Notes: generated by a model not told the origin, from the letters alone. A stretch of 64,000 nucleotides of DNA from Hyaloraphidium curvatum SAG 235-1 (GCA_025558095.1 JAIVFI010000002.1:124001-188000); one strand, 5' to 3'. Positions 1-64,000 are shown, counted from the stretch's first letter. Made by a program: numbers and translations.

Positions 1-702
1 TGCGCCTCCCTGCACCACCCCTCGCCCGTGTTCATCGGGTTCGACATTCCGTAGCCGGCGGGGCAGGCGTAGAACGGCGCGCGGCCGTCGAGCGACGCGC
101 GGCGGGCGAGACGGTCGCAGCAGGCCGCGTTGCGGACCCAGATGCAGCTGGCCGAGTCCTCGGAAAGGCAGGCCGGGATGTCGTCCGGGCCGGTGGTCTT
201 GACGGGGGTGTAGACGGGGATGCCGTCGCCGTCCGGTTTGTAGGCGATGCTTCAGGGAGGGGAGGCGTCGTCAGGATCGCCGCATCCGGGGCGCCCCCCG
301 TGGATGGACCCACCAGGTGAACCTCCGTGCGCCGTAATCGACGGAGCCCGCCGGCACGGGCGGGCAGCCCGCCAGGCTCCCGCAGTCGGTCTCGTTGCCG
401 CCGAGGCTGACCACCTTTGCCGCCTCGACGCACCAGTCGGGCCCGACGCCGGGGGCGGCCAGGCCGGGCGGGCACTCGACGGCCTCGACCAGGCCGTCCG
501 GCGCGCCGCACGCGCCGGCGGGGAACCACGCGCACTCGCCGGCGCGCGGGCCGAGGCAGACGTTGAGGCCGCGGTGGTTGGGCGCGACGAGCACCGACGC
601 GGCGTCGGCGCACGACGTGATGCAGCGCGGCGCGGCTGACGCGGCAGGCAGCAGGGCGAGCGCCGCGAGGGCGAGGGACGCGAGCGGGGTCAGCGGGCGC
701 AT
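1..702 (-). CDS. Secreted Cys-rich repeat protein, 3' end runs off the window
   Basis: ATG 702 opens a hydrophobic signal peptide (MRPLTPLASLALAALALLPAASA). A GTGGGT...GAAG intron at about 251-312 joins to an exon reading IAYKPDGDGIPVYTPVKTTGPDDIPACLSEDSASCIW. A repeated CL.....C.W...C...WC module is visible. Confidence 0.7.
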
Positions 703-944
703 CGCTGGTGGGCAAACGTGTGAGTGGGTTGGTTGGTTTGGCTGGCGAGGATGCGACGCTGCGCCTCCGGCTCTTGAGGGCGGGCGCGGAAACTTGTGGC
801 GGGGATATCCGCGCCCTGACTCATTTCGGCGTTTCCGCGCCCCTGCGCCCCAGGCGCATAAGGACAGCAGGGGACGCCCTCCGCCGCTCACTCACCATCT
901 CTCGCCCCCGAAGTGCGACAAGCCCCGAACCACTCGCCTCCCCG

Positions 945-2104
945 ATGCCAGCGCGCCGCAACCGCCCTCGCGCCCCGGCCGCGTTGGCCGTGTCCGCGAT
1001 GCTCCTCCTCGCGGGGGGGACCGCCCTCGCCAGCGACACCGTCGACATGCAGGTTCTGTGGGTGTCCCGCTCGTGCCGCCGCTCCATGGCACCCGATGAC
1101 CGGCGACCGCCCGCAGCGTCCTGAACATGGTCGACCAGACCGTGCTCTACGAAGTGCACGGAAACGGCGGACAGAGCGCCGTCATCCCGCCGCTCAACTG
1201 CTATTCGTTCTACGGTCCCGCCTTCGACAACGGCGCGTGCTATGCCTCGGCCGAGAACGGCACCAACACGGGCTACACGGGCTTCAACTGGGAATCCAGC
1301 GTGCCGGCGGTGGTGGGCCCGTACGACAACGGCGGCTCGTGCTGCGGCGGCACCTACGCGGGCTGGTACTACATGAAGCCTTACGGGAGCAGTAGCTCCT
1401 ATGGACCTGGCGCAATCTCCGGTACCCTCTACGGGTATCCTGGCGAGTGGTACAACTCCTACTCGTCACGCATGACCTGGGACTTGTCGAGCACCGGCCA
1501 GGTCGAATGGGCAGACGTGGCGTATGTGCCCTACGTCCTGGCCTACACGGGCAGCGGCTCGACGACGCCGCTCATCTCCCCGGTTTACGCCATGTCGAGC
1601 TCCTGCGCCGCCTATGGAGAAATGGCCTTGCTCGGCGCATCCGCTTCCGAGGAGCTTCTCAAGACCGCGATCAAGAGCACGCCGATAATGGACGAGTTCA
1701 GCCCCGTCTATTTCTCGTTCACGTACGGCTGCACGTCGGGCCTGCCCAAACCCACGAACCTCAACTGCAAGAATTCCGGCTCGGGTCCCATGATTCTCAT
1801 AGCCGGCAACGCTGCCCTGAACTACGCAGGTGGCAACTACATGATTGCGGAGAACATCAACTACGATGCCGCCATGATGATGATCCAGACGGCGGGGGCC
1901 ATCCTGAACAACCTCATCACCACCGCCGACGGGATGAGCATGAACGTCACCTCTTCGACGCTGGTCGCGAACGACGTCTACGGGGCACTGTACCAGGGCT
2001 ACCTGAACACGCTCCCCAAGTACCCGCAGACGACGGGCGGCTTCGGGATCCAGATTACGAACCACGAGACCAAGCAGGTCTACGCGACCCTCATCCTCGG
2101 GTAG
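945..2104 (+). CDS. Secreted Tyr/Gly/Ser-rich protein of unknown function (2 exons)
   Basis: Signal peptide AALAVSAMLLLAGGTALA from ATG 945. GTGGGT...CGCAG intron at about 1058-1116 leads into ORF 1127-2104, which has strong codon bias. Confidence 0.7.
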
Positions 2105-2258
2105 ATGGACGATGCGGCGGGCGCGCGGCTGGCACGGCGGCGCGCCGGCTCCTCGACTCGTTCGGCGGGGACTCCCTTACTGCATGTATTGTGGCCGGCT
2201 CCGTACTAGATTGCCGACAAGGCACCCGTTCCCGCTCGCCCTCACCCCGCCGCCCCGT

Positions 2259-3760
2259 TCAACCCGGGCACGCGCTCTCGACCGTGAACGCCACCCCGAC
2301 CCCCCTCAGCACGCTCCACAGCGCCACCCCCAGGGTGACCAGCGTGACCCCCAGCGTCTTTGCCAGCCCCCAGGTGATCGGCACGCCGACAAACGTGGCC
2401 GCAGCCCCCCCGCGTCGGCGAACCCCGCAAGGAGGGCCGCGTGCGCGGCGAGCTCGCCCTCCGCCGCGAGCCGCGCGGGCGTGCGCGGCAACGCGGCCGA
2501 TTCCGCGAGCAACCCGCGCAGCGCGAGCCCGGCCTCGGCGTGCAGGCCCGCCACCGCGCCCACCTGCGAGTTCACGGCGGGAAGCTGCGCCAGGTCCACG
2601 ACGACCACGTACACCGTGCACAGGTACAGCAGCGCGGTCCACAGCGACACGCAGCCGCCCGCCGCGAGGTTGGCGGCGAGGCCGACCAGCCCGGCCGAGG
2701 GGATGGCGAGCACCGCGAGGGAGGTGAAGGCGTTGCCGCCAAAGGGGGAGCGGCGGCTGGCGGTCCAGCGGCGCTTGTAGGAGAGGTAGAGGGAGGCGTA
2801 GGGTTCGGGGGCGAGCAGGGGCGGGGCGGAATGGGGGGTCCGGGATCCAGGAGGTGCAGGGTCGTCCGCCGCAGTGGCCAGCCGCCCCCTGGCGCGCTCG
2901 AGAAAATCGCCCAGGGCGCGCGAGCTGGCGCGCAGGTACATCCGCGTGGCCAGCGATGTCTCTGCCGGGCTGGGCATGGCGAACCTCGCGAGCACCGAGG
3001 CAAAGTTGTACAGCGAGGCCGAGGCGACCGCCGCGGTGCCCACGAGCGCGCCCCACCACGCGCTCCAGAAGGCGGGGGAAAAGTGGAACATCGGCGTCCA
3101 GGCGGTGGTGACGAAGAAGAAGGCGCCCAGGGTGTGGCAGGGCACGATGCGCACGATGCGCTCCCAGAATAGCCACGAGAGCGCGCCCGAGCAGCACGCG
3201 CGGCACGGGCAGGCCGGGTCCTCGTCCTCGTGTTCCAACAGGGGCGAGCCTTCCCCGGTCGCCGCCGCCCAGTTGTACGCGCCCGCCAGGCACGCCGCGA
3301 GCGAGTCGACCCGGGGCGCCACCCGCGCGTCGGGGAAGGCGAGCCAGGCGGCGACCTGGATGAACAGCATCGCGGCAAAGAGGGCCGACACCCCGGCGAC
3401 CGACGCGGCGATATTGCTGTGCGGAAACGATCCGTCGTCGACCTTGAATGCAAGCGCCGCGGCGGTGACAAAGGATACGGCCGTGACCAGGCTCAGACCC
3501 GCCAGCACCTGCCGCCCCGCGAACCCGAAAGCGCCCGCCACCCTCAGCAGATGCACCATTCCCGCCAGGCCCGGCGACAGCGGGCCGAGCACCGCGACAA
3601 CCGCCGCGGCGGAGGGCGGCGGGCGGTCCGGTTCGAGGGAATCGGGTGCGCCCCCTAGCGACCGCGGGAACGCGCCGCGGCCGCCCGGTGCACGAAGGGG
3701 AAACAGCGCGGCGACCTCGGCCGGGGAGAGGGAGAACGGCTTCGGATGCGCTTCGTCCAT
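2259..3760 (-). CDS. Multi-pass membrane protein, candidate 7TM ion-channel (GRL/DUF3537-like) family; apparent frameshift at the C7 run 2405-2411
   Basis: About 6 hydrophobic helices in ORF 2306-3760. The C-terminal FVGVPITWGLAKTLGVTLVTLGVALWSVLRG is in another frame and matches the paralog at 8973-10513. Confidence 0.6.
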
Positions 3761-4003
3761 CGCGTCGGGCTTGAATGGCTGGGAGACAAGTGGCGAGCGG
3801 GGACTTGCTTCCCCTCTCCGTCCTCCGAGTTCGCCGCCCGCAGCCCGAGCCAGTTAGCTCCTCTAGCTCATAGGGCACTTTAAGCCCCGTCTTCCCCGTC
3901 GCCCAACCGCTGGTTCCGCGGCCGTTTCTGTCAAAAGCACCGCTGCGATTCAAAGGGACTGCCAACGCCCAAACACAAGCCAAGTCACGCTCGCCGGGCC
4001 GCC

Positions 4004-5440
4004 ATGTCGCCGCTGCACTCTCTTTCGCTCGTCCTCTCCTCCCTCCCATCGACCTTCCGCGCCGCCGCGGCCCACGTGCGCTCCGGGCCGCTCCGCCAAT
4101 CGTGGCGCCTCGGCGACTCGCTCACCGCCGCCTTCCTCCGCGAGCTGCTCCGTCGGGGCTCCGAGGGCGACATCGCGGCGGCAAAGGCGCTCGTCGAGGG
4201 GGCACCGCCGGCTCCATGGCCGCTGGGCAAGGTGCAGGCGGGGCGGGTGCGGATCCCGCGCTTGGCTGCCAGCGGGGACGGGTGGGAGCTGCCCGCCGGC
4301 GGGGACATCGACGGGCAGTGGGTAAAGTACGTGGGCAAACCGCTGGACCTGGACAGCCCGCAGACGGGGTGGTTCGGCCGCTCCATGGGGCGGGGGGGCA
4401 GCCGCAAATCGGACCAGAAGGCCGACGTCGGGGAGAAGGCCGGGCAGCAGCAGGCCAACGCCGCGGAGCCCATGGTGCTCTTCTTCCACGGCGGCGCCCA
4501 CGTGACCTGCTCCACCGAGACGCACCGATTTTTGACCTGGCGTTTGGCTCGGGCGTGCGGCTCGACCGGCCGTCGCTGCCTCGCCGTGAACTACTCCCTC
4601 GCCCCCGAACGGCCCTTCCCGCACGGCCTGCAGGACGCTCTCTCGGCGTACATGTTCCTCCTGCACCCCCCACCGGGCGCCTCCCACGCTCCCGTTCCCC
4701 CAACGAGCATCTTCCTCGCCGGCGATTCGGCCGGCGGCAACCTCTGCGCCGCCCTCCTCCTCCTCCTCCGCCAACACGGCCTGCCGATGCCGGGCGGCGC
4801 CATCCTCATCTCGCCGTGGCTGGATTTATCGCACAGCCTGCCGTCCTTCACCCTGAACGCCCCCTACGACGTCCTGGGCGCCGCCGAGACCACGGCCCCG
4901 CTGTATGCCCCGCGCGAAAAATGGCCCGACGAGCTCGTCAGCCCCCTCTTCGCCGCCGACCTGTCGGGCCTGCCGCCGCTGCTGATTGCCTGCGGCGCCG
5001 CCGAGGCGCTGCGGGACGAATCCGTCGCCTTCTTCCTGCGCGCCTCGCACGCCCGCCCCGCCGCCCGGGGCGGGGAGCCGTGGGTCCGCCTCGAGGTGTA
5101 CGCGGACCAGCTGCACGTGTTCCAGATGTTCGGCGGGGGCGCGGCCAAGGCGTCTTTCGCGAGCATGGGGCGGTTCATCGCGGCCTGCTCGGCGGGCGGG
5201 GACAGAGGGCCCGTGGGGTTCGACGAGGGGATCTTCAGGGTGGACAACGCGGCGCCGTACGCTTTCGTCCCCGTCTCGGAGGCCGAGGCACGGAGGGGCC
5301 TGCTCGAGGGGTGGGAGGAGGAGCGGGCGCATGTCGGCGGGGGAAAGAGGGATCCGCCGCGGTGCAGAGATCCGAGGGCGTTGGAGGTGATGCGGGGATT
5401 GGGTCTGCCGGCGGGGGAGGAGGCCACGGACGGGGGTTGA
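4004..5440 (+). CDS. Alpha/beta hydrolase, HSL/family IV esterase-lipase
   Basis: FFHGGA oxyanion motif, GDSAGG nucleophile, LRDE acid, HVFQ His. Confidence 0.92.
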   Translation: MSPLHSLSLVLSSLPSTFRAAAAHVRSGPLRQSWRLGDSLTAAFLRELLRRGSEGDIAAAKALVEGAPPAPWPLGKVQAGRVRIPRLAASGDGWELPAGGDIDGQWVKYVGKPLDLDSPQTGWFGRSMGRGGSRKSDQKADVGEKAGQQQANAAEPMVLFFHGGAHVTCSTETHRFLTWRLARACGSTGRRCLAVNYSLAPERPFPHGLQDALSAYMFLLHPPPGASHAPVPPTSIFLAGDSAGGNLCAALLLLLRQHGLPMPGGAILISPWLDLSHSLPSFTLNAPYDVLGAAETTAPLYAPREKWPDELVSPLFAADLSGLPPLLIACGAAEALRDESVAFFLRASHARPAARGGEPWVRLEVYADQLHVFQMFGGGAAKASFASMGRFIAACSAGGDRGPVGFDEGIFRVDNAAPYAFVPVSEAEARRGLLEGWEEERAHVGGGKRDPPRCRDPRALEVMRGLGLPAGEEATDGG

Positions 5441-5789
5441 GTTTGCGCCGGTCGCTTGTGTCTCTGTCTGACCCTGTGTCAATACATGTGTCTGCGCCTC
5501 GAATGTGCGTTGAAGCTGGAACGACTGGGGCAAACAGATCCAAGAAGCCACTTTGCCCTCGCGAAGCACGACCGCCGACAAACCCGCTGCAGTACGTTGA
5601 TCCTTTTCCGCAACATGTAGAAGTTGAGCTTTCCTGCTCTGCAAGGAGGAAGCCACGAGAAGTTTGAAGTCGGCAGAACCCCCCTGGAGGAGTCCCGCCA
5701 CCCCGATCGTGTTTGCCCGCCCAAACAACCCGAATCTCGGGTTCATCCGGGCCCCTCTGAATCCCCCTGACGCAAAAAAGGCGCAGACC

Positions 5790-7467
5790 ATGTTTTCCAG
5801 GTCGACCGTGGTGCCGCTGGCCCCGGCCGACGGGGCCAAGCTCCCGGACGCGGACGCGAAGCCGCTGTCCCCCTCGGGCGCCGAGGCCCCCGCCTCGCCC
5901 ACCGCGGGGCCCGTGGGCAAGTCCGGCAAGTTTTGGACTCGCAGGAACAAGTTGTTCGCCGTCGGGATCGTCGGTGGGTGTTGGAGTGCGCTGTCGGATG
6001 GCGGCCAAACTGACGCCACCCCGCAGTGCTCGCGGCCGCGGGCGCCGTCGGCATCGCGTTCGCCGTCATGGGAGCGCTCAAGACGTCTTCGCCTCCGCCG
6101 CCCGCCGCCCCCTCGGCGACCCCGGCCCCCCGCGCCCGCCCGCCGCCGTGCTCCGCCCAGCCCACTTCGGCCCGCGTCGCCGCGCCCAACGCCAACCGCC
6201 TCGCCCCCCCCTCGGCCTCCGCGCCCTTCTCCGGCTTCTGCCTAAACTGGGGCAACGACTCCCCCTCGCACCTGGCTGCGCGGCTGGGCCACATGCCCGC
6301 CGTCATCTGCGGCTTCCTGCAGACCTACCAGCCCGACGAGGAGTGGGATTCGGACGGGTGGGAGCACTACGTCGGGGACATTGCCAAGGCTGTGCCTCCG
6401 GGGATGCCCAAGCCCATCCTGGAGCTGACGCTCATGCCGAACTACGAGCTCGGCAAGATGAACTGGACGACGGCCGAGTACTGGGTGAAGCACTTTGCCT
6501 ATGCCAACTATGAGCTGGGGATCCCCATCCTCCTCAGATTTGCCCACGAGATGAACGGGAACTGGTGCGTTGTCTGGGCTGGAGACCCGATGCGGCATTA
6601 ATGCTGACCTCTTTTGACAGGGACTATTACGGCATGCGCCCGACCGAGTTCATCCCCACCTGGCGCAAGTTCACAGCCCTGGTCCGAAGCTACACCAACA
6701 TGACGGCGATGATGTGGGCGCCCAACGTCGGCGAGGGCTATCCGTTCGACCCGACGGATTTCAACCCCAAGCCCGGCTCGCCCGACTTCCTCGCCCTGGA
6801 TACTAACAAGGACGGCGTGCTGGACAATAAGGACGACCCGTACACGCCGTACTGGCCCGGTGCCGAGTTCGTCGACTGGGTTGGCACCTCGCTGTACTGG
6901 TCGGGCGGGGCCTGGCCCGACGTCGTCAACACACCGCCGCCCGCGGGCTACGTCGAGCCCACAATCCGCGGCGACTCGGCGCGGAACCGGGACTCGCTGC
7001 AGCCGCGGTACGACTTCTACGCCATGTTCGCGGAGCGGTACGGCAAGCCCATGGCGCTCCCCGAGTCCGGGGTGAGCTTCTACTACAACGAGACGCATGG
7101 CGGCAAGGTCGCGAAGAAGGTTTCCCCCGGGGCGGGCGAGATGGCAATCAAGCAGGCATGGTGGAGGCAGACCTTCAACCGCACCCTGTTCGCGGACCTG
7201 CCCATGCTCAAGGGCGTCGTGCACTTTGACGTCGAGAAGGACGACGGGAGGGGCTACGTCGACTACCTGATCACCGAGGGGGAGGTCGGCAAGGCGTTCA
7301 AGGCCGACCTGGAGGCGAGCGGCGCGCTCGAGATCGACGCGGTGTGGTCGTGGGGCTGCGACGGGTCGGTGGAGATGGCGGATGCCGCAGCGCCGGCCAA
7401 CAAGAGGGAAAGGCGCAGCGTGCCGAATGGCGTGCCGCTCAAGAGGGTGCGGAGGAGCGAGCTGTAG
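5790..7467 (+). CDS. Glycoside hydrolase family 26 (mannanase/glucanase-like), N-terminal membrane anchor, 3 exons
   Basis: LRFAHEMNGNW acid/base motif, MWAPN, DTNKDGVLDNKDDPY loop, VDWVGTSLY, KPMALPESG nucleophile. Introns near 5974-6026 and 6565-6620. Confidence 0.88.
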
Positions 7468-8115
7468 AGGGAGGGACGGGCGGGCGAGGTGCTGGACGCC
7501 GGGCCGAGGACGTGCCGAGTGCGGAGCAGGATTTAGGGTGTCGCGACTGTCTGTATTTCATCGTTGGAACGCATTACCCAGGATATCCCCAATTTCTTTT
7601 CTGCTGCGCTGGCGAAGACCGGACCAGGCTGGCGGTGCCGCAATGCGGTCTAGGCAATGCAGTCACGGCTCCCAATCGCGGGCGCGCATCCACAGCGGCC
7701 GCAGCACCAGGACAGGAATATCCCTGGGCACTGGAATTTGACCCACCCCATTCTTGGACAGCCGGGTTCAGGATGGTGCGTGGGGGCCGGACGGCCGTTG
7801 CACCCGTCCGCGTCCCATCGGCCAGGTGCCCTTGAAACCCCCCCCCTTCGACCTCTTCCGCCGCAGCAAACGCAAGGGGCCGCATCCCACGTTGGGGACA
7901 ACCAGCCCGGCACGCTCCCAGTTGTGCCGCCGTGCCAATTACGGCACCGTGAGCGTCCCCGGCGTGCGTCCTGCGGTGAGCAATCTGGGGGTGAACCGCT
8001 TACCGAACTGCCGCCTTGCCGCCCCGCGTCCTTGAAACCCAAATCGACCAAAGCCGCCTTTCACGGCCCGCAAGCGAAAAGTGGAGCCCACGTGCCTGCG
8101 ACGTGATCGACGGAG

Positions 8116-8811
8116 ATGCATTTCGCGGCCCCCGCACCGGCCGGGCCCGCCGCGGAGTCCCGGAGGGCGTCCCGCGCGCTGCCCTTCTCGGTGCCGCCGT
8201 TGCCGCCGCTGCCCCCGGCCGCGGCCGTTCTCTCGGAGAGCATGCGCGGCGTGCGGCGCAGTGAGTCGGAGGAGAGCCTGGCGCCGGCAGAGAGGCGGGA
8301 GGACATAGCAAGCCCCGTTGGGACGAGCGGGGAGGCAGCGTGCGCCCATGGGATGGCCGTCCGGGACGGGCCGTGCTGGACGTGCTGTTTGCTGAGCCCT
8401 GCCGGCACGGAGGACATTGGCCCGTCGTTCACCGACGACACTCTCGGACGTGGCCGCGGGACGTCGCTGGGCAGCCCCCTCACGGCCGACGCCGCACCCA
8501 ACTCCGTGCCATGGACGCTCCCTCGCAATTTCTCCAGCAGGCGCAGCATCGGCGACGACTGGGATCCCCTTCCGCGACCGGCATCGGCCGCGAACCCACA
8601 CACGCCCCCTACTCCGGCAAAGGTCGAGCAGGACCGGCTCATCCTCGAGCAGCTTTTGGACATCAGATATCCCTCTGACGATCGCTTCCCGCCGTCGTTC
8701 CCGGACCTGAGGGGCTTCTGGATGCCCCCCACGCTGGATCGAGGCGGGGGGGGTTGGTCTCCCGGGGCCGACGCTCGTGCGGTTCGGTACGCGATGCCGT
8801 GGATGCCATGA
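8116..8811 (+). CDS. Orphan family member 1 (RALPFxVPP / CxH...CWxC / PDLRxFW)
   Basis: Shares three motifs with the ORFs at 13260, 14548 and 16319. Confidence 0.7.
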   Translation: MHFAAPAPAGPAAESRRASRALPFSVPPLPPLPPAAAVLSESMRGVRRSESEESLAPAERREDIASPVGTSGEAACAHGMAVRDGPCWTCCLLSPAGTEDIGPSFTDDTLGRGRGTSLGSPLTADAAPNSVPWTLPRNFSSRRSIGDDWDPLPRPASAANPHTPPTPAKVEQDRLILEQLLDIRYPSDDRFPPSFPDLRGFWMPPTLDRGGGGWSPGADARAVRYAMPWMP

Positions 8812-8972
8812 GTTCAAGGATGCGCAAGTTGCTTGGACACGGAGGCAGCCGACCTAGGTGTTGGACAGATCGGCTGAGAGATGTACGGTTCCTGCATCGT
8901 TGTACTTCTTGACTACAATTTCCTTCGTTACGTTGATCAGCTTCCCCAACCCCTGGGAATCATTCTACGCAG

Positions 8973-10513
8973 TTATCCAACGTACGGGCAGAAGCTCTCC
9001 AGCGTGATGAAAATGCCGAGTCCCCTCAGCACGCTCCAAAGGGCGACGCACAGCGTGACGACGGTGACGAACAGTGCCCGCGCGCTTCCGAATGTCACCG
9101 CGAACCCGAACACGCGGCCCTCGAATCCCGACACCTCCAGGAACGAAACGAGGGTCGCCTCGTGCTCGCGCAGCCACGGTGCCTCGCGGGCATTGACGCG
9201 GATCTCGCGGAGGGCATCGCGGAAGAGAGCGGCAATGGAAGAGATTGCCGCGTTGCGGGCGGCAAGGTTAACGATGTTGATCATGACGTAGTTGCCGTAG
9301 ACGGCGAGTTGGAAGAGAAGCCATGCAGGGATGCAGCGGCCAGTTGCCTGCGCAAGATGTTTCGGCTGTGGCTGAATAAAGAGCTAGGGCGTAACACAAT
9401 TGCACCCACCACGGATAGAATGACGAAGACCAAGAGGGCAGGAATGAGCATGAGAATGACCATCTGGCTGAGGAAACTGGCCTCTTGTGCTCCACGATGG
9501 TTCCAAAGCCGCATCAGCTGGTAGTAGAGCCGCACATAGAGATGTGATGGCGGACCAGCAGATTCAACCGTCGCCAATGGAGCGCTTTCTTCAACAAGCG
9601 GCTGGTCCGAAACTGGGATCGAGTCCGCATTCAATGCTTGGTGCAGCGCAATGCGCATGGCTCGGTGCTGCAGCCGCTTCTCCAAGCCGTAGTAGCCCAA
9701 GTTGCCGAAAACTGCAAACCGGGCGAGTCCGACCAAGAGACAGTAGAACAATGCACTGCAAAGGAACCCCGACAAAAGCAGGCAGCCCCACCAGGTGGAG
9801 AAGAGACGTGGCCCAAACGTGACGAATGTGGTGTAGCATATCAGAAGTTCCGCTGGGATATGGAAGAGAATCCAGAATGAGTAATCCAACCAGGCAAAGA
9901 CTCCCGCTTTCAAAGGTGCATTGCCGGCACATGATGCCGCGCTGCAGGGACACAGGCGGTCTGCGGGATCGTGGTCAAGTAGCCCAATTGGCTTGGGGCC
10001 CAAGTGTTCCTTTCCTGCCTCCTCCGGGGCCAGGCCCTGCAGCTCAAGCCACCGTGCTAGCCCCGACCATGGCTCGAAATCCACTGTGTTGGACGTCCAG
10101 CCCTTTGCCGACGAGTGAACAGCCCAACAGAGAATGACCACAACCGCCAGCCACAAGACTCTGAACAGCAACCCAATGACGAGTTGCACGGTGCCGAAAA
10201 CGCCGTCGCTCCAGGCCACCGCCAGTCCGAGCAGTGCAGTCATGAAGCAGAACTGGACGACGACAGCTCGCAACATTGCCAGAGGGGAGAGGCTAAGCCG
10301 GTACGCGGCAAAGGTGGCCCCAGCCAGCAGCGGCGAGCCGGAAAGGTCGCGTCGCAGTGCTTCGCGCGTCAGGGGGCGGCTCTCGCGCGCCGGCGCGGCG
10401 GGGTCCTCGTCGGTGCGCCCGCTGCGCGCCTCGATGGCGGTGAAGCAGCTGAGCGGAGGCAGCGGCCCCGGGAAGAGGGCGACCCATTCCTCAGGCGAAA
10501 AGTCGGTGCCCAT
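8973..10513 (-). CDS. Multi-pass membrane protein, candidate 7TM ion-channel (GRL/DUF3537-like) family, 2 exons
   Basis: A 62-nt intron 9348-9409 (GTGGGT...GCAG) joins ORFs 9281-10564 and 8973-9284 in frame. C-terminus reads VFGFAVTFGSARALFVTVVTLCVALWSVLRG. Confidence 0.72.
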
Positions 10514-10726
10514 GTGCGGAGCGTTCGTGGTTGAAGTGGGTGACAAGTACTCACTTGCCCGCAAGTATGGACGCCGTCACGCCAAGAACCCGCTTTGGAT
10601 GGCAACTCAATTGAAAAAAGGTGCCACGGAACGGACAAAGTTGGTTGCAGGAGGTGGATTTGCGTGACAAGTAACATCGGTGTCATTGCCCGTGCGGAGT
10701 ATCGCCATCCGGCACCCCCACGGTCT

Positions 10727-12072
10727 TCAGAGCTTGGGCCCCGGGGCGCTCCGCACCACCGCCGTCCCGCCCGAGATCACAGCCTTGCCCGTCTCCTTGC
10801 ACACCGTCTCGTAGGCGGCGGTGATGAGCCCGTTCTCCTCCTTGACCTGCATCCCGATCCGATCGTCAGCCGCGCAATCCCCAACTAGCGCACGCCGCGG
10901 CACGAACCTTCCACATCCTCGTCTCGAGGGTCTCGCCGGGGATCACGGGCGACGTGAACCGCGAGCGCATCGAGACGAAGCGCGAAGCGTCGTCGCCGCA
11001 GAGGTGCTTGACGATGCCGCGGGCCGCGGTGCCGTCTGTCCACGAAACCGGGAGTGAGCACGGGATAAAGGGGCCCAGATGGGGTACATACAGGAGCACA
11101 GGCCGTGGAGGATGGGAGCCTTGAAGCCGACCGACTTGGCGATGGCGGGGTCGACGTGCTATGCGACAGCCAAGGATCAATCCGGATTCCTCGCGGTCCT
11201 CCGCGTGATACCCACGAGAGGATTGTAGTCACCCGACAGCCTGTAAAGCTGCGCCTGCAGCTCGCCCGTCTTGACCACGTCCACATAGTCCGGCGCCCTC
11301 TCGGGCTTCTTGAGCTCCCTTTGCGGCGGGCGCGGCCCGCCCCACCCGCCGGCGTCGCGGATGAAAGATGCGCCAGTCAGCTTCGCCAGCACCGTCCCGT
11401 CCTCGTGGGTGAACGTGGTCTCGTTCTCGAAGATGGCGGCCTTCCCGACGTCGTAAATGCCGACGTACTTTGACTGCACGTAGCCCTTGCCGGAGCGCGG
11501 GAGGGGGTTCACGACCTCGATGGCCTGCTCGCCGTGTAGCAGCTTGTTGAGGTCGATGTTGATGCCCTCGATCTTGGGGAAGCCGGCGCGCTTGCCAAAG
11601 TCGTTAACGTCTGTAATCGACGGGGATCAGAGGCCGCGGGAAGCGGGGGTGTCAGCGATAGGGAAGGGGGAGCGTAAGCGACTTGGAAGTGGGAGAGTAG
11701 GCCAGGGGCGACGGAGAGACCCACCATAGCTCGCCCCCTTGCTCCCAATGACCAGAGGGTAGGTCGGGAAGGGCTGATAGTTGGGATCCAACTCGTAGAC
11801 GTACTTGAGGTCGGTGATGCCCAGGCCGACCGCGCTGCCATGACAGGGAGCGGTCAGCTCCCCAATCACGTGGGGCGGACGCAATCTCGGGCACGCACTA
11901 GATGAGCAGGTCACGGGTGTTCCATTCCACTGGGGTCTTGGGCCCGGGGACGTTGAGGATGCCTGTTTCGTCGGTGGGGTGGGGGCCGGCCGCGGGGGCC
12001 GAGAAGAGGGGGTTCAGCGGTGTTCCACCGCCACGGGCGCGGTCCGAAAGTACCGGAAAGGTCGACGGGCAT
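10727..12072 (-). CDS. Peroxisomal enoyl-CoA hydratase 2 / MaoC-like dehydratase, multi-exon
   Basis: LYRLSGDYNPL-H-VDP hydratase-2 motif, RFTSPVIPGETL, PFPTYP; C-terminal PKL (PTS1-like). Confidence 0.88.
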
Positions 12073-12183
12073 TTCTGCGGCCCCGATGCGGTCCGGATTC
12101 GTCTGTTAGCGGGCGGGAGACGGAGGTTGGGAGGCAGCGGGCCGAGTGAAGGGAATCGCCGCCGCCGAACACTCAATCGCGCA

Positions 12184-13208
12184 ATGGCTGTCCCCCGCGA
12201 GCACGTGTTCAAGCGCGTCCAGACGCGGGGCGGGGGTACCGTGGAGATTGCGATGGACGTGTTCGTGCCGAAGGCGGCGTCGAAGGAGGCGCCGGTGCCG
12301 GTAATCGCGTGGTGGCACGGTGGAGGTCTGCTGCAGGTCTGTCTGTCGGCAAACAGGCGGCTGTCGCGTACATTGACACTGAAACGGGCGGCAGGGAACG
12401 CGCAAGGCGATTGCGGACCACTTCCTGGACGTCGACGGGCACGGCATGGCCTTTGTCAGTGTGGACTACCGCCTCGCTCCTCAGGTCGGCCTCTCTTCCC
12501 GTCTTTCCCTCCATCTCGGCCTGACGATGTGTTCAGACCCGCCTCCCCGAGATCCTGGCCGACGTCTCCGACGCCCTCTCCTTCATCCACACGCGCTTCC
12601 CCTCCCTGCACCCCGAAATCGACACCTCGAGGCTCGCGGTGTCGGGCTCCTCTGCAGGGGGCTGGATCGCGTTGCTCGTCGCGCTCGGGCTGGTCCCTCC
12701 CTACGAAGGGCCGAAACCAGCGGCGATTGCGGCGCTGTACCCCATAACCGACACGACGGACCCGTTCTTCGCCTCGCCTCAGCCCCCTCCCAAGGCCGAG
12801 GTCGCCAAGGGCGCGGTGGAACCGTTCCTGGACCCGGAGGCGCCCGAGGTTTCCTACTCGGAGCAGGACGGCCCGCGGGCGGCCATGTACGCGTGGATGG
12901 TGCAGTCGGGGAGCCTCAACTCGCTGCTGCTGGACGGCACCGGTCTCTCGCCAGGTGAGTTTTCCATCCCTGGGCGCGTCGCGGAGGCCAAGGGCTCCGA
13001 GCTGCCCCCCATCTACATCTCGCACGGCGATGCGGACATCTGGGTGCCGTTTTCGCAGTCCGTCAGGGCTGCGGATGCGCTGCGGGCCGCGGGGTCCGGG
13101 GTGGACTTCGAGGCGTTCCCGGGGCGGGACCACAGGAACGACTGGTTCTTCCCGGAGGACAACGTCGGGCTGCACAGATTTCTGAAGGAGAAGCTTCGGG
13201 TTCGGTAG
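12184..13208 (+). CDS. Alpha/beta hydrolase (esterase), multi-exon
   Basis: WWHGGGLLQ, SVDYRLAPQ, GSSAGG, HGDADIWVP, GRDH. Confidence 0.88.
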
Positions 13209-13259
13209 GGGCGGAGATCTTGCTCATTGGGTATGTACATCGCTGCACTGAGTGGCCGT

Positions 13260-13976
13260 TCACGGCATAGAAGGAAAGGGCCGCACCGGCACCTTGGACG
13301 GCGCCTTTCTCCTGTCCAGCGATCCAGCTCGCCAAAAACCCCTCAGATCCGGCATTCTCGGCGAGGCTGGGTGTTCTTCCGCGGCGTTCGCGGCCGTCAA
13401 AACCGTCGTGCGGCGAAGAGCGTCGGATAGTGCGGCGACCCGCTCCAGGAGGTCCGTGCTGCCCGGCGGCACCGGGTCAGCGGAAACGGTCACAACTCGT
13501 TTGAAGTTGTCTTCATGTCCCTTGCTCCGTTCTTCGCTAGGGCCGGCGTCCGAGGCCCCATCCGGGTCCGAGTTCGAACTGTCCCCGCACTCCGAATCCG
13601 ACCCGTCGGACAGTGGTCCAGTCCCCGGTTCCGTCCGCGCACTGGTCCATGTCGCAATGTCCGCGGTCGGTCCTGCGTCTGCCGCCGGGTTGCCCCCCGC
13701 CCGGTCGCCGCACGCGATGCATGTCCAGCACGGTATCCCCTCGCCGCCTCCCGGCCCGTGGCCGCACGCCCCGCCAACCCCGGCCGACACTTCTGCGCAC
13801 ACATCCTCCGCGCTCGCCGGCCGCGAAGCGCTCCCCGAATGCCGCGCGTCCGTTTTCGCGGGCCGCTGGAACGGCCGCCGCGGCGGCACCGCGAACGGCA
13901 GCGCGCGCGACGGCGCCGACGGTGCGCGCGGGCAGCCCGGAGAGGGCTCGGGCGCCACATAGGGAGACGCTGTCAT
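13260..13976 (-). CDS. Orphan family member 2
   Basis: RALPFAVPP, CGH...PCWTC, PRMPDLRGFW. Confidence 0.7.
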   Translation of the reverse strand: MTASPYVAPEPSPGCPRAPSAPSRALPFAVPPRRPFQRPAKTDARHSGSASRPASAEDVCAEVSAGVGGACGHGPGGGEGIPCWTCIACGDRAGGNPAADAGPTADIATWTSARTEPGTGPLSDGSDSECGDSSNSDPDGASDAGPSEERSKGHEDNFKRVVTVSADPVPPGSTDLLERVAALSDALRRTTVLTAANAAEEHPASPRMPDLRGFWRAGSLDRRKAPSKVPVRPFPSMP

Positions 13977-14493
13977 GGTTGCGGGTCGGCTCGAGGTGGG
14001 GGATCGGATCGGAGAGGCGGCCGCCACCGGCCGCCCGGGGAATCGGGCCGCATTTTGGGGACGCTGTCCCTTGACTCACTCGGATACCTGGTTCGGCTCG
14101 CGGAGGCCGTCCCCTCTGGCAAATCGGTGCAAAGGGCCCTTCGGGAAACACCCGATGGCTGTCCAATTCCGTCCCGTGCGCCGCGCCGCGAGCCGTGCAC
14201 CCGAGTTCGGGGGAGGGACGCCGACGGCAGCCACCCAGCGCCGTCTTGCCGCCCCGGCAGTTTCCGCCTGGCGCATCCCCTGGACAAGAAACCAGCGCAC
14301 GGATGCATACGCGTTTGGGACACGGATCGGGCGGCGCCGATCGGGCAAGGTCTGGAACGTTTGTGGTGCCCGGCCCGTTGCCAGCGGCAAGAATGCGGAG
14401 GGTGGCTTGGCAAGTTGGGCGGCCAGATGGCCGTCCGTGGCTGCCATGGGATAGTGGAGCCGGGACGCCGCCGGACGATGCAGCAGGACCACA

Positions 14494-14512
14494 GGGGGGG
14501 GGGGGGGGGGGG
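14494..14512 (+). repeat. G19 homopolymer
   Basis: Read directly from the sequence. Confidence 0.9.
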
Positions 14513-14547
14513 CATGCACGAGCGGCGGAAAGGCTAATGGTTTCTTT

Positions 14548-15279
14548 TCACCGCAACCCTTCATGACCTACACGTCCCGCCGGCCCACTTCCGGCCGGGG
14601 CCATTGCCACCGGCCCCCGGCCCCGTCCGGCACCCAAGCTGTAGATCCAACTAGCGCCCCAGAACGCCCTCAGGTCTGGGAAGCTCGGCGCCCAGCCCGT
14701 CTCCTCCGGATCCTGCGCCCGCAGCATCGTCAGCGTCGTGTCCAGCATGTTCTCCAGCTCCATCGCAAGGGCGCGCCTGGCGCCCCGGTCCCTGGTCAGG
14801 GTGACTTCATCGTCGGGCACCGCGTGCTGCCCCGGCAAGGCACCGGTCGTCCCGGCGCCGTGGGCGCCGCGTTTGCGGTTCGTCGCAGGTGATGCCGGCA
14901 GAGGCGCCGGCCTCCCAACGCCGTCCATTCCAGCCGGTACCTCCGGCGTGCGACCGAGTGTGCCATCTGCCTCTTCTGCCTCCCGAGAACACTGCTCGGC
15001 CCACCCGGCCACGGCCTCGGCCCCCCGGAGCACGCACCACCAGCAGGGCGCCTCCTCGGTCCCCGGTCCTTCCGGCCCCGGCGCATGCCCGCACCCCCGG
15101 CCACCCACGCCCGTTTCTACCTCTCCCGCACACGTCTCGTCCGACCCTTCCCGCGCCAATACGGCGGGAGGGTACGCCAGCGGCCGCGGTCCGGAAGCGG
15201 CCAGCGGGGGCACGGCGAACGGCAGCGCGCGCGCGCGGGCAGCGGCCAAAGACGCCCGCCGTGGAGGCGGGGAGCCCAT
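14548..15279 (-). CDS. Orphan family member 3
   Basis: MGSPPPRR start, RALPFAVPP, CGH...PCWWC, PSFPDLRAFW; nucleotide similarity to member 4. Confidence 0.72.
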   Translation of the reverse strand: MGSPPPRRASLAAARARALPFAVPPLAASGPRPLAYPPAVLAREGSDETCAGEVETGVGGRGCGHAPGPEGPGTEEAPCWWCVLRGAEAVAGWAEQCSREAEEADGTLGRTPEVPAGMDGVGRPAPLPASPATNRKRGAHGAGTTGALPGQHAVPDDEVTLTRDRGARRALAMELENMLDTTLTMLRAQDPEETGWAPSFPDLRAFWGASWIYSLGAGRGRGPVAMAPAGSGPAGRVGHEGLR

Positions 15280-16318
15280 ACTCGCTCGCTCGTGACTCGC
15301 GGTTGGATCTGATTGATCCGAGAGGTGCGGCGAACGGTGGTTCGGGAAGGCAAGGGAGCGGGTAAGCGGACCTCGCCCTTTGCGGCAAGCGGGCGACCAT
15401 CCGACCGCATCTGTCGAGCAGGACGGCGGAACGACGGACTGAGGTGCATGATGGACGTGCGGGGACCTCAAATGTAGTCTCATGGAGATCGCCGGATGCA
15501 CTCTTTTGCCCAGGAAACCAGGAGGACGGCCTGCGGCGAAAGCCCTCTTTATTCGGGGGTTCTTCGGCAAAACCCCGCAACCGCCCAACGCACGAAAGCG
15601 CCGGGCCCCATCCGAATCGTCCATCTGCGAATCCGATGGCCCGAAGTCCCGGAGTGCATGCCGAACGGCGGCGGCCGCGTCTGGACGACACACCGCCTCT
15701 TTGCGTTCGGTACCCCTCGTCCCTGGCTAACAAGGATCCGGGCCTCAGTAGCCCGGGAAGCGCTCTCACCCCCGGGAAAACGCCCGGACCAAGTCGGCAA
15801 GGCGCGCGGTCGCGGTGCGATGCGGTCCCGTGTGGACCGGACGGCGTCCATGTGTCGGAGGTGCTCGCGTCACGAACCCCAGCACCGCCCCGCCGCTCCG
15901 CATTGCCGCTCCCTCGGGGGTGCCGCGCGACCACCTTTCTCTACCGGCCGGGCGTATGAGCTTACATGAGTCGATCCTCACGTGCGGGTGCGCGGAATGG
16001 CATCCGTTTTCTTCTAGATGTGCCGCGAGCGGGGTGGGGCCGGTGGGTCAAGGGACCGGCCGCGCGGCGCATTGCGCGGCAATGCGGACGCACGTCCTTC
16101 GATCCCTCGAACAAGAAAGCGGGCCGGCGATAGACGTTGCATGATCCTCAAGAGTGAGCAGTTATAGGGTAGATGTTGTGGTGGCGACGCACACTTGGGA
16201 AACCGCACCTTGACTCACCCAGACAGAACGGCCTCGAAGCACGGTCCGCCTTGACGAACGACTGACAGCGAGCGGCGCCATGTAGGAGCCAAGCACGGCA
16301 GGCAATCCAAATGGCATT

Positions 16319-17035
16319 TCATCGCAAACTATCGTGCTTCCACTCCTTCAAGCTGCAAACACCAGCACCCAACCTGTAGATCCAACCGGCGCCCCAGAAC
16401 GCCCTCAGGTCTGGGAAGCTCGGCGCCGAACCAATCTCGTCCAAATCCTGCGCCTGCATCGCCGTCAGCGTCCTGTCCAGCAGGTTTTCCAGTTCCATTT
16501 CGAGGGCGCGCTTGGCGCCCTGTACCCTCGTCAACATCACGACAGCATCGTCGAACACCGCGTCCTGCCCCGAAAAAGGAGTGTTTGCGGCGTCGTCACC
16601 GACGCCACTTTTGCACGCGTCCGTTGATGGTGCCGCCCACAGCGATGCCCGCCTGGCCGGCGGGTCCACCCCCGCCTCCGGCGCGCGACCGAGCGTGCGG
16701 CCAAGCGTCCCGTCCGCCTCTTCTGCGTCCCGAGCACCTCGCTTCTGCCACCCTGCCGCGGCCTGCGCGCCCAGGAGCACGCATCCCCAGCACGGCGCCT
16801 CGTCACGCCCTTCCGCTTCCGGCCGCGGCGCATGCGCGCACCCCCGGCCACCCGCGCCCGTTTCCTCCTCTCCCGCGCACGTCTCGTCCGGCCCGGCCCG
16901 CGCCAATGCGGCGAGCGGGCACGCGAGCGGCCGCGCCGCGGAGCCGGGCAGCGCCGGTACCGCGAACGGCAGCGCGCGCGAGCGGCGGCCCGCGGGGACA
17001 GACGACCGCCGCGGCGGCGGGGAACCCATTCCCAT
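16319..17035 (-). CDS. Orphan family member 4 (recent tandem duplicate of member 3)
   Basis: MGMGSPPPRR, RALPFAVP, CAH...PCWGC, PSFPDLRAFW. Confidence 0.72.
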   Translation of the reverse strand: MGMGSPPPRRSSVPAGRRSRALPFAVPALPGSAARPLACPLAALARAGPDETCAGEEETGAGGRGCAHAPRPEAEGRDEAPCWGCVLLGAQAAAGWQKRGARDAEEADGTLGRTLGRAPEAGVDPPARRASLWAAPSTDACKSGVGDDAANTPFSGQDAVFDDAVVMLTRVQGAKRALEMELENLLDRTLTAMQAQDLDEIGSAPSFPDLRAFWGAGWIYRLGAGVCSLKEWKHDSLR

Positions 17036-17819
17036 GCGTACGACGCCGGGATGCGGGCGGTTCGGGATGCAATTCAATGCGGGGGAGGGTTCTTTGTGCT
17101 TCGGCGTGGGGGAAGGGACCGCCGGGCGGTCATGCGGAGGTCTTTCCCTTGGGCCGAGGCACCATCGCGACCCTCGAACAGCAAAGGGGACCCGGCGAAG
17201 CGGGCCACATGATGGATCTGTGACGGAGTTCGACGGGGCCGGATGAGTTCCACGGGTGCATCGGTCGCCCGGGAAGTGCGAAGGATGTTGTGGATGGCCG
17301 GGGCGCTTTTTCGAGGGTCCCTCTGCCAACATCCAGATGCTGAGGGGACCCGTCCGAAAGAAGCCGTCGGCCTGGCCTCGATCGAATATCGGGCTTCGCA
17401 GTTTGAACGCGCGCCGCGCGCCGGCGGCCGACCCCCAGACCGCAGCGAGGCGACGCGCAAAGAGCCGTGACGCATGCGTACAATCATCATCCATGATGCA
17501 CCACCAAACATACCGCGACCGCACGCCGCTACTTCAGCGAACCGGCCGACACCCGCGGCGAAACCCCCCCCGACCCCCCCCTCTCGGGCTCCGCGACGAG
17601 TCCCCCCGAGCCCTGCTTCAGCACGTCGCCAAAGAACTCCGCCGAACCGCCCCCCTCCGCGTCCGAGCCGCCGCTTCCGTGGGCGGGGGTCGGGTCGTCC
17701 TCCCCATCTGGCCCCGAAGGCGCGGGGCGGTCCAGCGCGATGCCCGCTTCCTCGGCCGCGGCGCGGAACCTGTCCGCGACCTTCTTGACTGCAGTGACCG
17801 GGCGAAACCGGCAAGTCAG

Positions 17820-19370
17820 TCATCTTCTCCGGAACACGGCGACGGCAAAGCACCCACTATTGAGCCCGTACTTCCTCCCCAGCGCCTCCAGCCCCGACGC
17901 GAGCCACCGCACCGCCTCCCTCCTCTCCCCCGCGTCCCCGGCGCCCTCCGCCTCCCCCGCAGCCCAATCCTCCGAGATCGCCGCCAGCAGCACGCTCCCG
18001 GCGGCGAACATCGCCGGCGCCGCCATGTAGTGCACGAACTTGACCGCCCTGTCAGCACGGAGCAGCCCGCGGGCGGTCCGCGCGCACGAAACGGCCAGCG
18101 CGCACGCGGCCCCCCTGAACCCCGAGGTGCGGAGGCGTTCGACGGCGTAGCACGTCGATGCGAGGAGCAGCTGCACGGCCGCGAGGGCGTGCGGGAAGCG
18201 GGGGAAGTGGCCCTCCCACCCCTCGAGGATGGCGCGCGGGTCGCCGTTGGTCAGGTAGGGTTCCGCCAGGGCGGGGGGGAAGGCGGGGCGGAGGAAGGCG
18301 GTGGACCCCGAGAGCGCGGCCGCGGCGCTTCGGCGGGCCGAGGGGTCCAAGCGGGAGACGGAGAGGAGGAGGTGCCGTTCGAAGTTGGCCAGGTGGAGGA
18401 GGGTGACGACGCTGCCGCGGTGGAGAAACACGTGGGCGACGAGGGAGCGGATGGTGCCGAGCATCCCCGTCGAGCTGGTTTCGCCGAAGGCGATCGACGG
18501 CGGCCCGCCCGAGGCGGCCCACTGCTCCTTGAGCTCCTCGAAAGCCGCCTGCGGGTCGGGAGCGTCGTACCACCGCTCGCCCACGGGGAGCGGGAACAGC
18601 TGGCGGTGGAAGTAGGACGCGATGGTGGGCCGACCCGCGTAGCTCGCGACGGCGAGGTCGTACGCCGCGACGCCGATCCTCAGGCGGCAGACCATCTCCC
18701 TGCGGAGCCAGTCCTCCGCGGTCGCCGGGGTGCCCTCGGTGTCGAGCGCGTCCGAGAGGGATTGCGCCGTGTCGCAGGCCTTTTTCAGCACGGGGAACGC
18801 GGTCGCGGGCATGCCGGCGGGGGAGATGACGTCCAGGAGGAGGCAGTAGGCCTGGGCCGACTCGAGGTCCGCGGTGCGTTTCCGGCGGAGGAGGCGGCGG
18901 GCCTCGTCGACGCAGGAAAAGGCCAGCTTGAAGCGCTGCTCGCGGGAGGTCTTTGGGAGCGAGCGGGCGCCGCAGGCCGCGGCGGCGTAGGCGAGGGCGA
19001 GGGGCGGTTCGGGGTAGGCGAAGGAGGGGCCGGCAAACGCCGCCTCGAAGGACGCCTTGTGGATGATGGGGCACATGGCGTGGGAGGTGTCGTAGAAGGC
19101 CTCGATGGCGGGCCGCAGTGAGGCCGGCAGGGTGGCCCCCGCGTCGGCTACCGCCCCCTTCTGGCCGGCCAGCACGGTCGCGGACGACGACACGGCGGAA
19201 CCGACGTCGGCGGCGCTCCAGCGGTGGCCCTTTGCGCCCGGGGGGAATGCGTCGGCGGCGCCCGCGTCGGCCTCCGCCGCGACGCCCGAACCCCCGCCGC
19301 TGCCGGCCGACAGCGCCGACGCCGCCACCATCGCCGTTATCGCCTCCCAATCGAACCCGTCGTCCGACAT
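17820..19370 (-). CDS. Fungal-specific transcription factor (middle homology region) protein with no visible Zn2Cys6 cluster
   Basis: FYDTSHAMCPIIHKASF, LAYAAAACGAR, DLESAQAYCLL, WLRREMVCRLRI...YD...SYAGRP. Confidence 0.8.
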   Translation of the reverse strand: MSDDGFDWEAITAMVAASALSAGSGGGSGVAAEADAGAADAFPPGAKGHRWSAADVGSAVSSSATVLAGQKGAVADAGATLPASLRPAIEAFYDTSHAMCPIIHKASFEAAFAGPSFAYPEPPLALAYAAAACGARSLPKTSREQRFKLAFSCVDEARRLLRRKRTADLESAQAYCLLLDVISPAGMPATAFPVLKKACDTAQSLSDALDTEGTPATAEDWLRREMVCRLRIGVAAYDLAVASYAGRPTIASYFHRQLFPLPVGERWYDAPDPQAAFEELKEQWAASGGPPSIAFGETSSTGMLGTIRSLVAHVFLHRGSVVTLLHLANFERHLLLSVSRLDPSARRSAAAALSGSTAFLRPAFPPALAEPYLTNGDPRAILEGWEGHFPRFPHALAAVQLLLASTCYAVERLRTSGFRGAACALAVSCARTARGLLRADRAVKFVHYMAAPAMFAAGSVLLAAISEDWAAGEAEGAGDAGERREAVRWLASGLEALGRKYGLNSGCFAVAVFRRR

Positions 19371-20125
19371 GGCGGCGGCCGCGGTGCTGTCCGGTGACTG
19401 CTGTTGAGGGGGTTCGCTCCGGGTGATCGGAGGCAAGGGCAATCAATCCCCCACATGACGGCCAGGCGCGGGATATGCATCCGCGGCCCGATTTCGAGGC
19501 GGATGCCACCCGGGCGGGCCGTCCGACAGCGATGGTGCAGGGCCGGCGGGGTTCGGACTGGATCGACAGCGCGGAACCAGTACCCTCGCCGGACCGCCCC
19601 GACGACACCGGGCAGCACCGCATCCCGCCGAAGCGGATGTCGAACTTGCCATCATTGTCGGAGAGTTGAGCAGGCGTCGGCCAGGGGGGTTTCGTCCTAC
19701 CCGCCTGGCTGGCCGCCGGGCGGCCGGGCGGTGTGGCGTTGCGGGGGTGGAGGCGAGGACGGGACGCTCCGGGGCCGCTGCAGGCCCCGCCAATGCCGAT
19801 GGAGGATGGTCTTAAATAATAAAATGTGTTCGAAAGGGCGAGGCGAGGCCACGGAGGCCGGGCGGCGGCTCTGTCGGGGTTTCGTGGGCGGCGACGGCGG
19901 CAACAGGCACCGCTGGCACGGGGCCGCACCGCATCGCCGGGGCCGAAAACGGGACGGCGAGGAGATTGCCTAGCCGCGAGCGGGCTTCCGGCGCCGGCGG
20001 ATGGATGGGGCGGTGGCCGGCGGGGGCATCATCGGTTACAGGATCGTTTGAGTTCCGGGCCGGGCCCAGGCCCTTCGGGGCCGCCCTTCTCCCTTTCTCT
20101 TCTAAACCGTCGGTCACTTGCCGCG

Positions 20126-22614
20126 ATGGAGCCGCTGGCGACGCTGCGTGCGGCGGCCAGCGCGCTGCTGGGCCGCGCGGCGGCGCTCGAGCGGCGCGTC
20201 GCGGCGGCGGAGGCAAAGGCGCGCGCCGTCGAGCGCGGCCACCGGCTGCTCGTCAAGGAGGCGATGGTCGCCGCCGGCGACAACGGGCGCGCGCTGCTGA
20301 GAGCAATGGAGGGCGACGCGTACCCGTTGGGGGCCGGGATGCCGCCGCCCGCCCCCGGCTACCCCACTCCGCCGCTGCACTCGGGGCCCCCTTTTCACCC
20401 ACCGGCCACCGGGCAGAACGAGGACACTCCGATCGCGGGAACCCCGATCACCGATCCCGCCGATCAGGCTGCCGCTCCCACCGCCGAAGGGGCATCCGAG
20501 GCCGCACCAGACGCCCCCGCCCCGGGCCGCCGCCGCGCCGCCCCCACGCACATCCCCCTGCCGCGCCCCGGCCCCGGCCCCCCCGGCGCCCCCTCGCCCG
20601 CGGCAACCCCCTCCGCCTCGGAGCACCAGCTGGCCGAGGTGCTGCGGCTGGTCCCCGCCCTGGTCTTCCGCACCAACCGCCACGGCGCCCAGACCTTTGC
20701 CTCGGAGTACATCCGCGAGATCGTCGGCGCCGACCCCGCCGACGCCCTGGCCTACGGCTTCTCGTCCTTCATGCACGAGGACGACCGCCAGCGCGTGCTG
20801 GACTACTCCATCGAGACGCAGACGCGCCAGGGAAGGATCGACATCACCTACCGCCTGGTACGCCGCGACGACGGCCGCGCCGTGTGGTGCCGCACCATCG
20901 CCGAGCCCTCGTTCGACCCCGACTCGGGCGAGTTCGTGGGCTACGTGGGGGCGGTGGTGGACGTGAGCGAGGCCATGGAGTGGCGCAGGCAGGCGGAAGA
21001 AAGGAACAGGCTGCTGGACGCGGCGCTGGCAGAGGCCAGGCAGGCCGTCGAGAGCAAGGACGCGTTCCTGCTCACCGTGTCGCACGAGCTGCGGACCCCC
21101 CTGAACGGGATCAGTGGGTGTCCTGTCCGGGGTTGCCCGGGTTCCGGGTTGCGCGATGCTGACGCCCCCTTTCAGTCGGAATGGCCAACCTCCTCCGCGC
21201 CTCCCCGCACTTTTCCGACCCCATCTTCCCCTCCGAAACCCCGGCCTCCCCCACCTCGCCCTCCTCGGCCGACGACCGCGAGCTCCTCGACATGCTCTGC
21301 CAGTGCTCCGAGGGCCTCCTCTCCATCGTCGAGGACCTCCTCGACATATCAAAGGTGCTCAAGAACCGCCTGCACCTGCGGCCCGCGGCGTTCGACGCCG
21401 CCGCGTGCCTGGCGACGGCGTACCACGTTTTGAGGCCGCAGGCGGCGAGGAAGGGCGTCGCGCTGGCGTTCGATTCCCGGCTCGAAGGGCTGCCCGAAAG
21501 GGTGTGGGGCGACTCGTCCCGGCTGAGGCAGGTGGCCTTCAACCTGGTCGAGAACGCGGTCAAGTACACCCCCGCGGGGGGCAACGTGCGGTACTCGCTC
21601 TCTTTGGAGCGCGGACCTGCGGCAGGGCAGGCGGTGCCCGCGCGGCGCGACCCGGGGCTCGATCCGGCGCTGCTGACGGAGCTGGTGCTCCTTTTGCGGG
21701 TGGAGGACGACGGGTGCGGGTTCCCCCCCGAGCTCGCGTCGTCCATCTTCGAGGCCTTTGTGCAGGCGGACGGCAGCATGTCGCGGCAGCACGGCGGGAT
21801 GGGGCTCGGGCTGGCGATATGCAGGGAGCTCGTCTCGCTCATGGGGGGCACGATATCGGCCGAGAGCGAAGGGCGGGGCCGCGGGGCGCGGTTCGTCGCC
21901 AGGGTGCCGGTGCTGCTGCCGCCCGAGGGGGGGGGGGAGGAGGGTGGGGATGGCGCGGCGATCGTGGTGACGGCGCCCAGCGGGGGGATCCCCGTCGGCG
22001 ACCTCTCGGGCGTCGATGCGTGGGCAGAGGCGGCGGCGGGGGGGCTGGCGCCGTTGCCGTCGCGGACGAGGCCGCTGGGGCGGCAGCAGACGGACGAGAG
22101 CGACGTGACCACCGCGTCGCCGGAACCCGGGCGCGCGGACCCCGTGCCCTCGCCGACCCTCTCGGCGGCATCGAGCCCCGGCTCGGGGACGCCGATCAAC
22201 GAGTACGACCGCGCGCTGGGCCGCCCCGCCGTGAAGCTGCTGCTGGCCGAGGACAACGTGATCAACGTGCGGCTGACCCTGCGGCTGCTGCAGAAGCTCG
22301 GGTACCCCTCGTGCGACGTGGCGGCGGACGGCAAGGAGTGCGTGGAAATGGTGCTCCGCGCCGCGAACGAGGGGGACACGTACGACCTCGTGCTGTGCGA
22401 CCTGCAGATGCCGAACTGCTCCGGCACCGAGGCCGCGGAGCTCGTGAGGGAGCTGCTGCCGCCGGAAAGGAGGCCGCCGTTCGTGGCGCTGACGGCCAAC
22501 GTGTTCGATAGGGACAGGAGGCGGTGCGAGGAGGTGGGGATGGTCGGGTTCCTGGGGAAGCCGCTCAGGGCGGGGGAGCTGGGCGCGGCGATCGAGAGGC
22601 ACAGGAGGCGGTGA
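20126..22614 (+). CDS. Hybrid histidine kinase (PAS-HisKA-HATPase-REC), intron 21114-21175
   Basis: PAS (FMHEDDRQRV...YVGAVVDVSE), H-box SHELRTPLNGI, N-box NLVENAVKYT, G boxes DDGCG and GGMGLGL, receiver LLAEDN...DLQMP...KP. Confidence 0.93.
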
Positions 22615-23509
22615 TCGGGGGAGGGGCGCGGCTGCGTGTAGTGGCGGCCGGGGGATGTTGTCGGCGGTGGGGTCGTTGTATTGGCGGCACCTCCCGACGG
22701 AATGGTCTGCATGATTTCGGCGCTTTGCTGTCCGCGGTCCCAAACCCACCCAACGGGGCGATATCCACCCGGGTGGCAAACCGGTTTGCACCACTTGCAT
22801 CCTGCGAGGGTGTGAAATGCCGGATCTCGCAATGGCCGATCCGACGCCCGCATTGCCGCCGGCCCGCCCCGGCCCGGGCGGGGTGCGTCCCACATCCCGC
22901 CGCGCGCAACAGGGACGCGCGGAAGGCCGCGGAACCCCCCATCCCCCGGCACCGGATCTTGCCAGCGCTTTCCATCCGCACTTTCAGAGCCCCCATCGGG
23001 CGGTGGGCTCCCAGATCGGCGTGCCCGCGCCGGGGGCCCGGCCGGCCGGTGGGCCCTGAGGATGCAGGGGATCCCGTCTCGCCTCGCACGGCGCCGGCCG
23101 CGGCTTCCGGAGCCGGTCCTCGCGCCCCATGGGATGCCTGCCCGTGCAATGCGGCCGCATGCGCTGCGGATCGGTGCTGTCGGCGCGGGGTGGATCGGAG
23201 GGCGGGGGGTCGGGAGCGCCACCAGCCCTGCGGTTACTGGGGGGCAGGGACATTGCCCGGAGGCCGGTCCCGGAAGCGGGGGATCGGACTGGCACGCTCC
23301 GCAGTGGTGCCCGGAGGTGCCCCGGAGGACCGGCCAGCCGGTCGCCGTGTCTTGCGGCGCTTCGGGCCCCGAGCGGGGTAATTGTGACGTTCGGGCGGCG
23401 GCTGGGCCCAGGCCCGGGGCCCTTGACGGCGGTTCGTTCAACAAGCGCGCCCGCCCGAGGGTGCTGTTCGGCGACCCCGGCTGCGGCGACCGTGCGGAAC
23501 GTTTCCGGC

Positions 23510-24253
23510 ATGTCTGCGGCGGCGGCGGCGCGCCCGCGGCGGCAGTTCCCCGCGCGCCCCGCCGCGCCCCCGGCAAAGTCGCGGACGTCGTGCCGCAACT
23601 GCGCGAAGCTGCACGTCCGCTGTGACCGCGTGCTGCCGAAATGCAGCCGCTGCGGCGACGGAACCGACGACTGCGATTACCCGCCGCCATCCGCTCGCGG
23701 CGCCGCACCGAGCCCGCCCTCGCCGGACGCGCGGGTCCCCTTCGCGGCCGCAAACGCCCCGCCCGCCTTCGGCGCCGCCCCCTTCGCCGCATCGCACGCC
23801 CCGCCCCCGGGCTACCCGCTGTGGCCGTGGCCCGGCGTCCCCGCCGCCCACGCCCCGCCGCACCCCTTTTCCCCCGCAATCCCACCCGCCGTCCCGCCCG
23901 CGCCGCCGCCAAACGCCTACGCCCCGCCCGCGCCCCCGCACGCCGCCAATCACCCCGCCTGGCAGTTCGCCCCGGGGCACGCCGCAGCGCAGAACTGGCC
24001 CCCGCGGCCGGCGATCGCCCCCCTCCCGCGCACCCCTAGCTTCCCGCCCTTCCTGCCCTCCGCGGGCTCGGACCCGCCGCTCGCCTCCGCCATGCACGGA
24101 CTCTCACCAGCGGGGTATCCACCCCCCGTGCTTGCCCCCGCCGCCGAAGCTGCCGGCCCGCCCGAAGGGGCGGCAGAGCCCCCTCGCCCAGCGGGCAGGA
24201 TGTCGCTCTCCTTCCTCCTCGCCGACGACGGCCCTGCGCCCGCCCCCCCTTGA
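23510..24253 (+). CDS. Zn(II)2Cys6 binuclear cluster protein with Pro-rich tail
   Basis: SCRNCAKLHVRCDRVLPKCSRC...CDY; C-terminal RMSLSFLL motif. Confidence 0.85.
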   Translation: MSAAAAARPRRQFPARPAAPPAKSRTSCRNCAKLHVRCDRVLPKCSRCGDGTDDCDYPPPSARGAAPSPPSPDARVPFAAANAPPAFGAAPFAASHAPPPGYPLWPWPGVPAAHAPPHPFSPAIPPAVPPAPPPNAYAPPAPPHAANHPAWQFAPGHAAAQNWPPRPAIAPLPRTPSFPPFLPSAGSDPPLASAMHGLSPAGYPPPVLAPAAEAAGPPEGAAEPPRPAGRMSLSFLLADDGPAPAPP

Positions 24254-24749
24254 TCCGCAGCCGGACCTGGGGACTGACGCCCCGCTTCCGGACGGAACCG
24301 AATCGAGGGATTGGCGGTGGCCGGCTCGGGGGCGCCGCGATCGTCCCCCGCGGACTGAGCGCCGGTCCTGCAGCACCATCGCGGGAACGGGCCCCGCCTG
24401 GCACAGAGCGCCAGCCGGGGCGCGGAAGCTGCCGCCCGCGACCGAACGGCCCATCGATCGCAGGCGGCGGAGCGGAAGCAGAGTCGGACCGTGCACGCGG
24501 CACGTGGCCTCCGGCAGCTCCGTTCGGCCGCAGGCAGCGTCCCACATACGACGGGCGGGGTGGCGAGGACGGAGATCCGCAGGACATCGAGCACGTGCCG
24601 GTGCAGCTGCCCGGAAAGCTATTGCCATGTTTGTTTGCCGCCCTCCTCAGAACAGAAGCCTCAGTCGGTGCAAAAGATGCTCCTCGCAAAAGATCCCCCC
24701 AGCCGTGCGCACGGCCTCGAATGCCCGTCCCTTCCCCTCGCCGGCCTCC

Positions 24750-26272
24750 TCAGCGCCTCCGGTTCAGCACCGACCCCGTGACGAACGCCGCGCCCAGCCC
24801 TCCGTGTCCTCCCAGCGCTGCCCACGCACGTAGGGCATCAGCACGTTCCTTTCCCCCCTTTCAGAACGAGAACGCCGACGCACCTTCGTTGACGATCGCT
24901 CCCTTTGCGACGGTCCGCACGAGGCCGGGTCCCTGCCTGGGCGGGGGACCGGGGGGAGGGGCGTACTGCTGCGGGGGCGGCTGGACGGCGGGCGCGGGGG
25001 GCGCGGGGCCGGTTTCGACTGCGCGATGGGGGTATCGGTCAGCGAGCGCTGCTGGGAGGAGGGAGGCGGCTCGGGGGGGTTACCTTCGGCGGTCCTCGGA
25101 TCGTCCTGCGTGTCGCATGCCGGGTGTCAGCGCCTCCGCCCTGTGCAACGTAGCGTTTGCGACGCACGCACCCAGGTGGTGATCCCCCTCGCCGTGTCCA
25201 CGAAGAACACCGCGCCGCTCGCCGGATCCTGCTGCATGATCCACCCGGGGGCAAGCGCGGTCGGCGGCGCGGCGACCTGCACCGGCTGGGGAGGCGGGGC
25301 GTAGTACTGCTGCTGCTGCTGCGGCTGGGCGGATGCGACGGCGGCGCCAGCGGCGACGGGGTGGTCGACGACCGCCGCGGTGGTCCCTGCAGCGACGGCG
25401 CCGCCGAGGTGGCTTCCCTGGTCGACGGTGTGCACCCCGGGGCTCTCGGAGACCCGTTTGTCGTGCGACATCTGGTCGACGGCGACGCAGATGGCAAGGA
25501 TGAGCCTGCAGTGCGGAAACCGAGTGATCAGACTCAACAGGAGCCCGCAAACACGAGTAGATCGGTCCAACCAGTCATCGTACGCGTCGTTGTCCTCCAG
25601 GTCGATCACGTAGCTGTCCACCAGCGCGATCCACCGCTTGCTGATCTCGGCGATCTTGCGCCCCCCAGGCCCGAGGACGCGGTACTCGTGGTCCAAGATG
25701 TTTCCGCGGACCTGGAGGGGCGGCCTGCCCGCCACGTCGACATCGTATTCGTCCCTTTCCCGCCCGCATGAGGGCCCGCGCACGAACAAACGGCGCGACG
25801 AATCACCTGACGACGTTGATGAGGTCCTTCCTGACGGTGGCGAACGGCGGGCCGTGACCGCGGAAGCGCTCGATGTCCATGGTCCTGCGGACGGTGATGA
25901 TCTTGGCCTGGATCTGGCAGAGGGGGTCGCCGCGGGGGGTTTCAAAGACGAGCGTGTTGGCTGCGGGTGCAAGAGGATGAGCGAGGGGGGAGAAGGGGCT
26001 CGTCGCACGGAACTCGCCGAGGGCGATGGCGCGGCCGTTGACCTTGAGCACCTTGGCCCCGCGCATGTTCTCGATCCAGTAGTCGTCGCCGATGGAAATC
26101 AGGTTCTGCCTCATCTGCGATGCCGGGGGGACGTCTCGCGGGTCAGAGAACCGCTCGGCGGCGGGGACGCCCGTCCGGCCCGCACCTTGTAGCGCTTGGC
26201 CCCTTCGCCGCCGCCGAGCCTGCCGCCGCGGCCCCCATCGTCGTCGCCGCGCCCGTCGCCCCCGCGGAACAT
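24750..26272 (-). CDS. LURP-one/Tubby-C (scramblase-like) protein with a WW domain, multi-exon
   Basis: MRQNLISIGDDYWIEN...KVNG, RGNILDHEY, AEISKRW...DSYVID, LILAICVAVDQM; WW domain LAPGWIMQQDPASGAVFFVDTARGITTW. Confidence 0.8.
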
Positions 26273-26832
26273 GGTACTTGCGCTGCCGAGGGACACGCGT
26301 GGCGGTGAGTCGATGGCCCGAGCGCCCGTTTCCGCGCGGGAAGCCGCGGGCGGCGTGCCGACCTGCTTTGGGACGGCGCGGGGACGGGTCCTGCCGGGTG
26401 TCCGAAGGGCGCGAAGGCGAAGGAAAGCGGAGTTGTTGGAAACGGGAAGTTCGCGACACGTCGCACGGACTGCCGCCCGCATGCACAGCCCCGACAAAAA
26501 GAAGCGGGCAATAGAGTGCTTCTCCAAAGCAGGATCCAAGACCTTCGTCCACTCATCGGCTCATAAGTGAGAACAGTGTAGCGATCCGCGCTAAACCCAT
26601 GTCGGAAACGATGGTGGTCATCTTCTCTGCGGTCGATTGTGGGCCAACGCCTTTGGTAACGGTGGGGCCGTGCCCGGGGCGTTGGCCCATCTGACTGCCG
26701 AGAGGGAGAGCCGATGCCCGACCCGATTTGCGGGTGCGGTCGACATCCTTCCACCCCGTCTCACCACCGGCCGATGAACTGGATGGATGCGCCACCTGGA
26801 CTGTCCAGGGGTGGTTCCATGGCTGGGGCTTA

Positions 26833-27145
26833 GCTCCTGTACCTCGCGCGGCTGCTCATCCGCGTCCCCCTAGCCCCCCTGCACGTGGCCATGGCGGCAT
26901 CGTACGTTCTTCGCCTGCGTCGCCGGCTCGATGCGGGTCCGGATGCGGCCGCGGCGGCCAGCTCGCGCACGTGGGGATGGCATTCGCTCGTGCTGGTGGT
27001 GTCCCTCATGCTGGCGCGCAAGTTCGCCGACGATGGGCTGGAGCCGGGCGCGGCGCTGTGGGCCGAGGCGGGCGGGTTCCCGAGGAGGCCGGTGGTGGCG
27101 GGGGAGAGGGAGATGTTGGGCATGCTGGGCTGGGACCTGTCTTGA
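26833..27145 (+). pseudogene. Pho80/Pcl-type cyclin-box fragment
   Basis: LMLARKFADD...WAEAGGF...EREMLGMLGWDL is the cyclin N-box core. An in-frame TAG sits just upstream and there is an early stop, so it is truncated or upstream exons are unresolved. Confidence 0.55.
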
Positions 27146-27158
27146 CTTCGTCCGTGAT

Positions 27159-29048
27159 TCACCGATGCAGACATTCACGGATGGTCGAACGTGCCCTTCG
27201 AGGAAGCCGACGAGCTCCCACCCCAGCTCTCTGCTGAGCTGGGACACCGCCCGACGACGTCGTCCGCTCCCGTCCCCAGCATCCCAAGCACCCCCGCCCG
27301 ATCCTCCCCGTCCCCGTCCAGCAGCACATCCCACGCGAACCTCGCCCCCTCCCCCTCGGCATCCTCCTCCAGCACCCCCTCCTCCCACCCCCGCTCCCTG
27401 CATCCACGCCCACCGCCCTCGCAGCCGCCAGGAACCTGTCCGCCGCCGCCCTCGCGCGCATCCCGTAGCCCTCCCCCAGCGCGTCCAGCCCCCGCGCGTA
27501 GGTCCGCACTCCCAGCTCTACCGCCCTCGCATTCCCCGAGCGGCCTTCCGCCCTGCGCGCCTCGGAGAAGGCCGGCGCGGGCGGGCGGAGGGCGGCGAGC
27601 AGCACGGAGCCCAGGGCTGCCAGGGCGCCGATCAGCGCGAAGCAGCTGCCCCGGAAGCCGCGGCCATGAGCCCGCGGAGGATGGAGGCGCCGCGAAGGGA
27701 GCGCGCCTGGGCGGCGCGGGGGAAGCCGGCGAGGATGAGGAGCTCCACGGAGAAGAACTCGCCGCCGAGGAACATCATGATCGCGGAGCGGGCGTAGGCG
27801 GGGTGGGGGTAGAGGCGCGACCAAGTGTCCAGGAAGGAGCCGGCGTCGCCCGAGGCAAAGGGGGCGTCCGTGTCGGCTGGGAGCGCCGCGAGCGCAAGGT
27901 CGGGGAGCCAGGCGATCGCCGCCGCCGCGCCGCGGACCCCGTCGGGGGGGAGCGCGGGGCCAACGTAGCCACGGATCCGCTGCAGGTGGTGCCGCGCGTA
28001 GCTGTTGAGGTGCACGAGGTACAACACCGATCCCTGGCCGCCGAGCGCCAGGGCGGCCAGCTGGCGGGCCACGCGGGCCGCCTCGTCGGCGAAGCCGTCG
28101 CCACCGCCGTCCGTGGCGGAGAAGGTGATCAGCCGCGGCCCTCCGCGAGCAGCAGACAGGGCGGCAAAGGCTTCACCGGTGCGTGGGTGGTCGAAGTACG
28201 CCTCGGGAGCGGCCGTCGGCTCGAGGCCGGCAAAGTAGCGTGCAGGCAAAGTAGCGTGCATGCGGCGCACGCCCGCCGTAGTGCGCACCGGCGAGGTCGA
28301 ACATGCATATCACCACGCGCAGCCGGAGGATGTGCTCCGCGAGCACCCACTCCGAGGCGTCTGCGGGCGGACCGGGGGGCAGCGCTGCAAAGAGGCGCTC
28401 GGCCGACAAAGCCGCCATGCGCAAAAGCCCCCCCGTTCGGGCGGGGGTGCCCGCGACGGCGAGCAGTTCGACGAGCAGGGCAGCGGCGAGCACTGCTTCG
28501 ACGTCGGACGGCGCGCGATCTGCCAGTGCCAGCAGCAGGTCGCGGGCGCGGGTGCTGCACCACCGCGCGACGTCGAGGCGTTCTGCGTGGGAGAGGTCGG
28601 TCGCGAGGCGCGCGCCGTTCGCGGCGATGCACAGGAGCAGCAGCGCCGGCCGCCGCTGGAAGCTGGCGCTGAGCTGGCCCCGCAGGGCTGCCTCGAACGA
28701 CGCCCGGTGCACGAGCGGCAGCGGGCGATGGGCCTGCGCGAAAAACAGCCGAACGGCGCGGTGCAGCACCGCCGACGACGGCCCGGCGTGCGGATCGTAA
28801 GGCCCGGCAGGCGGTCCCCCGCACAGCAGTCCCCGCGAGCAGAGCCAGTCGAGCGGGGTCGGGCACCCGAGCGGCGCCGCAGCCGGCCCCGCCGGTTGCC
28901 CGCGCCGCCGCACGTCGTCCCAGCTCGGCGCGTCCTCGTCGTGCGGCGGTCTGCTGCGCACGAGTTGCATCGTCGGCATCGTGGAGCAGCGGCGGCGGAG
29001 CGGCAGTCGGGAGAACTTGGTTGTCGGCGGACGATCCGGCACGGCCAC
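27159..29048 (-). pseudogene. Fungal TF (MHR) domain pseudogene, paralog of 17820-19370
   Basis: Homology is spread over three frames (28173-29048, 27632-28288, 27159-27824). The first shift is caused by a 16-bp tandem duplication at 28229-28260; the second is near 27650. Confidence 0.72.
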
Positions 29049-29283
29049 GACGGCTTTCGCTCACTCGCGGCCAACGACGCGCGCGGCGTGCGCCGAACCC
29101 AACTCGCCCCCGGTCGAAGGGAGCATCGGAAACTTGCCGTTATCGGCGCCGTCGTGTTCGCCGCGGATTGCAAGTCTTAGATCCGTCAATGATTTAGTCC
29201 TGCCTTGATCGGGCGTCGGGGCTGGACGGTGGCTGTGCCAAACAGACGCTCGAAGGAAGTCGCTCGTCGGCGGAGTTCCGACC

Positions 29284-30507
29284 ATGGCCCCGCACGAAGT
29301 GCCGGCACGCGTGGCCGCCCTGACGCCGGGCGAGCGCGGCCTCCTGGCCGCGTTCTGGGCCGTCCTGCTGTTCGCGCTGGACCACGAGGAGGACGCGTCG
29401 CTCCTCGCCAACCTCGCCCCGGCCGCCGCGGCCTACGCCCACTCCCTGAGGGCCGAGCTGCGCGCGAGCCCGGGCACCGCCATGACGCGCCGCAAGACCG
29501 GCTGGGAAACGCTGACTCGCCCGCGCGACTCGGCCGTGCTCGCCGAGGCAGCCGCCCGCGCCGAGCGCCGCCTGTCGCTCGACGTGGCCGATTTCAGGGC
29601 ACCCGTGGCGCGCCTGGTGCCGGAGCTGTTCCGGTTCACCGGCACGGAGCACCCCGACGTTCTTGCGCTGCGCTTCCTCCGCGCTCGCAAGTGGGACCTC
29701 GAGAAGGCCGTCGACATGCTCGTCGGCACGCTGAAATGGAGGTACAAGGCCGGCTTTGCCGACTTCTTCCGCGACATGGAGCGGCTCGTGGGCGACAAGG
29801 GCCTCGCCGCCGAGAAGGGCTATCTCCTCCCTGGCGCCGACCTCGAAGGCCGCCCCGTGCTGGCGGCGCACTTTTCCCGGCACGATCCCAAGGCGTGCCA
29901 GGTCATTGAGAGCAAGCGGCTCGCGCTGTACCTGGTCGAGACGGTCCGCGTCGCCTTGCGTGCCCCCGCCGAGGCGCTCACCCTCGTCGTGGACTTCAAG
30001 GGCTTTGGCTTATCAAACATGGACATGGATTTGGCAAAGTTCATGATAGGAGCCTTGGAAGCTTACTTTCCCGAGAGTCTTGGGGCTGCGCTGCTGGTCG
30101 ACGCGCCCTTCATCTTCCGCGGCGTGTGGGCCGTCCTCAAGCAGCTCCTCGACCCCGTCGTCGCCTCCAAGATCCACTTCATCTCCAAAAGCAAGGTCGC
30201 CGAATACGTGCCGCGGTCGTCGCTGCCCAAGAGTCTCGGCGGGGACGCGGAGGAGTACCGCTGGATCCCGCCCAAGGACAAGTCCCCGCGCGGGGACCCC
30301 GCGGAGGGGGAGGAGCAGGCCACGGAAAGGTGGACGGAGGCATGGGAGGCGTTCATGGCGGCGACGAGGGCATGGGTGCGCGATGGCGGGGATGTACAGG
30401 CGGCCAAGAGGGAGGAGGCGGCGCGGGAGCTGCAGGAACGGGCCAGGATGGCGCAGAAGCTGTGGATGGGCGAGACGGTGTACCGCCGCAACGGCACCCT
30501 GACGTAG
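29284..30507 (+). CDS. CRAL-TRIO / Sec14-like lipid transfer protein (CSR1/SFH-like)
   Basis: HPDVLALRFLRARKWD, DFKGFGLSNMD, LEAYFPESLG, APFIFRGVW...LDPVVASKI. Confidence 0.92.
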   Translation: MAPHEVPARVAALTPGERGLLAAFWAVLLFALDHEEDASLLANLAPAAAAYAHSLRAELRASPGTAMTRRKTGWETLTRPRDSAVLAEAAARAERRLSLDVADFRAPVARLVPELFRFTGTEHPDVLALRFLRARKWDLEKAVDMLVGTLKWRYKAGFADFFRDMERLVGDKGLAAEKGYLLPGADLEGRPVLAAHFSRHDPKACQVIESKRLALYLVETVRVALRAPAEALTLVVDFKGFGLSNMDMDLAKFMIGALEAYFPESLGAALLVDAPFIFRGVWAVLKQLLDPVVASKIHFISKSKVAEYVPRSSLPKSLGGDAEEYRWIPPKDKSPRGDPAEGEEQATERWTEAWEAFMAATRAWVRDGGDVQAAKREEAARELQERARMAQKLWMGETVYRRNGTLT

Positions 30508-30930
30508 TGAAACGTGACAAGAAGGATAGCTCCTAAACAGATCTTCGCGCTCTTTTTGGTGATGCTCGCTGCATCTAGAAGAACTCTGCCTGCCGTCGTC
30601 TGTGCTGTGCTCGACTGCATGTTCACTCGACGATCCGGAGCTCTGAATCGCCAAGGCGATGGCGTAGTGGATTTGACGGAAAGGAATTGACGGCGGACAC
30701 AGCGCTTTGGCGCGATAACCTAGTGGCATCGATCTACCTCGTGTATTACGACGCCGACGGAAATACCAGACAAGACGCCTTCGCCTTGCCTTCGCCACAA
30801 CTTCTCCACCGACGGCTCCCTCTTCTACGCAGCCGTGCCGGGCTCCACCGCCTCCGCCGCGACTGCCGACGCGCCGTTTATATTTGTGCACGTGCCCCGC
30901 GCCCCGCACGCGCCGCCCGCCCCGCGCACG

Positions 30931-31452
30931 ATGCGCGAGACCGCGACCCACGTCTTCTTCTGGCGCACCGCAGACGTCTTCTCCCAATGGCACCCTTCGC
31001 CATTCACCCACGCCGACACGGACTATCCCACCGCGGAGCACTTCATGATGGCCACCAAGGCCCTCCTCTTCAAGGACCTTCCCTCGTTCCTCCGGATCAC
31101 TCAGACCGAGTCTCCCGAGCAGGTGAAGAAGCTCGGCAGGGGGGTCAGGGGGTTCGACGCAAGAGTGTGGGACGACAACAAGTTCGAGACAGTGGTGCTG
31201 GGGAACTACCTCAAGTTCTCGCAGAACCCGGGACTGAGGGCGGCGCTGCTGGCGACGGGTGACAAGATCCTGGTGGAGGCCAGCCCGGTGGACAGGATAT
31301 GGGGGATCGGGCTGGCGGAGGACGATCCGGACGCGGAGGACGAGGCGAAATGGAAGGGGGAGAACCTGCTGGGGAAGGCTCTGATGCGGGTGCGCGCGGA
31401 CCTAAAATGGGAAGCTGAGCAGGAGGCGGCCGAAAAGGCGGATCCGAAGTAG
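30931..31452 (+). CDS. NADAR/YbiA family protein (start uncertain)
   Basis: FSQW, TAEHFMMATKALLFKD, KKLGRGV, KFSQN, LVEASPVDRIWGIG, GENLLGKALM. Confidence 0.92.
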   Translation: MRETATHVFFWRTADVFSQWHPSPFTHADTDYPTAEHFMMATKALLFKDLPSFLRITQTESPEQVKKLGRGVRGFDARVWDDNKFETVVLGNYLKFSQNPGLRAALLATGDKILVEASPVDRIWGIGLAEDDPDAEDEAKWKGENLLGKALMRVRADLKWEAEQEAAEKADPK

Positions 31453-31478
31453 AGTCTCTAGTCGGTCAACACCGTGGT

Positions 31479-33961
31479 CTACAGCTTCGCCTCCCTCTTG
31501 TGGAACTCGAGCCCCTTGAAGCCCCCGTCCGCGACCCACCGGTCCAGAACCTCGGCGTATTTGATCGGCCCCTCGCCGTACGACGAGTTCCTGGCGACGA
31601 GGCGGTTCACCTGCCCCTCGAACGAGTAAAATCCAGGCGTGCACTCAGTTAGAAACTCAGTGCGGAGGGCCGCCTGCTAAACCGTGAGCCCGTGCGTGGG
31701 AAGCGGCCGCGCCGCCCACCTTCTCCACGACCTCGCGCTGCCAGTCCCGCTCCGCCTGCTCCGAGACCTCGAAGTAATCCGCACCGCGCTTCATCGTCTC
31801 CTGGATGGCGTGCAGCGCCCACTCGGCCTGCCTGTAGAAGATCCATCTTGGGGGAACCGAGCGTCAGCATGCGGGCCGGCCCGGGGCACGCGCGAGCACC
31901 CACGGGAAATTGAAGCTCGCCCCGGCCTGCGCGGTCTGATACATAAAGAAGGACGGAAAGTCGCGCGTGCAGATGCCGAACAGGCTGCGCATGCCCGCCC
32001 GCCACTTCTTCTGCAGGGTGACGCCTCCCCGGCCGACGAGCTCGAAGCCGTTGCGCGACTTCCACGAGGTTCCGATCTCAAAGCCCTGTCGGAAAGAGGG
32101 TAGCAGGTGAGTGGGCGTGTTGCTCGGAATCCCAAGAACGCCGATACCCACGGTAGCCCAGATGATGCAGTCAACTTCGTAGAGCTTGCCCCCGTATACC
32201 ACCCCCTTGGCGTCGATCCTGTCCACTCCCTTGCCGTTCGTGTCCACTAGCGTGACATTGCTGCGGTTGAATGTCTGCAGATAGCTATCGGAAAAGCAGG
32301 GCCGCTGGGAACCAGTCCTGATCAGGAGCGTCCGCGCAACAGTCCAGCTCGTTTGCCAACCTTGCACCACCGGTTGTACCAGGGCTTGAGCTTCTCGGCC
32401 GTATCCTTGTCTCTGACGGTCTCGTCCACGAGCCGGCGGATGGATTCCATCTTTGCGTAGTCGGCCAGCTGCAGGAGCTCCTCCGGGGTGTGCTCCTTGC
32501 CGAGCCCGTACTGCTCCCGCGCCGCGAGCATCGCCTGTTGGGTCCGAAAGATGTCTGCGGTGTGTCCGCCCGTCAGCGTGTACTCAGGGAAGCTCCGTTG
32601 CGGCATCGGATCCCATACCGGTCCACCCGTCCATCACGAGGTCGTCCTCGACGACCGCACCGCTCGTGATGGCGGTGAAGTTTAGATCCCTCGCCTTCTG
32701 CCACCCCGGGGTCTTGGTGATCTCCCTCCACCAGGCCGGATCCGTTGGCCTGTTGCGCCGTAGCTCGACACCCGACGGCGTGCGCTGGAACACGTACAGG
32801 TGCGCGCTGGCTTCGCCGAGGTGTGGCACGCATTGGATTGCTGTAGCTCCCGTGCCGATGATGGCGACCCGCTTGTCGCGGAGGTTCGAGAGGTTACCGA
32901 ACGAGTCTCCACCCGTGTAACTGTAGAGATGGTCAGTGAGGCGCCAACAAGATCAAGAGAGCACATGGCCCAACTTGTAATCCCATCGACTCGTGTGGAA
33001 TGTTTTGCCTTTGAACTCCGGGATCCCAGGCACCCCGGGCAGTTTCGGCTTGTGCAGCGGCCCCGAGGCGGCCACCACGAACCGCGCCCGGATCGTGTCC
33101 CCCCGGTCCGTCAAACAGACCCATTGGGCGGTGGGTTCGTCCCAACGAACCTCGGAGCACTCCGTCTGAAAGAGAGTGCGGGAGTACAGGTCCCACTTCC
33201 TCCCCATATTCCGGCAGTGCTCGAGAATGTCCGGCGCACGGGGGTATTTCGTCGGCTGCCGGACAGGGGATGAGAAGAGACAGACGAGCAGCACTAGCGC
33301 ATCCTTACCGGCATGTATCCCGTCTCCTCCAGCAACGGAACGTAACAGTATCCCTCGGAATCGCATGCAGCACCGGGATAGCTGTCGTCGCTGGGTTCAG
33401 CTAGGAGCGCCAGCGGCCTCTGCTTCCTTCCCACCGGTTCCAGTACCAGTTTCCGCCGAAATCAGCTCCCTTCTCGATGATTTTGAAGTCCGTCATCCCG
33501 GCCTCGTGGAACTTGATCGCCGAGACCATCCCACTGAAGCCCCCGCCAATCACTGTCCAACGGCAGCCACATTAGCCCAATGCCACACTCCCTAGTCCGT
33601 AGCATGAAGCACCAAGAACGGTGGTGTCGATCTGCATGGCGGGCCGTGCGACTTCCGGGGCCCATGGGTCTTTGAGGAGATGTGCAAACTCATTGTCGTG
33701 CTGGATCCACGTGTACTGGATACGGGCCGCGACTGAGAACTCCATGAGGTGCGATGTGCCCGCGGAATTATCACCTGGTCGTTTCCTTTGGGGTTGAGCC
33801 GCTGCTCGGAAATCGGACCCCGTCAGCGCGACAACGGGAGCGCGTCCGCGGTGTCGCCCTGCCTTGTCCCGCTCGGCGCGGTATCTTTGCTTGAGCGCCG
33901 CAGGATCAAAGTCAAAGCGAAAGAGAGCCTTCAGGTTCTCGGGGGCGGAAGTGGACGCCAT
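31479..33961 (-). CDS. Baeyer-Villiger monooxygenase (bacterial PenE/PtlE-like type), multi-exon, PTS1 AKL
   Basis: RAERDKR..., [17 protein letters not shown] fingerprint, [31 protein letters not shown]; ends ...REAKL. Confidence 0.88.
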
Positions 33962-34153
33962 TGGCGTCGAGGCGGGGGGACACTTGCCACTTGCCACTGC
34001 CGAATAGCCGAGGTACCGCAGGCCGCTCGCTCTGAATCTCTCCGATGGAGCTTCTCAATTGTTCTTCGTGCACTTTCGGCAGTGCATGCTCTAAATCTCT
34101 CTGATGGATGCTACTGCTTTGAATGCGCCTTCATCGCTGCATGTCTACAGGTG

Positions 34154-35222
34154 CTACAGCTTCGCGTCGGGCGGCGGCGCCGCCCCGGTAAAGATCTTGT
34201 TCTCCACCACCCGCTTGAAGAAGCTCTCCTCGTAGGCCTCCTCCGGGGTCTCCCTGACCATCTTGTCGAGCAGCTTGGCGTCGTCCCCCACGATCACCCG
34301 CCACTTTTCCTTCTTCACCGCCTCGTCGAGGATAATGTCCGCGGCCTGTGCTGCTGTGAGGGGCGCATTCTCCTCAAAGTATTTGGCAGCCGCCTTGCCG
34401 ACCCTCCCCACGCGCATGCCGAGGATCTGCGGTGTGTTGAGGCCGATGGAAGTCCCGATGTGGCCGGGCATGACGATCGCGACCTTGATGTGCGGCGCGT
34501 TGATCCGGCAGTCAGTAAGGAGCGCCTCGGTGAAACCGCGGACAGCCTAGAATCAGGGAAGGAGGAATTCGGTTAGGTATCGGGTCGTCTTCAGCTCATC
34601 TCGAACGAGAACACACTGCTTTGCTGGCGCTGTACGCGGTATGCGAAACACGAGGTCCTTCGGGGGAGGGGGGGAGAAGGAAAAGAGGGGAAGAGGGGTG
34701 TTGATGATGTGAGCTTCCTTGGCAGCCTTGAGCAGAGGCAAGAAAGTGCGGACTCCGAGATAGACGCCTAGAATCGTCGCGAAGGTAGGAGGAAGGATCC
34801 CAAAGATAGCGTCGGGTCAGGAACGCCACTGATGAACACGACGAGGCAGCAAACGAACCGGCCCAGCACGTATTGAAACATCGTTCCCAATCTTCGCGCG
34901 GACTTGTGAACATTGAACCTCCGCCTCCGATTCCGGCCTGGCAGATGAGGATGTTGACCGACTTGGCGTTGTGCTTCGCGACAACCTCGTCCCGGAAGCG
35001 GAGCCAATCGTCCTCCTTCGCGACGTCGCAGCGATGTCCCGTGATGAGAGCTCCTGCAGCCTTCACAGAAGCGGCTTTCTGGAGCGTATCCGCGATCCCC
35101 TGGTCCGAAATGTCCGAGAACGCGACCGATGCGCCCTCCCTCGCGAGCTCCAGGACCAGCGCCGCTCCCATTCCTGAGCCCCCTCCAGTTACCACTGCGA
35201 GACTTCCTGCGACGGACTTCAT
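34154..35222 (-). CDS. Short-chain dehydrogenase/reductase, multi-exon, PTS1 AKL
   Basis: TGGGSGMG, QAGIGGGGS, AYSASK catalytic motif, VMPGHIGT; ends DAKL. Confidence 0.88.
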
Positions 35223-35444
35223 TTTGTCCCCGTGTGCCCGGTTTCCTAGTTGCCAGCCGAAGTGCCGGGGGGGTAAACAAGTGTCGCCCGGGGCGTGTGG
35301 CGAAGTGGCGATGTGAGGATGATCCGATCACCCGGCCCTAAACGAGACGATATCGGAGGCCGACTGGACGAAGACGTGCAGAAGACCATGCTTTCAAGGC
35401 TCTGTTCATTGTTCTCAACTGCCAACCATGCCCTCAGTTCTAAC

Positions 35445-38400
35445 TCAGCTCAGATCGAACCCGGCGCCCGCCTCGATCGCGTACAGCAGCTTCTTCTTCA
35501 TCGTGTCCCGATCCCTGAAGGGCGGCAGCTTCAGGAGGTTCATGCACGTGCTCGCCGTCGGCAGCCTATCCTCGCTCTCCCTCCCCGCCGAGTGGATGCA
35601 GAACTGCGGGTGGAGCTCACGGAAGCCCAGGAGCGGGGGCCTCGAGCAGCTCGTCGCAAAGCGCAGAAGCTTGCGCCGCTCGGCGTCGCCGAATCCGCGG
35701 ACCACCTCCCAGAAGATGGAAATGGTCGGGTGATCGGCGCTGTACCCGCCCGAATATGCCGTGTGGTGCCGCAGGTCCTCCACGTCGACCGGTACCTCGG
35801 CGCCCGAGATGAGCACCTGCAGCTCGCGCTCGTCAAACATCTGCAGCCATGCGGGCTCGATCAGCGCCTGCATCCCCCTCAGGAAAGCCTCGCACTGCGC
35901 CCGGATCGAGACGTTGAGCCGGTAGTTGGCCCATAGATACACAAACTGGAGCCGGTTCTCGGCCGTGACCTCGACGTTGCGCCCGTTGGGTATCAGGTCC
36001 ACCGTGCGCGGCTGCCCGAGCGCATTGTCCGTCACGGAAAAGGTGAGGCCAAGGTCGGAAAAGTCGCCGCGGTAGTTCTTGATCTCCACCAAATTCTTGC
36101 TCAGCTCCGGGTCCAAAGAGCTCAGGTCCCCGATGCTGCACGGTCGCTTCAGCATCTTACGCAGGAAGAACTGGGCAAACGGCAGTTCGACGAGTATGCG
36201 CTCGTAGACCGCCTTGCCGACCATCTTGCCCAGGAATTCGAAGTGCCGCAACGCCTCTGGCCCGTGTACGGCGAAGGCCTCGGGATTCGGATACAGAAGA
36301 TTCTGCGGCGTCTCGCGGAAGAAGCCCAGCGCCGGATCGAAGCCCCGCTTGAGCAGCTCCGTCAGAAACTCCTTGAAGAGCCCGCCGCCGTCGATCCCCG
36401 CTTCCTCCAGGCCGTGCTCGTCGATGAGCTGGATCCGGATCCGGCCCTTGAGCCTGCTTGATTCGTCGGCCAGCTTCTCGAAACCGTCCTCGTAGAGATA
36501 CGGCCGCCTCACACGCGCAAACACGGAGCCCATGACCTGCTCGTACGAGTTCACCCTGGTGCTGGCGTCCTGGTCGAGAAGCCGCTGGAACAACCGCACG
36601 CGAGCCGGAAAGGGGATGACGAAGGGCAGGTGCCGGAGGAGCTGCACGGACCGCGCGTTGGCCGACTGCGCACCGCCAGGTTTCACGTCGGCCGGGGTGT
36701 CTGGCTCGTCCAGAACGTCCTCGTCGGGAATGTCGAAGAGATTCAAGGGGAGAGTGTCGACGCGCACGTCCACGGTCGCGTGTAGCCAGTGCCCCGGCGG
36801 ACAGAAGGATCGGCGGGCGTCCCAATCGTGGAGGTCGCGTAGGACCACCGTGGCCTCGCGGCGGAGCGCAACCAGGCGGTCACCAGTCGTTCCGGGCTGC
36901 CTGTTGGCCACGTGGAGGTGCACAGCGACGTCCCGAAGCACGGCAGAAAGCTCCACGACGTCCGAAACAGCAAATACACCCCGCGCCTCTCCCGAGGAAA
37001 AGTCCGCGTCGTCCATGGTGACGAGGCGCCGCGAGTACCCGCCCGAAAGAGGGCCCAGGAGCCCCGAAAGGGCATCCTTGTCCGCGTCCGTCGCTTGACC
37101 CTTCAGGAACTTTGCCGCCAGACCCAGCGATCGCGCCGAAGACCAGAGCTTCCTCATCAGCGAGGCCGACGCGGCGACGGCGGTGAGCACGGCGTCCCTG
37201 GCCGTGCGCGATCTGGTCATCAGCTCCAGGAAGAAGAGCCCGGCCGAAGCAGCCTCTGTCGGGCGGATGTCCGGGGCCCGGGACGCGATGGCACGGAGAA
37301 ACTCGGGATCAACGATCGAAAGCACACGCTGGCGAAGGCGTGGGTTGAAGGGCGGTTCGGCCGGCCGGGCAGGGCCGGGGCGCGGCGGCTCGTCAATGTC
37401 CATGTCGTCGTCGTCGTCCACAGCACTCCGGCGGATGGCGGCCGTTGGCTTCGAATAGCCGAAAGCCGTCCGCGGAAGAGAATGGGCGAGCAGGCGGAGG
37501 GAGTCCAGGACGGCTGCCAGCTCGTCCGCGGGTAGGGCGGGCACGCGGTCGCCGACGGCCAGCACCAGCCCCGCCAAAAGGTTCGCAGACTCCTCGATCG
37601 TCGTCGTGGGCAAAGGAGAGGAGGATCGCAGCGCGGCAGCCAGCTTCCCGAACGGCAGCAATCTCCGAATCAAATCCAGCGTGGCCTTCGGGAGAGAGTC
37701 AAACGCAGGGAGAGCAAGGATCGAGATCGAAAACTGGATCAAAGAATCCGGGCTGTCGGGATTAAGGAGGCGGAAACAGAGCTGGGTGGCGAGCGTCGAC
37801 GGGGCTTGGTCGTCGAGGGACTTGAGGGAATCGGGTGGGTCAGAAGAGGGTGTCCTCCCGGCAGAAAAGGCACGAACCAGAGCGAGAATGTTGCGCAGCA
37901 GGGAGTAAGTGCCTATGCTGACCATGTGCGATAGCAAGGCCTGCCGCCTCGGTCGTCCAGGTGCCGCATCGCCGGACGGCCAGACGGCAGGGTCCGTGAC
38001 GACCAGCAGAGCCTTCAAACTCTGCTCCAGTTGCCGCGAATCAGGAGGCAAGCTGCAATGGAGCGCCAAAGGATTGAAGGGAGATGAGCGACGCCTCGCG
38101 CCATCTGGAGATCTCGAACCCACCGAGCGGCCTCGGCCTTCAACCTCCCCAGGCACACGGAAGTGAACCTCTTCAACTGATGCAGCCACCTCCAGGCAAG
38201 ATCTCCGCTGATCATCTCCTCGTTGACGGTCGATGGCGCTGCCGTTCGCGTCAGCCACGGCGAAGAAGGCGCGGAACGCCGTGGAATCCCACGCGACAGC
38301 AAGCTCCCCAGCCAGATCCCAAACTCGGCGACCCGCTTCGCGGCATTCGGCTCGGCAAGGCCCAGGAACGTGAATCGCCGGACAAGTTCCAAGAGATCAG

Positions 38401-38728
38401 CCGGTCCGGTCGGCCCCGACGCCCGAGCTCCGGCGAACGCCGAGTCGAACGCGGCCAGATCCGCTTTCCGGGCCCGGGCGACCGCCGTGCGGCCGCGGAA
38501 GAAGGCCTGGAGAGCAATGAGTCAGCAACGTCCGGAGATCAAGGCGGAAATCGCCCCCACCTGGATCTTCCGCGCCGAGCGGTGCTGCCGCGCTTCGAGG
38601 TCCCGCGCCGCCCGCGCCGCCCGCGTGTCGGCCACCACGGCGCTCTTGGTCGTCGCCCGCGATGCCGACGCCCCGCCGAGGTTCACATTTCTCCGCTTCC
38701 GCGGGTCGCCGTCGAACAGGAAGTTCAT
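35445..38728 (-). CDS. UBE3C: HECT E3 ubiquitin ligase, UBE3C/Hul5-like
   Basis: N-terminal MNFLFDGDPRKRRNVNLGG; IQ motif formed across intron 38507-38560; EAGIDGGGLFKEF; C-terminal RLPTASTCMNLLKLP...GFDLS. Confidence 0.92.
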
Positions 38729-38761
38729 CGTCGAACAGTGGGCGCGCAAGCGACACTCGTG

Positions 38762-38803
38762 TGTAATGAGGAGCTATGCGCGACTGTCTGTAATGAGGAG
38801 CTA
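38762..38803. repeat. 15-bp direct repeat TGTAATGAGGAGCTA (38762-38776, 38789-38803) near the 3' end of the non-LTR element
   Basis: Read directly from the sequence. Confidence 0.9.
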
Positions 38804-38832
38804 GCAATCCCACCGTACACTTAGAAATCCCC

Positions 38833-39776
38833 CTACGCCCCAAGAATCAGCTCCTCATCTACATTCAAACCAAATGCGACCGGCGCGGGGGCCGGAGCGT
38901 TGACAGCGGCGGCTTCGGTGCACAGCTGAAGCCAGTGTTGGAGTTGGGCCGCGACGCCAAGAGCCCAGGCCACCGCGATCCGTTCGCGGAAGCGCCGCAC
39001 AAAACGAGAGTAAAGGCCATCGAGGTCCACGGGCTGCCCATCGCGGCCGACGATCCCGGGATACTGGATGCGCCCCATCTCCGAGGAGAAGCGCGAGAAA
39101 GTGGCAGAGACAGCGCTGTACGAATCAAAAGCAAGCACGATCAGAGGGTAGAAGTTGGCGTTGAAGACGAAACGGGAGTAGTCCTTCCTGGCGGCCTCGA
39201 CCCGCCGTTCGACTGCGTGGCCCGGGACCGAGAAGACCAGGCCCGTGTGCAAATGGGCCATAGAGGTGAGGGTCTTGATCTCGAGCAACCACCGTTTCCG
39301 GGTTTCGCGGTGCGTGATGAGAACGTCGCCAAGGCGGCCAGCATCCGCAGGCGTGGGCGGGGTGACAGTCTCGTAGCCATGCGCAAGGAGGTTTGGCGGC
39401 ATGGGGTGCACGCGGAGGAGCGGGATGGAGCGAAGCGCCGCGCGGATGGCCGCGCAAATGTCGTCGTGACCAGGACTGAAGAGATCCCGGCCATAGCAGC
39501 CCGAGAACGCGTGCTCCCCCGTCAGCGACATGGCCGATCGCTTGCAGCCCCGCCGGCAGGGCAAGGAAAGACCAGGGTAGTCGGCCTCGTGCAGGAGCGG
39601 GAGGCAAAGCCGGAAGCGTACAAGTAAGCGGAAAAAGTTGTTGCGAATGTGGTTGGCAAGCAGCGCGGGAGAGGCAGTCAGGAAAGCCGACAGGCCGTCC
39701 TGCGCCTGGACGAGCCGCTTGCGGCGCTCCAGACCAGCGGAAGTGGTGGGTTGCAAGGCAATCAGAGCCGCGAGGC
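38833..39776 (-). CDS. C-terminal part of the non-LTR ORF: CCHC knuckle plus restriction-like endonuclease
   Basis: CRRGC...EHAFSGC, GHDDI, RLGDV...WLLEIKT (PD-(D/E)xK-like). In frame with 47038-50005 once the LTR element is removed. Confidence 0.85.
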
Positions 39777-39780
39777 GGCG

Positions 39781-40256
39781 TGCGACGGTCCGGGTCGGAA
39801 CCGGGCCTGAAGCTCTAACCCGGCGCGCGAATCCCGCTCGGCTCTTCGGGTCGGATAGGCCCTGAATATGAATAAGCGAACAGCGCTGAAGATACTTGAC
39901 TGTAGCCGGGGGAAAGAGGTTACGGGATGTCTCCCGGGGTGCGTCCCAAGGGCTCTCAGAACGAGGATCCGGCCGGGCGGGGTTCCGCACGGTGGTCGAA
40001 CGACACGGAGAGCACGTAGAGTCAACTGGCGATCAAGATTGTACTGTTACATGTCCCGCTCTTTATATATCCCAGGAGGGTGGCTGTGCCGAGTCACTTG
40101 CGAGTCGCTCGCGAGTCGCTCGCGAGTGACTCGCGAGTCACTCGCGAGTCGATCGCGAGTCGATCACGAGTCGATCGCGAGGACCGACGCCTCCACGCCT
40201 CCGAACCGAAAATGAAAATACCCTTGTCCGAATGTCAGACGTCCTGTACCTTCGCA
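39781..40256 (-). repeat. 3' LTR (476 bp)
   Basis: Identical by eye to 46562-47037; contains TATATAAAG and an 11-bp repeat array. Confidence 0.95.
40090..40181. promoter_or_regulatory. LTR U3 array of about 8 x 11-bp units with palindromic TCGCGA core (same array at 46871-46962)
   Basis: CGAGT(C/G)(A/G)(C/A)TCG tandem units upstream of a minus-strand TATA box. Confidence 0.7.
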
Positions 40257-40271
40257 CGCCCCCACCCAAAA
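40257..40271 (-). promoter_or_regulatory. Polypurine tract
   Basis: TTTTGGGTGGGGGCG immediately precedes the 3' LTR on the minus strand. Confidence 0.8.
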
Positions 40272-40398
40272 GAAGGCGCCGCCCTCGGCGCCACGAAATC
40301 GAAGATCCTCCGCGGAGTGACGTCATGCTTGCAGTAGAAGATGTTGAAGGCCGAGGTGGAGACAACAGATGTTGGAGAGTGTAGGGCCGAAGGGTGGC

Positions 40399-41664
40399 TT
40401 AGGCGTCCTCAAAGTCGACGTCGGCGTCCGCCTCGTCGTCGCTCGGCGGCGGGGCGCGGAGCCGGCGGGTAAAGCCGAGAGCGAAGGCGGCATGCACGGC
40501 TGAGCCGTCCGCGGCCGAGGGGGTGTAGACCGGGGGCATGGTCGACTTGTAGGGAGCGGCCGGGATGTCGTCGTACAGGGCGGCCAAGAGGCCGTCGTCC
40601 TGCGAGACGATGGAGGAGGCGTCGCTGCTGGACACGCTCTCGGGGCGAGGAGCTGGAGGTTGCATATCCCCAGCCTCATCGTCGGAGGTGACGAGGTCCT
40701 CGTCCTTGACGCGGCCGACCGGCGTGGAGGTGACCACGGCGGGCGTCGTTTGCCCCGCCAGGGGAGCCACTTGATTGCCGAGGAAGCGACGCAGGAGGGC
40801 CCGTTGCTCGTCGGCGGTCTTGGTGAAGTGCTCGCGCTGCGCGTTCAGGCCGGCCGTGAGGAGCGTGGTGTGGTCTTGAGCTGAAAGCATGAGCTGCTTG
40901 TGCTGCTCCGACCCAAATCGCTGCAGATGGGCCGCCAGGACGCTCTTGAGGTCGGCCGCAAACTCCGCCATGGGGCCATTGTTGTGACGGGCGAGATTGG
41001 TCTCGACGACGGTCTCGATGGTGGTTTCGAGGTTGGTCCCGGTCTGAGCAACCAGCCCGGCGAGGGAAGAGCCGAACTCCCTCAACTCCTCGATGGTAGC
41101 TTCGTCCACCAGGAGAATGCCGTTGAAGTTCTGACGTTGAGCCTCGAGCACCAACGCAAGCCGGTCGAGCTGCGTCTCGATGGCACCGAGACGAGCGTCG
41201 TCGGTCCGGCGCAAGGCGGTGACGGCGAACTCAAGTTCGCGGTGGCGGCCACTGAGGACCACCTGGAGCTCGTCACGCTGCTGGCGGATCTGGGCGTCCA
41301 GGCGGGCCTCTTGCTGCTCGAGCGTCGCCGTTACGCGGTCAAGAGCGTGCTGCTCCAGGTTGCCGACATTGACGAGGGTGTTGAGCACCGGGTGGAGTGC
41401 GTCGAGGGCTGCGCGGATGGGCATGACCGCGGAGAAGGCGGCCTGCTCGACCTTGTGCAAGTGGGCCGTCGTCTGGGAGTGTCTGACGTCGAGGTCGGCC
41501 CGGAGGTCGTCCAGCCGGGTCGAGAGGGAGGCAAGCGCCGACCGATAGTCCGGGGGTACGACGCCAGGCAACGCAGCGACGGGCGCAGTCGCCGGCGGCG
41601 GCGCCGTGGCCACATGCGGCCGGCGGGGCCGCAGGTTGTGGCCGGCAGTCGTGGGGGTCGCCAT
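40399..41664 (-). CDS. LTR element accessory ORF3, long coiled coil with acidic tail (421 aa)
   Basis: Intact ORF in the env position; heptad-like L/V spacing; no signal peptide or TM helix. Confidence 0.75.
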   Translation of the reverse strand: MATPTTAGHNLRPRRPHVATAPPPATAPVAALPGVVPPDYRSALASLSTRLDDLRADLDVRHSQTTAHLHKVEQAAFSAVMPIRAALDALHPVLNTLVNVGNLEQHALDRVTATLEQQEARLDAQIRQQRDELQVVLSGRHRELEFAVTALRRTDDARLGAIETQLDRLALVLEAQRQNFNGILLVDEATIEELREFGSSLAGLVAQTGTNLETTIETVVETNLARHNNGPMAEFAADLKSVLAAHLQRFGSEQHKQLMLSAQDHTTLLTAGLNAQREHFTKTADEQRALLRRFLGNQVAPLAGQTTPAVVTSTPVGRVKDEDLVTSDDEAGDMQPPAPRPESVSSSDASSIVSQDDGLLAALYDDIPAAPYKSTMPPVYTPSAADGSAVHAAFALGFTRRLRAPPPSDDEADADVDFEDA

Positions 41665-41756
41665 GGGAGACGGTAGCGGCGAGGTCGACGTTGGGTGCGT
41701 AGTCCGCGGCCGCGGCCTCCTGTGGTCCGCCGCTTATATGGTGCGAAGCGCAGGCA

Positions 41757-41892
41757 ACTCGCGAGTGCATCGCAAGTCGCTCGCGAGTGACTTGCGAGCG
41801 ACTCGCGAGTGACTCGCGAGTCACTTGCGAGTCAACCGCGAGCCAACCGCGAGTCAACCGCGAGTCAACTGCGAGTCGAGTCGACCGCGAGT
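41757..41892. promoter_or_regulatory. Internal ~12 x 11-bp CGCGAGT array, putative bidirectional promoter
   Basis: Same unit as the LTR U3 array. A TATA-like CATATAAG (minus strand, 41733-41740) lies between it and the ORF3 ATG. Confidence 0.6.
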
Positions 41893-42032
41893 TCGCCCGC
41901 ACACCGGGTCACCAGTCCCCGCCACGGGGGACGGGGCGCGAGCGAGGGCCGTACGCCATTGCGTCGACGAAAGCGCTCGCGGGGGATCGCGACGTAGGGT
42001 CCAGAAGAGCTGGGGGGATCTCCGCGCCTGTC

Positions 42033-42778
42033 ATGAGTGCGGAGCTGCCGAACGTCGTCCCGCCGAGTTCGTGGTTCGAGGTTCGGTTGCCGACCTTCGA
42101 CGTCCTGCTGTGCACCAAGGTAAGAGCGTAGCGGCGTGGTCCTCGAACGGGAGCTCAGCGCCGCGCCAGGAGGACGACGTGGTCGACTGCTTCCTGCAAC
42201 TGGTGCGTCTGGCCGCCATGCGCGGGATGTTGCCGCTGGCCGAAGAGGCTGGGAACGTCGTTGTCGAGGTCCGAGTGCTCCGTCGGCTCGTCGCCGAGCT
42301 GCGCGAGGCCGGCGGGACCGCCAAGCTGCGCGAGGCTGGCGGGGCCAGAGGCAACGACCCGATCGCGGCCGCGGCCGCAACCCGGACCTCCGGCGTCTTC
42401 CTGCCGGCGATGTCGTCGAAGGGTGCGCCTTCCGTCGGCGAGGGCGAGTCGGCGGCGGACTCGAGGGAGGAGCTCGAGGCGGCCGACGAAGTCCCCGTGC
42501 TGTCAGTCACGCTTCATGCGCCCTCTTGGGAGCTGGACCACTTAGGCGACTTCGAGGCCGCCACTGAACAAGGGAGCGCCTTCCAGACGGCCCAAACGGC
42601 AACTTCAGGTAAAGACGAGGGGCATGTGGTGCAGCGCGGGGAGGCCCGGGAGCAGATTGCGCAGGTGAACGGCTCGACGGGAGTACGCCCCACAAGCGCT
42701 GATCGTAGCTCGTCCATGATCCGAGCAAAGGTTGCAGGAGCGTTGGTAAAGCCCATGGCCATCCGCTCCCACTGGTAG
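42033..42778 (+). CDS. Antisense spliced accessory gene inside the LTR element (3' part probably lost to the deletion)
   Basis: Exon 42033-42119, phase-0 intron 42120-42169 (GTAAGA...GCTCAG...CCAG), exon 2 in frame with ORF 41825-42778. Confidence 0.55.
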
Positions 42779-44742
42779 AGACCGCGGTGCGTCGTGAAGG
42801 CCGTCTTTTCCTTGTCCTCGTCGGCCACCTCCACGTGCCAAAAGCCGGAGCGGATGTCGCAAACGCTCCACACCTTGGCCGCGCTGAGGAGAGCGAGAGT
42901 GTCGCTTGGGTTCTTCATCGGGTAGACGTCGCGCTTGGTGGCGGCGTTGAGCTTCCGGTAATCGATCACCAGGCGCCATTCGCCCGAGCCGTGCCCTTTT
43001 GGCACCATGATGCAGGGCGTGGCCCAGGGGCTTCGCGAGGGGACGACTACGCCCTGCACGAGCAGGTCGTCGATGATCTTGTCCATTTCCCCGCGAAGCC
43101 GGAACGGGGTCCGGTACGGCATCTGGTGGATCGGCTTGAGGTCGCCCGTGTCGATCCGGAAGCGATGGTTGCGCAGCTTGCCGATCCAAGGACCAAACAC
43201 GTCCCGGTAGCGGTCGCAGAGCTTATGGAAACGAGGTTTGTCCCCCTCGCTCAGGATCGTTTGGTCCATCTTGAGCTCGATAGCCTCGACCGGAGGAGGC
43301 TCCACGCCGGGAGGCTGAGGTGGTCCAATCGATCCCGGCGAGGGCACCGCGAACAGATCGATGGTCTCCTCGACCGTGAGCGTGGATTCGGCCGGTTCGG
43401 TGTGGGGCAGCTCGGGCTCCAGCATCGAGATCTGCGCGGGAGCCAGATACGTGGGCGGTTCCGGAGCGAGAAATCCAGGAATCCGCACGCGGAAGCGGCC
43501 GAGGTGGGTGCCCGGGCCGATCGTGACCGGTGTCGTCCCGTAGTTGCGGATGAGAATCGGCAGCCGACCGTCTCTGTCGGGCGTCGCCGACGGGATGATG
43601 AAGAGGCGATCGAACGGCGAAGTGTTCGGCGTCTCGATGACCCCTGTCAAGTCCATCTCCACGACGGTCGCCAAGGGAGTCGTCGGGGCCAGCTCAGCGG
43701 TGATCGAGACGTCCTCGTTGGGGTAGACCGTGATGGAGGTGGTTGAATGGAGCGGGGCGACCAGGTGTGATCCGAAGAGCGGTCGCGCAACAATGTGCAT
43801 TGGCACGACGACCCCCTCCGGATCGTCCTTGAAATAGAGGACCGGCGTCTCCCAGTCCATCTGAACGCGTAGGGCGGAGAGCCAAGGGGTGCCGAGGATC
43901 ACGTCGTCCATGAGACCGTCCATGATGGCGACGTCCATGACGCAGTGTTGATTCCCGACCAGGATGTCCATCTTAGCAACTCCGCGGACCCACATGGTTC
44001 CGCCGGCCGCGGCCGTGCTGAGGGTGCCGAGTGTCCATGGTTTGATCGGTGGCGACGGGTGGATCCGGCAGAAGAAGGACGACCGAACCGCCACCACTGA
44101 GGCACCGGAGTCGACGAGGGCCGCGGGGGTATTCACGCCGTTGACCCATGCCGAAACGCGTGCCGCCTGATAGTGGAACTGCACTTGCGAAGTCCACGTC
44201 CAGCGATCCGGCGGAGGGGCGACCGGAGCAGGTGGCCGCGGGCGAGGCCGAGGGCCAGGCAGCGGTGGTCGTGCGTAGGCGGAAGGAGGAGGGGGCCTTT
44301 CGAAAGGTCCGGGAACGGCGCGGACGGTCGGGCCCTCGTGCATAGGTGCATCCGCTGATCCCGCGTCCGCATCCTGTGCCGCCGGTTCACCGTTTCCCAC
44401 GACCTCGACCGAGCCGGGCGACGCCGAATCCGCTGCCGGCGGCGGGGCCAGGGTCTCGTCGATCGGCATGAGCGCCTCCCGCTGCTGACGAACGGCGGCC
44501 TGTCGAGCTGCCTCCGCCTCGAGGAAGAGGATGTACTCCGTGCCCCCGAAGGGCCAATGATGAACGTGGTCCTCCGCCGTCGGTTCATCGGTCGCGGAAT
44601 CCGACAACTCCGGCGATCCGCCAGGAGATGAAGGGTCCGTGCCGTCCGGCAGCGGGGAAGTTCCAGGAAGAGGTTCCACATGTGGTTCAAGAGCTTGGAT
44701 CTCTGCCCCCCTATGGCCGTGCGGCACTGAGGGCAAAGCTAG
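42514..44742 (-). pseudogene. pol: Truncated pol: aspartic protease, dUTPase-like linker, N-terminal half of RT
   Basis: LVDSGA protease; SPWATP, WRLVIDYRKLN, DIRSGFWH, KTAFTT, MAMGFTNAPATFAR. Homology ends near 42700, before YxDD; no RNase H or integrase. Confidence 0.9.
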
Positions 44743-44749
44743 TTTTTTG
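44701..44749 (-). promoter_or_regulatory. -1 ribosomal frameshift signal (A_AAA_AAC plus downstream stem-loop)
   Basis: CCA AAA AAC TAG at the end of gag; pol is in the -1 frame; CTTTGCCCTC/GGGGGCAGAG stem starts 3 nt downstream. Confidence 0.8.
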
Positions 44750-46394
44750 GCATCGAAGGGGTGTTGCCGAGGCGAGACTTCCAGTTGAGTGGGCGGCGGT
44801 TGGCATTCTTCTCCAACTCCCAGCACTCGTCCTGAGCATGCCCATCCATGCCACAGAGATGGCAGTGGCGAGGCTGGAAGCGCTTCTGGTCGCGGTACTC
44901 CGAGGTGAAGGGCCGGCGATCCTGGCGCTCCTGCTGCTGGCGGGGCCGATCGATCGGAGGAGGCCTCGCGGGGGGGTTCGACCTGGTCTCCGCGGCCTGA
45001 ACCTGATGGCGAGGCGACGGCAGCAGCTTGGTGATGAGCTCCTTGATCTCGACGAGGTCGCTGTTCGGCCCCGAAGGCGGCAACGGCTGGCTCCGACGAG
45101 ACTGGAAGGGGACGAAACGGCGCGGAGGCCGGAACGCAGACTCCCCCGGCGGTCCACCGGTGGGCCTGCGCTCTCCCTTAGGCTCCAGCAGCTTTGTGAG
45201 AGCCTGCGTATGAGCCAGCAGCACTTCCGTCGTCGCCTTGTCGGTCGCCTTGGAGGAGCCCGAAGACGAGTGCTGGCCGACCAGAGCCGGAATCTCCGAA
45301 ATCGAGTTCTGGCCCAGGAAACGGATGTCGCGCGGCTGCGCAGGGCCCGATGCTTGCATGACGGTGCGCATCTTCTCGATGACCTTGGTGACGGAAGTGC
45401 GGTTGATGAGGTGATCCCCGAGGAGCTCCAGCGCCTTCCCGCGTAGCTCCGGGCGCAGTCCGTAGAGCAGGTTCTGGCCGTACACGCTGTCTTGCACTTC
45501 CCTGGTAGGAAGCTGATCGCCGCAGTGCGAGAGGAAACGCGTCTCGGCCAGGGATACGCGGGCAACGAAGGCGTCGAGGGTCTCATCGTTGGTCATCTGA
45601 ATCGTGTTGTAGTGCCGGCGATAATGCATCGATGCGTCGCGGGGCTCGAAGTGGTAGCGTAGCCAGGCAAGCACATCGTTCTGGGTCACCGGAGGATAGG
45701 TGGCCGTCGCGGGATAGTCCGGAGGGCGGTTCTGCGGCGTGATGTTGTGCCACATTGCGCGCGGCAGAGGCCCAAGGAAGACCGGGAAGACCTTGACGAG
45801 GTTGTTGATGGAGCCGAACGCCGTGAGAACCGTAGTGAGGTCGCGGAAGAAGTCTTCCGGGTCCTGCGTAGCGGGATCGAAGGGCTGAACAGAAGCAGGC
45901 AGCAGCTGAGCCGGGAGCTTGGCGGCTCCGCCCTGGCGATCCGCCTGGGGGAGGCCGGTGCTTCCATCGTTCGGCGGCTGAGCGCCAACGATGGCCCGTA
46001 CGGCGTCGACGAACTGCTGCGGCTGGAGACCAGCGGCGGCAGCGTTGACAGCCGGGGCTTGCTCGCTCCGCTGACCCTGCTGCTGTGCGGCGAGCTGCTG
46101 GAGCTGCTGCGCTGCAAGCTGCTCGGCGGCGGCTTGCTGTTGAACTTGGGCAGCTGGCAACTGCTGAGCGGTCTGTTGCGCCACGAGCTGAGCGGCAAGC
46201 TGATCGGCGACGGCTTGCTGGGCGGCTTGCTGGGCGGCGAGTTGGGCGACGTCGTTGGCGGCGGCGCCGACTTGCTGGATCGCGGCCTGCGCAGCTTGGA
46301 TAATCGCCTGGGCCTGCGGGTTGTTCTGCAAATCGTTAGCTTCCTGAGGCTGCTGAACCTCCTGCTGAGGGGCGGCTTCTTGAACGGGGTCCAT
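44739..46394 (-). CDS. gag: Gag with Gln/Ala-rich N-terminus and CCHC zinc knuckle
   Basis: Capsid-like FDPATQDPEDFF...QMTNDETLDAFVAR...GLRPEL; knuckle CHLCGMDGHAQDEC. Confidence 0.9.
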   Translation of the reverse strand: MDPVQEAAPQQEVQQPQEANDLQNNPQAQAIIQAAQAAIQQVGAAANDVAQLAAQQAAQQAVADQLAAQLVAQQTAQQLPAAQVQQQAAAEQLAAQQLQQLAAQQQGQRSEQAPAVNAAAAGLQPQQFVDAVRAIVGAQPPNDGSTGLPQADRQGGAAKLPAQLLPASVQPFDPATQDPEDFFRDLTTVLTAFGSINNLVKVFPVFLGPLPRAMWHNITPQNRPPDYPATATYPPVTQNDVLAWLRYHFEPRDASMHYRRHYNTIQMTNDETLDAFVARVSLAETRFLSHCGDQLPTREVQDSVYGQNLLYGLRPELRGKALELLGDHLINRTSVTKVIEKMRTVMQASGPAQPRDIRFLGQNSISEIPALVGQHSSSGSSKATDKATTEVLLAHTQALTKLLEPKGERRPTGGPPGESAFRPPRRFVPFQSRRSQPLPPSGPNSDLVEIKELITKLLPSPRHQVQAAETRSNPPARPPPIDRPRQQQERQDRRPFTSEYRDQKRFQPRHCHLCGMDGHAQDECWELEKNANRRPLNWKSRLGNTPSMPKN

Positions 46395-46542
46395 GTTTGG
46401 CGAAGGGGAATGAACTTGGTTGACGGAATACGGTTGACAGAAAAGAGTGGCAGTCGACAAGCGCCGGTGCCAGGCGAAGTTGTTTTTGGATTATCGAAGT
46501 CGAAACTGAAGTCGAACGAGGTGTCGAAGACCCGAGAGCAGG

Positions 46543-46560
46543 ATCACGGAGGTCGGACCA
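46543..46560 (-). promoter_or_regulatory. Primer binding site TGGTCCGACCTCC..., probably tRNA-Tyr
   Basis: Starts with TGG 1 nt inside the 5' LTR; complementary to a ...AGGUCGGACCA tRNA 3' end. Confidence 0.75.
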
Positions 46561-46561
46561 G

Positions 46562-47037
46562 TGCGACGGTCCGGGTCGGAACCGGGCCTGAAGCTCTAAC
46601 CCGGCGCGCGAATCCCGCTCGGCTCTTCGGGTCGGATAGGCCCTGAATATGAATAAGCGAACAGCGCTGAAGATACTTGACTGTAGCCGGGGGAAAGAGG
46701 TTACGGGATGTCTCCCGGGGTGCGTCCCAAGGGCTCTCAGAACGAGGATCCGGCCGGGCGGGGTTCCGCACGGTGGTCGAACGACACGGAGAGCACGTAG
46801 AGTCAACTGGCGATCAAGATTGTACTGTTACATGTCCCGCTCTTTATATATCCCAGGAGGGTGGCTGTGCCGAGTCACTTGCGAGTCGCTCGCGAGTCGC
46901 TCGCGAGTGACTCGCGAGTCACTCGCGAGTCGATCGCGAGTCGATCACGAGTCGATCGCGAGGACCGACGCCTCCACGCCTCCGAACCGAAAATGAAAAT
47001 ACCCTTGTCCGAATGTCAGACGTCCTGTACCTTCGCA
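46562..47037 (-). repeat. 5' LTR (476 bp)
   Basis: Identical to 39781-40256. Confidence 0.95.
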
Positions 47038-50005
47038 GGCGCTGGTCCTCGAGACGCGTAAGGTCGCTCTGCAGGCCGTGCCAAACCGGCTGGGCGAAGA
47101 AACTGGCGTCCGCAGGGAGCGTACGGCGGGCGGGCGCGGCGCCCACCGGTTGCCCAGCACGCGCAGCCTCGGCGTACGCTGCGGCCGTGTCATCCTCGAC
47201 ACGCTCAAAGGCGGGGCGGAGGGCCTCGATGACGGGAACCAGTTCCCGCACGTGCTCCACGCCCACACCCCGGGCCGAGGTTCGAAGACCAAGCATGGCG
47301 TCCAAGGGGCCCGCCGTGAGGTTGAGTGAAGACAGGTAAGCCGCCGAGGCCACCTTCTCCGATGACAGAAGCCCCATCCCCGAGTAGTGCAGACCCAAGA
47401 ATACCTGCTCCCGCACAGTCCGACCCTCCACCGACAGCGGATCCAGATCCTCGGCCCGATCTCCCAGCAAGCGCAAGAAGGTGGTGAAAAGCGCGTTGTC
47501 AAGACGTCGAGCAAAGGGTTGGGTAACCGAGGGGGGGAGAATGCGGAGCCAAAACGAGAAGAGCTGGGTCACACAGAGACGGAGGAGGGAGTACAGGCCC
47601 TGGAGGGAGGGGATGTCGGCCGGCATGGCGTAGCCGAGCGCAGCGCGCTCGATTTCATCGAGAAGAGCGGCAATGGAGTCGATCTTGGCCGCGAGGAACG
47701 ACTCCACATAGGCAGGGGTGCCGACCGGGGCACCTACCACCTTGAGGCCGCACGAGCGAGCAAAGTCAGGCGAGCCCGGGGCCGACGCCGTGGCATGCAC
47801 CTCGGGGTCGGCCTCGTGAGGCGGGAAGCCAGCGACGCGGATGTTGTGGGCCGCACCGGCCGTGCGCACCCGCTCCAGCACGGCCGGGTTCGTCGAGAGC
47901 GAAAGCAGGTAGCTCTTGTCCGGGCGGTGGGTCATGCCGAGGGAAGCAAGGCCGTCACGCACCTCTCCCAGGACGGCCATGACCGAGTCCAGCGGCCCGA
48001 CCACGGTGAGGTCGTCGAGGTACCCAAGGATGAGGCAGTCGGGGTGCCCAGAGCGGATGGGCCGCAGCATGCGGCTCATGGCGCAGGAGAAGATGGCAGA
48101 CGACAGCGGGTCGCCCTGGATGTTGCCCTCGTACATGGTGATCCGGAAAAGGAGCTCCGCCGAGCGCCGGTCGCGGAAGTAGGCGTGGGAAGGGCGCGAG
48201 TAAACGAGGTTGTAGTACGGGATAAGCTGAGGCACCTGGCGGACCACCTCGCGCGCGAAGAGGCGGCGCAGCGTATTGAAGGCGTTCCTAGAGTCGACCT
48301 TCATGACGACGTGGTCGGGGAAGGCCGCCAGCCACGCGTTCACCGCGTGGGCGGTCGCCTCCGCGCCCCCGTCCACCCCGTGACCCAGGTCCTCCTGCTG
48401 TTGGAGCTTCCTCAGAAGAGCCTTGTGCCGCACGGCCAGGTACGAGCCCGCGAGCCGCGTGATGCCCTCCATAATGCCAATCGGCCGGAGCCCCCCCTCC
48501 GGCTTGAGCAGAGGGACGAGGATTTGATCCGTGAGGAGCGGCCGGAGCATGGGGGTGTCGAGTCGGCCAGTGCACACGCCGTGCACCATGGCCGCCAGCG
48601 GGCGGAGCTTCCGTCGCGTCGCGTCGTTCTCGCAGTTGTGCACGATGAAAAGTTTGGCCATGCTGAAACCCGACATGCCGGCCCCCACGCCGTCCTTCTT
48701 CCGGCGCAACCGGGCCCAGATGTCCTCCAGGAAAGCCGCGTCCGTGTAGGCAGGGCAGGGCGCGGGCGCGTTGGGGGGCAGAGACAGCCGACACAGCGGC
48801 TCTCCCTCCCGCGGCCCCGGGTACAGCTCCTCCAGTTCCGCCTGCAGCGTGGGCGTGAAGCCAGCCGGAACGGCCTCCCCCGAGAGCGCCGCGGACGCAG
48901 CACCAGGAGCGCCCTTCAAGGCGGCAAGCACGATGGCCTTGAAGAGCTGGTAGTTGAGCGGCCGCAGCCCGTCCCGCCGCGCGCCCCGGTTGACCTGACG
49001 GGCGGCGAAGTAGTTCTGCTCGTACATGTAGTCCCCCGACATGACGTAGCCGCCAAACGCAAGGTAGGCGGTGAGAGTGCGGTGCAGGTCGGTTTCCGGT
49101 GCCGCCGGGTCCTCGTAGGCCCGTTGGAAAGACTCGCTGGCCCGGAAGGCGAGCGTGCTCCAGGTGGTGGTCCGGTAGCGGTGCTTCAGCGGCTCCGGCG
49201 GCGGCGCCCCCGCGCCCCCGCCCGGCGGCGGATCAGGCCCGGGACCCCCGGGTGGACCACCGTCGCCTGGGTCGCCCGGATCACCGCCGTTGCCGTGCCC
49301 GCCAGCCGCGGCGTTGCCGCCCGGCGCGCCGTCGCCGCCTGGGGGATCACCGCCGTCCGGGGCGGCACGCGCCGCCGCCGCCGCCGCCGCCAGCGCCGCC
49401 CGTTGCGCCTGGACGTCCTGCGGGGCGTCGGCCGCAACCCGGGCGGCCGCAAGGGCCGCCATCAGCGCGGGCGCGGGTGGCGAAGCACGGGGAGATGCCG
49501 ACGATGCCGCCGGTGACGCCGGTCCCTCCGCGCGTCCCGTGGCAGCCGCCCGCTCGGCACGCACGCGGTCGAGGAACTCGACGAGATCGGGTGGAAGCGA
49601 AGCTAAAGAGACGCCGAGTGGCGGGTTAGCTGCGTCCGGGTTGCACGAGGTGTGCTGTCCAGAAACACCGGCACCAGAGGCGTTTGCGGCGTAGGGACGC
49701 CGGCAACCCCCGCACCGCGCGAGCCCCATGGCGCGCAACGCATCGGCAGACAGGCGCTGCATCGCCAACCAGTGCTCCGGGCTCCGTGTGACCCGAAGAT
49801 GACCGTCCCGTTTGTTTTTGTTTGGAGTTGGCTGGAAGCGGCAACCATCAACCGGGCACGCATGGAGGCCGGGTTCAGCAGGCGCCTCCGCCATCGGCAC
49901 ATCGCCGTCGATGCAAGATTGGTGATGAAGAGATAGAGCTCCGATGTTGGCGAAAGCTGCCGCGCAGCGGTGGCAGCTGTAAGGCAGGAGCGGCGTGCGG
50001 CTCAT
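47038..50005 (-). CDS. Non-LTR ORF, N-terminal part: zinc fingers plus CRE-type reverse transcriptase
   Basis: YSCHRC...HHQSC, CPVDGC; LRPIGI, GHGVDGGAE, KVDSRNAFN, QGDPLS, GYLDD, KVVGAPVG, GMGL. Confidence 0.92.
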
Positions 50006-50853
50006 GGCGAATACGGTGGCGGCGGCGATGCCGGTGTCCCGCCGCCAGGATCAGCTACCGCGGACGGTGCTTTGTCCGACGAGATATCCCAATCGTCGAG
50101 CGCATGTGTCCGCATCCAAACCTCCTGTGACTCGGTCAGGTCGCCCCCCGCCCTGTGCCAGGCCGCAAGCGCCGACCACCCGTCACCGATAGCATCACGG
50201 CCGCCGTCATCGAGGAGCTCGGAACCTGGCCATTCGAGGTGCGCCGGCGAACCGGGCTCCGTGTGAGCATACCAAGGAGGCAAGGTGCGCGTCGGAGTGG
50301 ATACTTCCGAGGAGCTCTGCCCCCCCCCGGCCGTTGGTGCCGGCGGCGTGCCGGGGGTTGTGCGGGGCGGCGCAGGCGGCAGCTGCAAGCTCGGCACGGC
50401 GGTTGCAGCTGGGGTTTCCCACGGAGGATGGCCTGGGTGCGCCGGGAGCATGGAAGCGGCCGAAGCCGGGGCATCAGCGATCAAGATCGGCGATGACGAG
50501 GAGGGAGATACTTCCGAGCGTGCCGCCCCTTTCCCCCCCGCTGGTGCCGGCAAGCGGGAGGAGCCGCGGGGCGGCGTGGGCAGAGTGTGACCCTCGGCCA
50601 AGCTAGGCACGGCATTTGGCCGAGGGGCCCCGGGGGACGCGGGGTCAATGTCGGAAGTCTCCCCTGCTGCCGCGAACGGCCTCGGAACTCGGTGAGACGT
50701 TGTAGATAGTGGTAGTTGGCGTACCGGTGAAGACTGCAAAACAGCAAAAGATGGAGGGGCTGACCGCGCCCGGGAGGTATCCGGACGAGCTCGGCGCCGA
50801 GAAGAGCAGCCCACTACTCGGCGTTGCCACTTGCTTGGTGGTGTTTTAGGCAT
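50002..50853 (-). CDS. Pro-rich 283-aa middle ORF of the non-LTR element
   Basis: Its ATG overlaps the ORF1 stop (ATGCCTAA) and its TGA overlaps the RT-ORF ATG (ATGA). Confidence 0.5.
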   Translation of the reverse strand: MPKTPPSKWQRRVVGCSSRRRARPDTSRARSAPPSFAVLQSSPVRQLPLSTTSHRVPRPFAAAGETSDIDPASPGAPRPNAVPSLAEGHTLPTPPRGSSRLPAPAGGKGAARSEVSPSSSSPILIADAPASAASMLPAHPGHPPWETPAATAVPSLQLPPAPPRTTPGTPPAPTAGGGQSSSEVSTPTRTLPPWYAHTEPGSPAHLEWPGSELLDDGGRDAIGDGWSALAAWHRAGGDLTESQEVWMRTHALDDWDISSDKAPSAVADPGGGTPASPPPPYSP

Positions 50854-52984
50854 TCAAGGACGGTGAGCCAGGAGCCGGCAGCAGGGATCCGGTTGACATG
50901 GAGGCGGCCTTGGCCTGGGGGGAGCCGGGCTTGCGAGCGGCCGCCTTGGCCTTCCGTTCCGCTTTGGCGGATTTGACGTCGATTTGCTGATACGGCTTGG
51001 CAACCTTGTCCGGGTTTGTCCCTGCCACATCCTCCACGGGACGGCCCTTGCCTGCGTGCTTGGGGCCTGGGGCCATCGTAGGATCACCAACCGCGGATGC
51101 CCCAGCGGCCTCATCGGCCGTGTGCATGTCTTCGCTTGGTGCCTCCGAGTTCGAACCATCGCCCTCAGCAGAGGCTTCGGAGGCAGCGTCGTTTCCACCC
51201 GAGGCCTCAGAGCCGGTGGCATCCTCCTCCATCGCAGATTCCGTGCCCTCCATTGCGGGAGCAGCAAGCTCCAGATCCTCCAGCGCGGTATTGGCTGCAA
51301 CCTGCTGTGCAGCACTGCTGATGGCGTTCTCAGCGGCCAGCTGGTCGGCACCACCCATGTCCTCGTCCCCATCCTTGTCAGCCGGCTCCAAAATGGGAAG
51401 ACCATGGAAATCCATCTTTTCGGCGGCGTCAGACTCCCCCCAATCGACCGAAGCACCGGCACTACCACCACCAAGTGCCGAAAACCGGTTGTGGGACGCC
51501 TTGGCCACTGGCTGGGCAAGAGCTGGGGGCGCAGAGCCTGCGCGCTTGCCGGACGGCCCAGCTGTAAGCCACTCGTCGGCCGCAGGGGCGGTGGGGGAAG
51601 CCAGATGCGGAGGAACGACCTCTTCCCTCAGGGGGGGCAGCCGTGGGGTCGTGGCGGGCTCCACCGTTGGGGGAGAGAGCCGTACGTTGGCCGGGTTGTG
51701 AATGCAGTCCGCCTCGTGTGCACGGCGTGCTTGCGGGCTGGCAAAGGCGCCGGGATTCATGCGGTTGAGACCGTCTGGGCAGTAAGCACAGTTGGTGCAC
51801 GTGGCATCGTCACCGACGTGGCCGCCCGTGCGCTTGCAGTGGCCGCACTGTCCGTTGCTACTGTCATAGCGGACAGCTGGGCGAAGGAGCTTGTGCTGGA
51901 GGAGCGTCCCCCACGAGTCAAGGAAGCAGTACGAGGGTGGGCCAATGCGTGCTGCGCGGTCAAAGAAGGCATCAACCCCGCACTGCGAGACGTCGAAAGT
52001 GACCCGCCAGAAGGCGTTGCTGTCGGTGCCCGAGATGGGAGCCGCTTCAATGACTTGGCAAGGGGCCCCATAGTGGTTCTGGAAAGTCGCGTAGAGGCGG
52101 GCCCACCAGTCCGGGCACTCGTGCACCGAACCAGGGACGATCATGGGCCCGATCTTGAGCTCGGCGTGCGTGTCCTTGAAGACAGGGTGGATGCGCAGCC
52201 GACGCGTCGGTCCGTTTGGGAACTTGACCTCCAGCACCCCCTGCTCCACCAAGGCGTTGATAGCGTCTGCCCCGTCGACAGCACCAACAACACAGAAGAG
52301 GTCCAGTCGCGAGTAACGCGGGTTGTAGCCTCGCGTCTCGGTCGTGAAGACGGTGGTGGGGAAGGTCGCCTTCGCCACGGCTTCGGCGACGACGCGCCGT
52401 CGGTCCTTTGGCACACCGTTGAGGTCGATGAGGCAGTGGGGGACAGGCCCAATGAAGGCCGGCGTGTAGCCCCGACCGTTGGCGTGCGGTTGCACCCGAT
52501 CGATGAGCTTGGCGTAGTTGGTGGGCGCCGAGAAAGGCATGGCAGAAGCCAGATGCTCCGCCATCGCGCCGTCCGTGACACGAACAATCGGGCGGTCGGG
52601 CGAGGTGCGCGACGTTGCTGCGGCGAAAGAGCGAGACCCCAGGCGCGTGGCGGGGGCGGTTGCTTTCGGGAGACGATTGTGCTGAGCCGGCTCCTCCCGG
52701 GCGCCGCCGTTGGCGGACGCGGGGCGGATTTCAGTGGTCGATTCAGCAGCGTCCTCCTTAGAACCTGTCAGCTGAGCCGTAGCACCAGCGGGGGCCGGCG
52801 CGGGCTCCTCTGCCGCGCCAGGGAGGCGAGGAGAGGCAGCGACGCCGGGAGCGTGGGAAGAGTGGACGGGATTCGCAAGCGCCTCCGAGGAGGCCGCGGC
52901 GAGCGCAGGGGAGACCTTGCCATCAGGCAGGACCACGGGAGCGGCCGCATCATTGGGCCCCTGCCCTGTGTCAGGGGGGTCCAT
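50846..52984 (-). CDS. ORF1 (gag-like) of the non-LTR element
   Basis: Intronless, about 712 aa from ATG 52984; CGHCKRTGGH...C and CAYC...HEADC zinc-binding motifs; acidic then basic disordered tail. Confidence 0.7.
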   Translation of the reverse strand: MDPPDTGQGPNDAAAPVVLPDGKVSPALAAASSEALANPVHSSHAPGVAASPRLPGAAEEPAPAPAGATAQLTGSKEDAAESTTEIRPASANGGAREEPAQHNRLPKATAPATRLGSRSFAAATSRTSPDRPIVRVTDGAMAEHLASAMPFSAPTNYAKLIDRVQPHANGRGYTPAFIGPVPHCLIDLNGVPKDRRRVVAEAVAKATFPTTVFTTETRGYNPRYSRLDLFCVVGAVDGADAINALVEQGVLEVKFPNGPTRRLRIHPVFKDTHAELKIGPMIVPGSVHECPDWWARLYATFQNHYGAPCQVIEAAPISGTDSNAFWRVTFDVSQCGVDAFFDRAARIGPPSYCFLDSWGTLLQHKLLRPAVRYDSSNGQCGHCKRTGGHVGDDATCTNCAYCPDGLNRMNPGAFASPQARRAHEADCIHNPANVRLSPPTVEPATTPRLPPLREEVVPPHLASPTAPAADEWLTAGPSGKRAGSAPPALAQPVAKASHNRFSALGGGSAGASVDWGESDAAEKMDFHGLPILEPADKDGDEDMGGADQLAAENAISSAAQQVAANTALEDLELAAPAMEGTESAMEEDATGSEASGGNDAASEASAEGDGSNSEAPSEDMHTADEAAGASAVGDPTMAPGPKHAGKGRPVEDVAGTNPDKVAKPYQQIDVKSAKAERKAKAAARKPGSPQAKAASMSTGSLLPAPGSPSLNA

Positions 52985-53092
52985 ACTCTGGTTCAAGCAA
53001 AACTTGGGCGACAATGGGCCGTCTCAGAAGAGCCCGCGTGCGCCGCGGGCGCTGCCCGCGCTTCTGCTGCTGGCTTGTGGCGAGGCCAGACG

Positions 53093-54604
53093 ATGAGCTA
53101 CCCGAACCCCGTTCTCTTCCGGTTGGAGATCCGCGGTGGCGGCTCCGGACCGCCAGAGACGGCGACAAAGGTCGTTGGCGTGCCTCCGGACAAGGCACTG
53201 GAACCGCCGTTGGTCCTCTCCGCCGCGGACGCACTCCTTGCCGATCCGGCGGCGAACTTTGCCGATTCGGTGCTCCAGACAACGCCGCGGAAGTGCGTCA
53301 AGTGCGGGAAGCCCACGACGGGCCGGGCGGTCGGAGCCTTGTATGTCCCGGCCGCCGCCGGTCCGCCGGACGAGTGCACGGTCACTGCCGTCCCTCATTG
53401 CGCCACGCCGGCGTGCAAGAGGGTTGCCCAGCAGCGGCTGCGCGAGGTGCAGGGGCCGATAAAGACCACGCGGCCCGAATCCAACGCGGTTACACCCCTT
53501 ACGATGCGGATCTGTGTGAGGGATCGGCGTCCGGACAGCCAAACCGTCTTCGAAGAAGTGTTTCTGGTGGACCACAAGGTACTGGACATGGAGGTTGAGA
53601 GGCGAAGTCATGTGCTCAGGGAGGTCATTTCCGTCGAATGGCGCCGCTCGTGCACAAAAACGTCCCGGTGGCCGTGCGTTGTTTGCGGACAGGGCTGCTT
53701 TTCTAGCTCGGCATTTTCGACCCTAACCTACCAGGGGGATCGCTTTTTCTTCATTACGAACCAGTGGCCGGCGTGCGCTCAGTCTCGGGGCGGTCCCATG
53801 AAGCCTTGTTTCGATCTCGCTCACGCTATCGTCGCCCGGTTCCAAGGGGACACGCCGGAAGATCGCCTGCGCTACGTTCTCGAGTCCAATCCGGACTTCA
53901 CGTGGGCTTACTTGAGGTTGTGCTACCGCTCAGCTGAAGGCAGCGACATCCTCGTGGGCGAGCTTGTGGACAAGCTTTCGCAGCGTTTCCGCAGCGACTC
54001 GGATCCGATCGGCAACATCTTGCAACCTGAGGTTGACGAGATGGTGAAGAAGGTAATGGCCGACCGCAAGCTGCCGTGTTTCCGCTGCGGAAAGCCCACT
54101 TTCGGTCGCTCGGCCCACTTCGACCGGCGCTCGGGCGATTGCGTGCCGCGGATAGAATACCACGGACTGCTCTTCCCGCATTGCATGGACGGACCGTGCC
54201 GGGCGTACACGGCGAGCCGTCTGCGGAAGCACGGAATGAAGGGAGGCGGGGGCATCACGACCTTCCGTTCCTGCGAGTGGTGCCAAAAGACGACCGACGA
54301 CCCCAAGAAGGACCTGAAGAGGTGCAGCGTATGTAAATCCGTCTTCTACTGCTCGCCAGAATGTGCACGCGCGGACAGGCCGAGGCATTCAGAGTGGTGC
54401 GTGCCGCCGAATAGCGCGCTGGGACCGACCGACGGAGGGAATGGAGACGAGGATGGCGGAGCGGTGGATCAGGAGGCTGCTGTGCAAGGCGAGACGGCCG
54501 AACCTGATGTCGCTTCGGGCTCCAACCCCGTCGGCGAGGAGGGGCCCAAGAACGACAACGGCGTCGCATCGAAAAAGAAGAAGAAGAAAAAGGCTGCGAA
54601 GTGA
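53093..54604 (+). CDS. MYND zinc-finger protein with three N-terminal CxxC...C-xn-C modules
   Basis: CEWC...KRCSVCKSVFYCSPECARAD...HSEWC; poly-Lys NLS-like tail. Confidence 0.8.
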   Translation: MSYPNPVLFRLEIRGGGSGPPETATKVVGVPPDKALEPPLVLSAADALLADPAANFADSVLQTTPRKCVKCGKPTTGRAVGALYVPAAAGPPDECTVTAVPHCATPACKRVAQQRLREVQGPIKTTRPESNAVTPLTMRICVRDRRPDSQTVFEEVFLVDHKVLDMEVERRSHVLREVISVEWRRSCTKTSRWPCVVCGQGCFSSSAFSTLTYQGDRFFFITNQWPACAQSRGGPMKPCFDLAHAIVARFQGDTPEDRLRYVLESNPDFTWAYLRLCYRSAEGSDILVGELVDKLSQRFRSDSDPIGNILQPEVDEMVKKVMADRKLPCFRCGKPTFGRSAHFDRRSGDCVPRIEYHGLLFPHCMDGPCRAYTASRLRKHGMKGGGGITTFRSCEWCQKTTDDPKKDLKRCSVCKSVFYCSPECARADRPRHSEWCVPPNSALGPTDGGNGDEDGGAVDQEAAVQGETAEPDVASGSNPVGEEGPKNDNGVASKKKKKKKAAK

Positions 54605-54813
54605 AACTGAAATTGAAGCAGATTGACTTCCAGGGGATCTGTCAGAAGCCTTTTCTCGTCCGATCGATCTCTGCTCTTCGACGAGCAAAACGGTCGAGAA
54701 AGGAGGGCGCCTATACTTCCCTGCCACTTCCCCGCCTCCGCGACCGCGTGATCTTCTTGCAACGACCGCCTTCCTTTTCGTCCGACGTGTCCGTCTCTCT
54801 GGTGCCCGTCGGA

Positions 54814-55932
54814 ATGCGCGTCACCGTTCACCTGGCCAGCGTCGCGCGCGACGGTTTCGTCGTGGTCTCGCGTCGGGCCCGAGGAATACCGGTCGAAGCC
54901 TTCAAATTCATGGCACGCGACGTGCAAGCATCTACGCCTTCGGAACGTGCGCTCCAATCCCAGGCGGCGGACTTCATGGTGAAGCTCGAGGAAGAAGCCC
55001 TCGCGGAACTGCGCCCTTCCGAACGGATCTGCGTCTGCTGCAAGCGCCCGATCGGCTTCCTGAGGCCCGGCCGTGAATTTGATTGGACGACAAAGACCTG
55101 CAACGGCGCTACTAAAGACGGGAAAGATTTCATCTCGTTCTCTTTCCCGAGCTGCGGACACTCGTCGGTAACAACTCCTTGCACCACCGAGGCCGATTTT
55201 TGCCTACAAGCCTTTGAAGAACTGATGTGGCGGAACTCTGGCGGACCGGACTGGCAAGCTCTCGCCAAGGCAAAGATCTCGAGCTTCCCGTTCATCTACT
55301 CGGCGATCTCGCACGAACTCGACGAGCCTGTTCGCTACGAGGGGACGCCGGTGCAGCTGAATATCCTGCGAGGTCGCTCAAGGAGTTCGTTTCTCGACAT
55401 CGCGCAGGCCGAAGCGCAGTCTGCCTCAAAACTCGCGCTGGACAAGTTGATGATCAAGGACCGGGAGCAGCAATGCGTGATCTGCGGCGATCCGTCGACC
55501 GAAACCATTTGCAATGCCACGCTCTTGCCGACGCACGATCTTGAGGACCCGTACTTCGCCCACGTCTTCTTCTCCGCCCTCGCGGTGTGCGACGACCTCG
55601 ACTGCCACAAACGCGCCCACAACATCGCGAAGGGGATCCGCAAAGGCTTGAGAGAGTGCGGCTGCGGGACCTGCAAAGACTGCGGCATGCCAAAGGACGG
55701 TCCGACGTGCGTGATCGTGTGCTCGTTCGGGGGATGCAGGAGCGGGGCGAACGCCGACAAGCGCTGCACCCGATGCAGGACCTCGAGGTACTGCAGGTTG
55801 GTTCGGGAGTACTCGCAGCCACGAGCTTAGCTAACTTCTTTCTGCCTGGATCAATCCAGTACCAACTGCCAGCGAGCCGATTGGAGCTACCACAAGAGGA
55901 TCTGCAGGCCGGAGAGCTCTAGCGGCAATTGA
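54814..55932 (+). CDS. MYND zinc-finger paralog (intron near 55797-55859)
   Basis: KRCTRCRTSRYCS-TNCQRADWSYHKRIC after splicing; same Cys modules as the upstream gene. Confidence 0.75.
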
Positions 55933-56023
55933 GCCATCGGGATGGACTCTACGCGCACGCCGACGGGAAAGATGAGCAGATGTAGTCATAGACGCTGATT
56001 CCATGAAGACGCCACCAGTAGAG

Positions 56024-56890
56024 TCAGGGATCGCATTTGAGCTTGCCGCAGTACACGACAAACGAAGGATCCGACAGCAAAGCGCGGCACTCCGAGCCCT
56101 CCGGGAGCAGAGAGGGATCGAGTCTCCACAGGCTAAAGACCTCCATGGCAGCTTCGAGGAAGAGCTCGTGAACCAACTCGCTGCGAAGCTCGACGGCCAC
56201 GATCCACGGCGGTGAAACAGCTCCCTCGTGCTTCCTTGAGATCGAGCACAGGGAAGCAAGGCAACTTACAAAGTGGGGCACAACGTGCTCATTGTACAAG
56301 ACGTCCGTCGCAACAATCAGGTCGAGGTCTGACCATGTCCGATCCCCGCGCGCCGGGGCGTCCGCCCAGTCGAGCTGAACAAAATCGACGTCGGGAGATG
56401 CCTTTCTCCCTTTAGCACCAAGCTTTTCGTGCCTGGATACGTTCTCGCGGGCCAGCTTCAGAATGTCCGCGTCGCCGTCCGTAAGGATAGTCCGTCCCGC
56501 GCCGAGAACTTGCGCGATGTAGGTCCCCAACAAGCCAATCCCGCAGCCGAGCTCCAAAATCGTTCTGTCCCTGACAAAAACAGGAAACAGGGCGAGAAGG
56601 TGCGCGAGAAGGATAGCTCCACACCAAGCGACCGTTCCAGTCGTGCCCGATCGCGCCAACCGATCCGGCGCCTGCAGGAACTCAAAGGTCGCGTTACGCT
56701 TGCCATCCAGAGGGAGCTCAATCTCGAAAACGCGCGATTTCTGGCTGACAATAGCGCGTTGCGCCGGGGACCGCGGCGCGTCTTTCCGCGAGTACAGGAC
56801 GAAAAGTTCCTCAACAGCGTCGAGCACCGGTAGAAGATACGGTTCGATTTCGTCCATCGTAAAGGAAGGCGCGTCAAACCACGACGCGTG
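56024..56890 (-). CDS. Lysine methyltransferase, METTL21/Rkm5-like (start uncertain)
   Basis: TTGTVAW, ILELGCGIGLLG, ILTD, LDW, IVATDVLYN. Confidence 0.88.
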   Translation of the reverse strand, partial: HASWFDAPSFTMDEIEPYLLPVLDAVEELFVLYSRKDAPRSPAQRAIVSQKSRVFEIELPLDGKRNATFEFLQAPDRLARSGTTGTVAWCGAILLAHLLALFPVFVRDRTILELGCGIGLLGTYIAQVLGAGRTILTDGDADILKLARENVSRHEKLGAKGRKASPDVDFVQLDWADAPARGDRTWSDLDLIVATDVLYNEHVVPHFVSCLASLCSISRKHEGAVSPPWIVAVELRSELVHELFLEAAMEVFSLWRLDPSLLPEGSECRALLSDPSFVVYCGKLKCDP

Positions 56891-57080
56891 AAGTGGTTGG
56901 ATCGCGCGGCGGAGTTTCATCAGCGCAACTGGGAGACATCACCACGCCGTCTCCTCCGGCCGGCCTCACAAGTCGACCTCGAGCAACGCGGCACTGTTCG
57001 CAGTTGGGGCGCGTTGTTTTCTTGGCGCGCGGACGTCGGCAGCCTGCTCCGGCCACCCGTCGTGAAAAGAAGCGCACCGA

Positions 57081-58124
57081 ATGGCGACCGCCAAGGTTGC
57101 GATTGTTACTGGAGGAGCCTCCGGGTTCGGCGGTCGCCTTACGGAGCTGCTGCTTGACAAAGGCTGGAACGTTCTCATTGCGGACCGAGACAAGACAAAA
57201 GGCACCGCCCTGGCCGAGAGCCTGGCAAGTCGGTACCGGGATCCCAATGCCAAGCCGGGAGCTCCGCCCAGGGCCGTCTTTGTCGCCGCGGATCTCTCCG
57301 ATATGGAAGCGGTCAAGGGTGTCTTTGATTCCTGCCTCTCGACATATGGAGCTTTCGATGCGGTCGTCAACAATGCGGGCATAGGAGATGCGGACGGCTA
57401 CTACCTCGGCAAAAGGCTGACGGACGGGACCAAGTGGCGTGCGACGATTGAAGTCAACGTCAACGCGGTCTGTACCAGTCCCGGTACGGACTGCTGATCC
57501 AGTAATCCCCGTACTGGTACTGTCACAGGTCTTGTACGGTACGCAGCTCGCAATCAAGCACTACAAGGAAAGGAAGAAGAAAGGCGCGGTCGTCAACACT
57601 GGGAGCATTGGCGCCTTTCAGACCTCTACTGTCCAGCCGATGTGAGCTTCACGTTGAGGTTCGGTTGTGGCTTCCTCACATGCCCAACATCCAGATATAA
57701 TGCCACGAAAGCGTTCGTCGTTATGTTCACTCGCTGCCACAAGCACTTTGCTGCGGATGGCATACGCGTGAATGTGGTTTGCCCCGGACGTGAGAGATTG
57801 CGTGGTTTCGTTGCTTATGAAACCGCTTACCCGTTGCATGCAGCCTCGCCGACTCCCATGTTCCTGGCCGGAAAGAAGGTCGCCAGGCTCGGCGAAACAT
57901 TCGAGGCGCTGAGCAGCAACTTGGTGTCGATCGACACCGTCGCCAAGGCGATGCTCATTGCCCTGGAAGATGAGTCCCTCGCAGGTCCATATGTGCCTCT
58001 CTTCTCCACGGGCGTTCTGTAGCTCACAACTGTTTCTTTAGGCGAAGCAATCAGAGCAACCGCGGATGGAATCGACGTTTTCAACCCCGACACATTGGAA
58101 AGCCGCGTGATTGCAAAGCTGTAG
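57081..58124 (+). CDS. SDR, 15-hydroxyprostaglandin dehydrogenase-like, multi-exon, PTS1 AKL
   Basis: VTGGASGFG, NNAGI, YNATK, VNVVCPG; ends IAKL. Confidence 0.88.
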
Positions 58125-58199
58125 GCCTCTAGTCATCATTGTGTACAGTAGCAAGCTTGGCATTGACAAAGATCTATCTCTCCGCCGTTGCTCGTGTCT

Positions 58200-59672
58200 C
58201 TAGTTTCTGAAGTGAGCCTGAGGAGGCGTGGGTTTCGTGCCCAGGATCTCGTCAAGCTGCTTCATGACGTCTGTGGCTACGGGTGAGCAAATGCTGCCCA
58301 ACCACGACGACAATGACGCACCATCCGTGAGCTTTGGGACTACGTTGAGCGCCTTCATGTTCTCTGTGACCTGAAGGAGACGACAAGTTAGGACAATTAG
58401 CGTCAGAGATAGGCTGGCGAACATTACCTGCTCGGGCTTGGAAGCACCCGTGATGCACGTGGAAACGTTCGGATTCTTTAGCGTCCACGCGAGGGCCATC
58501 TGAGCCATGGTGCAGCCGAGAGAATCCGCCCTGCGAACACAACAGTGAATAACGAGCCTCGTCCGTAAATACGAGCAGCAAACTGACACAGGCTTTAGGT
58601 TTTCAACGATCGACATGCGCTTCTTGGCGGTGTCGGACTCAAGTACCCGCTGAGCAAGCCCAACCATGAACGGATCCTTGTTCGCTCCAAACCTCGAATC
58701 CGCGGGTACCCCGGAAAGGTACTTTCCTGGCGTGAGTGTGTGAGACACACCCAACACAATACGATGGAGCGCATTTCACATACCTGTCAGAACGCCGCTC
58801 GCGAGCGGAGACCAGATTGTCGTGCCCATTCCAAAGTTCTTGAAGAGCGGCAGGTAGTCCACCTCCATCTTCTGCCGGTTGAACATGCTGTGAAACGAGA
58901 GCCACTCAGCTCAGCATCCTCGCCACTTTTAGTCAGCGAACTCACTTGTACTCGGGCTGCTCCATCTGAGGTCCCTCCAAACCCAACTTCTCTGCGACCC
59001 TGTGCGCCTCCAGCAGCTGGTCCGTGCGCCACTCGCTAGTACCCCAGTAAAGCGCTTGTCCTTTGTCCAAGACGTGGTTGAACGCCCGCACGATCTCTCT
59101 CATCGGCACCGTGTCGTCGGGGCGGTGGGCGAAGAGAAGATCGACATAGTCCAGGCCCAGACGTTCCAGGGAAGCCGTCGTCCCCTCAATGATGTGCTTC
59201 TTCGACAAGCCCTGGCTGTTTACACCGCTGCCGGAACCCCAATATATCTTTGTGGCAATGACCAGGTCTTGTCGGGCGGCGCCGAGCTCCTTGACTGCCT
59301 TGCCCATCTCGATCTCGGATTTGCCAGCAGCATAAACCTCGGCCGTGTCAAAAAAGTTCGCGCCGAACGCGAAAGCCGTCTTCATGCATGCAGATGTTGC
59401 GTCCTGGCCGACCTGAAAACCGGGGGGACATCTTAGCATATGGAACGGCAGTTGCGGCCAAACAACCCACCTGTTTGCCGTACGTGACCCATCCTCCAAG
59501 CTAAATTCGCGTAAAATGAGCGATTGAGTGTGCGATGCCGTGCCAATGGGGGGGAAGCTCGCGTGAGAACGCGGAGGGGAGCCGAAGTTCCAAGAAGACA
59601 TACAGAGAGCGCCGACACGCGGATTCCGGCATCTCCGAGGCGCCTGTACTCCATTTTCGGCGTGTCTGACAT
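58200..59672 (-). CDS. Aldo-keto reductase, Kv channel beta-subunit-like, multi-exon
   Basis: [21 protein letters not shown]...[23 protein letters not shown]. Confidence 0.92.
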
Positions 59673-59936
59673 TTCGCGAACACAACAGGCGGAACAATGG
59701 GTCGTGAAGTCGCTCTCGAGCGGCTCGAACGGAGAGCGCGGCGTGGGTGACAAAGCGTCGAGATGATGGGGACTCCCGCAACCAGGAAGATTCGAGACAG
59801 CATCAAAGACAATGATCAAAGATGTAATCGTTGAAGATGGGTTTATAATGCTTTACTCGACGTCAAAGTCTCCTTTGTCGGGCAATCCATGCCCAATTGG
59901 TGCTGTAGTCCTCCGAAGAATGATGTCGGGCCCGAT

Positions 59937-60557
59937 TCACAGATCAGAGATGACTCCAATCGTCCTGCGGCACTCGGAGCATGAGTGAATTCCCTCGTGG
60001 CACGAAGGCTAGACGGGGGGAAGCGGAACGCGAGTTCAAAGTCAGCAAAGGTCGGTCGAAAGACAAAACATACTACTCACCATGCAGAGGGGCACGAACG
60101 CCAGGAAAGGAGTGAGCCAGCAGAGGAGTAGGGAGCTCATGACGGCCGTCGACGAGGGATAGGTCGACACGATCGTCGTGGTCGGGCGCTGGCAGTACGG
60201 GCACATGATCCCGCTGACAGGGTGCCTCGACGGGATGAGGGTGAGGCCATCTTCATCGACGTAGGTGGCAATGGGGGAGTTGACAATCAAGACGCCCTGG
60301 GCGCCGCTTCCGGGGTACACGAGGTTGGTTCCAGGCGGGGCATAGACGATGCGCGCGGGCGCCGGCACGGCCTCGGCGTAGGTAGGCAGCTTGTCGCCCT
60401 CGCCCGGTTCAGTGTCCGCAAAGGTCGGAACGGTCGGCGCGGCGATGGGGGTGTAGATGGGGGGGGATGCCGGCGGAGCTCCCGCGGACGAGATCTCGTT
60501 CCGCTGCGATGAGCCGACCACGCCCGGGTAGTACGAGGCAGAAGAGGTGTTGACCAT
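59937..60557 (-). CDS. LITAF-like zinc-ribbon membrane protein
   Basis: PPxY-like motifs; CPYC...hydrophobic...HSCSEC after splicing. Confidence 0.82.
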
Positions 60558-60915
60558 TGTGTTTCGCTGGTTCCGCTGGCTGTCCGTTGGTCGCGAGGGT
60601 TCTTCCAAGGGGTTCCTCGTCGGAGTCAAGGGGGGGAAATCCGCTGCGCCGCTCAGCTTGCGCGTTACGTTTCACACCCTCCTGCGCCTGCCCCTTACAC
60701 ACAGCAATGGCCAAAGGGAAATTTGACTTCAAAAGCCATACTTTCCAGGAGATATGAGCATGGAGGACGAGTAGTCCGACGGACGATCCGAAGAAGGGGA
60801 ACGAAGGTCTGCGTTGCCATCGGTCCAAATTGAAAAAGCGTGCACGTTGCTAATCTACAAATGCCACGACCATGGGCCTTCCATGCTCCTTCGTGCTTGC
60901 ATTCAGCGACGAAGT

Positions 60916-61946
60916 TTAGCGGTCCTCACACCATTCTGCGTAGGCGGAACGGCGATCAGCACCAAACCAAGGTATCGGCGCGCTTCATCGACGCACCGTT
61001 CTCCTTCCGGATCTGCTCCTCCTCCTCGGGCGTAAAGTCGTTGACGATGTTGAAGGTCTTGCGGATCTCCTCCACCGACTTGCCCTTGATCATGTTTGCG
61101 ACCGTCTTGCAGCCTGCGTCAAGCAAAAGGATGTGCAGATGTGTCCAGAGAAGGGCGAATATGAACGTGGAGTAGGAGAGGAATGCACCGACGAGCGAGA
61201 AAGGAAGGAAAAGTAGCGTAAGCGTGGTCGGCACAGCCAGGCACGCGCTCGCCCGTCTGCCTGCCCGCAGGCTGGAACAAGCGATGAACGTACCGAGATC
61301 AAGCAGGCCCTTCATGTCCAGGTAGTTCGCAGCGAGGATCAGCTCGAACAGGGTGCCCTGGTCGACGTTCATGAACTCGCGGTCCGCCTCGTCGATGTCG
61401 TCCGACGACTTGGGCTTGCTGTCGTCCTCGGGCGCCGGCGGCGGGTCGTCCTTGTGGCGGGTGGCGTACTCGATGACCTTGGTCAGAATCGGGCCGGAAA
61501 CGTTGGGCAGGGGGATGGGTGTGTCGTCCGTCTCGCCGACGTCTGGGAAACGTGGTGGGGAGGGTGAGACGAGGTCTGCCCCATCAGGACGGCGGAGCAC
61601 GCAGATTAAATGCCTTCCCGCATCAAGCAGCCATTTTTCTGCCGCGTCGCCGCGCGGCGGGCGCAGTATGCCGGGGAGAGAGCACTCCGACGCGTCGCAC
61701 CAGTGGGGCGTCCGTAGCAGACACGCACCTTCGAGCATGTTCTTGATGAGGATCGACTGCACGGCCACGTCCTTCGGGACGACGAACTCCTGGTTGTCCG
61801 ACGACGAGAGCTTGACGGAGGCCACTGGCGGAAAGGGCGAACTGGGTCACTGGGGGCTCGGGAAAGGTCGGCGAACGCGCCGCGCGCGCCCCCGCGGTCC
61901 GGGACGCGCGGCGACGATGGCCGCCAGCGCAATGATGAGGCTCACT
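60916..61946 (-). CDS. SKP1: SKP1 (SCF subunit), multi-exon
   Basis: [29 protein letters not shown]...[25 protein letters not shown]. Confidence 0.96.
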
Positions 61947-62135
61947 GGCGAGGGCGGTGCGGGGAGGGCCGGCGAAGGGGGGGGGTGGACGATGGTCGTT
62001 TCCAGTGGAACTTCAGAATTTCTAGTTGAGAGGTCTAGCCACGCGCAGTCCAAATCCTGCTGATTGCGCGCAGCCGTTGACGCCAGGAAATCATCAGATA
62101 GAATAGCTAACGAAGCAGAAGAGACATAGATGTGC

Positions 62136-64000
62136 TCAGTCCTTGATCGGCGCCGTCCTCGGCCCCCGTTTCCGGTCTCCGTCCTGCGCAACCTCCCTCA
62201 ACGGCGCTGTCTGAGGCGCTGCGAACCTATCCTTCTCCGCCTTTTCCATCCCCAGCATAGACAGGCCAACCATGCTCTTGCCCTGCCTGCCGCCACCTGA
62301 TCGGCCGGGGATGTGGACTGCCGATGCAGAGCCCGCCGTCGGGCCGCGGCCCGTCTGGAAACGCTGCAGGCGTAAGCGATAGAGGATCTCGTCGATGGCG
62401 AGCTCGATTGCGAGCCTGTTGCGGATGAGCGGAATCTCTGAACCGGTGAGGAAACACCGGTTATAAGGTTGCAGGGCGCCGACCGAAACAAACCCACTGT
62501 CTCGCGTCGCCTTGGCACCTCGAGCGACATAGTCCAGCGCGTCCTCCGGGCTGGGGTTGACTATGAGCTTGAAGTAGTCCGAGATGCCGGCCTCGGGCAC
62601 GATCGTCACGTCCCCGGTGTAGCGTTGCTTCAGGAGCCCAATCGTGCGGGTCATGAGTCTCGGCCACACGCCCAGGTCAGCCAGCTGCCCCAGGCGATGA
62701 GACAGCTCGTTCTGCATCAGGTCTGCGATAGGAGAAAGGAGACGAGTCGAGAGCGGGGGGACCAGGTCGCCAGAGACGAAGGGTATCACGTGCGGATTGA
62801 CCTGGGACACGAGAAAGTGGTTAACGGAGAAGAGTTCGGATATCCGCGCCATCGGCAGGTCGCTGTATAAGAAGGGAGGGTCAGACACGCCCTGGCAAAG
62901 CGACGCAAATGAAGCATACTTTTCGACGGAACCGTCGATCCAGCGATGGCCAGTTGGGTTCCACGGCACGGTCTTGCCGGCCTTGTCCTTGGCCAGCAAA
63001 GGCGCCGAGTTGTACACAAGCGGAAGTGCGCAGGATGCGGCAACAGCCGACCAGATGATAACATTCGGAGCTGGAAACCCAGATGAGGCGACAGGCCAAC
63101 GCAATGCCCCGTGCGCACCAACAAGTAAGGTAGTTCAGCACGCGCGGCATTTCGAATGACGAGCCCGGGCTGACTGTGATGTTGAGAATACGCCGAGTCT
63201 TGTTGAATGCCTCTTGGAACGTCAGCTCGCCGATGTTGTCTCTCAGGCTCTGCAGAAGCACTTCGACATCATACAGCACGCCCTCGGTCGCCATCCTGTG
63301 GAATATTGTGGAAAGCTTCTCGCCGGGTCGCGTGAATGTTTGCAGATTGAGGTTGCGAGGGTCAAAGATCGCCGGAAGCTCAGAATCTGTCCGAGTGCAA
63401 ATGACAGCGGCGATGATGCTCCCCACGCTCGCCCCGCTGATGACGCGCGGCAGCAGCTTCTCCTCAAAAAGCGTCCTGATGACACCGATGTGCATAATGC
63501 CAAGAGTTGCGCCTCCGGAAAGAAGAAGGGCCGTGCGGCCGAAGGACCTCTGAAGCGAAAGGAAGAACGAGTGTTTTGCGGAAACGGGGAGGGCGGAAAG
63601 GGTGGTCGGGGTGGAAGCCGCAGCGTTCGGATTCGACCATTCGGCATCGGCGACATAGTTGAGATTCGTGACGACCTCGGCGATGTAATCCTTGAAGACA
63701 ACGGTGCATTAGCCTCCCATTAGGCCAGTTTGCCAATATCTCACCCCAATGAGCTTCATGGGGCCCGGATTGGGCCTCCCGTATAGCTGCGGCGTCATCA
63801 TGCCGCCCAGATCCCGGTGGAGCCCGGTCCGCATGAGGAAGACGCAGAGGTCGAGGTCGCCTTCCAACCGCGCCGTCTGGAGCTGCTCCAGACGATCCTG
63901 CACGAGCTCCCAGTCATACAAATCGCTTCTCGGATCCAGCCCGTCCGGAAAAGAAGTGGAAGCCGAAGACGCCCAAGCGTTCGAGAGGAGCCTATGGCGC
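62136..64000 (-). CDS. Patatin-domain triacylglycerol lipase (TGL4/SDP1-like), 5' end outside the window
   Basis: LSGGATLG, GASVG nucleophile, WIDGS, LSELF.VNHFLVSQVNPH-like motif. Confidence 0.9.

Follow-up and report, generated by a model that had tools for sequence, protein, structure and literature searches.

The window analysed here (64,000 nucleotides) comes from Hyaloraphidium curvatum (GCA_025558095.1), an early-diverging fungus with a compact and GC-rich genome. It contains a LINE copy in which the RT ORF (ORF3) follows two other ORFs, with a stop/start overlap at each junction. The best explanation, to which we give a probability of roughly 60%, is a young R2-like RLE LINE with three ORFs on one transcript and coupled reinitiation. 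The membership of ORF1 and ORF2 in the element, and reinitiation, are plausible but unproven. A first-pass annotation of this DNA is partly confirmed: its ORF layout and overlaps stand, but its uninterrupted RT ORF and its zinc knuckles do not.

The LINE copy and its locus

The LINE copy (Table 1) sits in a short divergent promoter region, with a HECT ubiquitin-ligase gene on one side (the insertion is 60 nt upstream of its ATG) and a MYND-finger gene on the other. Its 3' end was placed at 38789 because homology with an identical, 5'-truncated sister copy stops exactly there. The 5' end may be anywhere within 52985-53092, the upper limit being the ATG of the MYND-finger gene at 53093 (+ strand). 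No TSD of at least 8 nt was found around 38789-52984, and the 5' end is not set in this way. A repeat check of the locus revealed no terminal repeats belonging to the LINE itself. The 15-mer at the end of the 3' UTR (TAGCTCCTCATTACA) is seen again in the flank, at 38776-38762.

Table 1. Features of the LINE copy and of the LTR element nested in it (window positions)
Feature	Position	Strand	Basis or remark
LINE copy, minimum span including nested LTR element	38789..52984	-	3' end fixed, 5' end bracketed
ORF1, 712 aa	50846..52984	-	Stop-free frame
ORF1 Cys/His cluster, aa 380-429, CX2CX5HX6CX2CX2C...HX3CXH	51698..51847	-	Regex and residue positions
ORF1 stop/ORF2 start overlap, ATGCCTAA	50846..50853	-	Sequence
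ORF2, 283 aa, Pro/Ala/Ser/Gly-rich	50002..50853	-	+1 frame relative to ORF1
ORF2 stop/ORF3 start overlap, ATGA	50002..50005	-	ORF3 in -1 frame relative to ORF2
ORF3 N-terminal part, 988 codons, fingers, low-complexity tract and RT	47042..50005	-	Pfam, motifs, relatives
ORF3 C2H2-like finger, CX2CX12HX3C, aa 11-31	49975-49913	-	Motif only
ORF3 C2H2-like finger, CX4CX12HX8H, aa 50-78	49858-49772	-	Motif only
RT domain RVT_1	48505-47852	-	Pfam, E = 4.9e-10
ORF3 C-terminal part, 315 codons + TAG	38833..39780	-	In frame with N-terminal part
CCHC of ORF3 linker	39558-39496	-	Motif
PD-(D/E)xK endonuclease core (H105, D152, E167, K169 of C-terminal piece)	39468-39274	-	Motif, alignment
3' UTR, 44 nt	38789..38832	-	Ends ...TAGCTCCTCATTACA (38803-38789), without poly(A)
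Nested Ty3/gypsy-like LTR retrotransposon, 7,257 bp	39781..47037	-	Identical LTRs and TSD
LTRs of nested element, 476 bp each, identical, TG..CA	39781-40256; 46562-47037	-	Repeat comparison
Gag with CCHC of nested element	46460-44739	-	ORF, domain
Protease and truncated RT of nested element	44826-42514	-	ORF, domain
Coiled-coil ORF of nested element, 421 aa	41664-40399	-	ORF
TSD of LTR insertion, 4 bp, GGCG on + strand	47038..47041; second copy 39777-39780		Uninterrupted sister copy

The second LINE copy, on contig JAIVFI010000011.1, is inserted inside an LTR. It is 5'-truncated, identical at all 1167 of its 1167 nt and lacks poly(A); the series ORF1-ORF2-ORF3 is known from one locus. Its TSD is GACGCA(CCCC), that is 6-10 bp, accompanied by one extra untemplated T. 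The footprints of target-primed reverse transcription (TPRT) are therefore present (no LTRs or TIRs, a 5'-truncated copy and a TSD), and the truncation, the 6-10 bp duplication, the untemplated T and the missing poly(A) are the products that TPRT would be expected to leave. We found no specific repeated target: the two insertions lie in sequences unrelated to each other, one a gene promoter region and the other an LTR. Two sites are too few to judge a loose preference; both 3' flanks begin with GAC. No Rfam match or tRNA gene was found at either insertion flank.

ORF3 is interrupted at 47041/39781 by the nested LTR element, which has further copies in this assembly, on contigs 11 and 45. The earlier description, which had overlooked this element, had the RT ORF running unbroken to 38833; in fact the frame opened at 50005 stops at 46919, within the LTR. 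The sister LINE copy has no LTR insertion. It carries a single CGCC at the insertion point and there the two halves of ORF3 are contiguous. Having had its ORF3 divided by a very young LTR retrotransposon, the present copy is now dead. ORF1, ORF2 and both halves of ORF3 are nevertheless stop-free and, together with the identical second copy with its TSD and the identical LTRs of the nested element, this indicates a young and mobile LINE. Judged from these sequences, it is multi-copy and recently active in this genome.

The ORF3 protein and its relatives

ORF3 totals 1303 codons in its two in-frame halves. Its N-terminal fingers gave no match in Pfam, and no Myb motif was found. The RLE motif, C-x3-C-x10-H-x4-C-x8-GHD-x30-E-x11-RLGD-x14-E-x-K, aligns with that of the relatives, in whose alignment of the C-terminal piece C75, H90, H105 and D152 are invariant. 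When the family profile was compared with PDB, R2 proteins came first (E = 2.6e-11 to 4e-10) and L1 ORF2p later (1.4e-6). By sequence, the only PDB match of the C-terminal piece is to the RLE region of R2, and it is weak (E = 0.5). With the AF2 model of this piece (pLDDT 73), the best six Foldseek matches are R2 chains (R2Tg, R2Bm, R2Pm); a restriction enzyme and Prp8 come next. ORF3 encodes a genuine RLE-type LINE protein with N-terminal fingers, RT, a CCHC linker and a predicted PD-(D/E)xK nuclease. The previous classification as an RLE-bearing non-LTR retrotransposon is upheld by RVT_1, the RLE motif and the R2-first results of both the PDB profile and Foldseek comparisons. Such a protein would copy the element RNA into a nicked target by TPRT.

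A HMMER search retrieved 5,419 RT relatives, and the C-terminal domain is common to 141 of the 192 that were pooled. The N-terminal part of ORF3 is 49% identical to the relative P0002. The homology includes the N-terminal region, and the C-terminal part of ORF3 aligns to the P0002 C-terminus (E = 2e-38). In a tree confined to these relatives, ORF3 and P0002 are sisters on a long branch. The only close relative (L001, 49% identity) likewise starts its RT ORF at an ATGA (224-227) that overlaps an upstream ORF, and a stop lies in the RT frame 3 codons upstream of the start; the tail of this upstream ORF has no similarity to ORF2. Among more distant relatives, single-ORF elements of 3.3-4.8 kb prevail. 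A single ORF is usual in the RLE group, though not a strict criterion, and the present copy, with three, departs from it.

ORF1 and ORF2

ORF1 has a disordered N-terminus, a central region (aa ~135-450), a Cys/His cluster and an acidic, then Lys-rich, tail. Zinc knuckles had been attributed to it; we find instead one atypical Cys/His cluster (CX2CX5HX6CX2CX2C...HX3C, aa 380-427) and no canonical CX2CX4HX4C (retroviral-type) knuckle. ORF1 has no Pfam match and no homologue by word search. AF2 run on the single sequence gave a poor model (pLDDT 43). The secondary structure in that model suggests two beta-alpha-beta-beta-alpha-beta units, and Foldseek returned weak matches to tandem RRM and Cas6-like folds; at low confidence, the modelled fold is possibly tandem RRM-like.

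An ORF1p is a hallmark of APE-type, not RLE-type, LINEs. ORF1 resembles the type I ORF1p of L1-like elements (RRM + CCHC) in its place upstream of the RT ORF and, according to the low-confidence model, in its possible tandem RRM-like folds, after which come a Cys/His cluster and a basic tail. It differs in that the two share no sequence homology and in that its metal motif is non-canonical. ORF1 might be an ORF1p/Gag-like RNA-binding protein.

The coding status of ORF2 is uncertain because its third-position composition (A 0.17, T 0.18) equals the background, whereas every other coding region at the locus is biased. ORF2 gave no Pfam match and no homologue in sequence searches. In dinucleotide shuffles of its interval, 1.2% of trials were stop-free per frame and 3.6% in any frame. 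ORF2 may be disordered and under weak constraint, and could serve mainly to bring ribosomes to the ORF3 AUG.

These properties bear on a rival explanation, which we consider rather unlikely: that a one-ORF RLE LINE (or ORF3 with a long 5' UTR) lies beside an orphan host gene, ORF1. ORF2 would then be UTR or intergenic sequence that is open by chance, and both overlaps a coincidence. The wider family is indeed single-ORF, no sequence link from ORF1 or ORF2 to any retroelement was found, ORF2 lacks codon bias, and 1-4% of shuffles yield such an open frame by chance. The central region of ORF1 has a clear codon bias (A3 = 0.07, C3 = 0.50) with host-like usage and, in so compact a genome, a divergent gap of 108 nt between ORF1 and the MYND-finger gene would not be unusual. 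However, both junctions overlap exactly, the ORF2 ATG being the first codon after an upstream stop in its frame (a TGA immediately precedes it), and the ATGA coupling to an upstream ORF is repeated in a relative of 49% identity. An orphan host gene would also need an intergenic gap of ~900 nt, or else only ~60 nt between the ORF1 stop and the HECT ATG, while neighbouring intergenic gaps in the genome measure 76-359 nt; the spacing would be atypical of this fungus. That an intact 712-aa ORF1 has no gene model in the annotated assembly is weak evidence in the same direction. In our preferred reading, the 3 kb upstream of ORF3 would be part of the same transcript as ORF3.

Stop/start overlaps and translation

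Three head-to-tail ORFs are present on the minus strand, joined as first proposed. The ORF2 ATG precedes the ORF1 TAA by 5 nt, giving the overlap ATGCCTAA, the RT ORF ATG (50005-50003) overlaps the ORF2 TGA, and an in-frame TGA is found 16 codons upstream of this ATG (50053-50051). Overlap of stop and start, a feature of reinitiation cassettes, thus occurs at both junctions (AUGCCUAA and AUGA). The downstream starts are preceded by 24 and 9 intervening AUGs, and no slippery heptamer occurs in the 48 nt that lead up to the ORF2 stop. Frameshift fusion and leaky scanning are, on these grounds, unlikely routes to the downstream ORFs.

A second rival accepts three ORFs in the element but has ORF2 and ORF3 expressed through an internal promoter or subgenomic transcript, splicing, an IRES or frameshifting. 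In eukaryotes, ribosomes reinitiate inefficiently past an ORF of 712 codons unless special signals help, and none was detected: RNA structure upstream of the overlaps is not above shuffles (MFE z-scores 0.08, 0.76 and -0.03), and a single UGGGA, 82-86 nt ahead of the ORF3 AUG, occurs at chance frequency and is missing from L001. The -1 frame of ORF3 relative to ORF2 is, moreover, the classical gag-pol relation. Nevertheless, a shift would have just 48 nt in the LINE and 9 nt in L001 before the RT-frame stop, with no slippery heptamer, the conserved ATGA points to use of the AUG itself, and an Rfam search of the LINE found no element, an HDV-like ribozyme included. We judge these other routes improbable.

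It is scarcely credible that the three ORFs are a single ancestral ORF broken by frameshifts in a decaying copy. ORF1 and ORF3 do share a frame modulo 3, but over the ORF2 interval the two other sense frames hold 8 and 4 stops, the 8 being in the ORF1/ORF3 frame. The element is young (100% identity to the second copy over 1167 nt), and the position of the ORF3 start is kept in L001, with its stop 3 codons upstream.

Reinitiation coupled to termination at the stop/start overlaps would remain our preferred route to ORF2 and ORF3, being favoured by the exact overlaps, the stops just upstream, the intervening AUGs, the lack of a slippery heptamer and the ATGA in L001. In the original proposal of a tricistronic RLE element translated by reinitiation, the RLE assignment (RT, nuclease and R2 matches) and the two overlaps hold, while reinitiation itself is what we infer from them.

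Comparison with known systems

Termination-reinitiation operates in fungal cells (PMC2699510). The calicivirus TURBS, the AUGA of victoriviruses and the UAAUG of the hypovirus CHV1 (fungal host) resemble the LINE in having an AUGA/UAAUG-type overlap after a long ORF. In the viruses the mechanism requires either an 18S-complementary motif upstream or a pseudoknot, whereas in the LINE the motif is at chance level and no structure exceeds shuffles. Among LINEs, SART1 of Bombyx (R1 clade, APE-type) has ORF1 and ORF2 coupled via an overlapping stop/start codon (PMC3894237). The likeness is in LINE ORFs joined by such an overlap; SART1 is APE-type and bicistronic and uses UAAUG with a downstream RNA structure, whereas the Hyaloraphidium LINE is RLE-type with two successive overlaps and no detected structure.

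The CRE clade (CRE1/2, SLACS and CZAR; fungal MoTeR, FoTeR and Cnl1) also consists of RLE LINEs with N-terminal C2H2-type fingers and includes fungal members, and SLACS and CZAR were described with an upstream ORF. Most CRE elements are now regarded as single-ORF (PMC12278014). The CRE REL motif is C[X1-3]C[X7-8]H[X3-4]C[X9-10]RHD/N..E..R/KPD..[X12-14]D/E (PMC12857005). ORF3 fits this pattern, which is common to all RLE clades, in order and in most spacings, but deviates in having X10 for X7-8 between the second C and the H, GHD for RHD and LGD for R/KPD. CRE targets are spliced-leader genes or telomere repeats; the Hyaloraphidium LINE is flanked by single-copy promoter DNA at one site and by an LTR at the other.

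R2, an RLE LINE of animal rDNA (structures 8gh6, 9dou, 9nl2 and 9nl3), is the best PDB match both by profile and by fold. Like ORF3, it combines zinc fingers at the N-terminus with RT, an alpha-helical linker bearing CCHC and a C-terminal PD-(D/E)xK nuclease, and both elements lack poly(A) and carry untemplated bases where the 3' end joins the target. Sequence identity is just about 10-14%. R2 has a single ORF, a strict 28S rDNA target and a 5' HDV-like ribozyme, whereas the Hyaloraphidium LINE has three ORFs. The two extra upstream frames with their stop/start overlaps are an unusual layout for the R2-like RLE group.

Identification of an RLE polymerase-endonuclease

The third of three head-to-tail frames on the minus strand (ORF3) encodes a bona fide polymerase-endonuclease of a LINE of the restriction-like endonuclease (RLE) type, because of its reverse transcriptase (RT) domain, a family profile that finds R2 first, its RLE motif, its R2-like fold matches and its N-terminal fingers. 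The protein (1303 aa when joined) is interrupted by an insertion and was searched as two separate pieces. Pfam identified RVT_1. An exhaustive HMMER search returned 5,419 relatives, the best only 33% identical, and a word search supplied one nearer relative, P0002, at 49% identity. A single-sequence search of the PDB matched only the YXDD region of HIV RT and a profile was required: the family profile matched R2 retrotransposon proteins first (E = 2.6e-11 to 4e-10), then LINE-1 ORF2p (1.4e-6). A FastTree tree of 152 RT cores pairs ORF3 with P0002 as sisters (SH 100), the pair sitting on a long branch.

The piece that follows the insertion matches the C-terminal end of P0002 (E = 2e-38) and carries the motif C-x3-C-x10-H-x4-C-x8-GHD-x30-E-x11-RLGD-x14-E-x-K, whose residues follow one another as in the RLE pattern described in the literature (PMC12857005). 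Among the relatives, C, H, H and D do not vary. With an AF2 model of this piece (pLDDT 73), the top six Foldseek matches were to R2Tg, R2Bm and R2Pm, followed by a restriction enzyme, Prp8 and bunyavirus cap-snatching nucleases. At the start of ORF3 are two C2H2-like fingers, in a region homologous to the N-terminus of P0002. The non-LTR retrotransposon of RLE type proposed in the first-pass annotation is therefore supported by Pfam, PDB profile, motif and Foldseek; the hallmark targets of CRE elements (spliced-leader genes, telomeres) were not seen at the LINE insertions. The LINE is a new, recently active RLE family in Hyaloraphidium curvatum.

Reading frames and the nested LTR element

The coordinates proposed for the three ORFs, both stop/start overlaps and an in-frame TGA closing the RT frame 16 codons upstream of its ATG were all found again on re-reading the sequence. 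The start of the RT frame also stands, but its unbroken run does not, since a nested LTR element cuts ORF3 in two.

Features of the LINE and its surroundings (window positions)
Feature	Position	Strand	Remarks
ORF1	52984-50846	minus	712 aa
ORF2	50853-50002	minus	283 aa
ORF3 start	50005	minus	open frame from there ends at 46919, within LTR
ORF3, before insertion	50005-47042	minus	988 codons
ORF3, after insertion	39780-38836	minus	315 codons, then TAG
Nested LTR element	39781-47037		Ty3/gypsy-like
LTRs	39781-40256; 46562-47037		identical, 476 bp, TG...CA
GGCG flanks	39777-39780; 47038-47041
Between LTRs			gag with CCHC knuckle; aspartic protease and truncated RT; 421-aa coiled-coil ORF
11-nt tandem array in LTRs	40090-40181; 46871-46962		CGAGTCACTCG
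Same array, inverted	41757-41877		inside element
LINE 3' end	38789		TAGCTCCTCATTACA
HECT E3 gene ATG	38728		60 nt from LINE end
MYND gene ATG	53093	plus	108 nt from ORF1 start

At the first junction (tcc ttg aAT Gcc TAA) the ATG of ORF2 lies inside the final codons of ORF1 and is directly preceded by a TGA in its own frame; at the second (cc ATG A) the TGA of ORF2 is overlapped by the ATG of ORF3. ORF1 and ORF3 share the same frame modulo 3, ORF2 being +1 of ORF1 and ORF3 -1 of ORF2. GC content across the window is 60-75%. When the ORF2 interval was shuffled with its dinucleotides preserved, a given frame was free of stops in 1.2% of the trials, and any frame in 3.6%. We rejected the idea that the ORF2 region is coding in a different frame: amino-acid composition accounts for the GC3 'best frame' pattern, and stops are frequent in the remaining two sense frames (8 and 4). 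An apparent 1206-aa ORF on the plus strand (50984-54604) was also discarded as artefactual: the MYND-finger gene accounts for no more than its terminal 503 codons (53093 onwards), and the preceding 703 lie antisense to ORF1, where the DNA is GC-rich. The window has many such long antisense ORFs (for example, 47387-49516).

The insertion inside ORF3 is a Ty3/gypsy-like LTR retrotransposon, delimited by a repeat search and direct comparison of its LTRs, and it inactivates this copy of the LINE. The two ORF3 pieces are multiples of three and share one frame. The LTR element itself looks non-autonomous. Its RT ends after about two-thirds of RVT_1, no RNase H or integrase ORF was seen within it, and its 421-aa ORF has no Pfam match. 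This ORF clusters with 'DFJ74DRAFT_747442 [Hyaloraphidium curvatum]', a protein located on contig 45 of assembly GCA_025558095.1.

A sister copy and the ends of the element

Fetching further sites of the 421-aa ORF led to a second copy of the LINE on JAIVFI010000011.1 (contig 11). This 5'-truncated fragment of 1,167 nt corresponds to window positions 47216-47042 joined to 39780-38789 and is identical at 1167/1167 positions; the LINE is thus multi-copy and very young. At the point where the window copy carries the LTR element, the sister copy has a single CGCC and reads ...LEDQRRLAAL... through the junction, which confirms the boundaries used to excise the insertion. It also sets the 3' end of the LINE, which has no poly(A). 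The fragment is inserted in an LTR; its target duplication is GACGCA(CCCC), and a single T has been added at the 3' junction. Of the two LTR halves, the one upstream of the fragment is only 94.6% identical to the window LTR and the one downstream 99-100%. The same fragment occurs inside an LTR in every unit of an 11,079-bp tandem array of LTR-element units (at least 3-4 units, L074-L076, JAIVFI010000011.1, ~498.8-542.2 kb) and is therefore counted as one insertion event. A 263-aa gene model is called on the truncated copy; a look-up of this model gave no record.

For the window copy, no target duplication of at least 8 nt was found within 4 kb, so that its 5' end is not marked in this way. Both 3' flanks start with GAC. 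The terminal 15-mer TAGCTCCTCATTACA occurs twice in 38762-38803, 27 nt apart; the second copy (38776-38762) starts 12 nt past the LINE end that the sister copy sets and just 33 nt away from the ATG of the HECT gene, and reflects either a 27-nt terminal repeat or the remnant of an earlier micro-insertion. An Rfam search, covering HDV-like ribozymes and target RNA genes, found none. The MYND-finger protein adjoining the LINE is recorded on contig JAIVFI010000002.1 of GCA_025558095.1; with the cluster of the 421-aa ORF, this record identifies the host as H. curvatum (Monoblepharomycota). In an empty-site comparison the MYND protein and a methyltransferase protein were singletons at 90% identity. 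The LINE is young and apparently non-site-specific. In the annotated assembly, no gene model covers ORF1 (intact, 712 aa), ORF2, the RT part of ORF3 or the LTR gag/pol (43093-53092).

Do the upstream frames belong to the LINE?

RLE LINEs are regarded as the early-branching, single-ORF, site-specific half of the LINEs, a separate ORF1 being a trait of the APE LINEs, which arose later. ORF1 and ORF2 are putative parts of the present element. Neither matches Pfam. No homologue was found in a word-index search with the ORF1 core, by phmmer and tblastn against 160 relatives and 71 loci, among viral contigs or by exact look-up. ORF1 could instead be a host gene, but the gap to the next gene would then be ~900 nt or ~60 nt, outside the 76-359 nt range of neighbouring gaps, and this favours its inclusion in the LINE. 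The central part of ORF1 shows a normal coding bias at third positions (A3 = 0.07); those of ORF2 (A 0.17, T 0.18) are at background. When modelled from its sequence alone, the ORF1 core gave a poor structure (pLDDT 43) with two beta-alpha-beta-beta-alpha-beta units and weak matches to tandem RRM and Cas6 folds, and ORF1 has a Cys/His cluster. The possible resemblance of this modelled fold and cluster to ORF1p is only a lead. Derivation of the Cys/His region from a duplicated RLE linker/CCHC was rejected (tblastn hints at E = 0.1-0.4, hhalign probability 0.2, 141-sequence profile E >= 0.36).

Possible coupled translation

Leaky scanning is an unlikely route to the downstream frames since 24 AUGs lie between the starts of ORF1 and ORF2 and a further 9 before ORF3. 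Frameshifting into ORF3 would have to occur within 48 nt in the window copy and within 9 nt in L001, the contig carrying P0002 (run ERR14822422), and neither stretch has a slippery site. For these reasons, the most economical reading of the sequence is that ORF2 and then ORF3 would be translated by coupled termination-reinitiation at the overlaps. SART1 provides a LINE precedent and a hypovirus shows that the process works in fungi. RNA structure upstream of the overlaps does not exceed that of shuffles, and the UGGGA motif occurs only at chance level.

The upstream ORFs and their stop/start overlaps are genuinely present in the sequence, and the only close relative has one of the overlaps too. 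In L001, an upstream frame that is open as far as the contig end terminates in a TGA shared with the RT ATG (at 224), again as ATGA, and a stop 3 codons before this ATG closes the RT frame; this is an argument for a functional and ancient ATGA. The tail of this upstream ORF has no similarity to ORF2.

Taken to its full extent, the tricistronic reading is that a lineage of RLE (R2-like) LINEs in an early-diverging fungus independently gained a gene for an RNA-binding protein resembling ORF1p, together with a spacer ORF. Two serial termination-reinitiations on a tricistronic RNA would lead to the RT-endonuclease, and ORF2 would be maintained as an open frame less for the sake of its protein than to convey ribosomes. 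We give this roughly one chance in three. If true, multi-ORF organisation and coupled translation would have originated more than once in LINEs, and this would be a natural eukaryotic case of two serial reinitiations after long ORFs. H. curvatum is culturable, which permits direct tests by RNA-seq, ribosome profiling and reporters. If ORF1 and ORF2 are merely unrelated neighbours, an ordinary new RLE LINE family with a nested LTR insertion remains. R2-type proteins are under development as gene-insertion tools, and an RLE enzyme that is divergent, was active recently and is relaxed in its choice of targets would be of practical interest in that field.

Organisation of distant relatives

The RLE group is described in the literature as single-ORF (PMC5678591; PMC12278014). 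Distant relatives on metagenome contigs of 3.3-4.8 kb mostly have one long ORF beginning near the contig end. Scanning metagenomes with an alignment of two sequences gave no match; a second scan provided 66 distant loci on short contigs. A 278-codon frame upstream of the RT in one locus (L005) is uninformative because a run of N separates the two. Another contig (L011, JACCDX010251093.1, 373-8116) carries two single-ORF RT-RLE elements, 50% identical and head to tail, ~220-240 nt apart, which suggests that in that organism one was inserted beside or into the other. Finally, a 727-aa RT of the ORF3 family (P0004, 32% identity) lies on a bacterial-looking contig of 87.6 kb (L072, ENA ERZ25039510 contig_3538), at a distance of ~6 kb from clustered NusG-SecE-L11-L1 genes; either chimeric assembly or a transfer could account for this.
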